Origin: Candidatus Latescibacterota bacterium
Lineage (GTDB): Bacteria > Latescibacterota > UBA2968
NCBI GenBank assembly: GCA_965207885.1
Contig: OZ242311.1
Location: forward strand, 256,001-320,000
Length of the DNA: 64,000 nt
Direction: 5' to 3'
The notes under the pieces were generated by a model. The model made no database searches. It had not been told where the DNA came from and worked only from the letters and a program-made list of their open reading frames with translations. The translations under genes and the position numbers were made by a program. Below are positions 1-64,000 of the stretch, piece by piece. Each line of letters begins with the position of its first letter. Within the stretch, counting starts at the first letter, position 1.

Positions 1-1
1 A

Positions 2-2095
2 CGCATTTCACTAATAGATCCGCCTTATTTGCAGATGTTTACCTTTCCACTGTTAGCGGGAAATGCAGATTCTGCGCTTGACGATTTGCACAGTGTGGTC
101 ATCAGCGAGCGCGTGGCGAGAAAATACTTTGGTGAGACAGAAAATTACGCCCATGTGATAGGCCAATCACTGCGTATTAAAGGCTCTCGAGATCCGCAAG
201 ATTTTGTGGTGACAGGCATTATGAAAACCTTGCCGTTGACCTCGAGTATGCGTGGAAATGATATTCTAATTCCCTTTGAGAATGCATATCGAGATGACAC
301 ATGGTATTTCAGGACATCGCAGTCCCGGAGTGGAAATGTTGTATCGACTTATATTCAAATCCAAGACGCGAGTCAGGCAACCGCATTAAATGAAAAACTC
401 GCTTCTTTTACCAGCGAACTTCTGGACAAGCAGCGAAGCAGATGGATCAAGAGCGGACGTATTCAAGATCGTGCCGATGCGTTTCGATTGCACTTGCAAG
501 CACTCGTAGATATTCATTTTCAAAATGAAGTGCGCGGAGGATACGCACAAAAGATCAGCCCGATGTTTGCTTATGTCTTATCAGCCATTGGTATGGCGGT
601 GTTGCTGATCGCCTGTATCAATTTTACAACCCTGTCACTGGGACAATCGACGCAGCGGTCATTGGAAGTGGGCATGCGCAAGGTGTTAGGCGCACATCGC
701 GGTAATTTGATGCGGCAATTTTGGGGTGAAACTCTGCTGATGAGTTTGCTGGCTCTGCTGTTGGGAATGGCACTTGTCGAGTTATTTTTACCGGTATTTA
801 ACAACATGATTGGCGGGGCAGTGGCGATTGTGCCGAGTTGGGAATTGGTCGTTGCGCTGATGGGTATTCTCGTATTTGTAGGGCTTGTCGCAGGCAGTTA
901 TCCAGCACTAATACTGTCAAAATTTCAACCCATATCCGTATTTAAGGGCAACACGCGGACAAGACGGCGCAAACCCTTCACAAGCGCCCTCGTGGTAGTG
1001 CAATATGCCTTGTCGATTGTTTTGATGATCGGCACGGGCATTATGGCGCAACAACTGGATTATTTGCAGTCGAAAAGTTTGGGATATACCAGCGAACAGG
1101 TGGTGGTTCTGGACAAGGCGACGCGGGAAACGCCCCAACGCTTGCGCGATGCTTTACGCGGTCATGATCGCATTGTAAATATTGCTGGCGGGGGCTATTC
1201 ATTTGTAAATAGTCAAGAACAAAGAGGCCATAGATTGCCCAATGGCAAGTCAATCAATATCTGGACCATGTGGATTGATGATGCCTATCTGAAAACACTG
1301 AATATTGGCCTGAAGATGGGACGAAACTTTTCCAAAGATTTTCCGAGCGATTCTCAGCGGGCTGTAATTGTGAACGAGACACTGGTAGATATTTTGGGAT
1401 GGGACGATCCAATTGGACAACCATTTCCCGTACTAAATAAAAAAGAGCCACATCAGGTGATTGGGGTGGTAAAGAATTTTCATTTTCAGTCGCTTCACAA
1501 TGAAATCGAGCCGATTGCATTTTATAACTCGATAGGCGACTCGCCAGGTGATCGCGGCCCAGGCGTGATTCTCGTGCGTATTCGTCCAGAAGACATAAAC
1601 GGCAGTATTGAATTGCTGCGAGAAACCTGGAAAAAAATAGAACCAACGCGTCCATTTTCAATCGCATTCCTGGATCAACAGGTCAACGAGCAATACCGCA
1701 AAGAACAGCACTGGCTCCAAATTGTCTGGTACGCATCGGGATTTGGCATCTTAATCGCGTGTCTGGGTTTATTTGGCCTCGCATCGCTATCTGTTTCGCA
1801 GCGCACAAAAGAAATTGGTATCCGCAAGGTATTGGGTGCATCAGTAAGTGAAATCACCGCGCTCCTATCCCGAGAATTTGTGCTCCTCCTCACCATCGCC
1901 AATCTCATTGCCTGGCCCATAGCCTACTGGACAATGAGACAATGGCTCAACGGCTTTGCGTATCGCATCGAACCCGGTGTAAAAACATATCTTCTGTGTA
2001 GCCTATTAGCCGTTGTCATCGCCCTGTGTACCATAAGCCTTCAAGCCATCCGCGCTGCGCGTTCCAATCCCGTGGACGCCCTGCGATATGAATAA
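2..2095 (+). CDS. ABC transporter permease, MacB/FtsX-like with duplicated FtsX domains; 5'-partial
   Basis: Two FtsX-type motifs (IACINF...EVGMRKVLGA and EIGIRKVLGAS), multiple TM segments and C-terminal NPVDALRYE. The frame is open to the window edge. Confidence 0.92.
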   Translation, partial: RISLIDPPYLQMFTFPLLAGNADSALDDLHSVVISERVARKYFGETENYAHVIGQSLRIKGSRDPQDFVVTGIMKTLPLTSSMRGNDILIPFENAYRDDTWYFRTSQSRSGNVVSTYIQIQDASQATALNEKLASFTSELLDKQRSRWIKSGRIQDRADAFRLHLQALVDIHFQNEVRGGYAQKISPMFAYVLSAIGMAVLLIACINFTTLSLGQSTQRSLEVGMRKVLGAHRGNLMRQFWGETLLMSLLALLLGMALVELFLPVFNNMIGGAVAIVPSWELVVALMGILVFVGLVAGSYPALILSKFQPISVFKGNTRTRRRKPFTSALVVVQYALSIVLMIGTGIMAQQLDYLQSKSLGYTSEQVVVLDKATRETPQRLRDALRGHDRIVNIAGGGYSFVNSQEQRGHRLPNGKSINIWTMWIDDAYLKTLNIGLKMGRNFSKDFPSDSQRAVIVNETLVDILGWDDPIGQPFPVLNKKEPHQVIGVVKNFHFQSLHNEIEPIAFYNSIGDSPGDRGPGVILVRIRPEDINGSIELLRETWKKIEPTRPFSIAFLDQQVNEQYRKEQHWLQIVWYASGFGILIACLGLFGLASLSVSQRTKEIGIRKVLGASVSEITALLSREFVLLLTIANLIAWPIAYWTMRQWLNGFAYRIEPGVKTYLLCSLLAVVIALCTISLQAIRAARSNPVDALRYE

Positions 2096-2118
2096 GCTAC
2101 TCAGGTGTGACTTTATCT

Positions 2119-2348
2119 TACAGCCCGTAAGACCCACTCGCAGAGAGCTTTAGCGTTGGGTCGCATGGCGAAGGGCTTCCGAATCCCTGCTTTCGCAGGG
2201 ACATGCTTATGGTGCGGTGCTTCCGTGTAAAATCATCACGGAACATGCTTAGCATGGTGGCACATTGCTCAAGGCAATGTGGGCGGTGGAGCGGTGTACA
2301 AGTGCGCCAGCACTTCATTGACCAAAATCATCCGTTCACTGACTACAT
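2119..2348. repeat. Hairpin-dense non-coding element (MITE-like, or left end of the TnpB element)
   Basis: At least six stems: GACCCA/TGGGTC, TCCCTGC-TTTC-GCAGGGA, TTCCGTG/CACGGAA, CATGCTTAGCATG, CACATTGC/GCAATGTG and AAGTGC/GCACTT. Confidence 0.5.
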
Positions 2349-2353
2349 AAAAC

Positions 2354-2382
2354 TTGCATAAATTACTGTTTTTATGTATATT
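2354..2382 (+). promoter_or_regulatory. Putative sigma70 promoter of tnpB (leaderless)
   Basis: TTGCAT-17 bp-TATATT, with the ATG at 2389 starting 7 nt after the -10 box. Confidence 0.55.
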
Positions 2383-2388
2383 TACATT

Positions 2389-3495
2389 ATGGAATACTTA
2401 ACATACAAATACAAAATGTATAGTCTCTGTGACCGCAATAAGTATCTGCACTATGAGATAGACGCTTTTGCTGAGGTGTATAATCATTTCATTGCCTTGC
2501 ACAAGCGATACTATCGGCGTTTTGGCAAGTATCCCAGTAAGTTCACAATGATTAACCATTTGGCAAAGCTGAAAAGAACAACACGCTTTGCACATTGGCG
2601 TTTGTTGCCGTCACAGGCATTGCAAAATGTGATTGAGCGCATAGACTTTGGCTATCAGAAATTCTTTGCCAGAGATAATAAGCGTCCGCCCACATTCAGG
2701 TCTCGCTTTCGGTATCAGTCCTATACGCTGAAGCAAGCAGGATACAAATTCCTTGAGCGTAACAAGGTGCGTATTGGCAAGCGTATATTCAGATACCATA
2801 AGAGCAGAAAGTTCGATGTAGAGCGTATCAAGACGGTCACAATCAAACGTGACCGCGTAGGCGATTTGTGGCTATGTGTTGTTGCAAAGGCTGAGGGTAT
2901 CAAGTCATTCATGATCAAGAACGGTAAAACCGCAGGTTTTGATTTTGGCTTGCAAACATATCTAACAGCCTCAGACAGCACAAGGACACAATCGCCATTG
3001 TTCTTCAATCGTAATTCAAGGAAAGTCAAAAAGGCTAATCGCAATCTTTCTCGTAAAAAGAAAGGTAGCCATAACCGTCATAGAGCCAGAGTAAGTCTTG
3101 CCAGAGTGCATAGGCGCGTTGCTAATCAGCGCAGAGACTATCATTGGCAACTTGCCTATCAACTCTGTAAAGAATATGACGTAATGTATTTTGAAACGCT
3201 GAATATCGACGCCATGAAAGCGTTGTGGGGCAGAAAGATTAGCGATTTGGGCTTCTCAGACTTTTTGAACATTCTCAAGTATGTTGCCAAAAAGACGGGC
3301 AAAGTTGTCAAACAAATTGACCAATGGCTGCCGTCGTCAAAGACATGCTCTGCTTGTGGCACAGTCAAAGAGGACCTCGAATTGCGAGAGAGAACATTCC
3401 ATTGTTGCGAGTGTGGTCTTGAGATAGACAGAGACCTCAACGCGGCGATAAACATTCACAGGTGGGGGCGTCCACCTATGGCGGAGGTAGCGTAA
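2389..3495 (+). CDS. tnpB: RNA-guided endonuclease TnpB (IS200/IS605 family, IS1341-like solo tnpB)
   Basis: N-terminal TYKYKMY, RuvC-I GFDFGL, RuvC-II YFETL, Zn finger CSACG...CCECG and RuvC-III DRDLNAAINI. Confidence 0.95.
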   Translation: MEYLTYKYKMYSLCDRNKYLHYEIDAFAEVYNHFIALHKRYYRRFGKYPSKFTMINHLAKLKRTTRFAHWRLLPSQALQNVIERIDFGYQKFFARDNKRPPTFRSRFRYQSYTLKQAGYKFLERNKVRIGKRIFRYHKSRKFDVERIKTVTIKRDRVGDLWLCVVAKAEGIKSFMIKNGKTAGFDFGLQTYLTASDSTRTQSPLFFNRNSRKVKKANRNLSRKKKGSHNRHRARVSLARVHRRVANQRRDYHWQLAYQLCKEYDVMYFETLNIDAMKALWGRKISDLGFSDFLNILKYVAKKTGKVVKQIDQWLPSSKTCSACGTVKEDLELRERTFHCCECGLEIDRDLNAAINIHRWGRPPMAEVA

Positions 3496-3601
3496 GACTT
3501 GCCGAACTTCGGGGAAGCAAGCATCTACTGTTGATCCCACAATCCCTGCTGAAGCAACAAGATTCTATAATCCCAATGCTTTAGATTTCGGAGTACGTCA
3601 A
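3461..3601 (+). ncRNA. Putative TnpB omega-RNA scaffold and IS right end
   Basis: Overlaps the tnpB 3' end and ends in GGAGTACGTCAA (TCAA at 3598-3601), typical of IS605-type right ends. The subterminal hairpin is degenerate. Confidence 0.6.
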
Positions 3602-3710
3602 CAACTGATATGGGAAACCGATGGTCTAAGACCAAACACAACTTGCAGCTTGTAAAAAAAAGGCTATATTCACCATAATGACTGCACATTTTCTGAGTGG
3701 AGAAAAAGCA

Positions 3711-3974
3711 ATGCCAAAAGTAGAACTGGAATACCTGGGTAGTGATCTTATCATCTCTAAACAAACCGCAGAGCAAGAATTGGGACTCCACCCAGGAGAT
3801 CGTATTGAAATCAGACCCAAAGCCGATTTTGAACCTGAAGAACAATCCTTCGAAAAATCCAGGCTTCTCACTGAATCTCTCGAAAACCTCCGAGAAGCTT
3901 TCAAACCCTCGGATCTGGACGATTGGGAGACTCAAAGAAATCAACTGTGGTCAAAATGGCAACTTCCCACTTGA
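3711..3974 (+). CDS. Putative antitoxin, AbrB/MazE-like
   Basis: ELGLHPGDRIEI motif, GGAG RBS, and overlap with the downstream PIN gene. Confidence 0.7.
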   Translation: MPKVELEYLGSDLIISKQTAEQELGLHPGDRIEIRPKADFEPEEQSFEKSRLLTESLENLREAFKPSDLDDWETQRNQLWSKWQLPT

Positions 3975-4360
3975 TCGTTGATACCGATATCATTATTGAC
4001 TTCTTAAGACGCCAGTCAGAAATCTTGCTCCAGGTTGCAAGCCAATATCGCTGCCATATAACAGCCATCTCGCTCTTTGAATTGCAGATCGGGGCAATTC
4101 GATCAGAGCAACAAAATCAACGATTTTCTCAAGCGCTCTCGCATTTTTCTATTCTACCATTCGACGCCAACGCTGCGCACCATGCATCGACACTTGGTCG
4201 TCAGCTTCAGCAATCAGGCCAAATGATTGGCCTGCCCGATACAATGATTGCAGGTATTTGCCTCTCCCAAGACCTTCCACTGCTCACCCGCAATACCCGA
4301 CACTATACAAGAGTAGCGGGCCTTCAGATTTTTACGCCAGACAATTTGCCCCTCACCTGA
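3956..4360 (+). CDS. vapC: PIN-domain toxin, VapC family
   Basis: IVDTDIIID...DTMIAGICL...LLTRNTRHY motifs. Confidence 0.9.
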   Translation: MATSHLIVDTDIIIDFLRRQSEILLQVASQYRCHITAISLFELQIGAIRSEQQNQRFSQALSHFSILPFDANAAHHASTLGRQLQQSGQMIGLPDTMIAGICLSQDLPLLTRNTRHYTRVAGLQIFTPDNLPLT

Positions 4361-4418
4361 GCATACTAAAAATACACCCGCCGTACGCGAGAAGGCACTT
4401 TGTAAAAAGGAGTACCTG

Positions 4419-4826
4419 ATGGCTGACATACTCGATTTCACCAAACCTCATGTATTGAGAAACGAAGAAGAATACGATTGTGCTGTCGCTGAAATCGATA
4501 CCCTTCTCGATACAGATCCCCAGCCTGGATCAGAAGCGTATGAGCGACTGGAGTTTCTGTCTATACTGGTGCAGGCTTATGAAGACACGCATTTGCCTGC
4601 CTACGAACAATCGACACCTCAGGAAGTGGTTGATTTTATGCTGGAGCAGAAGGGACTTTGCCGGGACGATTTGGCAAAGTGGCTGGGTAGTAGTCGCCAG
4701 ACAGCGGAATTTTTTGAAGGAACCCGGTCACTCTCTATTGAACAAATTGGCGCATTGCGAACGCATCTGGGCATTCCAGCGGATTTACTGATAGAGGTTG
4801 ATCCCGAATGGACTTCTGAGAAGTAG
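4419..4826 (+). CDS. HigA-like HTH antitoxin or transcriptional regulator (no adjacent higB)
   Basis: EEEYD...LEFLSILVQAYE...LEQKGL...RSLSIEQIGALRTHLGIPADLL; AAGGAG RBS. Confidence 0.8.
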   Translation: MADILDFTKPHVLRNEEEYDCAVAEIDTLLDTDPQPGSEAYERLEFLSILVQAYEDTHLPAYEQSTPQEVVDFMLEQKGLCRDDLAKWLGSSRQTAEFFEGTRSLSIEQIGALRTHLGIPADLLIEVDPEWTSEK

Positions 4827-4843
4827 CACAATGGAGGTCTGGG

Positions 4844-5087
4844 ATGAATATCTCGACAATTGATATGCCACAGGCTGAGCGCGTGGAAGTAAGCGAGGAT
4901 ACGCTGACGGCGGTACTCTCTGATGGGCGAACCATCTCTGTGCCCCTGAAAGTGAAAGGAATCTTCAAGTTGGTAATCCTGGATACCAATATCGTTTCAT
5001 ACATCTTCAATAAAGATACCAGAGCACTGTAGTACCAGAACCAGATTCAAGGCCAACGCGTGCTCATCTCATTCCAGACATTTGAAT
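4844..5087 (+). pseudogene. Chimeric remnant: DUF2442 N-terminus joined to a PIN/VapC N-terminus
   Basis: AERVEVSEDTLTAVLSDGRTISVPL is followed by VILDTNIVSYIF, an in-frame TAG, then YQNQIQGQRVLISFQTFE. Confidence 0.65.
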
Positions 5088-5098
5088 CCACCCATTAG

Positions 5099-5890
5099 CT
5101 ATACCTCGGAAACCACACCGGGATACCGATTTTCAATCCACCAATCCGCGTGTGGCATCCCGCTCTCTCGCGTTTTTCTCACCAGCAAATCGATATCTAT
5201 CAGCACGCGGCGTAACTCGATCTGAAGGCTCCTATTCTCCCACGCAATAACACCATATTCTGCCCAGGGAGGATATCCCCTATCATCCGGATTACCCAAT
5301 GGATCTCGAAGAACCCGGCGTATCCGATCCTGTGCGGGAACAGGCGCACCAACACTTCCGGGATTAACGATCGTGCTATCTGCATAATAACGAACCATCT
5401 GCGTATGCGTATGTCCCCCAGCCAACACCATCGCGTGATAACCAGACAGCATGCGTTCCATCTCCTCATCTGGCGTGTAAGAAGCGATGGCATCTTCATT
5501 AGACCGTGGAGAACCGTGATAGCAAAGAAGATTGGTAGTCGCATCCAGAGGTATCTCGACCATTGCCTGGAACGTCCGCATATAGTCCAGATCATCAGGT
5601 GAAAGCTTACGAACATCCCAGAATCGAACTTCATTTCCTCGCCTGGTGTTCTCGCTCTTTCCCGTACCAGGACGTGGATCAAGACACCACACATCCATAT
5701 TCCCCATAACAACAGAACCATTCAGAGATTTCAACTGAGCAATAACCTCACATGGTTGGGGACCGTCAGAGATGGTATCACCCAGACACACAATGTGATC
5801 AATGGATTCTGTTTTGAGATCGTTCAAAACAGCTTCTAAAGCCACTGCATTTCCATGAATATCAGAGATGATGGCGATTCGCATATTCAT
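5099..5890 (-). CDS. Metallophosphoesterase, calcineurin-like YfcE family
   Basis: ISDIHGN, LGD, MGNMD, YHGSP, GHTH and NPGSVG motifs. Confidence 0.92.
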   Translation of the reverse strand: MNMRIAIISDIHGNAVALEAVLNDLKTESIDHIVCLGDTISDGPQPCEVIAQLKSLNGSVVMGNMDVWCLDPRPGTGKSENTRRGNEVRFWDVRKLSPDDLDYMRTFQAMVEIPLDATTNLLCYHGSPRSNEDAIASYTPDEEMERMLSGYHAMVLAGGHTHTQMVRYYADSTIVNPGSVGAPVPAQDRIRRVLRDPLGNPDDRGYPPWAEYGVIAWENRSLQIELRRVLIDIDLLVRKTRESGMPHADWWIENRYPGVVSEV

Positions 5891-5947
5891 ACCTCTGGAA
5901 TATTAGCTATTCTCACTCTAAAAGCCCCGTATCCAGCACGTCCATTG

Positions 5948-5978
5948 AACCGTTCACCAGCCTGTTAAACCGCTTATC
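5948..5978 (+). promoter_or_regulatory. Putative LytTR binding site (imperfect direct repeat)
   Basis: ACCGTTCACC and ACCGCTTATC with a 20-bp period, upstream of the hydrolase-lytS-lytT operon; resembles AlgR-type ACCGTTCGTC sites. Confidence 0.45.
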
Positions 5979-6054
5979 ATCTTTTGCTTCTTAAAACGCA
6001 ATTGATGCCTACCTTTTGATTGAGAAAATTACTCACCATCAAAAGGAGGATATC

Positions 6055-6972
6055 ATGTCAAAACGGAAACACGTCATATTGCAAATCAGTGCAATCTTCA
6101 TCGCGCTTTTAACATCGATTCCCGCATCTACACAGACAGATAATCCGCAGCCTTTCAAAGTACAAATAACGGGATCTGGACATCCGATGATCTTAATTCC
6201 CGGTCTAAGTAGCTCTGGAGACGTTTGGCGCGAAACAGTCAACCGATACCAGAACAGCTTTGAATGCCATGTCTTTACACTGGCGGGATTTGCCGGACAG
6301 CCACCTGTGCAAACAGACCATTATTTGCAAACCATGAGAGACGCCCTTATTGCATACATCCAGGAAAACGATCTAAAAAAACCAATCCTTGCAGGACACA
6401 GTTTGGGTGGTTTTCTATCGTTGTGGGTTGCTGCAAGCATACCCGAAAGCGTGGGAGTGCTTATTATTGTCGATGCCGTGCCCTTTTTACCCGCACTACA
6501 AAACCCGGCAGCAACAGTTGAATTTATGCGCACGCCAGCAGAACAAACACGCGCCTGGATACGCTCTCAAACACCTGAACAAAGAGAAAAAGCAATGCCA
6601 TCTATGCTCAAAATGATGATCACAGACCCCGCAAAAATAGATACGGCTGTCGTGTGGAGTCTATCTTCGGACCCAAACACAGTTGCCCAGGCAATGTACG
6701 AAATGTTTTTGACAGACCTGCGAACCGAGATAAAGAACATACAAACACCTGTTCTGGTATTGGGAGCCTGGGTCTCGGGTCAATCTCAGGGCGCAACGCG
6801 AGAAAGCTCACTGGCCGCGTATCAAAAACAGTATGCTCATGTTGAGAATTGCGAAATATGGATGACGAACACGGGCAAACACTTTATTATGTGGGACGAC
6901 CCCGAGGGCTACTTTACGACCATTGATGCGTTCCTCTCTCGCAAGACAATCACCCTCCCTGTTCCCAGATGA
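6055..6972 (+). CDS. Secreted alpha/beta hydrolase
   Basis: Signal peptide, GHSLGG nucleophile elbow, C-terminal HFIMWD; AGGAGG RBS. Confidence 0.9.
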   Translation: MSKRKHVILQISAIFIALLTSIPASTQTDNPQPFKVQITGSGHPMILIPGLSSSGDVWRETVNRYQNSFECHVFTLAGFAGQPPVQTDHYLQTMRDALIAYIQENDLKKPILAGHSLGGFLSLWVAASIPESVGVLIIVDAVPFLPALQNPAATVEFMRTPAEQTRAWIRSQTPEQREKAMPSMLKMMITDPAKIDTAVVWSLSSDPNTVAQAMYEMFLTDLRTEIKNIQTPVLVLGAWVSGQSQGATRESSLAAYQKQYAHVENCEIWMTNTGKHFIMWDDPEGYFTTIDAFLSRKTITLPVPR

Positions 6973-7967
6973 GCAATATGTCCGAGATCAAAAACCACAA
7001 CAAAGCGTATTGGACCTGTCAGATTTTGGGATGGGGAATATACGGCCTGCTCAACACACTTTTTTTATCTGCTTTTCAGACCATTACGGCACAAAATTTG
7101 GGAATCACCGTTTTTGGATCTGTACAGCTTTTGTTGTGGACACACCTGCTCAGAACCATATTCAAAAAGCGGTATTGGGTCACACTGCCTTTATGGAAAC
7201 TCTTTATCCGAGTATTGATAGCCGATCTTATCATCGCGATTATCAGCCAGAGCATTCAGATCTTTGGTTATCTTTATATAGACGACACGCTTACGATTGA
7301 ACAATTCCGTTGGAAACTGTATGGCCTGCAAATACTCAACACGAACTTTATCCTCTGGATATGGTCGCTGTTATATGTCGTGTTCCACATGTTTGACATA
7401 ACCAAACGCGGAGAACGCGAAAAATGGGAATTACAAACAGCGGTTAAAGAAGCCGAATTGATGGCACTAAAAGCCCAGATAAATCCCCATTTTCTTTTTA
7501 ACAGCCTCAACAATATCCGTGCACTGGTCATTGAAAACCCCGCACGAGCACGGGACATGATCTCAAAACTGTCTGAACTATTTCGATACGCGCTACAGGT
7601 CAGCAACACCAGAAGTGTGCTGTTGAAAGAGGAATTGGCAATGGTGAAAAACTATCTCCAACTCGAAGCCACCCAGTTGGAAGACAGGTTGCGTTATCGG
7701 TTTGACATCGCGCCAGAAACACGACAAGTCGAGATTCCACCGATGACCGTACAGACCCTGGTCGAAAATGCCATCCGGCACGGCATTGCACAGCATCCAG
7801 ATGGTGGCGAAATCTCAATTCGGACAACCCTTCAGCAAACTGCTATGGTGGTCTGCATTGTAAACACCGGCCAAATGAAAAACAACGCAACACCTGACGG
7901 CATTGGCCTACAAAATACCAGAGAACGTCTGCGCCTGTTATTTGGGGAAGCCGCGCAATTAACGGTT

Positions 7968-9806
7968 GACAGGACGGCAAAAAGTCTTGAAAACAAGGGA
8001 GAAAGCCACCTGCAATCCCTTGTCGTGAGAGCTTCAAATCGTCTGTTCATACTCTCTGGTATAGGTTTGTACGGCCCAAGAACCCGTTGATGACATCGCA
8101 AGGCCTCAAAAGCCTACCAAAAAGTTTTTGAGGGTAAAATGACCCCCTATAGGCAGCGACACGATGGATATTGAGACCCAATGCGCGTAGCAATACCCGA
8201 TATTGAACTGCACCTTGCCCACGCACCCGTAGGTGAGCCAGTCCCATTTGATGCTTTAGACGCGATATGGTCCCTTCGATGCCTGCTCGCCAACGATATC
8301 GGTCACGGAAGGCGTCAGACTGTTCAGACAGACGCCGGGCACGCTGCTTGACGCGTTCGTGGGTATATTGGAGACGATCTTTTCCCTTGATCGGACAGCG
8401 CGCTTGCAAGGGACATTGGTCACACACATCTATAGCAAATCGAACCTGGAGGCGTTTCTTGCTCACAGACATCTCAAGGGGCGCGTGACCCGCTGGACAT
8501 CGCTGGATATACCCAGAGGCATTTAGGTCAAAGTCCTCCAATGTCAATTTGCCCTGACCTTTGCCCTTCGGGGACATCGCCAGAGCCAACAGGGTGACAC
8601 CTTTGGCTTTGGCATGAGCTATACATTTTGTCGAACCGTAGTGCGTATCGGCCACCATATGCTCAGGTGCCACACCACGCGCTTTTGTATCCTCTATGGC
8701 CGGTAAGAGGGCTTTACTGTCATGGACGGTCATCTTGCCCACAGCCATATGCGTGATCAGGTCTGGCTTGGCAACTTTAGACACTGCTGATGTGACTTCC
8801 TCTGTCTGATCGTCTTTGTCGGCATCCTCCGAGAAGGTCTCCATGACCTGTACGAGATAGCCTACCCCCCGACGCTTGTTATAGCTGGCGTCGGGATCGG
8901 CCGGATTAAGGATATTGTCACACGAGATCGCATTGGGATCCCGCATCTTTATGCTGTCTTGACCGGATGCCATACAGATGCGTTCGCACTGTTCTTTAAG
9001 AACACGTTCCAACACACGGTAGCTGTGCAACTGCGCCGCCTCAGTTGCACAAAACTGCCTCAGCAGTGCATCTATATCAGCGGCGGCTTCTGGCAATCGA
9101 CACTTTGACTGGCTCGGCGTGGTTAAGGCGAAACACCCATCGCCTGTTCGGGCAACATACTTGCGCCATAGTTCAGGATCCAGTTCCTGATACAACAAAG
9201 GGTAGGTTCGACGCAACTCGCGCAAGAATTTACTCATGGACTCGACCAGAATGCCCAAGCGCGTCAAGTTGCGCATAAAGCTGCGAACACCCGTCGAGTC
9301 GATCCGCTGCTTGCGGGTATTAACCCCAACCGAAGCAATGAGCTTGTCGGTCAGGCTTTGGAAGAGCACCTCATCCATATGATGCTGAATCACCAAACGA
9401 CGATAGGTGCGAAGCGTTCGCTCACAAAAATAACAGTCGGCTTCACTGCGCACATCAAGGGCATACTGCCAGGCCAGATTAAATGCAATGGCTTCCACTG
9501 TCTGAGCATCGGTCAAATCATGCAGTTGTTGCAATACCAGTGCCCCGAGCACAACGTGGAGGTCTTTACTGGGGCGTCCAAAGTCTTTGCTAAAATGGGG
9601 TGCCAGTTCCCCAACAGGCAGTTCCGAAAGCAGATACTCTCGGAAGACACCAGCCCAGGAACGATCAAGGAGTTGTTTGCGTTTGGCCCCAAGCTGTATC
9701 CAAAAATCTGGTGGGGCAGCCGAATCGCGGTCTCGTAAGGTAAGCATAAACGAAAGATAGCTCACCATACACTTCGTGACAATCTCTGACTTTTTGCCGT
9801 CCTGTC
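7968..9806 (-). mobile_element. Insertion sequence, IS1182-like (DDE)
   Basis: Perfect 19-bp TIRs GACAGGACGGCAAAAAGTC and a flanking direct repeat AACGGTT (7961-7967 and 9807-9813). Confidence 0.92.
8047..9768 (-). CDS. Transposase, IS1182/IS5-like
   Basis: GRPS, RIDST, ADTHYGS, a Cys cluster (CPAG...CDQCPLQARC) and YRWRAGIEGTISRLK. The true start may be the ATG at 9747. Confidence 0.9.
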   Translation of the reverse strand: MVSYLSFMLTLRDRDSAAPPDFWIQLGAKRKQLLDRSWAGVFREYLLSELPVGELAPHFSKDFGRPSKDLHVVLGALVLQQLHDLTDAQTVEAIAFNLAWQYALDVRSEADCYFCERTLRTYRRLVIQHHMDEVLFQSLTDKLIASVGVNTRKQRIDSTGVRSFMRNLTRLGILVESMSKFLRELRRTYPLLYQELDPELWRKYVARTGDGCFALTTPSQSKCRLPEAAADIDALLRQFCATEAAQLHSYRVLERVLKEQCERICMASGQDSIKMRDPNAISCDNILNPADPDASYNKRRGVGYLVQVMETFSEDADKDDQTEEVTSAVSKVAKPDLITHMAVGKMTVHDSKALLPAIEDTKARGVAPEHMVADTHYGSTKCIAHAKAKGVTLLALAMSPKGKGQGKLTLEDFDLNASGYIQRCPAGHAPLEMSVSKKRLQVRFAIDVCDQCPLQARCPIKGKDRLQYTHERVKQRARRLSEQSDAFRDRYRWRAGIEGTISRLKHQMGLAHLRVRGQGAVQYRVLLRALGLNIHRVAAYRGSFYPQKLFGRLLRPCDVINGFLGRTNLYQRV

Positions 9807-9875
9807 AACGGTTGAAAATACTTCTCAAAATCAGGTTTGTGCAAAGTTTCAGGTACCGCTCACTGGACAACAAAT

Positions 9876-10589
9876 ATGAATGCATTGATTGTCGATGATT
9901 CCCGACTTGCCCGTCAGGAATTAAAACACTTACTCAAAGCTTTTGAGGCCATCACTGTCGCAGGTGAAGCCGCAAATGCAGATACTGCCCGTCAGCAACT
10001 CAAAAGATTATCTGTCGATGTGATCTTCCTCGATATTCAGATGCCTGGGCAAGACGGTTTTGAATTGCTCGAAACCCTTGACCAGGTACCACAGGTGATC
10101 TTTACAACCGCCTACGACGAATATGCCATTCGGGCATTTGAAGTAAACGCGCTCGACTACTTGCTAAAACCCATTCAACCTGAACGCCTTGCAAGCGCGA
10201 TTGAAAAACTACAAGCCCAAACCCTTTCTCCCGATGAAGCTGTTACACCGGTATTGACAGATTCGAGTCGGGTCTTTGTAAAAGATGGTGATCAGTGCTG
10301 GTTTATCACACTCTCAGACATTCAATTATTCGAAGTCTCTGGCAATTACACGCGGGTCTATTTTCAAAAATTCAAACCCCTTATTCCGCGCACCCTCAAC
10401 CACCTTGAAGAGCGTCTGGACAAACGCATATTTTTTCGTGTCAATCGCCAACAAATTATCAATTTACAGTATATCGAAAAAATTGAGCCCTATTTTCAAG
10501 GCAGCCTGAAAGTATTTTTGAAAGGGGGCTATGAAATAGAAATTTCCCGACGTCAGACACAAAAATTCCGAGAACGCCTGAGTCTTTAA
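9876..10589 (+). CDS. LytTR-family response regulator
   Basis: REC domain (IVDD, FLDIQMP, FTTAY, LLKP) and LytTR domain (FFRVNRQQIINL). Confidence 0.95.
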   Translation: MNALIVDDSRLARQELKHLLKAFEAITVAGEAANADTARQQLKRLSVDVIFLDIQMPGQDGFELLETLDQVPQVIFTTAYDEYAIRAFEVNALDYLLKPIQPERLASAIEKLQAQTLSPDEAVTPVLTDSSRVFVKDGDQCWFITLSDIQLFEVSGNYTRVYFQKFKPLIPRTLNHLEERLDKRIFFRVNRQQIINLQYIEKIEPYFQGSLKVFLKGGYEIEISRRQTQKFRERLSL

Positions 10590-10621
10590 TCTGTGCGACC
10601 CAGCGCACGACCAATGGGGCA

Positions 10622-11347
10622 GTGATGAAATTTCAAGCAATAATTTTCGACTTGTTTGGAACGCTGGTTGATAATTTTAGCAAAAAAGAGCACGACAAAG
10701 TACATGCATTGATGGCCGAAACTTTGTCGGCGCCGTATGAAGCGTTTAGACAAGCATTCGGCTCTTCTTATTCTGACCGATGTATTGGGAAATTCAGGTC
10801 AATAGAAGAGACTATCGCTGTATGTTGCGCTCAAATTGGTCTATCCCCAGACGATTGCAAAATTAACACTGCCGCGCAATATCGATACGACTTCACAATG
10901 AGAACACTCAAACCAAAAGATGAAGTCCTGCTTACGCTTCAAAACCTGAAAAATGATGGTTATAAAATTGGACTGATAACAAACTGTGGTCCAGATGTCC
11001 CTCTACTCTGGCACACTACTCCTTTATTAGAGCATATCGATTTACCGCTTTTTTCTTGCACAGAAAAAATACAAAAGCCCGCTATTGAAATCTATAAACG
11101 GGCACATGAACAGTTGGGACTTCCGTCAAATGTCTGTATTTATGTGGGCGATGGTAGCAGCCGGGAAATGACAGGTGCGAAAGAAATAGGTTTCTTACCC
11201 GTGCTAAAGCGAGTCGATTTAGAAGATGTATATGATGACGCAAGACCAGACATAATTGGATGGCGAGGGTTATCAATTGCTGAAATTGAGGAACTGCCAG
11301 AATTACTCGCACGCATCAATAGCCCGGATCAGAAGCAAAGGAACTAA
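10622..11347 (+). CDS. HAD-superfamily hydrolase
   Basis: FDLFGTL, ITN, KP and YVGD motifs. Confidence 0.9.
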   Translation: MMKFQAIIFDLFGTLVDNFSKKEHDKVHALMAETLSAPYEAFRQAFGSSYSDRCIGKFRSIEETIAVCCAQIGLSPDDCKINTAAQYRYDFTMRTLKPKDEVLLTLQNLKNDGYKIGLITNCGPDVPLLWHTTPLLEHIDLPLFSCTEKIQKPAIEIYKRAHEQLGLPSNVCIYVGDGSSREMTGAKEIGFLPVLKRVDLEDVYDDARPDIIGWRGLSIAEIEELPELLARINSPDQKQRN

Positions 11348-12519
11348 ACAGCAACGACCCGATCCGTACTCTTCATCGCCCACTGTTGCTTCTTCTCTCT
11401 CATCTCCGCATTTAACGTCACCTCGCGATGCGGCGTCTGATTCGCGCTATCCTGAACCCACTCACCCTCGCGCGATTTCTCCACGGGCTGTCGCTGTGCC
11501 ACATCTATAATCCCAAATGGGCGATGCGGCTCCTTTTGATACCAATAAGCCACAGACGCCATCTCATTCGCCAGATGATTCCCGTGCCCGTGCTCAATCG
11601 TCACCTTAATCTCCTTTTCAAACCGCACCGGATTGGTCAAATGAAACACATAAGACGTCTGATACCCTCCCGTATTCCGCTCGTAAATCGACGACCCATT
11701 CATCAAAAACGCATTATCCTGCATCCCCCACGCTTGATTGAGATAATCTTCGCTACCTGTACCGTGCAACTCCGGCGGCCACTTGTACCCATCCACCCAG
11801 ATCATATCATCGCCCTCGCCCCACCACGTCCCCTGAAAATTCGTCACCGACAAATTGCACCCGATATAATGTCCGACCCCTGTCGCCTCCAGAATCGCGT
11901 AATTGCCATCCCACGCCTGCCGCTCAACATTGACAATATTCGCCTCTGGCGTATTGACCCGAATCTCGTGTCCCCAACCATCGCACGGATTTTCCCTGTG
12001 AAATTGCGCGTGAAAATACGCCGTATCTTCTCCCCAGGGATCGTCGTACAACTCGTAATCCACATAAAAATATTGCCGATAGGACTCATCGCCCTCATTC
12101 GTCACCTCAACGCGCGCAGAAAGATTAAACGGCATAAGCAAATAGCAATTCAGCGCGGCATTGGGCACAAACTGATTCTCGCGCTGGGCATTCGCAGACG
12201 CGGAAAAGGGCAGCGACTGAAAAGACGCGGAAATACCGTGCCCCAAACAAAAGAAATCTCCCAACGGCACCTCGACACTCGGATCGTCTTCACCATCCCA
12301 AAACATCTTCAAAACCACATTGCGAAAAGCACCCTCCCCGCTTTGCGTCATCCAGATATGCGTAATACAACCCGGTCCCTTGAGATCGGCCAACACGCGC
12401 GTCTCACCGCCCTCAATAACCCATGCATCGCCATTGCGTCCACTGTTATCCCATGACGATGCCCGCAGTGTCCTGGCCTTTTTGGTCTGTGTAAGTGAAG
12501 CGAGCAAATGAGCGTCCAT
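11344..12519 (-). CDS. DUF2961 / GH172-like protein
   Basis: GPGCITHIW, VPLGDFF, WWGEGDD, HGTGSEDY and SVAYWYQ motifs. Confidence 0.88.
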   Translation of the reverse strand: MDAHLLASLTQTKKARTLRASSWDNSGRNGDAWVIEGGETRVLADLKGPGCITHIWMTQSGEGAFRNVVLKMFWDGEDDPSVEVPLGDFFCLGHGISASFQSLPFSASANAQRENQFVPNAALNCYLLMPFNLSARVEVTNEGDESYRQYFYVDYELYDDPWGEDTAYFHAQFHRENPCDGWGHEIRVNTPEANIVNVERQAWDGNYAILEATGVGHYIGCNLSVTNFQGTWWGEGDDMIWVDGYKWPPELHGTGSEDYLNQAWGMQDNAFLMNGSSIYERNTGGYQTSYVFHLTNPVRFEKEIKVTIEHGHGNHLANEMASVAYWYQKEPHRPFGIIDVAQRQPVEKSREGEWVQDSANQTPHREVTLNAEMREKKQQWAMKSTDRVVAV

Positions 12520-12530
12520 TTTTCCTCCTC

Positions 12531-12553
12531 GTTAGCAATTAGCAGTTAGCAGT
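12531..12553. repeat. Short heptamer tandem repeat (GTTAGCA-type)
   Basis: gttagca attagca gttagca gt. Confidence 0.5.
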
Positions 12554-12766
12554 CAACGCCCAGAATATTCGGCATTTTACCCACCGCGTCAAAGGGTTTT
12601 TTTTCAGAAAAAACAATACGCGAAAAAAATCTATTGTTTCCCTGTCGTGCATGCGAAATTCGTTTCCTCCAGTCTCCGCTTTTTTGCTCTAAATCTCGCA
12701 TATACAGACAATTGGACGCACGTACAACACAATACTGCTAAAACTACAATTTACGCACATTTGGTA

Positions 12767-12798
12767 TTGACTTTTTTCATAGACCACCATATATTGTG
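12767..12798 (+). promoter_or_regulatory. nrdA promoter with an overlapping NrdR box
   Basis: TTGACT-17 bp-TATATT. CCACCATATATTGTG matches the NrdR consensus acaCwAtATaTwGtg. Confidence 0.72.
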
Positions 12799-13115
12799 CT
12801 TGCAGTTGTTAGTGAAAATTTATCTACTCTCCCCCTTTAACCATTTTTTGTAAACTCAAACAAATCATTACAACTGCGTAAGTTATTATTATTTTCGGGA
12901 AAACAAATCCATTATTCGCGGTCTCTCCCCTCCTCTGCGATTGGGATTTCCAACCTCATGTTTTCCCGATTTGTTGTCTTAAAACACATCCCCAGACTCA
13001 TCTTTTCAACCCTCCCCGTTGTGATCTTTGTGCAGCGGTTACGGGTTTATTTTTTCTGCCGAAACGTGCGGGAGCTGGCTCTTATTGGTTCTCGATTGGC
13101 ATTTGGGAGGCATGC

Positions 13116-16007
13116 ATGGCCGAAATAGTTGACACTTTACTGGAAGCGGTTGATTTTGCGGTTCGCAAACGCGATGGTCGGGTCGTGGATTTTGACCGCG
13201 CGCGCATTGAACGCGCGATTGAGGCGGCATTTAGAGCCGAGTTGGGCTTGTCCAACGATCATTCATTGCCGCCCAAAATTGGAACCGACGTGTCGGAACT
13301 CACCGACGCTGTTATTTCTGAAATTGAAGGGGAACTGCATGAGCCGGATGACAGCGTAGATGTCGAACGCATTCAGGACAAAGTCGAAATCCAATTAATG
13401 CGTGCAGGCCACTTTGCGGTCGCGCGACGCTACATCGTCTATCGAGAAGACCACAAAAAAGCCCGCGTACTCAGCGGCAAAGAAGAACCCCAGGACCCCA
13501 ACGCGCCCAAACTGCGCGTACAAACAGCCGACGGCAAGCGCGAACCCCTCGACGCCAACCGCATTCGCACCGAAGTATTTGCCGTTTGCGATGACGAGGT
13601 AGATCCCCAGGCCCTGCTCGACGAGATATATCGCTCCCTCTACGACGACATCAAACCCGACGATATCGAACGCGCCATGATATTGGCAGCGCGCAGCCGC
13701 GTGGAAAAAGAACCCGCCTATAGCAAAGTCGCAATGCGGTTGCTCCTCAACGTGATCTATCGCCACGCCCTGGGATTCAAACCCGCGATAGAAGACAGGG
13801 ACACAGCCTGTCGGCAGGGATTTGCAAAATTTATTGAAACGGGCATTGAAAACGATCGTTTAGATCCCAAATTGCGCGTATTTGACCTGGAGCGTCTATC
13901 CGCGGCATTAAAACCCGAGCGCGATGAAGACTTTGAATACCTGGGCGTACAAACCATTTTTGACCGCTATTTGCTCCACGTCAACGAGCGCCGCATTGAA
14001 ACCCCGCAGTTCTTCTGGATGCGCGTGGCCATGGGCCTGTCCTGGGACGAAGAAGACAAAGAGGCGCGCGCCATTCAATTTTACGAAGTACTCTCTTCCT
14101 TCCGATTTGTCTCTGCCACACCCACCCTGTTCAACGCCGGCACCCTGCATCCGCAGTTGTCCTCGTGTTATCTATCAACTGCGCAAGATGACCTGGAACA
14201 CATATTCAAAATGGTATCCGACAATGCCAAATTATCCAAATGGGCGGGCGGTCTGGGCAATGACTGGACAAATGTGCGCGCCACAAATTCCTATATCCGC
14301 GGCACAAACGGCAAAAGCCAGGGCGTCATTCCATTTTTGAAAGTCGTGAACGACACAGCAGTTGCCGTCAACCAGGGCGGAAAACGCAAAGGGGCGGTAT
14401 GCTCCTATCTGGAAACCTGGCATCTGGACATCGAAGATTTTATGGAGTTGCGCAAAAACACGGGCGATGACCGCCGCCGCACACACGATATGAACACGGC
14501 CAACTGGATCCCCGACCTGTTTATGAAGCGCGTCATGGAAAAGGGATCCTGGACCCTGTTCAGCCCGGATGAAGTCCCCGACCTGCACGATCTGTACGGC
14601 AAAGCCTTTGAAGAGAAATACCTCGCCTATGAACAAAAGGCCGAAGCCGGTGAACTGCAACAATCTCGCCAGATCGACGCCGTGCAATTGTGGCGAAAAA
14701 TGTTGTCCATGCTCTTTGAAACCGGGCATCCGTGGATCACATTTAAAGACCCGTCCAACATCCGCTCTCCGCAGGATCACGCGGGCGTTGTCCACAGCTC
14801 GAACCTGTGTACTGAAATTTTGTTGAACACGAGCCGCGAAGAAACCGCGGTATGCAACCTCGGCTCCGTAAACCTCGTGGCGCACATCACACCCACGGGC
14901 CTCAACCGAGAATTGCTGGAAGACACGGTATCGACCGCGCTTCGAATGCTGGACAACGTGATAGACATCAATTTCTATCCCACAGAAGAAGCCGCCACAT
15001 CCAACAAACGCCACCGCCCCGTGGGCCTGGGCGTGATGGGATTTCAGGACGCGCTCTACCTGTTGAATTTGCCCTACGCTTCGCAAGGCGCAGTTGACTT
15101 TGCCGACATAAGCATGGAAATGATCTCGTATTACGCGATCCTCGCCTCAACGCACCTGGCCGAAGAACGCGGCACATACCATTCCTACATCGGTTCAAAA
15201 TGGGACCGCGGTATATTGCCCATCGATACCCTGACCGTGTTGGGACAGGAACGCGGGGCGTACCTCGAAGTCGATACATCCGCGCGACTGGAATGGAATG
15301 TGGTGCGCGAAGCAGTCGCCAAACACGGCATGCGAAACAGCAACGTGATGGCCATTGCCCCGACCGCCACCATATCGAACATCTCGGGCGTGACGCAATC
15401 CATCGAGCCGATGTATCGCAACCTGTATGTAAAAGCAAATCTATCCGGTGACTTTACCGTATTAAATCCCTACATGGTCGATGCCTTAAAAGCGCGCGAC
15501 CTGTGGGACGACCAGATGGTAGATGATCTGAAATACTACGACGGCTCAGTCCAGGAAATCGACCGCATCCCACAAGACATAAAAGACCTCTACAAAACCG
15601 CGTTTGAAGTGGCACCCGAATGGCTCATTGAATGCGCCAGCCGCCGGCAAAAGTGGATCGACATGGGCCAATCGCTAAATCTGTACATCGCAGCCCCCAG
15701 CGGCAAAGCACTGGACGACATGTACAAACTCGCCTGGGTGCGCGGGCTGAAAACCACGTACTACTTGCGCTCACTCGCTGCGACCCAGATCGAAAAATCC
15801 ACCATGGACATCAACAAACGCGGTGTCCAACCCCGGTGGATGCAGTCCAAATCCGCTTCGAGCGATGTGCAAGTACAACGCGAAGATGCTCCTGTTGAAA
15901 CAGACGCGTCTCTCAACGGGCAGGTACACCAACAGGCCCCTGCTACACCAGCACCAACGGCTGAGGCCTGCGATATTACAGACGGCTCCTGTGAGGCGTG
16001 TCAATAG
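13116..16007 (+). CDS. nrdA: Ribonucleoside-diphosphate reductase alpha subunit (class I, two ATP-cones)
   Basis: VRKRDG ATP-cone plus a second cone, ATPTLFN, LSSC, SNLCTEI, VCNLGS, APTATIS, KTTYY and C-terminal CEACQ. Confidence 0.97.
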
Positions 16008-16073
16008 ATCGATTCGTTCTGTCTTTTTGCGAGGGTATCTTCATGTAAAATAAAGAGCCTGTTTATAAATAAA

Positions 16074-16112
16074 TGAAGGTCGTGTCTTTTGGGGAAACAC
16101 GACCTTCAAAAA
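16074..16112. terminator. Hairpin, probable terminator after nrdA
   Basis: TGAAGGTCGTGT...ACACGACCTTCA 12-bp stem. Confidence 0.6.
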
Positions 16113-16264
16113 CCTAATATATGTACTGACTGCATCAGTTGGCTGAATTTATGAAAATTCTAATTTCCTGACAAGTGTAAAATCAAGCGGTTTGGTGTAA
16201 AAACAACAAGGTAGATAATTTTTTTCTCCTCTAAACACTAACAGTCGGAAGGAGGTGAATATAA

Positions 16265-16402
16265 ATGAGAATCAAGACAACAACAAGAAGGCCGATAATT
16301 CGGCGGGGACCAAGAGTTCCGGTGACCTTTAAGATCAAAACCACCGTGAAGTGTGGTAGTAGAACCACCACAAGAACCAGAAGGATTACGCGGCATATAT
16401 AG
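16265..16402 (+). CDS. 45-aa Arg/Lys/Thr-rich small protein (not in the ORF track)
   Basis: AAGGAGGTGA Shine-Dalgarno before the ATG; MRIKTTTRRPIIRRGPRVPVTFKIKTTVKCGSRTTTRTRRITRHI. Confidence 0.6.
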   Translation: MRIKTTTRRPIIRRGPRVPVTFKIKTTVKCGSRTTTRTRRITRHI

Positions 16403-16413
16403 CTCGATCCGGA

Positions 16414-16487
16414 AACAAAAAATAAAGCCCGCCGGAGCGGTCAACTCACGACGGGCGAAGTCACTATCCACCTTGCAGCAAGAGGAT
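16414..16487 (-). ncRNA. Putative convergent small RNA
   Basis: Minus-strand TTGACA (16516-16521)-16 bp-TAACTT, and a minus-strand GC hairpin (16427-16456) followed by a U-rich tract. Confidence 0.4.
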
Positions 16488-16668
16488 GGCTATAAGTTAA
16501 TACTAACCATCCTCTTGTCAAATCATTTTAGGGAGGGCTTAGTCATGTAGCAATTTACGTTTCAAATTCCGCCACCAAACAGTGACCTTGACATATGTAC
16601 CTGTTCCGGGGTAGGCGAGTATAATTTCCTCAATAGGTCCACCGACACCTCTTTCCAAGGAGGACACA

Positions 16669-16881
16669 ATGGTGTCACGTTTTGAAATCTACCAAGACAA
16701 TATAGGAGAATGGCGTTGGCGATTTAGAGCAGCAAACCACAAGATTATCGCCGTTTCCAGTGAAGGATATAGTAGCAAACAAGCGTGTCTTGACTCAATT
16801 GACTTGATCAAGACGACCGCTGGTAGTGCTCCCGTGTATGAATACGATAGTATTACATCAACATGGCGACGACGCCAGTAG
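16669..16881 (+). CDS. YegP/DUF1508 family protein (single domain)
   Basis: FEIYQD..GEWRWRFRAANHKIIA.SEGYSSKQAC..SI; AAGGAGG RBS. Confidence 0.9.
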   Translation: MVSRFEIYQDNIGEWRWRFRAANHKIIAVSSEGYSSKQACLDSIDLIKTTAGSAPVYEYDSITSTWRRRQ

Positions 16882-17042
16882 TGAGTGCCCATCGCGTGCT
16901 TGGGCAGATCGCGCTGGTGGGCACTGACATTTTTTATGCGAAACACACACCTATTCAAGTATCTCTGCAGGTGTTTTTTGATCAGGGATGATGTGGGTGA
17001 GATACTGGTCCAAGATACAGATATATTTTTCGGAGGATTCAA

Positions 17043-18194
17043 ATGTCTTCAAAAATCTCTTTTTTTCCCGTTGGCAATGGTGACATGACTCTGATTGAGA
17101 CAGAGTCCGGGCGAAAGATCCTGATTGATATGAATATTCGGGCAGCAGCAGATGATCCTGACGACGAAACCCCTGATGTTGCCAAGATGCTTAGAGAACG
17201 TCTCGGACGCGATTCTGAGGGTAGACTATATGTGGATGCCTTGCTGATCAGTCATCCCGACCAAGATCACTGCAATGGCCTTTCCAAACACTTTTATCTC
17301 GGTCCTCCTGACAAATGGTCCAAAACATCTGACAAGGTGTTTATTCGAGAGATATGGTCCTCGCCTATGGTGTTTCGACGTGCATCTCGGAACCATGTTC
17401 TTTGTGACGACGCTAAAGCTTTCAATACCGAAGCACGCCGACGTGTTCAGGAATTCCGTGATAACGGTAGTGAGGTTGACGACGGCGACCGCATCCGCAT
17501 CCTCGGTGAAGACGAGAACGGTAAGACTGACGATCTCGATGAAATCCTTGTTCGGGTGGATGAAACCTTCTCATCCATCAATGGCCAAGACGATTGGTCA
17601 ATGACAGCAAGGCTGCTCGGGCCACTCCCGAAGTCAGATGATGACGACGAAGATATTTTGTCGAAGAACAATTCCAGTACCATTCTTAAGTTCTCTTTAG
17701 CAGGTGGGGGAAGTTCCGATAAATGTCGATTTCTGACTGGCGGGGACGCTGAAGTTGCGATATGGGAAAAGCTCTGGCAACGTCACGATTGGCGGTCAGA
17801 ATGGTTATCCTACGACATCTTGCTGGTACCTCATCATTGCTCATGGCATAGCTTGTCTTACGACAGTTGGAGTGATTTAGGCGAAGATGCCGAGGTTTGC
17901 GAGGACGCACGCAATGCTCTTTCACAGGCCCGCACTGGCGCGATGTTTGTGGCGAGTAGCGACCCGATCAAGGATGATGACAACGATCCTCCCTGTATTC
18001 GAGCGAAACGCGAGTATGTGAGTATAGAGAACGATACCGATGCTTTTAAATGCACCGGCGAGTACCCTTCAGAGAAGTCACCTGACGTGCTTGAGTTTGA
18101 AATAGGTAGTGATGGACCACGCCTACTGACAGCACTTATGGTAGGAGGTACTGCTCCGGGAATCATAGGCCAGCAGCCACTGTCTCACGGTTGA
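17043..18194 (+). CDS. Metallo-beta-lactamase-fold hydrolase (ComEC-like) with a C-terminal Gly tail
   Basis: VGNGD, SHPDQDH, GGDAE and PHHCS motifs; ends ...GIIGQQPLSHG. Confidence 0.88.
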   Translation: MSSKISFFPVGNGDMTLIETESGRKILIDMNIRAAADDPDDETPDVAKMLRERLGRDSEGRLYVDALLISHPDQDHCNGLSKHFYLGPPDKWSKTSDKVFIREIWSSPMVFRRASRNHVLCDDAKAFNTEARRRVQEFRDNGSEVDDGDRIRILGEDENGKTDDLDEILVRVDETFSSINGQDDWSMTARLLGPLPKSDDDDEDILSKNNSSTILKFSLAGGGSSDKCRFLTGGDAEVAIWEKLWQRHDWRSEWLSYDILLVPHHCSWHSLSYDSWSDLGEDAEVCEDARNALSQARTGAMFVASSDPIKDDDNDPPCIRAKREYVSIENDTDAFKCTGEYPSEKSPDVLEFEIGSDGPRLLTALMVGGTAPGIIGQQPLSHG

Positions 18195-20482
18195 GGTTGA
18201 CAATGGTAGAAGTCAAAATCAGCAAAGCTATCAGGCGTGCATTGACTTTGATGGAGGGCCATCCGGCTATTTGTCATGTGGCAATTTCATCTTTTGATAA
18301 AGCCATGAGGACAACCAGCGTCAATGCGACGTTTGATGTTAGTTTGCCGAATGCGTGGAGGTCCTCCGGAGAAAGTCCTTCAGGTGTCAGGCTCAAAGAA
18401 GAGGTACGTTTCGATTTCCCTAACGACTTTCCTTTCAGCCCTCCACGTATATCATTACGCAGGGATTTCAATCGCAATCTGCCTCACATGCAGCCGTATT
18501 TGCTTTCCGGGCGACCGGTTCCCTGTATCTACGATGGTGATATTACCGAACTTCTTCACCAAGAAAGATTGGTCGGCATTCTCAATCAGGTCTCTGTTTG
18601 GCTTGATCGCGCTGCTACGCTTACCCTTATGGATCCAGAACAAGGGTGGGAACCCGTCCGTCGCGACACGTTTGAGTCATATATTGTCGCTGACGCCGAC
18701 AAATTCCGTGGATTGGTAAACCGCAGAGGTGGATACAAATTCTTTGAGTTTGAATATCTGAGGAATACCACTAATGGCTATAAAGGCTTTGTTCGCGGAC
18801 TAATTTCTCCCTCGGTACTCAAAGTAAACTATAATGCAGTACCCAAAATATATAAGGAGAAACCGTTAGATCCGCCTCTTCGTTACGGCAAATCACTGGC
18901 GTTGCTCGTCTGGCCGGGTAAGCTCCCGTCAGGTAAGTTGATTGTCGCGGACTCGTACCTTCCCGAAACTGTGAGTAATGTTGATAGCCTTAAGGAACGC
19001 GCTAAATCGTACGGTTGTCTCAAGGAACTTGACTCTGGTCTCAATTGGCTGAAGCGATGCCTATCGCGAGATGTAGAAGCCGGTCCACTCACCATAGCAA
19101 TTGTACTCATGGCACGTCGTCCGTTCAAGGTAATTGGAAGTCAAAGCTGTATTGAGTTATGTCCATATATTGTGGACATTTACACCCCTGATTTATTCTT
19201 GGAAGGTGGGGAAACAGCAGTGCGACCAGCCATACATCTCCAAACAGTAAGCCGTTCCCTCCTCGCTCAATTGTCAGGCGGTACAGCACAATCGGAACGA
19301 CCGTACTGGACACTTGTCGGTGCAGGTAGTCTGGGATCAAAGTTGGCCCTTCATCTTGCGCGAGCTGGATATGCACCTGAAATCGTTCTGGATAAGTCGC
19401 CAATGTTACCGCACAATGCGGCGCGGCATGCACTTATTCCTCCGACAGGCGGTCCGCAACTTCTTGGGATGGATGCCAAGGCCAGAAGGCTGTGTGATGC
19501 ACTGAGCGGATTGGATCAGAAAGCAACACCGATCATAGAAAATGTTGTCAGCATATTAAAATCCAAAACTAAGGTGCGACGTGTCTGTTCAAAGGATTCA
19601 TGGGCGATTGTAAACGCAACAGCCTCTTTGGCTGTCCGTCAAGCTTTTGCATTGACCGAATCGCTGACCACGCGGGTTATTGAGACTTCCTTATTTGCAG
19701 GTGGCATTGTCGGAATAATTACGACCGAGGGGCCAGACCGAAATCCAAACACCGCCGATCTGATAGCTGAATGCTACGGAATCCTGCGAGAAGATCCAGA
19801 CTTAGCGCATATCGTATTCAGAAGTGATGACGCGATGTCACGCCAAAGCATTGGTCAAGGTTGCGGCTCTCTGACGATGACTATGTCGGATGGACGCTTG
19901 TCACTATTTGCCGCTGGAATGTCTGAATACTTGCTGGCAAAGCAGCGCAATGGATTGCCCAGTGCCGGTGGTGAAATTCTTATAGGTCGGTTATCCGCAG
20001 ATGGGCTTGGTCTAGAATGGTGTGTTCACCAAATTTCGCCAGCGACAGTCGTGAATACAATAAACGGGGGAAAATGGCGCGTTCACATTCATCCGCGAGC
20101 AGTGGCGAAGATTGAGCAAGAAAGAATATGCCACCCGAAGGTCGAGACAGGTGGCGTACTTATGGGCCGAATTTCGGAGGCGTCCCAAATTATTAATGTT
20201 GTTGACGTTTTGGGTGCGCCAGAGGATAGCACACGATCGGCAACTGAATTTGTTCTTGGTACCAAAGGATTAAGTAGCCAGATGAGGACCTACTCAGAGT
20301 CAGTCGGTGGGTCGCTCTACTGTCTCGGCACTTGGCACAGCCATATTTCCGTAAGTGGCCCATCCTCGACAGACCGGGCAACCGCAAAGGCAATTGACCT
20401 ATCACGTCTTTGCCCATCGGTTCTCTTGATAAGCACTCCTGTAGGTTTTCAAGCACTTTTGGCTGACGAGGTAGGTAAATGA
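18191..20482 (+). CDS. Prokaryotic E2 - E1 (ThiF) - JAB fusion protein (Cap2/Cap3-like)
   Basis: E2: FPFSPP...LPH...PVPCIY. E1: VGAGSLGS, HNAARH, NATAS, GQGCGS. JAB: ETGGVLMG, GTWHSH...PSSTD. Start is TTG 18191 or ATG 18203. Confidence 0.9.
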   Translation: MRLTMVEVKISKAIRRALTLMEGHPAICHVAISSFDKAMRTTSVNATFDVSLPNAWRSSGESPSGVRLKEEVRFDFPNDFPFSPPRISLRRDFNRNLPHMQPYLLSGRPVPCIYDGDITELLHQERLVGILNQVSVWLDRAATLTLMDPEQGWEPVRRDTFESYIVADADKFRGLVNRRGGYKFFEFEYLRNTTNGYKGFVRGLISPSVLKVNYNAVPKIYKEKPLDPPLRYGKSLALLVWPGKLPSGKLIVADSYLPETVSNVDSLKERAKSYGCLKELDSGLNWLKRCLSRDVEAGPLTIAIVLMARRPFKVIGSQSCIELCPYIVDIYTPDLFLEGGETAVRPAIHLQTVSRSLLAQLSGGTAQSERPYWTLVGAGSLGSKLALHLARAGYAPEIVLDKSPMLPHNAARHALIPPTGGPQLLGMDAKARRLCDALSGLDQKATPIIENVVSILKSKTKVRRVCSKDSWAIVNATASLAVRQAFALTESLTTRVIETSLFAGGIVGIITTEGPDRNPNTADLIAECYGILREDPDLAHIVFRSDDAMSRQSIGQGCGSLTMTMSDGRLSLFAAGMSEYLLAKQRNGLPSAGGEILIGRLSADGLGLEWCVHQISPATVVNTINGGKWRVHIHPRAVAKIEQERICHPKVETGGVLMGRISEASQIINVVDVLGAPEDSTRSATEFVLGTKGLSSQMRTYSESVGGSLYCLGTWHSHISVSGPSSTDRATAKAIDLSRLCPSVLLISTPVGFQALLADEVGK

Positions 20483-21231
20483 ATAATATTAGTATGCTAA
20501 TTAGCGATCCGTATGACCGAAAAGCTCGGCTAAAACCTGCGCTTTTGGCTCTACTTCCCCTTATTTTTTTGTGTATATCTCTATTTCCTGAGATTCAATC
20601 AATATGGTCCACTGTGGGAGGAATAGTGGTATATTGCGGTAGCACAATGTTGCTCATTCAGTTTGGTCGTAACTGGGGGAAACTACTTGAACCATCACTT
20701 TTTCGAGCATGGGGTGGTAAACCTTCAGTAGCTATGCTGCGGCATTGCGACACGCGCCTCTCCCAAGATCAGAAAAATCGGTATCGAGCCTTCTTAGAGC
20801 GAAATGTTCCGAAGTTGAAGTTAGCATCCCCGGAGGAGGAAGAAAAAAGTCTTACTCAAGCCGATGATGGATATGAGAGTGCTACCGCTTGGTTATTGAC
20901 TCGGACAACAGATCACGAACGTTTTAAACTGATTTTTGAGGAGAATATCAATTACGGATTTCGTCGAAATATAAGAGGTCTTAAGCCCATAGCGATTATT
21001 TTGGATATTATCGTCATCACAATCTTCTTGATTTGGTACAGTTCGCTATGGACAGGCGAAATTCTTTCTACCCTGAATTCTATCGATATATACGGACAGA
21101 TCACTGGGATACTTGTCATTCTCCACTTGTTTTCTTTTTTATTTTTTATCACGCGAGACTGGATACGCCCATCGGCTGAGGCTTATGCTCGACAATTGCT
21201 TGCTGCATGCGACCATTTAGAACAGTCTTAA
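20479..21231 (+). CDS. 4-TM membrane protein, putative effector of the MBL/E2-E1-JAB operon
   Basis: Two N-terminal and two C-terminal hydrophobic segments flank a soluble region containing ENINYGFRRN. The start overlaps the upstream stop. Confidence 0.75.
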   Translation: MNNISMLISDPYDRKARLKPALLALLPLIFLCISLFPEIQSIWSTVGGIVVYCGSTMLLIQFGRNWGKLLEPSLFRAWGGKPSVAMLRHCDTRLSQDQKNRYRAFLERNVPKLKLASPEEEEKSLTQADDGYESATAWLLTRTTDHERFKLIFEENINYGFRRNIRGLKPIAIILDIIVITIFLIWYSSLWTGEILSTLNSIDIYGQITGILVILHLFSFLFFITRDWIRPSAEAYARQLLAACDHLEQS

Positions 21232-21324
21232 TCAAATCAGTAAACAGAATTGAAGCACGGTTTGGCGAAGGCCCAAACAAAGACACAACGACTATATAGC
21301 AAGTTGAAGAGGCTAATAGCGAAT

Positions 21325-21362
21325 AAGGGGAGCGGATTAAGTCCACTCCCTTTTTCTTTTTT
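21325..21362 (+). terminator. Rho-independent terminator closing the conjugation operon
   Basis: AGGGGAGCGGA-TTAAG-TCCACTCCCTT followed by a T-run. Confidence 0.7.
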
Positions 21363-21430
21363 AGCCCAGAGGATAATTATGTATTGTGCTGTACTTGATT
21401 ATTGGGTAATATAATCAGTAAATTTTTTTG

Positions 21431-21517
21431 TTGACTATCCGAAATTTATGACTGATAATAAGCAAGTTTTTACCACAACATTTTGTGCTCTTTTTTCGTT
21501 AATGACAAAATATTGTG
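21431..21517 (+). promoter_or_regulatory. Promoter with tandem NrdR-like boxes (presumed nrdB promoter)
   Basis: TTGACT-17 bp-GATAAT. CACAACATTTTGTG (21474-21487) and GACAAAATATTGTG (21504-21517) lie 30 bp apart. Confidence 0.68.
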
Positions 21518-21675
21518 TCATAAATAAAAGGTCTGCAATAATTTAAAGCGATTCCCCAATCGCTTTAAGACCATTTCCTCTCCCTTCCATTTCTCCCTCT
21601 GTCGTCTCCTTGCGACTCATCGCACTGGCGACCTTATTTTTTTAGATAGATTCGACGCAATCATCATTCGGCAAA

Positions 21676-21828
21676 ATGACCCGATTGCTCATCCATGTCG
21701 AGGGCGAAACCGAAGAAACTTTTGTAAACGAGATACTCGGACCGCATCTTTACGCCTGTGGCTATACGATGGTCAGTGCTCGTCTGGATAGACGATTCAC
21801 CTCGCACCGTACACTCCAAGCGTTATGA
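21676..21828 (+). pseudogene. N-terminal fragment of a second DUF4276-family gene
   Basis: MTRLLIHVEGETEETFVNEILGPHL...; 50 aa; the stop overlaps the next ATG. Confidence 0.65.
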
Positions 21829-23099
21829 ATTTATCTATCTCACAACCACGCCCTCCAGCACGTATCGAATACCTGAAGGTGCAGAACTTTCGTGCTTTGC
21901 GAGAGGTTGAATTCAAGGAATTGACACCGCTGACTGTGTTACTCGGTCCCAATGGCAGCGGCAAATCAACAGTATTTGACGTATTTGCGTTTCTATCTGA
22001 ATGCTTTGAGGTGGGTTTGCGCCGCGCCTGGGATCAGCGTGGACGCGCCAAAGAACTGCGGACGCGGGGCAACATCAATCCCGTTGTCATCGAACTCAAG
22101 TACCGCGAACGACCAGGCACACCTCTGATCACTTATCACTTGGCTATTGACGAAGACCGCAATCGTCCCGTTGTAATGGAGGAGTGGTTACAATGGCGGC
22201 GCGGACAACGTGGCAGACCATTCCGATTCCTCGATTATCGCGAGGGACAGGGCAGGGCGATCAGCGGTGAGCAACCAGACGACGAATTGGACATGCACAA
22301 CGAGGGAATGATCCAATTAGACCCGCGCAACGAAGTACCGCTCCAATCGCCCGATCTGCTGGCAGTCAATGCCTTGGGACAACTTGCCGCTCACCCGCAC
22401 GTAGCAGCACTGCGCGACTTCATTACCGGATGGCATGTGTCATACCTATCGGCAAACAGCGCACGGGGTCAGCCTGAAGCAGGACCGCAGGAGCGACTGT
22501 CAAGAAGCGGCGACAATCTTGCCAATGTTATACAGCACCTCGCAGAGCAACATCCCGACCGGCTTAACCAGATCTTTGAGGTGCTACGCCAGCGCGTGCC
22601 GCGTATTGAGCGCGTGCTATCAGATATCATGCCCGATGGCCGTCTATTGTTGCAGATCAAGGACGCGCCATTCAGCAACCCGGTGTTGGCGCGATTCGCT
22701 TCTGATGGCACATTGAAAATATTGGCTTATCTGGTACTGTTATACGACCCCGAACCACCACCCTTCATCGGCATTGAAGAACCGGAAAACTTCTTGCACC
22801 CTCGATTGCTTTCGGAACTTGCCGAAGAATGCCGTGCGGCCTGCGAACGCACACAGTTATTGGCGACCACGCATTCGCCGTTTTTCCTGAACGCACTGCG
22901 CCCCGAAGAGGTACGCGTTCTCTGGCGCGACGAGCAAGGGTACACACAAACAAGCCGCGTCGCAGATATACCTGGCATACCGGAATTTGTCGAAGAGGGT
23001 GCATATCTCGGCCATCTATGGATGGAAGGATATTTCAACCTAGGAGACCCGCTGGACAGACATGGTGAACCGACTTCTCCTCTGGGGGGACGCGGGTAA
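21825..23099 (+). CDS. AAA/ABC-type ATPase (AAA_21 / AbiEii-like)
   Basis: Walker A GPNGSGKS, signature SDGT, Walker B IEEPEN and H-loop TTHSP. Confidence 0.92.
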
Positions 23100-23716
23100 T
23101 GACGGCACAACATCTGGAATTACTCGTCGAAGAACCCTCAATGGAGGCCTTCTTGCGAGAGTTGTTGCCGCGTATGCTGTCCGCGGAATGCACATTCAAA
23201 ATTCATCCGTTTCAGGGGAAGCCAGACCTATTGGACAAGTTGCAAAATCGTCTGCAAGCCTATGCAAAATGGTTACCCAACAACTATCGCATCTTCGTAG
23301 TCGTTGACTGCGATAACGACGACTGCGAACAATTAAAACAAAAACTGGAAAACATTGCTTCTCGGACTCAGTTGCTCACCCGCTCACAGGCCCGTGGTCG
23401 CCCATGGCAACTGGTCAACCGCATTGCCATTGAAGAACTGGAGGCATGGTACTTCGGCGACTGGCAGGCGGTGTGTAATGCTTATCCGAGGGTTTCAAAA
23501 AAAATTCCCAATCAAGCACGCTATCGCCACCCCGATGCAATCCGCGGAGGCACCTGGGAAGCTTTCGAACGCATCTTGAAGCGACATGGCTACTTTAAAA
23601 CTGGACTACGCAAGACGGAGGCTGCCAGAGATGTTGGTATTCATATCGATTCTAATCGTAGCCGTTCGCACAGTTTCGTGAAATTTCGCGAAGCCATTAT
23701 TGAGGCAACTGCTTGA
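23099..23716 (+). CDS. DUF4276 family protein (TOPRIM-like partner of the ATPase)
   Basis: LLVEEPS, VVVDCDND, EELEAWYFGD and C-terminal SHSF; translationally coupled to the ATPase. Confidence 0.85.
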   Translation: MTAQHLELLVEEPSMEAFLRELLPRMLSAECTFKIHPFQGKPDLLDKLQNRLQAYAKWLPNNYRIFVVVDCDNDDCEQLKQKLENIASRTQLLTRSQARGRPWQLVNRIAIEELEAWYFGDWQAVCNAYPRVSKKIPNQARYRHPDAIRGGTWEAFERILKRHGYFKTGLRKTEAARDVGIHIDSNRSRSHSFVKFREAIIEATA

Positions 23717-23755
23717 ACCATTATTATATTTCATTTTTTTTAAAGGAGTTGTGAT

Positions 23756-24943
23756 ATGGCTAAGCTCATATTTGAAGACGAAGATGTTGAAAGTCATGCA
23801 AATATGGACTACCAAAACGGTGGTCACGCGCAGCAAAACGGTATTCATGCACCCGTTGAAGCGGATAACACTGACGTGCCATCCGCGCTGTGTTGTGGTG
23901 CCACTGGCGAAGCGTATGACCTGACCAAGCGCATCAACCCGGAAGACAAGCGATTGCTCAACTGCCGGCAGGTAGATGTGAACCAGTTGATGCCTCTCAA
24001 ATACGAATGGGCATGGGAGCACTATCTCAACGGATGTGCCAATCACTGGATGCCGACAGAAGTGCCCATGCAGCGCGACATAGAACTCTGGCGTTCAAAT
24101 GCACTGAACGACGCCGAGCGAAAAGTCATCTTGCGAAACCTCGGATTCTTCAGCACGGGCGAAAGCCTCGTCGGCAACAACATCGTACTCGCCATCTTCA
24201 AACACATCACAAACTCCGAAGCCCGGCAATACCTCTTGCGCCAGGCATTTGAAGAAGCCATACACACGCACACATTCCACTACATCGTCGAATCCCTGGG
24301 GCTAAACGCGCGCGAAGTATTCAACATGTATCACGAAGTCGCCTCCATTGAAGGCAAAGACAAATTCGTGATGGAACTAACCGAAGATGTACTGGACCCC
24401 AATTTTACAACACAAAGCATTGAAGGCATACAGAAATTCGTGAAAAATCTCATCGGCTTTTACGTCATCATGGAAGGCATCTTCTTTTACAGCGGCTTTG
24501 TAATGATCCTCTCCTTCCATCGGCAAAACCGCATGACCGGCATCGGCGAACAATTCCAGTACATCCTGCGCGACGAAACCATACATCTGAATTTTGGCAT
24601 CGACCTGATCAACACCATAAAACTCGAAAATCCAGAAATATGGACAACGGAACTGCAGCGCGACATCTACGACCTCATCCACGAAGCCGTGGAATACGAA
24701 GTCATCTATTCACGGGATTGTGTGCCCGACGGCGTACTGGGCCTCAATGAAGACTTATTCCGCGAATACGTGCAATTCATCGCCGACCGCCGATTGGAAC
24801 GAATCGGCCTACAAAGCGTATATGGATCGAAAAATCCATTCCCGTGGATGGGAGAAACCATTGACATCGCAAAAGAAAAGAACTTCTTTGAAACGCGCGT
24901 CACGGATTATCAAAGCGCGGGATCCTTACAGTGGGATGATTAA
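23756..24943 (+). CDS. nrdB: Ribonucleotide reductase beta subunit, class Ic (Mn/Fe R2c type)
   Basis: [12 protein letters not shown] (Glu ligand), EEAIHTHTF (Phe at the radical Tyr position), [15 protein letters not shown] and NFFETRV. Confidence 0.95.
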
Positions 24944-25009
24944 ACCTGAAACTTGAACAATAAATACATCTATTCAGGCTGACGGGGGAAGGGAAATCAG
25001 AGCCTGATA

Positions 25010-25045
25010 CGGGGTGGAAGACAAAAATCTTCCACCCTGTTTTTT
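25010..25045 (+). terminator. Rho-independent terminator after nrdB
   Basis: GGGTGGAAGA...TCTTCCACCC followed by TGTTTTTT. Confidence 0.75.
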
Positions 25046-26298
25046 TATTGATCAGCCATGGGAAAAGCCATAACCTCGCTTATAGAAGACGCCCCAGTAA
25101 GAAGCATAATGAGACGATCCACCCCAAGCGCAACACCGCCAGAAGGCGGCATCCCGTATTCGAGCGCCGCGAGAAAACGCTCGTCAATCGGATAAGCCGG
25201 ATTCCCCTCCCTCACGCGCTGGGCGGCCTCCTCTTCCAACCGCTGGCGTTGCTCATCCGGATCATTCAACTCTGTAAACGCATTGCACAACTCCACCCCC
25301 GCAATATAAACCTCAAAACGCTCAGCCAGATCTGGCGCACTGGACTTGCGTTTGGCAAGCGCCGCCATCGGCGCGGGATAATCGTACAAAATCGCTGGCT
25401 TCTGCACACCCAGATGTGGTTCAACCCGATCGAGAAAAACCTTGAAAAACGCGACATCTGGCGGATCGTCTCTATCAACCGTCGAAAGTCCCGCCTGCCT
25501 GATAAACGCAGCCGTCTCCGAATAGGGATCAGCAGTGATACCAGCATAGCGCAACATCGCCTCCCGCACAGAAAGACGCTCCCACGGCGGCGTCAGATCA
25601 ACCGCGCATTGATCCGTCCGCACAACAGGCACTCCACATAAATCTGTCGCCAGTTCGGCAATCAAATATTCGGTATCCACCATAATATCGGTATAATCCG
25701 CGAACGCGCGATACCACTCCAGCATCGTAAACTCCGGCGTATGCATCCTCCCAACAGGCTCGTGCCGAAACACCTTGCAAACCTGGTATATCCGTTCAAA
25801 CCCAGCCGCCAGCAGGCGTTTCATCGCATACTCGGGCGACGTATGCAGATAAAACTGACGCATCTCATACATCGTCTGAAACGCCTCGAGATGCGGCTCC
25901 ATACCCGGTTGCGGCACCATCAGAGAGGTCTCAACCTCAACAAAATCCTTCTCATCAAAAAAGCGGCGAATCCCCGAGATAATTTTGGCGCGCTTGCGCA
26001 AATTGGCCTGCACACTCTGGGATAAAGCCCCCGCGCCACCACGCGACGGCACCAGCACCCGTAGCCCCGTAACAGAAAAACCATTGTCTTCAAAACGACC
26101 CTCAACCTCCACAATATTCCCCGCCCGTCCCGCATCCGCAGTATTAAAACCCAGACGCACCGTCCCCGTCTCATCGGACAACGTATCGCTATCTACAAGC
26201 CGGCCGGCCAAAACTGCAAACGCACCCGCCTGAAGTTCACAGATCCGATGCGTACGCTTACACCGTGCGGGATATTGGGGGGATGGATAATCGCGCAT
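25045..26298 (-). CDS. epmA: EF-P lysine aminoacylase EpmA/GenX with an N-terminal extension
   Basis: [26 protein letters not shown]...[17 protein letters not shown] and GVALGVDRL. Confidence 0.9.
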
Positions 26299-26405
26299 AT
26301 TTTCCTCATCTCTCGATTGACGGTCAAATCCAATGTCATATATTACGTGTTATCGCCTTCTTAACGCAAAAAATTTAATCCCCTACAATCACAAAAGGAA
26401 CCACC

Positions 26406-27251
26406 ATGCGCCCGTACATCTGTTGTCACAACCACATCGGACGAACAATTAACCGCGCACCCACCGTCGGGCAAAATGCCCAGATGTGCTTATCCCGCTT
26501 TGCCGAAACCGACATTTACGCAGCCATATCAATGCCAACAGCCGTGGGCAGCCCGATCACCCGGGGAATACAGGACATAAGGGAACAAAACGAAGCCATT
26601 GCCCGCGCCTGCAAAAAATTTCCCCACGTATTTCCCATAGGCATGGCACTCATCGAGCCGCGATTCGGCGAACTCGGCATCGAAGAAGCCGAAAAAGCCA
26701 TGGACGACCTGGGCCTCGTCGGAATCGCCGGACATCCCCCGATGAAAGAAGAAATCCTCCCCATGGTAGAAGTCGCAGCCGCGCGAAACGGACTGTGCAA
26801 CCTGCACTGGCACGACAGCTTGATGGACCGCACCGCCCGAACATTTCCAAACGCACAATTTATCGTACACGCCAGCACCTGGGCTGCGGAAAACCTATCA
26901 CAGCACGACAACATCTGGTTCGAAGTCGTACAATACCCCGATGGACGGGGATCCACATGGGACTTCAAATGGTTCGCCGATAAAGTCGGACGCGAGCGAC
27001 TCATCTTTGGCGCAGACCTGCCGTATTACGACTACCGCTTCCTCCAGCGCGTAATAGAAGAAGCCGACTGCGACGACGACTTGAAAGATCGAATCGCCCA
27101 TCAAAATGTCCTGGCCCTGATCAAACAATACAAACCCGACTGGACATTGCCGACGCAGCCGCCTCAAGCCCCCCGTGTGTACGATCCAGACAGACTCTGG
27201 GCTTGCAGCCCGGATCAGACAGATCGGTTGACCGTAGATATCTTGCCTTGA
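26406..27251 (+). CDS. Amidohydrolase-family (TIM-barrel) protein
   Basis: N-terminal CHNHIG and RLIFGADLPY. Confidence 0.75.
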   Translation: MRPYICCHNHIGRTINRAPTVGQNAQMCLSRFAETDIYAAISMPTAVGSPITRGIQDIREQNEAIARACKKFPHVFPIGMALIEPRFGELGIEEAEKAMDDLGLVGIAGHPPMKEEILPMVEVAAARNGLCNLHWHDSLMDRTARTFPNAQFIVHASTWAAENLSQHDNIWFEVVQYPDGRGSTWDFKWFADKVGRERLIFGADLPYYDYRFLQRVIEEADCDDDLKDRIAHQNVLALIKQYKPDWTLPTQPPQAPRVYDPDRLWACSPDQTDRLTVDILP

Positions 27252-27260
27252 GGAACAAAA

Positions 27261-28634
27261 ATGATCGGCAAACAACCAAACATAATCGTATTTCTAACCG
27301 ACGACCAGGGCTATGGCGACCTGGGCATCTACGGAAACCCGGACCTGGACACGCCCCACATCGACCGCATCGGCCAGGAAGGCCTGTGCCTGAACCAGCA
27401 CTACACCGCATCCCCAATCTGTGCGCCAGCCCGCGCCGCTTTTTTAACCGGACGCTACAATCACCGCGTAGGCGCACTGAGCGTAGAGTCAAACCGCGGA
27501 CTGGACCGAATCGCACTCGGCGAATCCACAATCGCGGATCTATTCAAAGCAAACGGCTATGCAACGGGAATGGTGGGAAAATGGCACAATGGACTACACG
27601 ACATGCGGTATCATCCGAACAACCGGGGCTTCGATGAATTCGCGGGATTCTTGAACGGAGGGATGAATTACTGGAACTGGATCATCGAATACAACGGACA
27701 GCCGAAATGGTCAGACGGCCGGTATCTCACCGACGTATTCACACAGGACGCCATTGAATTTATCAAACGGCACAAAACAGAGCCGTTCTTTCTCTACATA
27801 GCCTACAATGCGCCGCACGGACCACTCGAAGCGCCAGAAGAAGACATCCGCCCCTTTGAAGAAATGGAAAAATTCACCCGCGCTGTGTGCCTCACCTACG
27901 GAATGATCCGGCGGATGGACACCGGAATCGGACAAATCCTGGACACACTCGAACAACACGGCCTGGCGGAAGACACCATCGTACTGTACACCAGCGACAA
28001 CGGACCGGTCCACCTCGGCAAAGGAGAAAACAACCAGACCCGCTACAACGGGCCATTTCGGGGGATGAAATATGATGTACTCGAAGGCGGAATCCGCGTA
28101 CCGGGCCTGATCCGCTGGCCAGCGGGCTTGCCGCAAGGCGAGACATATGACGGCATGCTGCATTTTACAGACTGGATGCCCACGCTATTACAGGCCTGCA
28201 GAATTGACATGCAGACGCCTTCTGATGGGATGGATGTCATCCCCGCATTACAGGGTGAACCCGAAAAACTACCGACCAAACGATTCTGGCAATTCAACCG
28301 CTACGATCCCATCGGCACATGCAATGCCGCGATGCGGGATGGGGAATGGAAACTCTACTGGCCTCGCATTGAAGAAGCCATGCAAAAAATGAGATCGGAC
28401 AATCCACCATTCCAGAAAAATCTCGAAGTCCCGCATTTTCTCATGAACGTGGAAAACCCACCCGTGGAGCGGACACTATCACCACCAGGCGACCCAGAAC
28501 TCTACAATATTGGCAACGACCCGCACGAAAACATCAACCTCGCCCAACAACAGCCAAACCGCGTACACCGCATGAAACGCGAACTGGAAACGTGGTTTGA
28601 AGCCGTAGAAGCAGATCGGCGGCGCATCGTTTAA
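27261..28634 (+). CDS. Arylsulfatase (FGly-type)
   Basis: PNIIVFLTDDQG, CAPAR..LTGR, GKWH, SDNG and EGGIRVP. Confidence 0.93.
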   Translation: MIGKQPNIIVFLTDDQGYGDLGIYGNPDLDTPHIDRIGQEGLCLNQHYTASPICAPARAAFLTGRYNHRVGALSVESNRGLDRIALGESTIADLFKANGYATGMVGKWHNGLHDMRYHPNNRGFDEFAGFLNGGMNYWNWIIEYNGQPKWSDGRYLTDVFTQDAIEFIKRHKTEPFFLYIAYNAPHGPLEAPEEDIRPFEEMEKFTRAVCLTYGMIRRMDTGIGQILDTLEQHGLAEDTIVLYTSDNGPVHLGKGENNQTRYNGPFRGMKYDVLEGGIRVPGLIRWPAGLPQGETYDGMLHFTDWMPTLLQACRIDMQTPSDGMDVIPALQGEPEKLPTKRFWQFNRYDPIGTCNAAMRDGEWKLYWPRIEEAMQKMRSDNPPFQKNLEVPHFLMNVENPPVERTLSPPGDPELYNIGNDPHENINLAQQQPNRVHRMKRELETWFEAVEADRRRIV

Positions 28635-28748
28635 TCAAGTCCTCTATAAACCTGTAATCGGTACAAATCTCAAGTTTAACTTGAAATATGTACCGATTTG
28701 TTTATTTTATCCATGAGTTTACGCCAAACGCTAACAAGGATCAGCACC

Positions 28749-29906
28749 GTGATTTTACGACAAATCGCCAGAGAATTGGCCGCGACGGCAAACGAATTTC
28801 CCGTAGTGACAATCATCGGTCCACGGCAGGCGGGAAAAACCACATTGGCACGCATGCAATTTCCCAACCACGCTTATGCGAACCTGGAAGCACCCGATAT
28901 ACGCATGCTTGCGACAAGCGATCCCCACGCTTTCTTCTCACAATTTCCCCCACCCGTTATCATCGACGAAATTCAGCGCGTCCCCGAACTGCTCTCAACC
29001 ATCCAAGTCCTCGCTGACAGCAGCCCTCAACGCGGGCAATATATACTCACGGGCAGTCATCAGTTGCGCCTTCAAGAAGCCGTTGCCCAATCCCTGGCCG
29101 GACGCACCGCCCTCTTGCGCCTGCTGCCCCTGTCGATATCAGAACTCAAAGCAACCGGTATCACACACACGCGCGACGAATTTATCTACCAAGGCTTTAT
29201 GCCCCGGCTTTACAACGAAAAAATCAATCCAACTCGCCTGTACCGAAATTACTGTCAAACCTATATCGAGCGCGACATCAGACAAATGATCAACCTCAGA
29301 CGCCTGATAGATTTTGAGAACTTCATGCGCCTGCTGGCCGGACGCGTCGGTCAGATTTTGAATCTGAGTTCTCTATCTAACGACGTGGGTGTGTCGAGTA
29401 CCACGCTAAAAGAATGGCTCTCCGTACTCGAAGCATCGCACACCATTTTCAGGTTGAATCCCTATTTTGAAAACTTTGGTAAACGCATCATCAAATCGCC
29501 AAAAATCTATTTTACCGATGTCGGACTCGCTTCCTACTTGCTCGGCATTGAATCGCCCGCACTCGCTACCCGGGATCCACTAATCGGCAATCTCTTTGAA
29601 AACATGGTCGTCATCGAAGCCCTGAAAGCCAGACTCAACGCGGGAAAAGAGCCTGAACTCTACTTTTACCGCGACAACAAAGGCAACGAAGTAGATCTGT
29701 TATTCAGGCAAAACAGGCAGTTAATCCCCATTGAAATCAAATCGGCTATGACCTTTAATCCAGAATTTGCAAAAGGCATCGCACAATTCCAAAAAATCGC
29801 GTCCTTCGCGCAAAAAGGCCACATCATCTACGCAGGCAATCTCACACCCGAACTGTCCCATGCCAGCGTACTGCATTTTACCGACGTGGATTACATCTTT
29901 CTATAA
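28749..29906 (+). CDS. AAA+ ATPase with a DUF4143 C-terminal domain
   Basis: GPRQAGKTT, IDEIQR, LTGS, KSPKIYFTDVG and EVDL...IEIKS. Alternative start at 28713. Confidence 0.9.
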   Translation: MILRQIARELAATANEFPVVTIIGPRQAGKTTLARMQFPNHAYANLEAPDIRMLATSDPHAFFSQFPPPVIIDEIQRVPELLSTIQVLADSSPQRGQYILTGSHQLRLQEAVAQSLAGRTALLRLLPLSISELKATGITHTRDEFIYQGFMPRLYNEKINPTRLYRNYCQTYIERDIRQMINLRRLIDFENFMRLLAGRVGQILNLSSLSNDVGVSSTTLKEWLSVLEASHTIFRLNPYFENFGKRIIKSPKIYFTDVGLASYLLGIESPALATRDPLIGNLFENMVVIEALKARLNAGKEPELYFYRDNKGNEVDLLFRQNRQLIPIEIKSAMTFNPEFAKGIAQFQKIASFAQKGHIIYAGNLTPELSHASVLHFTDVDYIFL

Positions 29907-29917
29907 TCGGAGCCGAT

Positions 29918-30655
29918 CTATTCGACCGCAAACAACCGGTTGCGCGCTGGCAGGCTGACAATCTTCGAGAAATGGTAGATCTGCAAATCGGGGTGGTCGG
30001 GATCGACCGTGGTGGGCACTTCGATCACGAAATCGGCAAAATGAGGGACATTAAAAGCCACAAAGGCCAGCATCAGGCAATCGATGAGCCGTTCGGGACG
30101 CCTCGAAAGATCCGGAAAGGCAATCGGACCCGTATCGACCTGGTAGCGGTCGTCGTCACGGCGGGTATTCATCGTCTTAACCGGACATTCAATCAGTGCC
30201 CGAAGGCCGGTATCGTCGTTGCGGATCTCCGTCTGAGAAACCAGCGGCGCAAAGCGATACGTCTCCTCGCGAATCGCCGAGTTCGTCGGCAACTCGCGAA
30301 TCGTCGTGCCTTCCACAAGGTGCAGGTCGTAACCGCCGAACATCTCCGTGTACGGGCGCGTTTCCCTGTAGCGATCGCTGAGATAGGCATGGCGCCTGAA
30401 AATGAGACCAAATCCGGCGCTAAATATCGGCAAGAAATCGTAGTTGTCCTGTATAAACAGATCCTGCTCGTGAAAGGTATTCTCGCTCTTGCATGAGGCT
30501 GTCTGGTAGAAATCCTCACAAATCCCCCGCCTGTCGTCAATGATGCGGGTGCGCGACTCGCTCCAGAAGCGCGCCTCATTGGCGTGCCCCTTCCCGACCA
30601 GGAACGAACGCCCGTAATCCAGTGGGGTCATGTCGATTTGCGTATTGTCACTCAT
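29918..30655 (-). CDS. Conserved hypothetical protein
   Basis: Long ORF with GGAGG RBS, co-oriented with the upstream operon; no family recognised. Confidence 0.7.
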   Translation of the reverse strand: MSDNTQIDMTPLDYGRSFLVGKGHANEARFWSESRTRIIDDRRGICEDFYQTASCKSENTFHEQDLFIQDNYDFLPIFSAGFGLIFRRHAYLSDRYRETRPYTEMFGGYDLHLVEGTTIRELPTNSAIREETYRFAPLVSQTEIRNDDTGLRALIECPVKTMNTRRDDDRYQVDTGPIAFPDLSRRPERLIDCLMLAFVAFNVPHFADFVIEVPTTVDPDHPDLQIYHFSKIVSLPARNRLFAVE

Positions 30656-30756
30656 AGGTCTTCCTCCGCCAGCGAAGCGCGCCGCTCGTCCGCCATATCC
30701 GCATTCCACACCTCAATAACAATATCCTCACAGCGTCGGAATACGAATCTCTCCAT

Positions 30757-30784
30757 TTCACACTTCCTACTTCACACTTCACCC
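30757..30784. repeat. Heptamer tandem repeat (TTCACAC-type)
   Basis: ttcacac ttcctac ttcacac ttcaccc. Confidence 0.55.
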
Positions 30785-31770
30785 TTCAAAAACCCCTGAA
30801 CCCGCGGGTGATCAAGCACATCGGTATTCAGCACATCTCTGGGCGTACGACCTTCAAGCGCGTCAATAATTTGCTCCACACAACACTCGTCAAGCCGAAT
30901 AGCGGATTCCACAGTAATGCCCGCGTTGTGATTGGTACAGATAATGCGGGGGTGGTCTTTGTGAATCGCACGCGTCTGATTAACCGGATCATCGACGAGA
31001 TAATAATAGAGTCGCTCCTCTTTAATCGCCCGGTTCACCGCCTCGTCATCCACCAGATTGCCACGCGAGGGATTGATCACTGAAGCATGGGGTTTCATCG
31101 CGCAGAGCAAATCGTAGGTCACGACCGTATCATCGCCCGAAAGATGCAGAGAAATCGCATCGCATTCCTCAAAAAGGACGCGGGGATCATCTACCACCTC
31201 GGCATCGTACTGCGCGGCGACCTCGTCAATATCCGGACGGATATCATAGACCAGCAAGCGCCCAGAAGCGCCCAGAAGCGGACGCGCGCGCTCCGCCATC
31301 GCCTGACCGATCCGCCCCAAACCCCAAATACCCAGCGTAGAACCTTCCGCGTCATAAGTCCTGATAATCTCAAAATTCCCCGCATGGCTATTTCGGTTCA
31401 ACGTATAAACGCGCTTCAGCGCGGCCATCCACTGCGCGATCGCAAACTCGGCAACCGTAACCATATGCACGGGAGCAACCGTAACAAGAACACCGCAATC
31501 GGTCGCGCGCGGCACATCCACCTTTTCAAACCCCACACCCCACCGCGCAACAATGCGCAAATCGCGCGCCATCGCGTAAAACTCGGGCGAGAACACAACC
31601 GAATCCGCCAAAACACCCACCACACCCTCGGCGTGTTCAGCACCAAATTCGGACTCAGCGTAAAATTCCACCTCGGCGTAATCGCGCAATCTGTCAATCG
31701 CCCTTGTCCGCTCCTCAGATGCAAACTCGGGACCCTGTAATTTATCTGTAATGAGAATTCTTTGAGCCAT
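30772..31770 (-). CDS. D-isomer-specific 2-hydroxyacid dehydrogenase (SerA-like)
   Basis: ARWGVGFEKVD, GLGRIG, INPSRG and TNHNAG. Confidence 0.88.
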   Translation of the reverse strand: MAQRILITDKLQGPEFASEERTRAIDRLRDYAEVEFYAESEFGAEHAEGVVGVLADSVVFSPEFYAMARDLRIVARWGVGFEKVDVPRATDCGVLVTVAPVHMVTVAEFAIAQWMAALKRVYTLNRNSHAGNFEIIRTYDAEGSTLGIWGLGRIGQAMAERARPLLGASGRLLVYDIRPDIDEVAAQYDAEVVDDPRVLFEECDAISLHLSGDDTVVTYDLLCAMKPHASVINPSRGNLVDDEAVNRAIKEERLYYYLVDDPVNQTRAIHKDHPRIICTNHNAGITVESAIRLDECCVEQIIDALEGRTPRDVLNTDVLDHPRVQGFLKGEV

Positions 31771-31799
31771 AGTACTTGTCCTTAAAATAAAATTTGCCC

Positions 31800-32690
31800 C
31801 TATCCAATCAGCGGCAACAACGTCTCAGCGGTTTTCTCCACCAGAAAAGTGTAAAATTCCTCACTTAACAGACTACTCCCGTGATCCTGAATAAATTTGA
31901 GTTCCTCGGGTGTAATATCAACGGGATTGGTCTCCACCGCATTGGGATATTCATTCGCAGGCGTTCGGTCAATTGGCGCGACAAATTCCACCGTCAGCGC
32001 GTCATCATAACCCACCTCTTTGAGCGTCGCGACCAATTTTGCCCAATCCCAGTTCCCCAGCCCACACGCCATGCGATTGTTATCCGCCACGTGAAAATCC
32101 ACCAGCCGGTCGCCGGCATCTCGGATAGCTTGATACGGGTCTGCCTCTTCGATATTGATATGAAAAGCATCTAAACACACCCCGCAATTCGCACCCGTCG
32201 CCTCTGATAGGGCAAGCGCCTGAGCACCCCGGGTAATAAAATACGTCTCAAACCGATTGATGGGTTCAATCGCCAGGCGAACCCCCTCTCTTTCGGAATG
32301 ATCGTAAACCTCCTGCATGCCCGCCACAGCCCATTGCCATTCCTCATCGGGTGTGGCATCCGGTTCGATTTTTCCCACAGTAGCCGGCACCACAGTCAGC
32401 TCGTACCCATCGAGTTCCTTAACCATCGTAACACAGTCCTTGACGTATTGCACGGATTGTGCCCGAATCCCCGCATCTTTGGCCAGCATATTGCGGTCAC
32501 CCATCATCAACGTCACCGCCCCCCAGCAGCGGATATTGTACTCATTGAGCAAAGCACGCACTTCTGACGTATCATACCGCTCGGGTTCACCGCTAAGCTC
32601 AATACTCTCGTACCCAAATTTTGCCAACCTCTCAAGCGTAACTTCGAGAGACTCCGAGCGCATCCAATTGTGCATAGATAAGTGCATCAT
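31800..32690 (-). CDS. Sugar phosphate isomerase/epimerase (ketose 3-epimerase-like)
   Basis: IEPINRFE, LDAFHINIEE, HVADNNR and TVEF. Confidence 0.88.
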   Translation of the reverse strand: MMHLSMHNWMRSESLEVTLERLAKFGYESIELSGEPERYDTSEVRALLNEYNIRCWGAVTLMMGDRNMLAKDAGIRAQSVQYVKDCVTMVKELDGYELTVVPATVGKIEPDATPDEEWQWAVAGMQEVYDHSEREGVRLAIEPINRFETYFITRGAQALALSEATGANCGVCLDAFHINIEEADPYQAIRDAGDRLVDFHVADNNRMACGLGNWDWAKLVATLKEVGYDDALTVEFVAPIDRTPANEYPNAVETNPVDITPEELKFIQDHGSSLLSEEFYTFLVEKTAETLLPLIG

Positions 32691-33508
32691 CAACCTCCCG
32701 GAACAATAAGATCCGGCGTATTTTCAACGCGCCCCCACCAGAGAGAGAGATCAAAAGTGGGATCGCCAGTGAGAAAACGCCAGAACTTAATGCGATTCAT
32801 AAGTTCAATGCGATGGCGTTGCCCATGCCGGGGAATCTTCTGATTGAGTTTCTGTTTAACCTCGGGACTATCGAGATCGTCGGTATTCCACAGGCGCTGT
32901 TGGCGAACCGTGGGATTGAGGCGGAGCTTAAACATATACCGATCTCTATCGGTAAAATTGCTCCTCGCCGAATGCCATATATTGGTATGCCAGAAAAACA
33001 TCGTCCCCGCCTCGCAAACCGCCTGCACCTGTCCTATGATATTTTGATAGCGTTTGATCTCGGCTTCGTGAACCCGGCGAAATTGCGTGCCCGGCACAAA
33101 AAGCGTACCCCCGCTTTCCAGCGGTGTATCTTCTGGAAAAAAGGAAATTTGAATGTCGAAATGCAAATCGCGAATATCGTATTCGGCATCCTGATGCAAA
33201 TTGGCACCCTTGCGCGTATTTGCCGGCGTAAGGTGCGCCGCGTGATGATCGTATCGCGGATTGGGACCCACCAGACTGTGAATAATCGCTGCCACTTTGG
33301 GCAGGCGAAAAACCTTGCCAATAGCTTCATCGGGCCAAACCTCGTTAAAAGACGCGCCCATCGGAGCGCGGCGTCTAATCTTGCCCGCACTCATCTCTTC
33401 GTATGCGGCTTCGCAGAGTTCCCGCGGCACCAGATTGTCAAAACGCAAAAAACCCGTGCTTGCGAACTGCGCCATTTCCACAGACGTGAGCAAAAGATTC
33501 TTATCCAT
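32690..33508 (-). CDS. PhyH-like Fe(II)/2-oxoglutarate dioxygenase
   Basis: HQD, GGTLFVPGT and AGT...WH motifs. Confidence 0.85.
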   Translation of the reverse strand: MDKNLLLTSVEMAQFASTGFLRFDNLVPRELCEAAYEEMSAGKIRRRAPMGASFNEVWPDEAIGKVFRLPKVAAIIHSLVGPNPRYDHHAAHLTPANTRKGANLHQDAEYDIRDLHFDIQISFFPEDTPLESGGTLFVPGTQFRRVHEAEIKRYQNIIGQVQAVCEAGTMFFWHTNIWHSARSNFTDRDRYMFKLRLNPTVRQQRLWNTDDLDSPEVKQKLNQKIPRHGQRHRIELMNRIKFWRFLTGDPTFDLSLWWGRVENTPDLIVPGG

Positions 33509-33791
33509 TCATCGCCTCCATTTTTTCCAGGACAAATTCAAAATCGAGATAATCGTTTTCGTATTCGCGCCCAACTTGCGGTGCTTTGATAAAAGGCACC
33601 TGAATAACGCGCCAGCCATCGCGCATCGCATCCAGCACAGAATTATAAGGCGGCTCGGCATCTTCACCTGCAGCCTCAAACATCTCATCAGTCGTCCCAT
33701 CGTAATACGACCAACCAACAACTTCACTCTCCAAACTGGAATTGCCCAGATAGAGAAAGAGAAGTTTTTGTCTCAGTTGTGTTTCGGGCAT
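33501..33791 (-). CDS. Small hypothetical protein coupled to the PhyH gene
   Basis: GAGGAGG RBS; overlaps the PhyH start. Confidence 0.7.
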   Translation of the reverse strand: MPETQLRQKLLFLYLGNSSLESEVVGWSYYDGTTDEMFEAAGEDAEPPYNSVLDAMRDGWRVIQVPFIKAPQVGREYENDYLDFEFVLEKMEAMNG

Positions 33792-33852
33792 TCACACCCT
33801 CCTCATTTTAAAATGAATATACGGCATACAACAAAAATTTGTCCATATTGAT

Positions 33853-34659
33853 TTATATGAGACCGCCCAGGTCGAGCATATCGCGCGTAATAAGCGGATC
33901 GCCCAGAGGACGGGTGAGAAAGGGACCGTGATAATCTGAACCACCGGAAATAAGCAGATCGTTTTGCTTGCAAAAATCAATATAGTACCTGGTATCAGAA
34001 AGATCATTTACCGAAGGCGAGTAGCACTCGATACCCGCGATGCCAAAGTCGCGCCATTGCATGAGTTGATCTCTGGACATCCGTTCGCCGCCCTGATACA
34101 CATTGGGATGCGCGAGAAAGGGGAAGCCACCAGCGTGTTTGACCGTCTGGATAACGATCTCAGGCGGAGGGCATTCAACGCGCATATTCAGGTGCTGAGT
34201 AATCGCGAAGTACCCGGGAATATCATTGATGATACCCTGGTCAATGAGGAAATTTAACGACTTCCAGCCGCCGCGTATCGGGTCATAAGTATAGGATTCG
34301 TACTGTTCAAAATTGATGCGCGCGTCTTGTTCAGCCAGCAGGCAAACCGTCTCTCGATTGAGGGCGGCGCGCTCCTCGCGGTTGTATGAGAGAAGAGATT
34401 GAAGACCCGAGTGCTCAAAGTCAATGCCATAGCAGGTAATGTGATATTCGCGATCGTACAGGGTCGAGATTTCAACGCCGGAGATACAGTGCATACCACG
34501 CGCTTCGGCTTCGGAAATCATAGGTTGGCTATTCTGGGTCGTATCGTGATCGGTAACCGCAAAAATCGTGATATTGTATTCGGCGAGCAGATTGAGGAGT
34601 TCAGACCGCGTCCATGCACCATCAGAAGCGGTCGTGTGCATGTGGAGATCAATATACAT
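33853..34659 (-). CDS. PHP-domain phosphoesterase
   Basis: DLHMHTTASDG, VTDHD, GVEIS, LAHP and GGSDYHG. Confidence 0.92.
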   Translation of the reverse strand: MYIDLHMHTTASDGAWTRSELLNLLAEYNITIFAVTDHDTTQNSQPMISEAEARGMHCISGVEISTLYDREYHITCYGIDFEHSGLQSLLSYNREERAALNRETVCLLAEQDARINFEQYESYTYDPIRGGWKSLNFLIDQGIINDIPGYFAITQHLNMRVECPPPEIVIQTVKHAGGFPFLAHPNVYQGGERMSRDQLMQWRDFGIAGIECYSPSVNDLSDTRYYIDFCKQNDLLISGGSDYHGPFLTRPLGDPLITRDMLDLGGLI

Positions 34660-34670
34660 GCAGGTTATTC

Positions 34671-34976
34671 CTATAGCTCATAATCAAACACCAGCACATC
34701 ATCGACAATTGGACGTATAAAAGTCTGGCTAAGTGCTTTGTGATCCGGATGCGGCAAATAGAAATCTCGCGCAACCTCATCCGTAAACCGAATAATAAAC
34801 CCCCAGTCATAGCCGTAATTTTTCCCCTCCGGGCTATTATTATATCCCGCAGTAATCTCCTCCATACCCGGAATACTCCCCTTTTCTTTAAGCGCAATCA
34901 GACCATCGTGGAGCGCCCGGGTCTGTTCCCGCGTAACCCCATCTTTGAGCTTGAGAAGAACAATATGATCTATCAT
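34671..34976 (-). CDS. Dabb family stress-responsive A/B barrel protein
   Basis: MIDHIVLLK...YLPHPDH...FDY. Confidence 0.88.
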   Translation of the reverse strand: MIDHIVLLKLKDGVTREQTRALHDGLIALKEKGSIPGMEEITAGYNNSPEGKNYGYDWGFIIRFTDEVARDFYLPHPDHKALSQTFIRPIVDDVLVFDYEL

Positions 34977-34987
34977 AAAAAATCCTT

Positions 34988-37375
34988 TCACGTTACTGCG
35001 CGTTCCCGACGCAAACTGTAAACACACCACAGAACAAGCGCGTAAGCCACAGCGGCAATAAAAAAATTGACAGATATCCAAAATATAATAGAAACAAACA
35101 CAGATAGAGCAGCACACAGCACACCCATAATCCCGTTTAGTGCCCAGAACCACGGCGTATCGTCTTCATAATTAGTCTGAACCAGACGCATACCCGTCGG
35201 AAAAAACAGCCCCATAAGCATCCCCACGGGAAAAATCACCAGAACAGACACCAGTATTTTTGTCGTCGTATCCTCAGCCATCATGTGAGACAACAAATAG
35301 TGGAGAACCGTATTGAGAGCAACAACACTCACCGCCGTTATAACTGGAAAAACATAAATCCACGGCCTTCGCGTAAGCGGAAGATGATCGCTTACAAAAC
35401 TGCCCATACCCGTACTCGCAATAAGCGTAAACAGCAATATACCCAGCGAATAGATGGGGTGTCCAGTAAATACGTTGAGCCGTTGAATCAGGGCAATCTC
35501 CACAAACATAAAAGCCGAACCAATAAGAGAAAAATACAGTGCGCCGAACCAGAAACCGCGTGTTCGCATCAACGTTGTGGGTCTATGGGCAAGCCACAAA
35601 GGCACGCCAATCGTCGCAACAGCGAGCACTCCGAGCACAATCAAAAGCACGAGAAGTGTAGCCAGTGCTCTCAAATTCCCGCTGATAACGCCCTCTTTCA
35701 AGCTCAGCGCAGTCCCTATGTGATTCAACTTCAACATATTAAAAAAATACGGATTGTCATCCGTCGGCGGGCTGTAGTCCAATTCAGCTTGCGCCACAGC
35801 CTCTGCGAGTTGCTCTGTGGATTGGGCAGATAAAATCTGTCTCAAAATGGGTTCGGCAGGCAAATGATCGGGCACATGCACAATCTGATATTGCAATTCC
35901 TCGCACACCTGTCTCAACCGGTTGATATCCCCCTCACCCAGCGGCTGCCGACAAATCAGCAAAGTCGAAATATTGCCTATTGTAATAAGCGCCATATGAT
36001 CGGCTGGTCTTTTTACATCCAGCCGCAAAAGCGACTCAACGCCCAGACTCAGAACGCGACCGGTTTCCCCAATATGTTCGGCACTGTACCAGCGCGACAC
36101 CGTAAAAACACCGTCCTCTGTCAGGCGGCTGAGAAATGTCTGCCAGGCCTCCACAGTATAGAGCGCATTTTCAGACAGAGAAAATGCGCCCGCGCCTGTC
36201 GCTGCCCAGGTATCGATCAACGCCATCTGAATAACGGAAAACTGCGCGCGACTCTGCGACAAAAAACTGCGTGCATCATCCACCACAAAAGTCACATCAT
36301 CCCGATTGGCAAGCCCAGCAAAATCGCGAAACTCATTCTGAAGCAAATCGACAAAAATCGGATTGACCTCAATACCCAGAACAGCGTCGTGACCAAAAAA
36401 GAGCGCACTCTGGATATCCTTCCCCCCGCCCACGCCAATAATACAGGCATTACCCCGTCTATTGAGATAATACCCCACATTTGTGATATCATAACGCAGA
36501 TGTTCAATATCTCTGAGCGAAGCAAACGATCTAATAGCCGTACCCGCTGCACCGTCAATCGTCATCCCATGAAAAAAGATCTTCTCAACCCCTGCTATGG
36601 GACTGCCACCCCAGAGTGGCGGAGGCAAATATTGCTGGCGATAGACAACAACCCGCGAAAAGGAATTCCACCGCTCTAAAATTTGATAGCTAAGCCTTTG
36701 AAACTTCTCCTTCACAAACATCGGGCGAACACCATACGGGGTCTGCGCATTGAGAATCCCCAACAAAAAAAACAGCAACGCGAACGCGATATAACGACGA
36801 ACAGACCGAGATTGTGCAACACGGGCAAAACACGCACCCGCCAGCGCGCCAATACCGCTACACCACAACATCAGACTCGGCGCATCGACTATTTCGAGAC
36901 CTCCCAACACAATCAGACAACCAGCAGAAGCACCTGTTAAATCACTGGCATAAAGCCTGCCAATCGGCGCATTGAATCGCGTCAACACAGTCGTAATAAC
37001 CAGACCCGCATAATAAAACGGCCAGGCGCAGACCAGCGTCGCTACAAAAAGCACGATCAAGCTCAGAATACTTCTGTAAAACCCAATAGGCAGAACGCAC
37101 AAAAGGATCAGAGACGCGGGAATAGACAGCGCAAACCCGACACATGCCCGGGTAATCGCTTCGATCTTATTCTCACCATCAAAGCGACCTCTTTGCACAT
37201 AGACCTGAATAGCCCCCGCGGTCATACCCAGCATGGCAATGGAAATCGAAAAAAATGCCAGATGGTACCAGGTAATAACACTCAGCAGACGCACCAGAAC
37301 AATCTGGATCGCCAGCGACGCCAAAGCGATCAAAAAAAGCCCGAAATAAGCTGCGATTGAACGTTCGTTTTTCAT
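34988..37375 (-). CDS. Membrane-anchored spermidine-synthase-like SAM-dependent protein
   Basis: TM blocks flank IIGVGGG, GIEVNP, DDARSF, ENALYTVEA and TDDNPYFF. Confidence 0.85.
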   Translation of the reverse strand: MKNERSIAAYFGLFLIALASLAIQIVLVRLLSVITWYHLAFFSISIAMLGMTAGAIQVYVQRGRFDGENKIEAITRACVGFALSIPASLILLCVLPIGFYRSILSLIVLFVATLVCAWPFYYAGLVITTVLTRFNAPIGRLYASDLTGASAGCLIVLGGLEIVDAPSLMLWCSGIGALAGACFARVAQSRSVRRYIAFALLFFLLGILNAQTPYGVRPMFVKEKFQRLSYQILERWNSFSRVVVYRQQYLPPPLWGGSPIAGVEKIFFHGMTIDGAAGTAIRSFASLRDIEHLRYDITNVGYYLNRRGNACIIGVGGGKDIQSALFFGHDAVLGIEVNPIFVDLLQNEFRDFAGLANRDDVTFVVDDARSFLSQSRAQFSVIQMALIDTWAATGAGAFSLSENALYTVEAWQTFLSRLTEDGVFTVSRWYSAEHIGETGRVLSLGVESLLRLDVKRPADHMALITIGNISTLLICRQPLGEGDINRLRQVCEELQYQIVHVPDHLPAEPILRQILSAQSTEQLAEAVAQAELDYSPPTDDNPYFFNMLKLNHIGTALSLKEGVISGNLRALATLLVLLIVLGVLAVATIGVPLWLAHRPTTLMRTRGFWFGALYFSLIGSAFMFVEIALIQRLNVFTGHPIYSLGILLFTLIASTGMGSFVSDHLPLTRRPWIYVFPVITAVSVVALNTVLHYLLSHMMAEDTTTKILVSVLVIFPVGMLMGLFFPTGMRLVQTNYEDDTPWFWALNGIMGVLCAALSVFVSIIFWISVNFFIAAVAYALVLWCVYSLRRERAVT

Positions 37376-37499
37376 AAGCTATAGAAATTCATCCATATAA
37401 TGTAGGGGGGGTGCTCCCGTGCTCGGCCAGAGTTCCGTCTATTCGTCCCGAAGGTACACCCATTCGGCGAAATCATCAAGTTCAATACAGGCATTCTTC

Positions 37500-37933
37500 A
37501 CTTTCCTGTAGGAAGCCACGTCCTTTGGGCGTGGTCAGAGATAGTTGGCTTTGCCGTTAAGCCGTTTTGTGGGTATATTTCGCAGGTGCTATCGTAGCGC
37601 ACACAAAGGCACTCTCTTTTGAGAGTAAACGGTTTCGGTGTGGGAGAGCACACAAAACCCTCTCTGTGATGTTAGTTGAGAGGCAGATTTGGCAACAACA
37701 GCGGTATGGATTGCGGTTGTGTTGTCGTCAAATCTGATGGGCACAGTTAGGGGCCTGACCTCCCAAACCTGCGGTAGCAATCCGCTGCTGTCAACTGCCC
37801 TGAAGTCTCGCCACGCAGTGAGCGGTTTAAACCTAAGCCCTTGCTCGGATATGCTGCATTGCCTCCAATGGGTGGGTCAAGCACCTGGGGGTGTGGCAGG
37901 GACAAGCCACCTGCTCAGCAGGTGGTGGTTGAC
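37500..37933 (+). mobile_element. Non-autonomous, ORF-less IS200/IS605 derivative
   Basis: Left hairpin GCCACGTCCTTTGGGCGTGGT (37515-37535) and right hairpin GCCACCTGCTCAGCAGGTGGT followed by GGTTGAC (to 37933). The left boundary is approximate. Confidence 0.7.
37785..37933 (+). ncRNA. Putative TnpB-type omega-RNA scaffold without tnpB
   Basis: GTCAAC (37790-37795) is complementary to the terminal GTTGAC, and GGGACAAGCC precedes the right-end hairpin. Confidence 0.5.
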
Positions 37934-37941
37934 ACTTCCCC

Positions 37942-37970
37942 TTGACAGCCCCAATCCGCAGACCTATATA
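37942..37970 (+). promoter_or_regulatory. Sigma70 promoter, leaderless, for the membrane protein cluster
   Basis: TTGACA-17 bp-TATATA, with the ATG at 37977. Confidence 0.65.
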
Positions 37971-37976
37971 GGTGTC

Positions 37977-39923
37977 ATGGCTGAAGTCGCTCAAGAACAC
38001 CGACAAAAAGACCCCACTGCACGCGCATTGACCTATAAGTCAATCATCCTGGGACTAACACTTGTACTCGTAGCCGCGCTCGGTGGATTTTACGCACGGC
38101 ACATCTTGCACACAACGCGGCTGGCGCAAAATCACCTGTCCCTCGCCGTGGTATTTCCCTTTGCGATAACCGTCGTATTCTTGCGACACTATCTCAAGCT
38201 CAATCGGGGCGAACTGCTCGTCATCTTCTCAATGGGCCTGATCGCCTCAACCCTGCCAACGTATTTCTTGAGCCGATTAATCGCCAGCTTTTGCGTACCG
38301 TATTATCTTGCTGACCCCACAAATCGATGGGGTGAATTTACACACGACTATCTGCCATCCTGGGCCGTAATTGAACCCGGCCCGGCATTGACGTGGTTCT
38401 TCGAGGGCTTGCCGCGTGGCTCGCCTGTTCCATGGGAAGTGTGGATCGGACCTTTATTCTGGTGGTTGAGCCTGCTCGCCGCACTCTGCGCGGTCTTGTT
38501 GTGTACAGCGGTAATCCTGCGCAAGCAATGGATCGAATACGAGCGACTCGACTACGCCCTCATGGAATTGCCCCTCGCAATGGTCGAGGAAGGCGATACA
38601 CCATCCCGATTGCCGCCATTCATGCGCTCGCCGCTCTTCTGGATGGGCTTTTCCTTTTCGATCTTCGGAATCTTGTGGAACATCGTATCCTATTTTAATC
38701 CCACATTTCCCGTATTTCCCTGGCGATTTGAAGCCATATCCTTCGGGCGAGATTTTCAGGCAATTCGCATGAACCTCTACTGGCCCATTGTGGGATTTGC
38801 CTACTTTATCAACTTAGACGTCTCGTTTAGCATCTGCTTCTTTTATTTTTTAGCAGTCATTGAAGAGGGATTATTCAACCGGTTTGGCGTCATAATTTCA
38901 GAAGCGAACTTCTGCGGCACCTCCTTTGTACCCGTGGGCTGGCAAATGATCGGCGTGTGGTTTACCGTCGTAGGCTGGGGACTTTGGATTGCACGATCGC
39001 ATTTGCGCGATGTCTTTCGCAAAGCATTCAAAGGCGATGCAAAAATCGATGACTCAGACGAATTGCTCTCCTATCGGGGTGCTGTCTTCGGCTTATTGGG
39101 CGGGCTGCTCTACATGGCCTGCTGGTTTTACGCCTCGGGCATGGCCCTGTGGGTAATCGCAGTATTCCTCATCGTCATGATGGTCGTCTATATCGGAATC
39201 TCGCGCATCATCGCCGAAACCGGCGTCATCACCATCCGCGCCGTCATGGTACCGCAAACATTTATCATGTTCACATTTGGCACCACGCGACTATCTGCAC
39301 AAACCATGGTCGCACTCGGCATGTCATTTGGCTGGTGCGGCGACATGAAAACAACACTCATGCCCGCCTTGACCCACTCCGTCCGTCTATTTGACACCAT
39401 TCAACATCACAAACGGCAACTCGTCTGGGCCATATGTCTGGCAATGGGCGTGGGCATTGTCGCATCCTGTTTGTATATCATATCAATGGGGTACGAAGGT
39501 GGCGCGGGCAATTACGGATCGCAAATCTCCGGAGGCTTAGCGCGCGGACCCTGGGATTTTGTGGTCAAATACGCAAGAGACCCCGTCAATCCCGACTGGC
39601 GCAAAATGGCTTTTTTCACCAGCGGCATCGCCTTCGCTGCCCTCCTGTACTTCTTGCGTTACCGCTACACCTGGTGGCCTCTGCACCCACTGGGACTGGC
39701 AACCGGGCCTGCGTATCCCGTGACTCATGTAATCTTCCCCATTTTCCTCGGCTGGTTGAGCAAACTCGCGATTCTGCGTTTTGGCGGCAGCAGAACCTAT
39801 CGCAGTGCCCGACCCTTCTTCCTCGGATTGATAATGGGATACTACGTTGGTGCAGGCATCTCGTTCTTTGTCGATATGATCTGGTTCTACGGGCAAGGCC
39901 ACGGCGTCCCGTTTTCCGATTGA
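37977..39923 (+). CDS. Large polytopic membrane protein (DUF6785/DUF6784-like putative transporter)
   Basis: ELLVIFSMGL, LRKQWIEYERL and WWPLHP; many TM segments. The start was moved from 37689 because the upstream frame runs through the IS remnant. Confidence 0.8.
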   Translation: MAEVAQEHRQKDPTARALTYKSIILGLTLVLVAALGGFYARHILHTTRLAQNHLSLAVVFPFAITVVFLRHYLKLNRGELLVIFSMGLIASTLPTYFLSRLIASFCVPYYLADPTNRWGEFTHDYLPSWAVIEPGPALTWFFEGLPRGSPVPWEVWIGPLFWWLSLLAALCAVLLCTAVILRKQWIEYERLDYALMELPLAMVEEGDTPSRLPPFMRSPLFWMGFSFSIFGILWNIVSYFNPTFPVFPWRFEAISFGRDFQAIRMNLYWPIVGFAYFINLDVSFSICFFYFLAVIEEGLFNRFGVIISEANFCGTSFVPVGWQMIGVWFTVVGWGLWIARSHLRDVFRKAFKGDAKIDDSDELLSYRGAVFGLLGGLLYMACWFYASGMALWVIAVFLIVMMVVYIGISRIIAETGVITIRAVMVPQTFIMFTFGTTRLSAQTMVALGMSFGWCGDMKTTLMPALTHSVRLFDTIQHHKRQLVWAICLAMGVGIVASCLYIISMGYEGGAGNYGSQISGGLARGPWDFVVKYARDPVNPDWRKMAFFTSGIAFAALLYFLRYRYTWWPLHPLGLATGPAYPVTHVIFPIFLGWLSKLAILRFGGSRTYRSARPFFLGLIMGYYVGAGISFFVDMIWFYGQGHGVPFSD

Positions 39924-39931
39924 TTTAAGCT

Positions 39932-41758
39932 ATGAAAACAAACAACGCGAAAGATCGGATCTCCCGCTATTTTCCCTATATTGTGGGCGGGACTGCGGTC
40001 GTGATCCGTTTTTTTTATCTCTGGTCATTCTGGGCCACTCATCCGTTCTCGCAGAAACTCATCTCAGACGCGCGGATATTCGACGACTGGGCACAGCGCA
40101 TCGCCTCGGGAGACTGGCTCGGCACGACTGAAGTCTTCATATTACCCCCCCTGTATCCATATCTCATGGCGGTTGTATATGCCGTCTTTGGACACGCGCC
40201 CAAACTGATCATAGGCCTACAGGCTATCGCCGGAAGTGCCAGTGCCATACTGGTCTATCGCCTGGGCGCGCGGCACTTTGGCGCATACGCGGGATTATTT
40301 GCGGGATTATTATTTGCGAGCTATGGACCGCAACTATTTTACGAAGGCATGCTACTGGGCACATCGGGCGCCGTATTCCTCAGCCTGATAGGATTGACGC
40401 TAATCTCGGGCAATAATAAAACCCACTGGCACCTGGGACTGGCCGGATTGGTCTTTGGACTGGCAACACTCATGCGTCCCAATATCTTATCGGCAATCCC
40501 ATTCTTGCTATTCGGTGTGTGGTGGACCTATCACAAAGCAAAACCGGCAAAACGTTCAATACGACTGGGCGGTTACTTCTTAGGGGGACTCATCCTCCCA
40601 CTCCTCCTGTGCGGACTGCGCAATGGTCTGGTCGCAGACGACTGGGTACTGATGACCGCGCACGGCGGCATCAACTTTTACATGGGCAACCACCCGGATG
40701 CGCCGGGCTGGTTCTCCGCACCTCCTGGTGTGGATGCACAGATCACCCCGGATGGGGCACAGGGCAATTTGGAAGGCCCGCGCCGCGTGGCCGAAAATGC
40801 TCTGGGGCGATCTCTGAAAGCATCTGAAGTCTCTTCCTTCTGGTTTAATAAGGGCCTCGCATTCTGGATAGACGATCCCGTGGGTGCGATAGCCGTGACC
40901 TTGCGAAAAGTTCGCCTATTTGCATCGGGATACGAAGTCCCGCTCAATTACAACTTTTATTACCAGAGAAAATTCTCCGCCCTCCTGCGCTTTCCAATCG
41001 CAGAACTGTGGATATTATTTCCCCTATCCATCGTGGGACTCATCGTCGCAGCCCGGCAATGTGACCGCCATGCCATCCTGTATCTGTGGCTCATTGGATA
41101 TGCGGCAGGCGTATTGGCATTTCACGTATCGTCGCGCTATCGCATGCCCGCAATCCCCATCCTCATGATATTTGCAGGCCTGGGAATATGGACATTGATA
41201 TCCCGTGTACAATCGCAAAAGTGGAAAAACCTCTGCATCAGTGCAGCGGCACTGATCATCCTGTGGACCGGCTACCGCATAGAACTAAACGCACAACTCG
41301 CCCAAAACAACTGGGCCATGGATCCCTTCAATCTGGGCACGGCTTATTTGTGGGCAAACGAAAATGAACCGGCGCGATTATATCTGGAAGAAGCGGAAAA
41401 ATACGGACAGGGCGATGCCGTCTTGTATTACAACCTGGGATTGGCCTACGCACGCACCGAAAAAATGGAAGCCGCCAAAAACGCGTATCAACAGGCACTA
41501 TCTCAGGATCCCGACATGGTGCGCGCGTACGTCAACCTGGGAAACATCTTATTTTTCAAAGAAAAATTTCACGAAGCGATAAACAACTATCGAGAAGCAC
41601 TGAAACGCGACCCCAACACCCACAATGCGCGTGCGAACATGGGCTGGGCATACTGGTCTCTGGGAAAAATAGACGAAGCGCGCAACGCCTGGCGGCAAGT
41701 CTTGCAAACAGCACCCGATCACCCCTCGGCAAAAGCGGGGATGGCGCGCACGCGTTAA
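39932..41758 (+). CDS. GT-C (PMT/GT39-like) glycosyltransferase with C-terminal TPRs
   Basis: SDARIFDDWA, PPLYPY, RPN, GGINFYMGN and SRYRMP, followed by TPR repeats. Confidence 0.82.
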   Translation: MKTNNAKDRISRYFPYIVGGTAVVIRFFYLWSFWATHPFSQKLISDARIFDDWAQRIASGDWLGTTEVFILPPLYPYLMAVVYAVFGHAPKLIIGLQAIAGSASAILVYRLGARHFGAYAGLFAGLLFASYGPQLFYEGMLLGTSGAVFLSLIGLTLISGNNKTHWHLGLAGLVFGLATLMRPNILSAIPFLLFGVWWTYHKAKPAKRSIRLGGYFLGGLILPLLLCGLRNGLVADDWVLMTAHGGINFYMGNHPDAPGWFSAPPGVDAQITPDGAQGNLEGPRRVAENALGRSLKASEVSSFWFNKGLAFWIDDPVGAIAVTLRKVRLFASGYEVPLNYNFYYQRKFSALLRFPIAELWILFPLSIVGLIVAARQCDRHAILYLWLIGYAAGVLAFHVSSRYRMPAIPILMIFAGLGIWTLISRVQSQKWKNLCISAAALIILWTGYRIELNAQLAQNNWAMDPFNLGTAYLWANENEPARLYLEEAEKYGQGDAVLYYNLGLAYARTEKMEAAKNAYQQALSQDPDMVRAYVNLGNILFFKEKFHEAINNYREALKRDPNTHNARANMGWAYWSLGKIDEARNAWRQVLQTAPDHPSAKAGMARTR

Positions 41759-41824
41759 ATTAAATAGACACCTGATATTACCATCCTTATATTGCCCACC
41801 GTTTTTCATCCATCTGGAGCACGA

Positions 41825-43777
41825 ATGGCAATTCGCGAACAACAAACACAGACAGCACCACTTCAACGAGCCGTAACCGCACGGTCCATTGTGATAGGTG
41901 CCATGTGCGCGGGCTTCCTGGGGTGGGGTGGGCATTTTACGCGACACATTGCACACACGACAAAAATGGCGCAGGACCATTTGCCGTGGGGCGCAGTAGT
42001 GCCGTTTTTGTTGATCGCAGTAATATTGAATAAAATCCTGGAAAAGGTGCGCCCGCAATGGGTCTTGCGCCCTTCGGAATTGCTGGTCATCTTCAGCATG
42101 GGCCTGGTCGCATCGGCATTGCCCAGCTATTTCATGGGACATTTAATCGCCAACGTATCAGCGCCATTTTACTTTGCCAACACGGAAAACCGATGGGCAG
42201 ACGACATACATCCGTACTTAGCTGAATGGGCGGTCGTAACCGACAGGACAGCTGCGCGGTGGTTTTTTGAAGGACTGCCAGCCGGCGCAACAATCCCCTG
42301 GGAAATCTGGATAACGCCGATGATCTGGCGATTGAGTCTGGTATTTATGATCGGCGTATTTGGATTTTGCGCGGTCTCAATCCTGCGCAAGCAATGGGTA
42401 GAACACGAACGCCTCACCTTTCCATTGATGACATTGCCACTGGAACTCGTCAACAGAGAACCGCGTGGATTCTGGCCCGTAGGCATAATGAATCGCCCCG
42501 TGTTCTGGTGGGGATTCGCGCTCGCCTCATTTCCCATATACTGGAACATGGTTGGCTATTTCCAGCCGCTTTTTCCAACCATTCCCTACTATCTGGGATT
42601 GATGGAATTTGGTCAGTATTCCCCACCGATTCACATGCGGTTTTATCCAGTAATCATCGGCGTATCGTATTTTATGGACCTGGATGTATTGTTTAGCATT
42701 ATTGCCTTTCACCTGTTATTGACCCTTGAAATGGGATTGTTCAACCGCCTGGGTATCGAGATAGGACCGACCCATGTGTGGCCGGCATCACAATTTGAAA
42801 ACTGGCAGGGATTTGGTGCACTATGCGTGCTGGTGCCGTGGAGTTTGTGGATGGCGCGAGAACATTTGAGCAACGTATTTCGCAAAGCCGTACTCAATGC
42901 ACGGGAGGTTGAAGACTCCGGAGAATTATTGTCCTACCGCGCAGCACTTGGCGGACTGCTGGCGAGCGGACTATTTATTTTGAGCTGGTGCGTAGCCTCC
43001 GGCATGTCGATCTTTGTCGCCCTGACTTTTTTGAGCCTTGTCGGCATTATCTGGTTGGGCATCACGCGCGTCTGCGTGGAAGGCGGCATGATCAGCAGCC
43101 GCATGATACAGGGACAATTTGTCGCATATCACCTGCTCGGTCCCGTGAATATTTCCCCATCGGGAATGGCGGCATTTGCCCTCACAGAAACATGGCACCA
43201 CGATATCAAAACCATATTGATGGCCAACCTGGCCAATGCCACGCGGCTTTACGACAGCATCCGACACGAGAGAACGCGCCTGGTCATCGCCCTGGGACTG
43301 GCCATGCTCATAGTGATAACCACGAGTGCGTATTATCAAATATCATCGAGCTATGTAACCGGCGCATTTAATTACGGCGGCATTTACGGTCCCTATGTGC
43401 AGAACACTTTTGATACCATAGCCGGTCATATTCGGGACCCCTTTGCCCTGAAGCGCGAGCGCGTGCTCATCGCGCTCATTGGAATGGCAACCACGGCATT
43501 GATGCTATCCTTGCGCTATATATGGCCCTGGTGGCCCTTGCATCCGATCGGATTTGCCGCCGTAACAGCGTATCCCGTCAACCGCATTGTATTCTCGATC
43601 TTCTTTGCATGGTTTTCCAAATTTGTCATATTGCGGGCGGGCGGCATTGATCTATACCGCAAAGCATCGCCGTTTTTCCTGGGACTTATGGTGGGGTATT
43701 TCACGGGCGTATTTGTGTCATTTCTGGTAGATTGTATATGGTTCCCAGAGCAAGGACATTCGCTGGCATTGTATTAG
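41825..43777 (+). CDS. Large polytopic membrane protein, paralog of 37977..39923
   Basis: Shares QDHL/QNHL, ELLVIFSMGL, LRKQWVEHERL, ELLSYR and WWPLHP. Confidence 0.8.
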   Translation: MAIREQQTQTAPLQRAVTARSIVIGAMCAGFLGWGGHFTRHIAHTTKMAQDHLPWGAVVPFLLIAVILNKILEKVRPQWVLRPSELLVIFSMGLVASALPSYFMGHLIANVSAPFYFANTENRWADDIHPYLAEWAVVTDRTAARWFFEGLPAGATIPWEIWITPMIWRLSLVFMIGVFGFCAVSILRKQWVEHERLTFPLMTLPLELVNREPRGFWPVGIMNRPVFWWGFALASFPIYWNMVGYFQPLFPTIPYYLGLMEFGQYSPPIHMRFYPVIIGVSYFMDLDVLFSIIAFHLLLTLEMGLFNRLGIEIGPTHVWPASQFENWQGFGALCVLVPWSLWMAREHLSNVFRKAVLNAREVEDSGELLSYRAALGGLLASGLFILSWCVASGMSIFVALTFLSLVGIIWLGITRVCVEGGMISSRMIQGQFVAYHLLGPVNISPSGMAAFALTETWHHDIKTILMANLANATRLYDSIRHERTRLVIALGLAMLIVITTSAYYQISSSYVTGAFNYGGIYGPYVQNTFDTIAGHIRDPFALKRERVLIALIGMATTALMLSLRYIWPWWPLHPIGFAAVTAYPVNRIVFSIFFAWFSKFVILRAGGIDLYRKASPFFLGLMVGYFTGVFVSFLVDCIWFPEQGHSLALY

Positions 43778-43787
43778 AGGCTACGCC

Positions 43788-46376
43788 ATGTATAACGGCA
43801 AAAGAAAAGTTCGCTCCATCTGTAAACGCATCTTTATCGCGTGTGCATTTGCCATGATATGTGTGCCTGTCTGGGCAGATCGCCTGCAGGAAAGCTTCGA
43901 TGCACGGGCAGATTCGCTCGCTGCGGTTATAGTCGCAGAACGCGCCGGACCAGACAGCGCAGCCGTATATCGGGCATTGCAGCGAGAGGAGAAAGCGCAA
44001 TTTTTAATCGGCTTCTGGCAACGACACAATCCCGTAGTACTGGATTTTTATTACGGGTATCAAAGCGGGCGTCGCTACCTGACGGTATCAGACGCTTTTT
44101 TTGAACGCGGTCGATTGATACCCCAGCGCTATAAAACGCGCGCCACACCACCAGATACCGCCCTGCTCGACGACGCTGTTGCACTATTTGAACGGATGCT
44201 ACAGGACGATGCCAACGACCGCCTCGCCTTGTGCGCGCTGGGATATTGTTTGTTAGAGCAACACAAAGGCGTAGAAGCAGAACGCATTTTTGTGCGCGTA
44301 CTGGAAAAAGACCGGCGGTTTCTCATCGCGCGACACGGGCGGGCATTGGCGTGCTTGATCCAGAAAAAACAGGTGCGTCGTGCACTGGACCTTTTCCAGG
44401 ACACTGTATCTCTCGATTCGAAATACGAGGCGGCGTATTACAATTTGGCGATGTGTCACCTGGCGATGCGCAGCGTGGATATGGACCATCATTTTAGCAA
44501 CGTGGTCAAGCGGTTTCCCCAACACCGCGATGCGTATTTCAAGCTGGGAGTATTTTACGAATCGCTCTATTATTTCGAAAAAGCCGTCAAAGCATTGTCA
44601 AAGCAGGTCGCAGTAAATCCAGCGCACAGCGTGGCAAGGGGCAGACTGGCGCGCGTGGCTATGGAATTGAAGTATTTAAAACAAGAACTGCACACAACCA
44701 CAGAACTGCGCGACCTCGCCCAAAAAGACCCCGAGCGTTATCTGCCGCTTTTGGGCGCACAATATCTGGAATCGGGCGCGTACGAACAGGCAGAAGCGTC
44801 ATTTTCGCAATTTTTATCCATCATACCGCAAAATGAACGCCTCCTGTACGAAGATGTCACCTTGCTCCTGTCCGCAACAGAATTTGAGACCTTTCGCATG
44901 ATCAGGGGAGATGAAAAACGCGCATTTACCAATTTGTTCTGGCGCAAGATAGACCCAACGCCGACCACACCGGTTAACGAGCGAAGATTGGAACACTACC
45001 GGCGCGTGAATTACGCGATTCAGAACTTTTCCGAAGGTCGAATACCCTGGGATGCGCGCGGCGATGTGTATATCCGTTTTGGTCATCCAGATCATCGGAG
45101 CTGGTCCGATCACCTCGTATTCGAAACCAATGCAAAAGTAATTCGGGTAAAAAACCGGCTCATGGACCTCGCGGGACGAGCACTGCACGAAATCGCTCCG
45201 ACGACATCGCTGCAGATAGAATCGTCGTTGGGCGCAAGCACAGTAATGAAGGTGACACCCGAAGTTCGAGGACTGCCGATATTTCCCCTGCCTCACCAGG
45301 GCGCATTGTTTCGAGATGGCGCATCTTTAAACTACAAGTGGGAGTCCTGGATTTACGCCCATATTGGCGAAGGAATCGAAGTGACATTTCTCGACGCCCT
45401 GGGCAATTTTGATTTTCAATTTCCCCAGCCGCCTGTTGACTCGCCCAATCGATTGCTGTGGCTACACCTCGCACCCGAAGCTGTGGTCGCACGGGTCGTC
45501 AACCGCACGCCCTCTGTTTACCGCTATCCATATCCCGGAGACCCAATGCCGCTGCTTATGTCCGTAGCGGATTTCAAAGGCAATGAACGCGATACGCGCC
45601 TGGATGCCTTTATCGGCACACCCTGGACCGCATTGAAAACGCAAAAACGGGGCACACAGATAGAGGCTTCTGTGAAGCGAATGTGGGTCCTCTATGACGC
45701 ACAGGGAATAGAAATTGCCCGCGATAGCCTGAATACGCGGGCAACACAGCGCGAAGCCGTTGACGATCCCGGCGTTTTATGGGTAGATCAGGTCACAACA
45801 GAAGTTAAACCCGGCCACTATCTCATGGCTGTGCGAGTGACCGATCCGGCTTCGGGGAAATTGCAAATTCACCGGCAACTCGTCGATGTAGAAGCATACA
45901 ATGCTCCGACCCTGATGGTAAGCGACATTGTCGTAGCGGGAAAAATTGCAACATTGGAAGCCCGTGCAGAGGGCAAATTCATCCGAGACGACCTCGAAGT
46001 ATTCCCCCTGCCGTCACACACTTTTGCCCCAGACCAGCCCGTCTATCTGTACTACGAAGTGTATAACCTCTTCCGAGACGACACGGGACAAACGCATTAT
46101 CGCGTGGATTATGCTGTGCGCGGCAGCAAAAATGCCGGTGCCCGACTGCTAAAAGGCATCGGCACATTGCTGGGCATATCTGAAAAGCAAGAAGGCGTTC
46201 AGGTATCTTATGAACACCGGGGCAATACGGAAACAGAACCCGTATATGTTGCCCTCAACGTAGCGGCAAAACCCGGACAAAAACTCACGATAGGTGTAAC
46301 CGTAACCGACCTGAACCGACCCGGCAGACCAACAGCGACAAAAGATGTTTGGGTAGAGATAGGAAGTAAAAAGTGA
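43788..46376 (+). CDS. Secreted TPR and GWxTD-domain protein
   Basis: Signal peptide, TPRs and FWRKIDPTPTTPVNE...HYRRV.YA...WDARGDVYIRFGHPD. Confidence 0.82.
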   Translation: MYNGKRKVRSICKRIFIACAFAMICVPVWADRLQESFDARADSLAAVIVAERAGPDSAAVYRALQREEKAQFLIGFWQRHNPVVLDFYYGYQSGRRYLTVSDAFFERGRLIPQRYKTRATPPDTALLDDAVALFERMLQDDANDRLALCALGYCLLEQHKGVEAERIFVRVLEKDRRFLIARHGRALACLIQKKQVRRALDLFQDTVSLDSKYEAAYYNLAMCHLAMRSVDMDHHFSNVVKRFPQHRDAYFKLGVFYESLYYFEKAVKALSKQVAVNPAHSVARGRLARVAMELKYLKQELHTTTELRDLAQKDPERYLPLLGAQYLESGAYEQAEASFSQFLSIIPQNERLLYEDVTLLLSATEFETFRMIRGDEKRAFTNLFWRKIDPTPTTPVNERRLEHYRRVNYAIQNFSEGRIPWDARGDVYIRFGHPDHRSWSDHLVFETNAKVIRVKNRLMDLAGRALHEIAPTTSLQIESSLGASTVMKVTPEVRGLPIFPLPHQGALFRDGASLNYKWESWIYAHIGEGIEVTFLDALGNFDFQFPQPPVDSPNRLLWLHLAPEAVVARVVNRTPSVYRYPYPGDPMPLLMSVADFKGNERDTRLDAFIGTPWTALKTQKRGTQIEASVKRMWVLYDAQGIEIARDSLNTRATQREAVDDPGVLWVDQVTTEVKPGHYLMAVRVTDPASGKLQIHRQLVDVEAYNAPTLMVSDIVVAGKIATLEARAEGKFIRDDLEVFPLPSHTFAPDQPVYLYYEVYNLFRDDTGQTHYRVDYAVRGSKNAGARLLKGIGTLLGISEKQEGVQVSYEHRGNTETEPVYVALNVAAKPGQKLTIGVTVTDLNRPGRPTATKDVWVEIGSKK

Positions 46377-46419
46377 GAAGTCCACCCCACACCGCCTCAG
46401 AGCGGGAGCCTCATCCGCC

Positions 46420-46460
46420 TTCACACTTCACATTCTCACTTCACACTTCCCACTTCCAGA
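46420..46460. repeat. Heptamer tandem repeat (TTCACAC-type)
   Basis: ttcacac ttcacat tctcac ttcacac ttcccac, overlapping a gene end. Confidence 0.5.
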
Positions 46461-47671
46461 CAAACCATCTCATTGTGATTTCGAAGATAAAGCCTGCCAT
46501 TAGATAGTGTGGGTGGCGTCCAGCACCGCGCAGACAAAACCTGAGCACTGGCTCTTTCTATGTACGCTTCTGGCTTGGCCTCTACGAGCGCCAGCTTGCC
46601 CTGTTCGCCCAGGACGATCAGATGGCCATCCGCAAAGATGAGTGATCCCTTTTGAAAGCCGCGTTTGCGCCATTGCTCCTGCCCGGTATCTGCGGCAATA
46701 CACTTGAGAATGGCGTTGTCAAAGCCATAGAGGTACCCCTCGTGATGTATGGAAGAGGCAAAGTGGTTTTTCATACTGCGATTGAACCATACTCTTTTTA
46801 CCGAAAACTGACCGTTCTGGGAAATAAGCTGGATAACCGTCGCGCCTTTGCCATAACCCGAAGAGATAAAAAGTCTATCTGGGGGGAGAAAAATAGGCGT
46901 CGCAGCATTGACATCGGGACCCGTTTGCCAGGAATGCCGCCACAGGAATCGACCATCTCTGGCAGCGACACCGACCAGACCAGAGACCGGAAAAAAGACG
47001 ATTTGCCGGACGTCAGACACAGTAATCGCAATAGGCGAAGCATAAGAAGGAGCGTCATCTTGAGAAGCCCAGGCAACCTCGCCAGTGGTTTTATCAAAAG
47101 CAATAAAAGCGTTTCCAGAAGAACCTCCAACCTCGACAATCAGCAAATTGCCTTCTATCAAAGGAGAAGTAGAAAAGCCCCAATGGGGGGGATCACTTAT
47201 AAATTCAGTTTGAAAATGGTGAGACCATACAGTTTCTCCGCTTTTAATATCGAGGGCATAAAGCTGTCCGTATGCACCTAAAAAGAACGCCCGTTCTTTG
47301 TCAATAATGGGCGTAGCTCTGGGACCATTCCCCCCTTGCCAGTCTGGAAAATTGCGTCCCGTCTTAACTCGCCAGCGCTCTTCCCCTGTAGCGGCATCCA
47401 TACATACCGCATACTCATCTTTGCCCTCTGCAAACATAGTATAGGCTGCGCCCCCTGCAACGGCAATGCTCGAGAACCCCTCGCCCAGTGGTGTTCGCCA
47501 GAGAACAACAGGCCCGGAATCAGGCCAATCTTTGAGAACGCCTTTCTCAGAGGAAACACCATCGCGATTGGGACCAAACCACTGCGGCCAGTCCGCAGCA
47601 AGACCACTATCCGTCAGGACAACAGAGCCTGAAAACATAATCATCGAAAAGGTGATTATGAGGATACGCAT
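46436..47671 (-). CDS. PQQ-like beta-propeller repeat protein (BamB-like), secreted
   Basis: Signal peptide, DWPQWFGPNRDG and repeated D..TG...W blades. Confidence 0.88.
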   Translation of the reverse strand: MRILIITFSMIMFSGSVVLTDSGLAADWPQWFGPNRDGVSSEKGVLKDWPDSGPVVLWRTPLGEGFSSIAVAGGAAYTMFAEGKDEYAVCMDAATGEERWRVKTGRNFPDWQGGNGPRATPIIDKERAFFLGAYGQLYALDIKSGETVWSHHFQTEFISDPPHWGFSTSPLIEGNLLIVEVGGSSGNAFIAFDKTTGEVAWASQDDAPSYASPIAITVSDVRQIVFFPVSGLVGVAARDGRFLWRHSWQTGPDVNAATPIFLPPDRLFISSGYGKGATVIQLISQNGQFSVKRVWFNRSMKNHFASSIHHEGYLYGFDNAILKCIAADTGQEQWRKRGFQKGSLIFADGHLIVLGEQGKLALVEAKPEAYIERASAQVLSARCWTPPTLSNGRLYLRNHNEMVCLEVGSVK

Positions 47672-47954
47672 GGAAACTCCTCCGTGTAAGAATCTATTTA
47701 CAGGCATAGCAAAGCGATAACGGGCCTACCGTTAATCCTTTCTTACCACTAACACTCTGTAAAACAACATCTTTCCAAACATTCTGTCAAGGGCTATTCC
47801 GTGTTTTGTTTTCTATTTTTGTCAAACGTTAAGATAAAAATGTTCTTGCACGACTTCCTATAACTGCATAACATGGCACGCTCGTCCTCGACGCATTTGT
47901 GTCGTGTGGTGCTGCGTGCCATTCTTTAGTACTAATGCTATTGGAAACCCTGCT

Positions 47955-48524
47955 ATGAACAATGTATGGGAAATACCCGAGCCACTTTCGACATGCGAAG
48001 TCCAGCTCGACGACAATACCGTCACCATTCTGCGCCGACATGGAAATCCCACAGGACCCCGCCTCGTTCTGGGCCATGGCAATGGTCTCGCAATGGACCT
48101 TTATTACCCCTTCTGGTCACTGCTCGCCGAGGATTTCGACCTCATCATCTTCGACCTCAGAAACCACGGCTGGAATACCGTTGGCCCACGCGCAAATCAC
48201 AATGTTCCAACGCTGGTCCGCGACCATCTCTGCATTTTTGAAGCCATTGACCGTCACTACGGAAACAAACCAAAAATCGGTATATTTCACTCTGCTTCCG
48301 CACTGATAACACTCCTATCACTAACGACTATGGCAGACCTCGGGCCATCTGCCCAAAGCAGCCACTTATCCGCGATGATACTATTCGATCCCCCCCTGTG
48401 CAAGCCCGGCAATAGCCAGATAGAATTTGATGAAGCCGCCGAATACGCAGCCGACGTTACCCGCCGACGCGGGTATCTGTTCCAAACAGAAGAGGATTTT
48501 GCAGAACTCCTCAGCTTTCTCCCC
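47955..48524 (+). pseudogene. Alpha/beta hydrolase truncated by the IS1-family element
   Basis: HGNG, FDLRNHG, FHS and LFDPP motifs. The frame runs into the TIR and lacks the C-terminal region. Confidence 0.8.
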
Positions 48525-48658
48525 GGTAGTGTCTCAGTTTGAAAATTTGCGGTTTTCTGTTGACAGGGGTACGGTGCGTACTTTATTATTCAACTTAACC
48601 CGCAGATTTCGTTCGTTCACAAGAGAAATACATTCAGGATTCAGGAGGGCAACCGACT

Positions 48659-48874
48659 ATGCCAAAGGGACCAAACGGAGAAAAGCGCCCTGGCGATGTC
48701 GTATCTTGTGCTGTAACAGTAGCACGTATTGCAACCGGTGAAATAGAAGATACGAAATACAAACAGCCAGGCAAACGAAAAGGAGGGGTCGCAGGTGGGC
48801 GTGCCCGTGCAAAAGCACTCTCGCCAAAGCGACGCAAAGAAATAGCGAAAAAAGCTGCCGCCGCAAGGTGGTAG
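48659..48874 (+). CDS. Small basic protein of the kind that often accompanies IS1-family transposases
   Basis: MPKGPNGEKRP.DV...GG.ARAKALSPKRRKEIAKKAAAARW; AGGAGG RBS. Confidence 0.8.
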   Translation: MPKGPNGEKRPGDVVSCAVTVARIATGEIEDTKYKQPGKRKGGVAGGRARAKALSPKRRKEIAKKAAAARW

Positions 48875-48891
48875 CTATCAGAGCAAGGAAT

Positions 48892-48922
48892 AAGCCGAGG
48901 TCTATACGATCTCGGCTTTTTT
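48892..48922 (+). terminator. Rho-independent terminator
   Basis: AAGCCGAG...CTCGGCTT followed by a T-run. Confidence 0.75.
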
Positions 48923-48979
48923 GTTTTCAAAAACCACTCTATCCTTGACAATGGCTTTTTGCAGTGGTACATTTCTTAT

Positions 48980-49150
48980 GCTTCAGATTAGTCACACTCA
49001 GTAGAGGCCCCGCTTGGTCGGGTAGCCTGCTGAATAGAATAGCCAAATTGTGGAGCGGATTAGCTACCCGTCCCCGGTGAATAGGTAGGGCCCTCCTCGC
49101 ATCTCTCTGCGTGAGTGTGACTACTACCCGGCATCCTTGCGCAATCTTTT
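48980..49150 (+). ncRNA. Candidate rod-like structured RNA inside the IS
   Basis: Promoter TTGACA-17 bp-TACATT (48945-48973), closing stem TAGTCACACTCA/TGAGTGTGACTA, and inner stem CGGGTAGC/GCTACCCG. Confidence 0.5.
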
Positions 49151-49167
49151 CCACACACATTCATACA

Positions 49168-49270
49168 CAAAAAAGAGCCGGAAGACTCTGGCGGAGCCTC
49201 CCGGCAAAGGCAGACACGCGAACCACCCGTTGAAAGTTTATCGCTGCATCCACCTGATTCGTAAATGAGT
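49168..49270 (-). ncRNA. Candidate convergent small RNA inside the IS
   Basis: Minus-strand TTGACA (49301-49306)-17 bp-TACTTT, and a minus-strand hairpin GCCGG...CCGGC followed by a U-tract. Confidence 0.4.
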
Positions 49271-49353
49271 GGATTTCAAAGTAAGTAAAAACCTGCTTTG
49301 TGTCAATTCTGTTACAGGTGGATGTGGCGACTCACCACACAGAGGAGGTTTAA

Positions 49354-49986
49354 ATGTATAGGTTCATTCTTGCTGTTTTGTCGGTACTTGTGTACTCTGC
49401 TGGCTCGCCAATGCTCGCTACTGAGCGGCCTTATTTACGGACTGATAGCGGCCAAGCCCGTCAGTTGCGCTATTCGGAGATCTATGCAACGGCCTGGTAC
49501 GGAACAGAGGGCACCATTAACCTTCATATAATAATGTCATGGACTCCTAGCAATTCCATGACCTTCGTGAAATGGTTAGTAGTCAACGATACGGCTCGGG
49601 ATCTGTATTCTGTGACCATTGGAGACAGGGAGTACGAGTGTTCTAATGGAAATGTGATAACCGTCAAGGGGAATTGGTGGACTGATCCCTTGGAGGGCAG
49701 AAGGGTAGATGACACCGTGGTCATTGGAGGCAGGGAGTACGAATTGCCGCGGGGGTGGATGCGGCGTGTTGGTGGGACCAACCCCGACATCATACTCCAC
49801 AAGAAGTCTCCGCGCGGCCAGAAGGAGTGTCCGCGCATCACAAGCATCCGCCTGAAGGGAGACCCTAAATCTCTTGTTAAATACCTCATCAACAAAGGTG
49901 ACAAAGATGTGCATGGCTGGGGAGAGGGCGGGCGAGTTGAGGTTTACCGGAAGGTATCCCGTCGCTGGAAATTGGAGATTAAATAG
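49354..49986 (+). CDS. Secreted hypothetical passenger protein
   Basis: GGAGG RBS, signal-peptide-like N-terminus and internal repeat VTIGDREYE / VVIGGREYE. Confidence 0.75.
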   Translation: MYRFILAVLSVLVYSAGSPMLATERPYLRTDSGQARQLRYSEIYATAWYGTEGTINLHIIMSWTPSNSMTFVKWLVVNDTARDLYSVTIGDREYECSNGNVITVKGNWWTDPLEGRRVDDTVVIGGREYELPRGWMRRVGGTNPDIILHKKSPRGQKECPRITSIRLKGDPKSLVKYLINKGDKDVHGWGEGGRVEVYRKVSRRWKLEIK

Positions 49987-50004
49987 GCCACATAGCTTTA
50001 GTCG

Positions 50005-50190
50005 CTATCGCGGGATCTGATAATCCTCAATGACCGTGATTTCCTCCAAGGTGACGCCTGGTGCTGGTCTGATGGTTTTTACCAATATCTGACGCTTCTT
50101 CTGCTGTTCGGCCCGATTCTGCCTTTCAGGGCAGATTCTGGTGCATAGCACATAATAGCCAAGATACGGGCATTGCTGACACTTTACCAT
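50005..50190 (-). CDS. Small Cys-containing hypothetical passenger protein
   Basis: AGGAG RBS; CQQC...CTRIC. Confidence 0.45.
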   Translation of the reverse strand: MVKCQQCPYLGYYVLCTRICPERQNRAEQQKKRQILVKTIRPAPGVTLEEITVIEDYQIPR

Positions 50191-50441
50191 GACAGAGGTC
50201 TCCTCTAACTAAAGACTTGACCTCAGTACACAAATTTAGTATAATCTAAGTGTCTGGTGCCAAGGCATTCTTTTGGGGCGTGCTCATAACACGCCCTTTT
50301 CCTTGCCCACCTCATTTTCGGCAGGCTCGTTGCGCTCTGCAACTATTCAATATTAACCGTTTTTCCCCACCCTGTCAACCATTCCCACTTAGTTTGACAT
50401 AAATGCTTGACAAACAGCACCTTAATCGCTAAATTTAAGGT

Positions 50442-51281
50442 ATGAATAAGTTAAGCAAAAACAAGCGGATACAGATACTTGCGATGTTGTGTGAGGGCAT
50501 GTCGATGCGGTCGGTAAGCCGTGTTGTCGGGTGTTCTATCAACTCCGTATTGAAGTTGTTGGTAGATGCAGGACAGGTGTGTGCGTTTTACCATGATGAG
50601 CATGTGCGCGGTATAGAAGCAGCCCATATCCAGTGTGATGAGATATGGGCTTTTTGTTATTGTAAGCAGAAAACGGTAGAAAACGGGAATGTGGATCAAT
50701 ACGGTGCGGGTGATGTGTGGACGTGGACGGCATTAGAGCGAGACACAAAGTTGATCATTGCCTATGAGGTCGGAGATCGGTCTGCTGTGACCGCAATGGA
50801 GTTTATATCGAATCTCCGTGCGAGATTGGTGACCCGGGTACAATTGACGACGGATGGCCTGAGGGCGTATCTCGAAGCGGTCGAGGGCGCGTTTGGTGAT
50901 GATATAGACTTTGCCCAATTGGTGAAGATTTACGATACTGAGACGAACCAGTTGAAACGTGTGGTGATTGGAAACCCTGTTGAGAGCGATATTTCAACAT
51001 CCCACGTTGAGCGTCAGAATCTCAATATGCGAATGGGGATGCGCCGGTTTACGCGACTGACGAATGCGTTTTCAAAGAAGTTGGAAAACCACATTCACAT
51101 GCTGAGTCTCTACTTTCTGTATTACAATTTCGTGCGGATGCATTTGACGTTGGAGACAACGCCAGCAGTCGCGGCAGGGTTGGCAGACGAAGCCTACACA
51201 ATGGGCTGGATCGTTGACCTGGTGGATGCTCACGCACCCAAACCCAATCGACCAAAAACGTACCGCAAAATTTCAAACTGA
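50442..51281 (+). CDS. IS1-family transposase
   Basis: N-terminal HTH, QCDEIWAF, TTDG, TSHVERQNL.MRMGMRRFTRLTNAFSKK and TPA.AAGL. Preceded by TTGACA-17 bp-TAAATT. Confidence 0.93.
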   Translation: MNKLSKNKRIQILAMLCEGMSMRSVSRVVGCSINSVLKLLVDAGQVCAFYHDEHVRGIEAAHIQCDEIWAFCYCKQKTVENGNVDQYGAGDVWTWTALERDTKLIIAYEVGDRSAVTAMEFISNLRARLVTRVQLTTDGLRAYLEAVEGAFGDDIDFAQLVKIYDTETNQLKRVVIGNPVESDISTSHVERQNLNMRMGMRRFTRLTNAFSKKLENHIHMLSLYFLYYNFVRMHLTLETTPAVAAGLADEAYTMGWIVDLVDAHAPKPNRPKTYRKISN

Positions 51282-51290
51282 GACACTACC

Positions 51291-52215
51291 GGATTTCCTG
51301 CTCGTACACGGGCGCGTACTTGCCAAAACGCCCGCGCTCACCTACATTGGTACCGTGATCCCCAGCGACAATGATCGCGGTATTTTTGCTCAGACCCGTG
51401 GCGTCAAAAGCCTCGAGAAACCGCCCGAAGCAATGATCCATCCACGTGACCTTGGCCGCGTAACTCGCTTTGAGGCGCGCTCTGGCTTCATCGGGCAAAT
51501 TGGGATTGTTGCGTCCCCCACCCTGAAAAGCGCGGGGATCAAGCCGCCCATCATAACCGGGGGTCTTGTCGTATTTCAGCATAAAGGCCGGGGGCACGTC
51601 CCACGGTTCGTGAGGGTCGAAGCAGTCAATCCAAAGAAAGAAATTTTCTCGCCGCGCATTATCCCGCAAGAATTGAGCTGCCGTATTGAACAGCTTCGCG
51701 CAATTCCAATCGTCTAAATTTGTGCGTCCCCGATTGGTACGGGCATACGTGTAATTGTGTTTTGTCAGATCCGCATCTTCGCCCAAAACATCGAATAAAG
51801 GATCTCTGCACCAGTTGCTGGGCCACTGCGCTTCATCGTCCATCCATGCGCGGTCAACTTCTGCACCGCGGATAAATGTCCACGTGTGGAAGGGATAATC
51901 AAATGCGTGCCCACCGTTGACGAGATGAGGCGTATCGTGAATGAGCTGTGTCGCGTATCCGGCTTCCCCCAGAACAGAGGGAAGAGACCGAGTATCAAAA
52001 GGCAAGGGTTTCCAAGTGTGGAACGGACTGCCGTATTTCCCGGTCATAACATCCGTGCGATAGGGAATGGTGGGAAAGCTGGCGGCAAAAGCCCGATCAA
52101 AACACCATGACTGCGCAGATAGACGGTCGAGATTGGGCGTTTCGATCCAGTCATTTCCGTTTGCACCAATATAGTCGTAGCGCATTGTATCAATAATAAT
52201 GAGGACAATATTCAT
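51291..52215 (-). pseudogene. Sulfatase-fold hydrolase truncated by the IS1-family element
   Basis: IIDTMRYD, FPTIPYR, FDPHEPWD and GDHG. The ORF ends in the TIR shortly after GDHG. Confidence 0.85.
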
Positions 52216-52237
52216 AGAAACCTCCAGGAATATATCT

Positions 52238-52435
52238 ATGCAAAAACACATCGATGAATTCAAGCGGGACGGTTATACCGTTTTGAAAGAATTATTTGAT
52301 CGCGAGACCACCGAACAGTGGAAGGCGGTTTTCGACGATCTGGTAACGCGACAATCCGCACCAGAGGAAATATTGTGGAAGCGGTGGATTGCAGAAGACC
52401 GACAAACCACAATTATCGCGAATTGTCCCTTTTAA
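52238..52435 (+). pseudogene. Probable N-terminal fragment of a PhyH-like gene
   Basis: HIDEFKRDGYTVLKELF resembles PhyH N-termini; only 65 aa. Confidence 0.5.
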
Positions 52436-54471
52436 AAATTGACCTTGTATTGTTCGAGGGCCTCGAGCGCCTCATTATCGGGGTGGGGGTATATGTCGCG
52501 GGATTTCGCAAAAGACGCAACAGCTTCTACTCTCTTCCCCTGTTTTTGCAGTAGGCTACCCTTCAAGTAGTATAGCAGTGCCAGGGGTTTCTTTCTCAGT
52601 GCGTCGTGTTTGAGAGTCTCTGCCCTATCTAACCACGTTGAGACCTGTTCCCAGTGCGAGCTATTTCCATGCCTTATCAGTGTGTTGGCCATGCTGATGA
52701 GGCACACATAGCTTCCCTCTGCGAGGCGGAACAATTCCTGCATTGAAGTGAGAAGCCCCGAATCACCAGAAAAATAAATCAAACCCAAATATCGCCCGTA
52801 CTGGAACAACAAGTTGTTTCGAACTACGCGCTCCCAGCGATCAATGGGTTGCAGATGCATCAGATAGGTGAAAAATTCCTCTCCATGTGAATAACGCGCT
52901 ATCGTTATGTTACCCGGCTTGCCACCTTTAACCACCTCCCAGAGGAAACCATATATCAATTTCTCTCGATCACGAAAATCGCGAAAAATGTTGAGATCGA
53001 AAGAAAAAAAGAGGGCGCGTTCTGTCGAATCGGTGAATTTTACCAAAACCTCCTCCTTCTTTTCGGGAGGCAAAGTTCCTTCGTAGAGCCGTTTGCCATA
53101 GGCCAATGCTCCATAATGGTACAACTCGATATCTGGACGGCGGTTCTCAACGTAGTGAAAGAAACCCAAGAGGAAAGAGGATGTGTCGTCGTGTACAATC
53201 AGGACTGCATTTGGTGGAAGGAGACTAAATACCATGTCCGCATAGTGCTCGGCAAAGTCGCTGTCGGATCGATCATTGACCCGCCAGTGTTCGTGCACCG
53301 ACCACGCAATCATCGCAGCGCCCACCAGCACTGCCATACCAATTTTGAGTCCCGATTCACGGGCAAATTTGGAGGACAACCGTTCCGCCAGCCAGTCGAG
53401 CACAACCTGCAATCCAACGCCCAGCCACAGAGCCGCTATGCCATAACACAACAGGGAATAGGGACGGAAGATCGCGCCCCAGAAAAAGTCAAAATCGAAG
53501 CCCAGCAAGGCGATCAGCACGATGCTATTGCCCAAAAACACCAGCAATCCCGAACCCGCTTTTGCGATCTGCCGCCGCCGAAACAGAATGATCAGGCCGA
53601 ACACGGCGAGTGCAAATCCCGGCAGCGTCAATTGCCACAAAAATTCATTGCCAAGCCATTGCATGAACCCGAATCGGTCATTCCATCCGGCGCTGGGGCT
53701 GGTATCTACTGTAGCATAGCCCTCCCGACTGAAGTAGAACCAGAATTCTTTCAGAGTATCGATAGAGCCGTAAAAATTGATCAGGGGATCTTGATGCGAC
53801 CGCCAGACCATCCAGGCATAAGGTAATGCCGCACACGGCAGGGAAATCCCTAAAAGTAGCGGCAGTTTCCGATACACGGTGCGCCAAATGGGAAAGACCA
53901 ATAACATCAAACCCGGCGTTGAAAGCACCATCAGCGGCCAGTGATTGGCCAAACTCAATCCATAAGCGATAGCCGTGGCAATCCAGATCCCGGTACGCTG
54001 CGGCTGGCGGATGCCGTACAAAAGCAACATGTAGAGACCAAAAAAGAACAGCGCATTGAGTGTATAAACCTCGGCGATAATAGCCTGAGACCAGAAATGC
54101 TCAGAAGCGGCAAACAGCCATGTAGCGATCAGGCCTGGAATTGGCGATGCACCCAACAGGCGGGCACACACATAAACGCAGCCGCAGGTGAGCGCGCCCA
54201 ATACCGCACTGGACAAATGACCGAGAAAAGCAACACTACCAAAGGGCAATTGCGTAAACAGATAGACAATAAGGGTATAGAGTGGATAGCCCGGCGGATG
54301 CGTCACACCGAGGTGTGCTCCAGCCATGAGAAACAAGCCATCGTCTTCCTGAACAACAGTGCGCGGCATACTAAGCACATAAAGCACGAGCGGGGCGACA
54401 ACTGATGCGGCCAATGCGATCCCATCGCGCAAGAGATTAAATACTTCAACCTGGGCAGGTGCACGATTCAT
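52432..54471 (-). CDS. DUF2723 (TMEM260-like) GT-C membrane protein with a C-terminal TPR
   Basis: LGVTHPPGYPLY, FWSQAIIAEVYTL and LANH. Confidence 0.87.
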   Translation of the reverse strand: MNRAPAQVEVFNLLRDGIALAASVVAPLVLYVLSMPRTVVQEDDGLFLMAGAHLGVTHPPGYPLYTLIVYLFTQLPFGSVAFLGHLSSAVLGALTCGCVYVCARLLGASPIPGLIATWLFAASEHFWSQAIIAEVYTLNALFFFGLYMLLLYGIRQPQRTGIWIATAIAYGLSLANHWPLMVLSTPGLMLLVFPIWRTVYRKLPLLLGISLPCAALPYAWMVWRSHQDPLINFYGSIDTLKEFWFYFSREGYATVDTSPSAGWNDRFGFMQWLGNEFLWQLTLPGFALAVFGLIILFRRRQIAKAGSGLLVFLGNSIVLIALLGFDFDFFWGAIFRPYSLLCYGIAALWLGVGLQVVLDWLAERLSSKFARESGLKIGMAVLVGAAMIAWSVHEHWRVNDRSDSDFAEHYADMVFSLLPPNAVLIVHDDTSSFLLGFFHYVENRRPDIELYHYGALAYGKRLYEGTLPPEKKEEVLVKFTDSTERALFFSFDLNIFRDFRDREKLIYGFLWEVVKGGKPGNITIARYSHGEEFFTYLMHLQPIDRWERVVRNNLLFQYGRYLGLIYFSGDSGLLTSMQELFRLAEGSYVCLISMANTLIRHGNSSHWEQVSTWLDRAETLKHDALRKKPLALLYYLKGSLLQKQGKRVEAVASFAKSRDIYPHPDNEALEALEQYKVNF

Positions 54472-54475
54472 TTCT

Positions 54476-55252
54476 TCACACTTCCTGCACCACCAGCGGA
54501 CGCCTTCCAGCAGATGGCGGCGTCAAGATACGCCGCTGTTGATCTGATGGGTTGGTATAGTCATCCGCATTGTAAAACTTATTGGAATACGCCAGATGCC
54601 CCGGCGCGTATTTATACAGAAATGCGCGGCGTTCATGGCCTGCTCTCCACGGCATCGTGCCGTGCATCAGCGCCTCTGTAAAAATCAATGCATCGCCTGC
54701 TTCCACTTCTGGTTGAACCATATAATCGGGAACGCGTTCAAAACCTCGCACTTCGGGTGGCACATTTTGTCCAAAATTGGTCTTATGGCTTCCGGGAATA
54801 CACGCAAAGCCGCCATCTCCCGCCTTTGCATCCGCCAAAAAGAACGTCACCACACTCAACCCATTCAACATCTCACCTTCCAGATACAGGTACTTGCGCT
54901 GGCTGCCCGTATGTCCTCCGGGCGCACCGTGCAGGCGACCACATGCAGCCCCCGGCCTCATAAAAATGCAATAATCGTGATCGAGCCGAAAAGCTGGACC
55001 GAGCAATTCAATTAAATACGGCAAAATACGCGGGTGATCAATCAGTGCCTGTGTCTCTGGCGACCACGCAGACACGCGCCCCACTTGTCGGCGACCAACT
55101 CGCCCCTTTGAGTCCTTGCCCGGATCGTCGTAATCTCGCACAAATGTCGCATCAGCGACTTCATTGAGCCGTTTGACTGCCTCGGGCGTCAACACATTTT
55201 TGATGACCAGATATCCCTCGAGGTCAAACATAAACCTTTCTTCTGGTGTCAT
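54476..55252 (-). CDS. PhyH-like dioxygenase
   Basis: FDLEGYLVI, GFACIPGSHK and AGDALIFTEALMHG. Confidence 0.85.
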   Translation of the reverse strand: MTPEERFMFDLEGYLVIKNVLTPEAVKRLNEVADATFVRDYDDPGKDSKGRVGRRQVGRVSAWSPETQALIDHPRILPYLIELLGPAFRLDHDYCIFMRPGAACGRLHGAPGGHTGSQRKYLYLEGEMLNGLSVVTFFLADAKAGDGGFACIPGSHKTNFGQNVPPEVRGFERVPDYMVQPEVEAGDALIFTEALMHGTMPWRAGHERRAFLYKYAPGHLAYSNKFYNADDYTNPSDQQRRILTPPSAGRRPLVVQEV

Positions 55253-55266
55253 TTCGCCCTCCTCTT

Positions 55267-56412
55267 TCAAATATAATTCGTCGAACCATCAGGCGCTTTA
55301 GTACTCCCCCGTTCCCAGTGGACGTATTCACCAGCCCTGATGACTTCTTCATTCACTTCCACACCCAAACCGGGGCGGTCTGGCCTCAGTTCCAAATATC
55401 CATCCACGGGCCAATAGGGTTCATCCAGCCAGTTCAGGGCATTGTTTTCATCGGGCAGGTGATATTCCAGAATTTTGAAATTGGGCGTGGCCGCGGCAAA
55501 TTGGACATTGACCGCTGTAGCCAACGGTCCCATCGGATTGTGCGGTGCCACCGACACATAATGCGCCTGTGCAATCGCAGCGATCTTCCGCATCTCCAAC
55601 AACCCACCGCATATACAAATGTCTGGCTGAATAATATCCGCGCCATCTTTCGACATCAAATCCAAAAACTCAAACTTCGTGTACAGAGATTCACCCGTTG
55701 CCAGCGGCACCTGCATTTGTGAACGCAAGCGCGCCCACGCATCGCTGTTCTCGGGCCTTAACGGTTCTTCATAGAAAAGCGGATCGTAAGGGGCAAGGGC
55801 GTTGGCCAGTTGCAATGCGCGAATTGGCTCAAAAATTTTGGCATGTGGATCAAATGCAAATTCCCAGTTGTCATCCGAATACTTTCGCAATGCCTCGAAA
55901 TAATCGGCGGCAGCCGCGCATACCCGACCCCATCGGTCTGCACTGGGATCCAGACGAAACGGACTGGTTTTAAATGCCGTAATGCCGTGCTCTTCATTTA
56001 GCTGGCGCGCAACTCTTGCTGCTTCCCTGCCGTCTTTTCCACCAACACTCCGATAAACCTGAATGCGATCGCGCACAGCACCGCCCAACATCATATAAAC
56101 CGGCAATCCCGCTGCTTTGCCACTGATATCCCACAGCGCGTGGTCCAGCCCCGACATAGCGGAAAGACCTATTGCCCCGGGTGGAAATCTGAACTGCTGA
56201 AACAGCTTGAGCATGATATATTCAATCCGCCGCGGATCTTCGCCTTTAACCAGCTCAAAAATATAATCCATCGTTGGACCAATTGCCAGATCGGGACCGG
56301 GGCTATAACACTCTCCCCATCCGTAAATGCCTTCGTCAGTTTCGACCTTCACCAGCGCACGAGACCGCTGCCCCATGCTCGCCATAAACGTCTTGATCGC
56401 TGTAATCTTCAT
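55267..56412 (-). CDS. Mandelate racemase/enolase superfamily dehydratase (galactonate dehydratase-like)
   Basis: MKITAIKT, ALWDISGK, DPH, YEEP, ATGE, QPD and APHNP. Confidence 0.9.
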   Translation of the reverse strand: MKITAIKTFMASMGQRSRALVKVETDEGIYGWGECYSPGPDLAIGPTMDYIFELVKGEDPRRIEYIMLKLFQQFRFPPGAIGLSAMSGLDHALWDISGKAAGLPVYMMLGGAVRDRIQVYRSVGGKDGREAARVARQLNEEHGITAFKTSPFRLDPSADRWGRVCAAAADYFEALRKYSDDNWEFAFDPHAKIFEPIRALQLANALAPYDPLFYEEPLRPENSDAWARLRSQMQVPLATGESLYTKFEFLDLMSKDGADIIQPDICICGGLLEMRKIAAIAQAHYVSVAPHNPMGPLATAVNVQFAAATPNFKILEYHLPDENNALNWLDEPYWPVDGYLELRPDRPGLGVEVNEEVIRAGEYVHWERGSTKAPDGSTNYI

Positions 56413-56414
56413 AT

Positions 56415-57287
56415 CTATCCTCCCACTTTGCACGCCACGCGATAAACATCCGTTCGCGCTGTAAAAAACAACGTCTTCCGATCTTCGCCGCCCCAGTTCA
56501 AATTGGCAGCGGGAAGAGGCAGTCTAATTTTCCCAAGAAGGTCACCCGCAGGATTAAACACCCAGACAGCCCCAGGCCCCGTGCAATATATATTCCCATG
56601 GCGATCCAGCTTCATGCCATCGGGTGCACCATCTTCGTCGCCTTTCAGTTCCGCCAATACTCTGCCATTTGCGAGAGAGCCATCATCCTGCACGTCAAAT
56701 GCGCGAATATGTCCCCGTTGCGTGTCATCGACGTACAGGGTCTTTTCATCGGCTGTTATCGCCAACCCATTGGGGCGTTCAAAATCGTCAATCAAAAGAA
56801 CGGGTTCTGATTCGCCTACAGGCAGGCGATACACCCCCAGAAACGGCAATTCCTGTTCTGCCACCACGCCGTGGCTGCTCGACAGACCATACGGAGGATC
56901 CGTGAAAATGATGTCCCCATTCTGACATACAACCAGATCATTGGGTGAATTGAGTTTTTTGCCCTGATAGGAATCCGCCAGCGTCTTCAACTCGCCATCT
57001 GCCTCAACGCTCACCCGCCGGCCAGAGTGCTCGCACGAAAGAAGCCGCCCCTGTCCATCCAGAGTCAATCCATTTGAATGATAACTCGGCTGACGATATG
57101 CGACTATCCCCCCTTCTGGCGTCCACTTAAAAATGGTATTTTCCGGAATATCCGAAAAAAACAAACAGACTTGTGCGGGGTCCCAGACCGGACCTTCGGT
57201 GAACTGAAACCCATCTGCAACCAATTCGGGTTCTGCCGCGGGATCGACCAGATCAGCCATCTCGTCCCGAATAACTTCAATACCCAT
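56415..57287 (-). CDS. SMP-30/gluconolactonase family protein
   Basis: FTEGPVW, SNGL, NSPND, PNGL and PDGM. Confidence 0.92.
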   Translation of the reverse strand: MGIEVIRDEMADLVDPAAEPELVADGFQFTEGPVWDPAQVCLFFSDIPENTIFKWTPEGGIVAYRQPSYHSNGLTLDGQGRLLSCEHSGRRVSVEADGELKTLADSYQGKKLNSPNDLVVCQNGDIIFTDPPYGLSSSHGVVAEQELPFLGVYRLPVGESEPVLLIDDFERPNGLAITADEKTLYVDDTQRGHIRAFDVQDDGSLANGRVLAELKGDEDGAPDGMKLDRHGNIYCTGPGAVWVFNPAGDLLGKIRLPLPAANLNWGGEDRKTLFFTARTDVYRVACKVGG

Positions 57288-57329
57288 TGTATGAACCTTT
57301 CATAAAAAGTTGTAAAAAACAAAAAATAG

Positions 57330-57527
57330 TTATGCGGTCACTTCCTGAAATGAAAATTCCCGGAGTCCTGCATTGGCTTTGGCGTGCTCAATTGTCATAC
57401 TTACCAGATTCCCCTCTTCATCGAGATCGACATAGATGTTTTCATTAATTTCTCTGGTCTCAAAAATTTTTTTATCTACAAATTCAACCAGTGCCGTATC
57501 GGTATCGGAAAAGTATCGTACTTTCAT
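57330..57527 (-). CDS. DUF2283 family protein (putative antitoxin)
   Basis: MKVRYFSDTDT...VDLDEEGNLVSMTIEHA. Confidence 0.85.
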   Translation of the reverse strand: MKVRYFSDTDTALVEFVDKKIFETREINENIYVDLDEEGNLVSMTIEHAKANAGLREFSFQEVTA

Positions 57528-57769
57528 ATCTCATTCTCCTCTTCAAAATCTCTATCAAAAAAAGCATTGTGAACCGTTTCTCCGTCTTCTAATAAAACGA
57601 CTCTTAGATATTTGTCGGCTTCAGATATTTTAGCCCACATTCGCATTCTGCCATCGGTCTGTATCTCTGTTCTCAAAGGATTATTGATTGTATATTGAAT
57701 CCATTCGTCTGTAATATTGATGCGATCAGGTCGCTTGCGAGTGTGTTTGAAATATTCGGTTGTTTTCAT
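57524..57769 (-). CDS. DUF4258-like putative toxin
   Basis: LRVVLLEDGETVHNAFFDR; coupled to the DUF2283 gene. Confidence 0.7.
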   Translation of the reverse strand: MKTTEYFKHTRKRPDRINITDEWIQYTINNPLRTEIQTDGRMRMWAKISEADKYLRVVLLEDGETVHNAFFDRDFEEENEI

Positions 57770-57858
57770 TTAGATCGCCTAAAATTCAGAACGACACTGA
57801 TGGCAATGGATTAATTTACGGGCATTCATACACATCGGCAACCGTTAAAGGAGGGGTT

Positions 57859-59091
57859 ATGGAGCGCGTAATCAGCCTGCTGGGTCTGGTCGTCATGATG
57901 GGCCTGGCCTGGGCTATGAGTGAGCATAAAAAGCAAGTGAGCCTTCGCGTGGTCTGGGGCGGGCTGTTGTTGCAGTTTGTCCTCGCGGTATTCATTTTGA
58001 AAACGTCAATAGGTGCGGCCATATTTCAGAGTATTGGAGATTTTTTCACCGCCACATTGGGCTTTGTCGATGCGGGCACAAGCCTGGTATTTGGAGAAGA
58101 ATACGTACACCATTTCTTTGCCTTCAAAGTATTGCCCACCATCATCTTCTTTTCGTCACTGATGTCCATCCTCTACTACCTCGGCATCATTCAAAAAGTC
58201 GTCGAAGCATTTGCCTATGTCATGCAACGCACACTGGGAACATCCGGATCGGAAACACTCTCTGCAGCAGCCAATATCTTTGTCGGACAAACAGAAGCCC
58301 CGCTGATGGTGCGCCCATACATAAGCAGCATGACAAAATCGGAACTCATGGCATTGATGGTCGGTGGCTTTGCGACAATCGCCGGTGGCGTCCTGGTCGC
58401 CTATGTGGGTATGGGCATTGACGCGGGACATCTCGTAGCCGCATCGGTCATCTCCGCACCTGCAGCATTGCTAATTTCCAAACTGATGATTCCCGAAATC
58501 GAGCAATCCATGACCAGGGGACACGTTGAATTAAGTGTGGATGAAAAACACGCCAATATCGTGGATGCAGCGACTAAAGGGGCATTAGACGGCATGAAAC
58601 TAACCCTAAACGTCGTCGCAATGCTCATCGCTTTCCTTGCCCTTGTCGCACTGGTCGATGCTGTTCTCGGTTTGATTGGTGAGTGGATTGGCGCGCTCCT
58701 TGGATACAACTGGCACTGGTCCCTTGCCGCACTTTTCGGTTATATCTTTGCACCATTTGCCTATTTGCTGGGCATTCCGTGGTCCGATTGCTTCTATGCT
58801 GGCGAATTACTGGGCAAAAAGATGGTGCTCAACGAATTTATCGCCTATGCACAAATGATGGAATGGTCCCAGTCCGATTCCGGCGTGGTCTTGAGCGAGC
58901 GGAGCACCTTGATACTGACGTATGCATTGTGCGGCTTTGCCAACTTTGGCAGCGTGGGCATCCAAATCGGCGGCATCGGCGGCATTGCCCCAGAACGCCG
59001 CACAGAATTAGCCATCCTCGGCATACGCGCCATGATCGGCGGCACACTTGCAATGATGATGACCGCCTGTGTTGCGGGTATTTTGATCTAA
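57859..59091 (+). CDS. nupC: Concentrative nucleoside transporter (CNT/NupC family)
   Basis: VLPTIIFFS, NIFVGQTEAPL, GFATIAG, NEFIAY and LCGFAN; AAGGAGG RBS. Confidence 0.93.
   Translation: MERVISLLGLVVMMGLAWAMSEHKKQVSLRVVWGGLLLQFVLAVFILKTSIGAAIFQSIGDFFTATLGFVDAGTSLVFGEEYVHHFFAFKVLPTIIFFSSLMSILYYLGIIQKVVEAFAYVMQRTLGTSGSETLSAAANIFVGQTEAPLMVRPYISSMTKSELMALMVGGFATIAGGVLVAYVGMGIDAGHLVAASVISAPAALLISKLMIPEIEQSMTRGHVELSVDEKHANIVDAATKGALDGMKLTLNVVAMLIAFLALVALVDAVLGLIGEWIGALLGYNWHWSLAALFGYIFAPFAYLLGIPWSDCFYAGELLGKKMVLNEFIAYAQMMEWSQSDSGVVLSERSTLILTYALCGFANFGSVGIQIGGIGGIAPERRTELAILGIRAMIGGTLAMMMTACVAGILI
59055..59087 (+). repeat. Direct repeat copy 1 (nupC 3' end)
   Basis: GATGATGACCGCCTGTGTTGCGGG is identical to 62196-62219. 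Confidence 0.9.
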
Positions 59092-59225
59092 AAAAACGCG
59101 GTTGGTTGACTTTTATTGTTGGGTATAGTAATTTCGAACATAACCAGCAGTTCCGACGAAGCGACGACGACTTAGAAACCGATGGTCGTCCAAGGGACGA
59201 TCATAGAGAGGTTAATAGGTAAAAA

Positions 59226-60674
59226 ATGAAAAATATTGTTTTACTTATCACCGATACCTTTCGGTATGACAATCTCGGCGAGCGGGCGAGACGTCCGATT
59301 CGCACGCCAATGCTCGATAAATTTGAGGCAGAACGAGCGACTGCTGTTGACAAATTCTATATGAGTAGTTTCCCGACGGTACCGCACCGCACAGATATTA
59401 TGACGGGAACAGTCGGGTGGCCCCACTACCCGTGGCAGCCAATCGATCTGAGCGGACGGAACATCACCGCGCAACTTCTGAGTGAGCAGGGATACGCAAC
59501 GCAGCTCATCTGTGACACCCCGCACCTGTTTAACACACGGTTCCAGCACTGTTTCGATGCCGCTTTCCAGGATCGTGGACAGGAAGGAGACAAACCGCTT
59601 CTCCACCTCAACGATGAAATAAAAATCGTTATGCCGAATGAAAAGACGCGACCGCATCCATCATACCGCGGACACACCCTACCAAACACGCACCGCTGGA
59701 CGAACCGCTACTACCAGTACGAGGCGGAAACGTTCTCCAGTAGAACTTCCGAGACTACAATTCGATGGTTGGAGGAAAACCACCGCTCGGGTCCCTTTTT
59801 CCTCTGGGTTGACTTCTTTGATCCACACGAACCGTGGGACCCACCTGAATACCTCGTCAAACGATACGATCCAGATTATACCGGTCCACCGATGATACAT
59901 CCGAACTACGGTCTGTCGTCCCTCTTTACGGATGCGGAATTGCACAACCTCTGGGCACACTACGCAGCAGAGGCAGAACTCATTGACCGACACATCGGAC
60001 GGGTTCTGCAGAAAGTGGAAGATCTGGAATTATGGGATGATACCCTCGTCGTTGTGCTTTCCGACCACGGCATGTCCATCGGTGAACACAGTAGAACGGG
60101 CAAATCCAACATCGATCCAGACGATTCACGCTACTGGCCCACGTATCCAGAGATTAACCATGAGATGTTCCTGATTGCTGGTGGAGATGTTCCGTGCGGG
60201 CAACGCCTCGATCTTATCGCGCAACCGATGGATATTATGCCGACACTCTGTGAATTGGCTGGTGTTACCCTGGATCCACCCAAACCATTTGAGGGACATT
60301 CCTTCACACAGGCTCTCCTTAACGGTGATACACAACACAGGGAATACGCCGTAACAGGTTGCCATATCGGCGCACCGGATGGGAGTGTACCACGTCGAGC
60401 AACAACGCCGTTCCTCGTCACCGAACGCTGGGGATACGCACCTGTCGGTGAATACGGTAGACCGGAACTGTTCGACCTGCCCGCAGACCCCATAGCGGAG
60501 AACAACATCGCTGCGGATAACATGGAACTCGTCAAGGAATTGCATGAACTCTTTATGGCGCATCTCACGGAGCATAATGCGCCTGAGAAGTTCCTTGATC
60601 TCTGGAAGGAAGAACCCTCCGGCGACGGACGCGGCAAATGGTCGATCGACTATCCTGACGAGTCAGATGAATAG
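59226..60674 (+). CDS. Sulfatase-fold hydrolase with Thr at the FGly position
   Basis: ITDTFRYD, FPTVPHR, FDPHEPWDPP and SDHG. Confidence 0.88.
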   Translation: MKNIVLLITDTFRYDNLGERARRPIRTPMLDKFEAERATAVDKFYMSSFPTVPHRTDIMTGTVGWPHYPWQPIDLSGRNITAQLLSEQGYATQLICDTPHLFNTRFQHCFDAAFQDRGQEGDKPLLHLNDEIKIVMPNEKTRPHPSYRGHTLPNTHRWTNRYYQYEAETFSSRTSETTIRWLEENHRSGPFFLWVDFFDPHEPWDPPEYLVKRYDPDYTGPPMIHPNYGLSSLFTDAELHNLWAHYAAEAELIDRHIGRVLQKVEDLELWDDTLVVVLSDHGMSIGEHSRTGKSNIDPDDSRYWPTYPEINHEMFLIAGGDVPCGQRLDLIAQPMDIMPTLCELAGVTLDPPKPFEGHSFTQALLNGDTQHREYAVTGCHIGAPDGSVPRRATTPFLVTERWGYAPVGEYGRPELFDLPADPIAENNIAADNMELVKELHELFMAHLTEHNAPEKFLDLWKEEPSGDGRGKWSIDYPDESDE

Positions 60675-60682
60675 AAATTGGT

Positions 60683-60716
60683 AAAAGGCGGGACACCGAA
60701 GTGTTCCGCCCTTTTT
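60683..60716. terminator. Probable bidirectional terminator
   Basis: AAAAGGCGGGACAC-CGAA-GTGTTCCGCCCTTTTT. Confidence 0.72.
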
Positions 60717-60844
60717 GTATTCATACTTTATCCCTGCACCGACGCTCAATCTCAAAAAGCTTCGGATGCTCCCCACCTCAGAAAGGGATGATCTGGTTTC
60801 CAAATTTCCTTTTGCTTTTCATTCCTAAATGAAGTACTGAAAAC

Positions 60845-62134
60845 CTAAGTATTATCAGGTACATCAAGCACGGCATCAAGCTGATCCATCACTTTGTGAA
60901 ACGCTTCGACGTAACAGGACATCAACTCGAAATCGTTGGGTGGATTGACATCGAAGATATAACAGTGAGAATCAATGAATTCAACAGTTCGAGGATAATC
61001 CTTTGTCTTATATTCAACCGTCGACTGATTACATCGCCACGGACAGCCCATCCCGTAACCGATCCGATTCTGGAAAATCTTTTGAGACGGCACGGGGAGC
61101 CGTTGCCACTGTCCGGTCGGCACCCCCTCAGCGCGTAGTGCCGCTTGCACCTTCTCACGCAAGGTTCGTGCGGGAATATCCAACCCCAACGCCTCTGGAT
61201 CGAAACCGATAACATAGTTGTAATACACCGGTTCACACGCTTCTGGCGTAACAGGCGTTTCAATGCCATCAATTTCATCCAGATGTTCGGTAAGATAGTG
61301 GCAATTCCTGATCCGCAGCGCGTTGTTCACATCAAGCCGTTTGAGCTGGCTACGGATGAACGCTTGACTGAACATATCCCCACGATACATCCACCCAAGC
61401 CCGTAAGCATTGTACTCCTGTTCCTCGCGTTCCCTACCCGGCACGACGATTTCCCCGAAATACTGCAATAACGCTGCGCGTTTGTAGATTTGCTCATCAT
61501 CCGTTGTGAACAAACCGCCTTGACACCCACTACTCAGCGTCTTTGAGGCTTGCGTGCTGTAACCCGCCGCATCGCCAAATGACCCACAAAGCTTGCCGTT
61601 ATAATATGCCCCATGTGCCTGAGCGACATCCTCAATAACTTTCAGGTCATGCTTCTTCGCAATCGCTAAAATCGGATCCATATCGGCGGGCATACCGTGG
61701 ATATGAACCGGCATAATCGCACGTGTTCGCTCCGTGATTTTCGCTTCGATGTCGTTTGGGTCAATACAGTAGGTTATTGGGTCAATGTCAACAAAGACGG
61801 GAATAGCGTTGTGATGGAGAACAGCTGCTGCCGTTGCCCAGAAAGTGAAGGCAGGGATAATGACCTCGTCACCCGGCTCAATGCCAACACCTGCGACACA
61901 CAGATGCAACGCAGCGGTTCCGCTGTTGACCGGGATGCAATACTGGACACCCATATATTCCGCCCATTCCTTCGCGAGACCTTCGGATTGGATCCGTTGC
62001 TGTTCCGTAATTTTTTCGGAGGCGATAACCTCGGCAATCGCGTCTTTGTCGGATGGGGTAACCTGTGGCCACGGCTGAATTAATCCATCAGGGACAGTCC
62101 CTTTACCACCATATATAGCGAGTTTTGCTGCCAT
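60845..62134 (-). CDS. DegT/DnrJ/EryC1/StrS PLP-dependent aminotransferase
   Basis: NSGTAALH, PVHIHG, EDVAQAHG and STQASK; AAAGGAGG RBS before the ATG at 62134. Confidence 0.92.
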   Translation of the reverse strand: MAAKLAIYGGKGTVPDGLIQPWPQVTPSDKDAIAEVIASEKITEQQRIQSEGLAKEWAEYMGVQYCIPVNSGTAALHLCVAGVGIEPGDEVIIPAFTFWATAAAVLHHNAIPVFVDIDPITYCIDPNDIEAKITERTRAIMPVHIHGMPADMDPILAIAKKHDLKVIEDVAQAHGAYYNGKLCGSFGDAAGYSTQASKTLSSGCQGGLFTTDDEQIYKRAALLQYFGEIVVPGREREEQEYNAYGLGWMYRGDMFSQAFIRSQLKRLDVNNALRIRNCHYLTEHLDEIDGIETPVTPEACEPVYYNYVIGFDPEALGLDIPARTLREKVQAALRAEGVPTGQWQRLPVPSQKIFQNRIGYGMGCPWRCNQSTVEYKTKDYPRTVEFIDSHCYIFDVNPPNDFELMSCYVEAFHKVMDQLDAVLDVPDNT

Positions 62135-62195
62135 GAGCGACCTCCTTTGATGTGATATGGTAATCGCCGCAGGTAAGAAGTCTTCACCAACGTGG

Positions 62196-62228
62196 GATGA
62201 TGACCGCCTGTGTTGCGGGCATTTTAAT
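62196..62228 (+). repeat. Direct repeat copy 2 (displaced nupC 3' end)
   Basis: 24 bp identical to 59055-59078 and 31 of 33 bp identical to 59055-59087. Confidence 0.9.
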
Positions 62229-62240
62229 ATGTAAAAATGC

Positions 62241-62280
62241 AAAAAGGAGACACCCTCTGGTATCTCCCTTTTTTTATTTT
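62241..62280. terminator. Terminator-like hairpin
   Basis: AAAAAGGAGACACC...GGTATCTCCCTTTTTTT. Confidence 0.65.
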
Positions 62281-62316
62281 GAAAAATAATCAGCCCAATA
62301 TGGTCAAATGATAGCT

Positions 62317-62346
62317 GGATTGCGGCTAAAATCATGCCGCAATGAC
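62317..62346. repeat. REP-like palindrome
   Basis: GGATTGCGGCTAAAATCATGCCGCAATGAC. Confidence 0.45.
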
Positions 62347-62400
62347 ACCCTTCATTCCATATTGCCAGGAATCATACTCTAAATTAACCGAATCCGGAAA

Positions 62401-63696
62401 TCACCCATGAGTCCCCTTAACACCAATCGGCCAGTTGTAGGAGTCCGTGCGCGCATCTTTCATAAAGTTCTCAATTTCGGCGATCACATCCGGATGATCT
62501 GCTGCGACATCGTTTTCCTCGCCAATATCCCTGTCCAGATCGTATAACTCAAGCGGTTCGTCGAGCAACCGGGGCGACGGATTGCGCACGGCCTTCCAAT
62601 TCTTCCAGCGCACAGCCTGTTTGAAGCCCCCGCCAAAGCGCTCCCAGTACAAAAAGCGCTCTCCAATATCCTGTGACTCGCCCAAAAGCGTCGGCAATAT
62701 GCTCACGCCATCCATATCATCTGGTGCATCCACACCGATCACGTCTGCAACCGTAGGCATAAAATCGGTATAATACCACACCTGATCGCTCACAGTACCT
62801 GCCGGAATGCGCGCCGGCCAATGCACAATCATAGGCGTGCGCAAACCACCTTCGTACATCGTCCCTTTTTGCCCGCGCAAATCACCACAACTGCCAAACG
62901 GTTCCCACCGGCGTGCGGCCCCATGGTCAGAACCAAAAAACAAAAGCGTATTGTCCTTTATCTCCAGTTCGCGCAATAAATCCGCAATTTGTCCAACCTG
63001 CGTATCAATTTTTGTAATCATCGCCGCATAAACTTTCTCATCATCCGTCCAGGGTTTATCGTCCCAGGCACTCGCATCGGGAATTTCATATCTCCCGTGC
63101 GGCAATGTCCACGGCAAGTACAAAAAAAACGGACCATCGCTATTGTTGCGAATAAAGTCACAGGCAAAGTCAAAAATCATATCGTGAGAATAGTCGTTTT
63201 CCTGGCCATCCAGATTGCCTTTGAGAATAACCTTCTCTTCGTTGTGCCACAAATAAGGCGGATAATACGAATGCGCATTGCGCTGATTGAGATAGCCAAA
63301 CCATTCATCAAATCCCTTGCGGGTGGGAATACCCGTCGTATCGGGCTCACCCAACCCCCATTTGCCGGTTATCCCAGTGGTATATCCCGCCTCCTTGAGC
63401 ATCTCGGCAACCGTAAAATCCTCCGGCTCGAGCGGCACCCGTTTCTGATCACCCACACCGCCCACAATGCCCATATTGTCGCGCACCCTCGTGTGCCCAC
63501 TGTGCAAACCCGTCATCAAAACCGAGCGAGATGGCGCGCAGATAGAAGACCCGGTATAACACTGCGTGAACCGCATGGATTCCGACGCAAGCTGATCCAA
63601 TCGGGGTGTGGGAATAACCTTTTGCCCATAACAACCCAGATCGCCATAGCCAATATCATCGCAGAGGATGAAGATAATGTTGGGCAATGACATCAT
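62401..63696 (-). CDS. Arylsulfatase (FGly-type)
   Basis: PNIIFILCDDIG, CAPSR..MTG, GKWGLG and YEGGLRTP. Confidence 0.93.
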   Translation of the reverse strand: MMSLPNIIFILCDDIGYGDLGCYGQKVIPTPRLDQLASESMRFTQCYTGSSICAPSRSVLMTGLHSGHTRVRDNMGIVGGVGDQKRVPLEPEDFTVAEMLKEAGYTTGITGKWGLGEPDTTGIPTRKGFDEWFGYLNQRNAHSYYPPYLWHNEEKVILKGNLDGQENDYSHDMIFDFACDFIRNNSDGPFFLYLPWTLPHGRYEIPDASAWDDKPWTDDEKVYAAMITKIDTQVGQIADLLRELEIKDNTLLFFGSDHGAARRWEPFGSCGDLRGQKGTMYEGGLRTPMIVHWPARIPAGTVSDQVWYYTDFMPTVADVIGVDAPDDMDGVSILPTLLGESQDIGERFLYWERFGGGFKQAVRWKNWKAVRNPSPRLLDEPLELYDLDRDIGEENDVAADHPDVIAEIENFMKDARTDSYNWPIGVKGTHG

Positions 63697-63714
63697 GTGA
63701 TATTTCCCGATGAC

Positions 63715-63999
63715 TTACTCTTTCACCAACGCCAATTTTTGAGCGTAAACAGCCCGATCCTTTAACAGGCGAACAGCCTCCTGAAACTGCTTGTCCCCCT
63801 TCAGCGCCGCTAAAATTTTGCCATTCGTGCCCCACACGCGATTGGCCAATGCCCGTTCAATCTCCAGCCGGATATACGGCCTGGCCTTGTCATAATCGGC
63901 TTCGCGCTCGCGCTCTGCAGCCTGTGACAATTGATTGAGTGAAGTTATAGTATCGTCTGTAAATACATCGTTCTCTATCAGTGCTTCTTTGATCTCCTG
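63715..63999 (-). CDS. C-terminal part of a probable S41 (CtpA-like) peptidase; 5'-partial
   Basis: The frame is open to the window edge, and IRLEIERALANRVWG...GDKQFQEAVRLL resembles S41 C-termini. Confidence 0.55.
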   Translation of the reverse strand, partial: QEIKEALIENDVFTDDTITSLNQLSQAAEREREADYDKARPYIRLEIERALANRVWGTNGKILAALKGDKQFQEAVRLLKDRAVYAQKLALVKE

Positions 64000-64000
64000 T

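Follow-up and report, generated by a model that had tools for sequence, protein, structure and literature searches.

Within the 64,000-nucleotide window that we analysed from a Candidatus Latescibacterota bacterium, the forward strand carries three open reading frames in close succession, at positions 17043-18194 (383 amino acids), 18191-20482 (763 amino acids when read from a TTG codon) and 20479-21231 (250 amino acids). As the original prediction had it, these are three co-oriented genes for an MBL-fold hydrolase, an E2-E1-JAB protein and a membrane protein with four transmembrane (4-TM) segments, and the motifs quoted for them are legible in the translations. All three genes had also been described as overlapping. 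This description is accurate for the second and third genes, which share an ATGA overlap, but the 4-nucleotide overlap of the first and second depends on the TTG start at 18191. An ATG at 18203, with a GAGG sequence 7 nucleotides upstream, is the more likely start codon, and its use leaves a gap of 8 nucleotides. Likewise, the block had been read as more AT-rich than its flanks. Its GC content (0.47-0.51 at 17000-20500 and 0.38-0.44 at 20500-21500) is indeed lower than that of the flanking nrdA (0.53-0.56) and HEC-01 (0.54-0.58) genes, but the difference is modest.

The first gene (17043-18194, + strand) encodes an MBL-fold metallohydrolase of the 6A-MBL family, whose folded domain spans approximately residues 1-362 of 383. 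Its motifs are HPDQDH (residues 71-76), GGDAE (233-237) and PHH (263-265), and residues H71, D75, H76, D235, H264 and H265 are invariant in an alignment of 73 MBL proteins. The AF2 model (pLDDT 93.7) exhibits the MBL alpha-beta/beta-alpha sandwich, and the best match among solved structures, by fold (Foldseek E 5.2e-13) as well as by sequence profile (E 5.2e-13), is the beta-lactamase-like domain of ComEC (9ic4; TM score 0.53 normalised by query). The second-best fold matches are phosphorylcholine esterases, not nucleases. ComEC, an MBL enzyme, acts at the membrane, where its nuclease domain degrades one strand of incoming DNA. However, ComEC carries its MBL domain as part of a large channel protein, whereas the protein described here is separate and only 15% identical, and the accompanying 4-TM protein has no Pfam match to a competence domain.

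The second gene (18203-20482, + strand; 18191 with the TTG start) encodes a triple-module protein of 759 amino acids from the ATG, which is equivalent to a fusion of the CBASS proteins Cap2 and Cap3. An E2-like domain (18305-18709; Pfam Prok-E2_A, E 9.2e-24) carries the catalytic Cys108 (Cys112 in TTG numbering) within a PVPC motif, and all of 44 aligned E2-E1-JAB proteins keep H95, P107 and C108. The E1 adenylation domain (19250-19990) includes a GAGSLGS nucleotide loop and a crossover-loop Cys554 within GQGC, and it matches PADLOC CBASS E1-E2 models (to E 3.1e-13) and PDB profiles of Cap2 (7tsq/7to3, E ~4e-11). Residues G373, G375, S376, G378, S379, R387, D397, R408, K426, C554 and D563 of this domain are invariant in the same 44 sequences, as are the residues E648, H712, H714, S721 and D724 that form the E...HSH...S..D motif of the JAB/JAMM metallopeptidase domain (20060-20446; Pfam Prok-JAB, E 1.1e-6; PADLOC JAB, E 5.4e-17). 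The NCBIfam Cap3 model gives just 18.3 bits, far below its cut-off of 200. All four active sites (MBL, E2, E1 and JAB) are thus intact at this locus, and the catalytic residues that had been called plausible are invariant across the MBL and E2-E1-JAB alignments.

These two proteins identify the locus as an intact copy of the catalogued 6A-MBL anti-phage system, and thus as a new member rather than a new type. The 6A-MBL label that had been suggested beforehand proved apt: the MBL protein matches NCBIfam model NF058524 over residues 7-358 with 444.7 bits (E 2.2e-133; cut-off 220 bits), and the E2-E1-JAB protein matches NF058523 with 576.2 bits (E 9.9e-173; cut-off 320 bits). The locus has an MBL of the dedicated family and the E2, E1 and JAB modules in that order in a single chain, encoded by adjacent, co-oriented genes, so that the two defining genes agree with the known system in order and in catalytic residues. 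The operon is not a chance arrangement: both enzymes far exceed curated family cut-offs, and E2-E1-JAB follows MBL in 79 of the 80 related loci. Primary validation of 6A-MBL reportedly comes from van den Berg et al. 2024, and NCBIfam names the NF058523/NF058524 family as an anti-phage system. The arrangement was defined in 2006 by Iyer, Burroughs and Aravind as operon type 6a (Table 1, row 6a), described there as 'usually two genes' (PMC1779556). More recently, 6A-MBL has been placed among 'known jumbo phage defense systems' (bioRxiv 10.1101/2025.09.30.679545), and a review calls its defence activity experimentally confirmed (PMC13276650).

The operon is cargo in a variable hotspot between nrdA and nrdB, where it lies beside HEC-01. 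Only 4 of 21 genomes from the same genus have a family match above cut-off. In one congener (G002), nrdA and nrdB are 30 nucleotides apart and the site is empty, while HEC-01 alone occupies it in four other genomes. Relatives are present in 278 plasmid records, and genes found in the neighbourhood include HEC-01 and those of restriction-modification, Abi and toxin-antitoxin systems. Partial coverage of each of the three genes, at a depth of 2-9, comes from contigs of RNA libraries (three runs from two studies); it may include DNA carry-over and is a weak indication that the operon is expressed.

The third gene (20479-21231, + strand) encodes a protein of 250 amino acids that belongs to no named family, with no match in Pfam, PADLOC or NCBIfam. 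Its hydropathy profile exhibits the four predicted hydrophobic segments (approximately residues 18-40, 42-60, 165-195 and 203-229), with a conserved soluble region of about 100 amino acids between TM2 and TM3 and the motif NYGFRRN immediately before TM3. We found 357 homologues, and 36 aligned sequences share R101, E121, Y132, W138, Y159, R162, R163 and N164 without exception. The AF2 model is all-helical (pLDDT 91.3), and a fold search with it returned no informative match.

Whereas NCBIfam has only two models for 6A-MBL, a membrane protein is the third gene both here and in most relatives. A multi-TM open reading frame lies directly downstream of E2-E1-JAB in 51 of 61 assessable loci, comprising 28 homologues of this 4-TM protein and 23 other frames with at least two hydrophobic segments; by the same criterion, only 13 of 177 flanking frames qualify. 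In the ten loci lacking such a frame at this position, a TM homologue is found elsewhere in the locus in four. One of the alternative membrane families is a remote homologue of the 4-TM protein (hhalign 95.5%, E 1.3e-8), while the 211-amino-acid type that occurs at the same position has no homology to it detectable by hhalign. The membrane protein is a near-constant, rapidly diversifying third gene and a probable component of 6A-MBL; given that no current NCBIfam or PADLOC model covers it, annotation pipelines will miss this component.

The same 4-TM family also adjoins a short MBL gene in seven plasmid loci that lack E2-E1-JAB. The short MBLs of these two-gene modules match the PADLOC defence candidate PDC-M48B (E 5.5e-150 and 3.5e-57), for which we found no mention in the literature searched. 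They are distantly homologous to the 6A-MBL hydrolase (A1 profile, E 1e-16 to 1e-19), and their TM neighbours are 28-30% identical to the protein described here. However, the short MBLs have only 291-366 amino acids and no tail, and those of the Bacillus-type subfamily end in Y[ILV]G[ST]L.L. We also considered whether the present MBL is itself a PDC-M48 member and rejected this assignment, since PDC-M48B matches it only at E 1.3e-5 to 1.1e-4. The conserved membrane protein as third gene, and its pairing with short MBLs, are what this analysis adds to the known system. This co-occurrence, in the 51 loci and in the short-MBL pairs, supports the earlier proposal that the TM protein is an effector or partner. 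It had alternatively been proposed as the acceptor of conjugation, for which we find no support: the one near-invariant lysine in a loop, K99, is just as well conserved in the two-gene relatives, where a conjugation enzyme is lacking.

The feature of the MBL protein that sets it apart from these short relatives is its disordered C-terminal tail (residues 363-383; 18129-18191, + strand), which ends ...GGTAPGIIGQQPLSHG, closing with QPLSHG. Over the final three blocks of ten residues, the pLDDT of the model falls from 69 to 54 to 48. Adenylation and conjugation are proposed to take place at the final residue, Gly383, which at least 90% of the 73 aligned MBLs retain. Conservation of this glycine had been named beforehand as a test on which the conjugation proposal could fail, and the proposal passed. 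Among the 120 closest homologues, 114 end in Gly and two in Ala, and five have 2-4 residues after the HG. A diverse set, consisting of the 84 full-length members among the best 150 MBL representatives at 50% identity, includes 45 proteins with a terminal Gly and 16 with a terminal Ala (61 of 84), and 52 of these end in [HYF][GA] while nine lack the preceding aromatic residue or His. In another 17 the [HYF][GA] motif is followed by 1-8 residues, and the remaining six, some of which look frameshifted or fused, have neither form. As a control, we took a short MBL from the two-gene modules and inspected 120 of its homologues, a subfamily in which the absence of an E2-E1-JAB neighbour was verified for two members: one protein ends in Gly or Ala and none in [HYF][GA]. 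Similarly, of six short MBLs that could be read at loci where E2-E1-JAB was confirmed to be absent, none ends in Gly or Ala. A terminal Gly/Ala thus appears to go with the presence of E2-E1-JAB (116/120 and 61/84 versus 1/120), and the 1-8 residue extensions look like precursors that the JAB peptidase would trim.

These comparisons offer strong support for the hypothesis that the MBL protein is the conjugated substrate, attached through Gly383. The idea is not new, as MBL has already been assumed in print to be the conjugated species (PMC11601596), and its basis is homology together with the signature at the C-terminus. A flexible tail ending in Gly, with apparent precursors (17 of 84) that carry extra residues, is a trait of ubiquitin-like modifiers. 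In contrast, the beta-grasp fold of such modifiers is absent, since the MBL model matches MBL enzymes.

The closest precedent is type II CBASS (operon type 6b), whose Cap2 is homologous to the E2-E1 module and whose Cap3 is homologous to the JAB module. There, a disordered tail with a terminal Gly/Ala, seen only alongside Cap2/Cap3, defines the Cap2 substrate (PMC10097602; bioRxiv 10.1101/2022.03.31.486616), and 6A-MBL follows the same pattern. In both systems the membrane partner varies by locus and a simpler form without the conjugation module exists, such that two-gene MBL-TM modules and three-gene 6A-MBL operons mirror type I and type II CBASS. The two systems nevertheless differ in several respects. 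The CBASS substrate is the CD-NTase, whereas the presumed 6A-MBL substrate is the MBL hydrolase; searches with Pfam, PADLOC and NCBIfam models found neither a CD-NTase, in these three proteins or in those encoded nearby, nor a cyclic-nucleotide effector domain in the operon. Unlike in type II CBASS, Cap2 and Cap3 are fused into one homologous chain, which CBASS models cover only in part and with modest E-values.

Taken as a whole, the best explanation, which we consider probable, is a three-gene 6A-MBL system in which the MBL protein is conjugated via Gly383 and works with the 4-TM partner. The MBL, whose active site is intact, would be an active binuclear-metal phosphodiesterase of the ComEC-like clade, presumably acting on nucleic acid, to which a 21-residue tail ending in His-Gly has been added. 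By analogy with the action of Cap2 on CD-NTases, E1 would adenylate Gly383, and the MBL would pass as a thioester to Cys554 of E1 and then to Cys108 of E2, to be ligated finally to an amine on one or more targets. The fused JAB domain would remove these conjugates after first trimming the precursor where 1-8 residues follow the Gly. Conjugation may serve to prime or localise the MBL rather than to mark a target for destruction. The genetically linked 4-TM protein would be its functional partner, as an effector, membrane anchor or sensor. MBL and TM protein would form the core pair, with E2-E1-JAB as a regulatory addition, in the way that Cap2/Cap3 supplement a CD-NTase and its effector.

An unlikely alternative is that E1 activates the MBL tail, but that the product, instead of a conjugate to outside targets, is a covalent or tethered complex of MBL with E2-E1-JAB or with the TM protein, or a modified C-terminus, which acts as an internal on/off switch. 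MccB-type relatives of E1 modify a peptide C-terminus without transfer, and MccB was a distant match in our PDB search (E 3.5e-5). Writer and eraser reside in one chain here, and Cap2 forms cGAS-Cap2 conjugates in vitro (bioRxiv 10.1101/2022.03.31.486616). Nevertheless, the E1 and E2 cysteines are both invariant in 44 sequences, which argues for a full transfer cascade, and the TM proteins of three-gene systems share no loop lysine that sets them apart.

It is also quite improbable that the substrate of E2-E1-JAB is a different protein, for example an unlinked ubiquitin-like protein or one of host or phage, leaving the MBL as a downstream effector with a tail used, for example, for docking. 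Although the modelled MBL is not a beta-grasp protein, and E2-E1 and JAB could in principle take a substrate encoded elsewhere, neither a beta-grasp gene nor any other small conserved gene recurs in 80 loci, where only MBL, E2-E1-JAB and the TM protein do. As originally predicted, no cyclase or beta-grasp ubiquitin gene in the operon was matched by Pfam, PADLOC or NCBIfam. The sole small neighbour, a 70-amino-acid DUF1508 protein (16669-16881), has relatives in none of these loci. Moreover, the terminal Gly/Ala tracks E2-E1-JAB, the short post-Gly extensions resemble JAB-trimmed precursors, and the homologous Cap2 takes an operon-encoded enzyme as its substrate (PMC10097602; bioRxiv 10.1101/2022.03.31.486616). 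Finally, a housekeeping or DNA-uptake role in place of defence, to which the ComEC nuclease domain as nearest solved relative and the membrane partner might point, is very improbable given the patchy distribution (4 of 21 congeners, with the empty site in G002), the 278 plasmid records, the neighbouring genes listed above, the presence elsewhere in the genome of a distinct frame of ~806 amino acids with a weak ComEC-type match, and the treatment of the family as anti-phage by NCBIfam and the literature (bioRxiv 10.1101/2025.09.30.679545; PMC13276650).

With the conjugated-MBL reading in mind, we speculate, more tentatively, that MBL and 4-TM protein are an ancestral two-gene defence core ('type I', PDC-M48-like), from which 6A-MBL arose as a 'type II' derivative by gaining a portable Cap2-Cap3 cassette and a Gly-ended tail. 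The cassette might have been recruited independently to the unrelated enzymes CD-NTase, Pycsar cyclase and MBL as a general means of priming. At its boldest, this proposal has the ComEC-like MBL tethered to the membrane by the ATG7/ATG3-like E2-E1, via the TM partner or a lipid amine as in ATG8 lipidation. If membrane tethering is true, then the MBL would sit at the point of phage DNA entry, a position that would account for defence against jumbo phages with DNA shielded in the cytoplasm.

In itself the locus is ordinary; its value lies in the testable predictions that come from comparison across the family. The Gly/Ala signature, together with the tail-less MBL control, predicts that a non-ubiquitin enzyme is conjugated in a second family besides CBASS, and the existence of two-gene and three-gene forms makes it possible to ask by simple genetics what an immune enzyme gains from ubiquitin-like priming.

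The three open reading frames of the original prediction, complete with the motifs quoted for them, lie on the + strand where they were reported. They encode an MBL-fold protein (17043-18194), a single E2-E1-JAB polypeptide (18203-20482) and a TM protein (20479-21231). Their description as three overlapping genes is probably only half correct: E2-E1-JAB shares the sequence ATGA with the TM gene, but is separated from the MBL gene by 8 nt if its translation begins with the ATG at 18203. This start codon, which has a GAGG 7 nt upstream, is more probable than the TTG listed at 18191. GC content is 0.47-0.51 over the two enzyme genes and 0.38-0.44 over the TM gene and the spacer behind it, compared to 0.53-0.58 for the flanking nrdA and HEC-01 genes. 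When positions 16000-22000 were scanned, the MBL gene showed no convincing promoter in front of it and the TM gene no terminator behind it; match counts were close to the shuffle expectation. RNA libraries (three runs from two studies) yielded contigs that span portions of each of the three genes at a depth of 2-9, a signal to which DNA carry-over may contribute. The same stretch of DNA is also found in several sponge and marine metagenome runs.

This operon is nearly certain to be a 6A-MBL anti-phage system. The MBL protein scores 444.7 bits (cut-off 220) against the curated NCBIfam equivalog ‘anti-phage 6A-MBL system MBL-fold protein’ (NF058524), and the middle protein scores 576.2 bits (cut-off 320) against ‘6A-MBL system cap2_3 protein’ (NF058523). 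The middle protein also carries the Pfam domains Prok-E2_A and Prok-JAB, and parts of it are matched by the PADLOC models for CBASS E1-E2 and JAB proteins. The name derives from row 6a of Table 1 in Iyer, Burroughs and Aravind 2006 (PMC1779556), a 2025 preprint (10.1101/2025.09.30.679545) places 6A-MBL among the ‘known jumbo phage defense systems’, and a 2026 review (PMC13276650) credits van den Berg et al. 2024 with its experimental confirmation. As a result of these matches and reports, we assign the locus to a known and validated family.

Both enzymes appear to be intact. In an alignment of 73 MBL proteins (27-69% identity), residues H71, D75, H76, D235, H264 and H265 are the same in every sequence, and D73 in nearly every one. 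Among 44 E2-E1-JAB proteins (31-87% identity; numbering from the ATG at 18203), the invariant positions include His95 and Cys108 of the E2 domain, the E1 loop residues G373, G375, S376, G378 and S379 together with R387, D397, R408, K426 and Cys554, and the JAMM residues E648, H712, H714, S721 and D724. The closest solved relative of the MBL model is the beta-lactamase-like domain of ComEC (9ic4; Foldseek E 5.2e-13, profile E 5.2e-13), followed by pneumococcal phosphorylcholine esterase and then by nucleases of the RNase J/CPSF type. Because these are its nearest relatives, the MBL protein is predicted to be a phosphodiesterase, and probably a nuclease. A profile search of the PDB recovered no 6A-MBL member; the E2-E1-JAB profile came closest to a JAB peptidase and, through the E1 domain only, to Cap2 (E ~4e-11).

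The MBL model is confident (pLDDT 93.7), with the exception of the C-terminal residues 363-383, where successive 10-residue blocks fall to 69, 54 and 48. Conservation of the terminal glycine (Gly383), which had been set beforehand as the test of the proposal that this tail is conjugated, is borne out: in the 120 top-ranked sequences out of 3125 homologues, the last residue is Gly in 114 and Ala in two, and almost all of these share the tail form ...GRQPLxHG. Five of the 120 carry 2-4 residues beyond ...HG, and one is a truncated protein. A more diverse sample came from the 50% identity level, which has 759 representatives; 84 of the top 150 are full length (340-460 aa). Here the terminal residue is Gly in 45 and Ala in 16. 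Sorted by motif, 52 of the 84 end in [H/Y/F][G/A] (HG, YG or YA), 17 have this dipeptide followed by 1-8 further residues, nine have another residue before a terminal G/A, and six lack any such motif, some of which appear to be frameshifted or fused.

A natural control is provided by short MBL proteins from two-gene modules, in which an MBL gene and a TM-family gene occur without E2-E1-JAB. None of the six readable examples ends in G/A. Likewise, among 120 short MBL homologues of the Bacillus type, for which gene context was checked in two members, only one has a terminal G/A and none has [HYF][GA]. This is the same pattern that marked CD-NTases as Cap2 substrates in CBASS, where, according to two reports (PMC10097602; bioRxiv 10.1101/2022.03.31.486616), a disordered CD-NTase tail ending in Gly or Ala is kept only where Cap2 and Cap3 are both present. 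The CD-NTase of E. cloacae, as described there, has an aromatic residue and then Ala at its C-terminus, like the ...YA subgroup of 6A-MBL proteins. Taken together, these comparisons of tail sequences make it likely that the MBL protein is a substrate of the E1/E2 enzyme through Gly383. Complex prediction for the full MBL protein and E2-E1 (residues 30-612) with ATP gave an ipSAE of 0.00 in both runs, and this result, obtained with the two proteins as monomers and both supplied as alignments, counts neither for nor against the proposal.

Two other proteins encoded nearby were considered for roles in conjugation. The original prediction had also offered the TM protein as a possible acceptor. Its loops do contain lysines, of which K99 and K68 are retained, but these residues are kept in the two-gene relatives as well and no loop lysine is specific to three-gene systems, which leaves the acceptor idea without support. 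A 70-aa DUF1508 (YegP-like) protein encoded just upstream of the MBL gene (16669-16881) was rejected as a hidden modifier because a relative occurs in none of 80 related loci, and by its distribution this protein probably stands outside the 6A-MBL system.

The TM protein nevertheless appears to belong to the system. We scanned one genome per species, which produced 439 MBL relatives, and analyzed the best 80 loci (MBL identity 56-92%), which derive from Proteobacteria, Cyanobacteria, Acidobacteriota, Spirochaetia, Nitrospinota, Chlamydiales, Dehalococcoidia, Fibrobacteria and others. E2-E1-JAB is the next gene after MBL in 79 of these 80. The third gene could be assessed in 61 loci; in the remaining 19, the E2-E1-JAB match ends early (14), the downstream sequence is short (four) or there is no match (one). 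A homologue of the window TM protein lies directly downstream of E2-E1-JAB in 28 of the 61, and another same-strand ORF with at least two hydrophobic segments takes this place in 23 more. By comparison, the same hydrophobic-segment criterion picks out 13 of 177 ORFs in the flanks (150-300 aa). The downstream ORF has at most one hydrophobic segment in five loci and is absent in another five, and in four of these ten the TM homologue is found one gene further or divergently upstream. Given this recurrence, we consider it highly likely that the TM protein is a functional partner in the system.

The partner itself diversifies. Across these loci, conservation falls from 56-92% for MBL to 32-87% for E2-E1-JAB and to 30-96% for the TM protein where it is not replaced. 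The window TM family is remotely homologous to a third-gene family of 228-238 aa (hhalign 95.5%, E 1.3e-8, 208 columns), and hhalign probabilities against the 211-aa and 170-180-aa families are below 1%. The latter family is weakly linked to that of 228-238 aa (hhalign 14%). The 211-aa family, frequent among cyanobacteria, shares the 2+2 topology of the window protein but has no detectable similarity to it.

Several loci depart from the usual arrangement. In an Acinetobacter plasmid (L084), E2-E1-JAB is followed by a 356-aa weakly MBL-like protein (8492-9562; E 2e-11 with the MBL-family query profile) that is found in Acinetobacter plasmids; in these, the TM homologue is encoded upstream of MBL in the divergent orientation (minus strand in L084), as a two-frame match that may be frameshifted. 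Two loci (L010 and L011) have an extra non-membrane ORF (353 and 278 aa, respectively) between E2-E1-JAB and the TM-family gene. Three others (L072 and L073 from Frateuria, and L065) represent a diverged subtype, with an MBL protein ~60% identical to that of the window only up to residue 360, an E1-JAB protein ~26% identical and matching residues 357-724 only, and a TM homologue further downstream or upstream. This subtype possibly groups with the MBL proteins whose tails end in ...YA.

In the window TM protein (250 aa), two pairs of hydrophobic segments (2+2) flank a soluble stretch of ~100 residues. The protein has 357 detectable homologues, and no family in Pfam, PADLOC or NCBIfam matched it. 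The soluble middle domain is strongly conserved, with R101, E121, Y132, W138, Y159, R162, R163 and N164 invariant in 36 sequences and a motif, ...NYGFRRN, immediately N-terminal of TM3. The positive-inside rule would place this domain on the cytoplasmic side. Foldseek returned no PDB match at E ≤ 0.001, VIA-align over 48,161 chains reached a top Z of 6.4 with generic helical bundles and GPCRs, and the ESM Atlas yielded unnamed clusters only; thus, the function of the protein is not readable from its fold.

The operon lies between the class I ribonucleotide reductase genes nrdA (13116-16007) and nrdB (23756-24943), which are parted in the window by ~7.7 kb of defence cargo. The operon is followed immediately by HEC-01, a candidate defence pair (21825-23716) whose genes overlap by one base: HEC-01A is an AAA_21/AAA_15 ATPase (PADLOC E 1.4e-162) and HEC-01B a DUF4276 protein (E 4e-86). 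The RNA-library contigs cover this pair in one piece (21473-23667) at a depth of 17-30, above the 2-9 of the 6A-MBL genes, again with DNA carry-over possible. The 600-nt spacer between the TM gene and HEC-01A (21231-21825; GC ~0.38-0.45) holds the top sigma-70-like match of the scanned region (21431-21459, 10/12), which may be the HEC-01 promoter.

Congeners occupy this site unevenly. The MBL family is above cut-off in four of 21 same-genus genomes, including that of the window, and in one genome of another family. In one of the four (G012), there is only a truncated remnant (contig C91, 16008-16511), a 195-aa open frame that matches profile positions 1-164 of 346. It is separated from nrdB by ~2.7 kb that includes HEC-01, and it looks like a decayed operon at the same site. 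Two congeners (G004 and G007) carry the MBL family between nrdA and nrdB, four others have HEC-01 alone in the gap, before nrdB, and in two more the genes are separated by 30 nt (G002) or ~470 nt (G010). This patchy occupancy indicates that the nrdA-nrdB intergenic site behaves as a variable defence and integration hotspot and that the operon behaves as mobile cargo. Relatives are also present in 278 plasmid records, including those of Klebsiella (126), Clostridium (31), Escherichia (25) and Acinetobacter (18).

The window locus and the hypothesis of MBL conjugation are already known. The main texts searched contained no study of the mechanism or structure of 6A-MBL. Three things may be new: the C-terminal signature as quantified here, for which tail-less short MBL proteins serve as a natural control, the near-constant yet diversifying TM partner, and the two-gene relatives. 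The signature, the partner and these relatives do not appear in the NCBIfam and PADLOC models or in the main texts searched.

The two-gene relatives bear on how the system may be organized. At seven plasmid loci, a short MBL gene (291-366 aa) adjoins a TM-protein homologue with no E2-E1-JAB within 4.5-6 kb, and a six-frame search with the E2-E1-JAB profile was negative at all seven and positive at four three-gene loci. These modules match the PADLOC defence candidate PDC-M48B (E to 5.5e-150), reside near restriction-modification, Abi and toxin-antitoxin genes, and find no mention as PDC-M48 in the literature searched. By analogy with CBASS, where type I and type II systems parallel the two-gene module and the three-gene 6A-MBL operon, respectively, we read this as an indication that the MBL and TM proteins would form the functional core of the family, to which E2-E1-JAB would have been added as a regulator.
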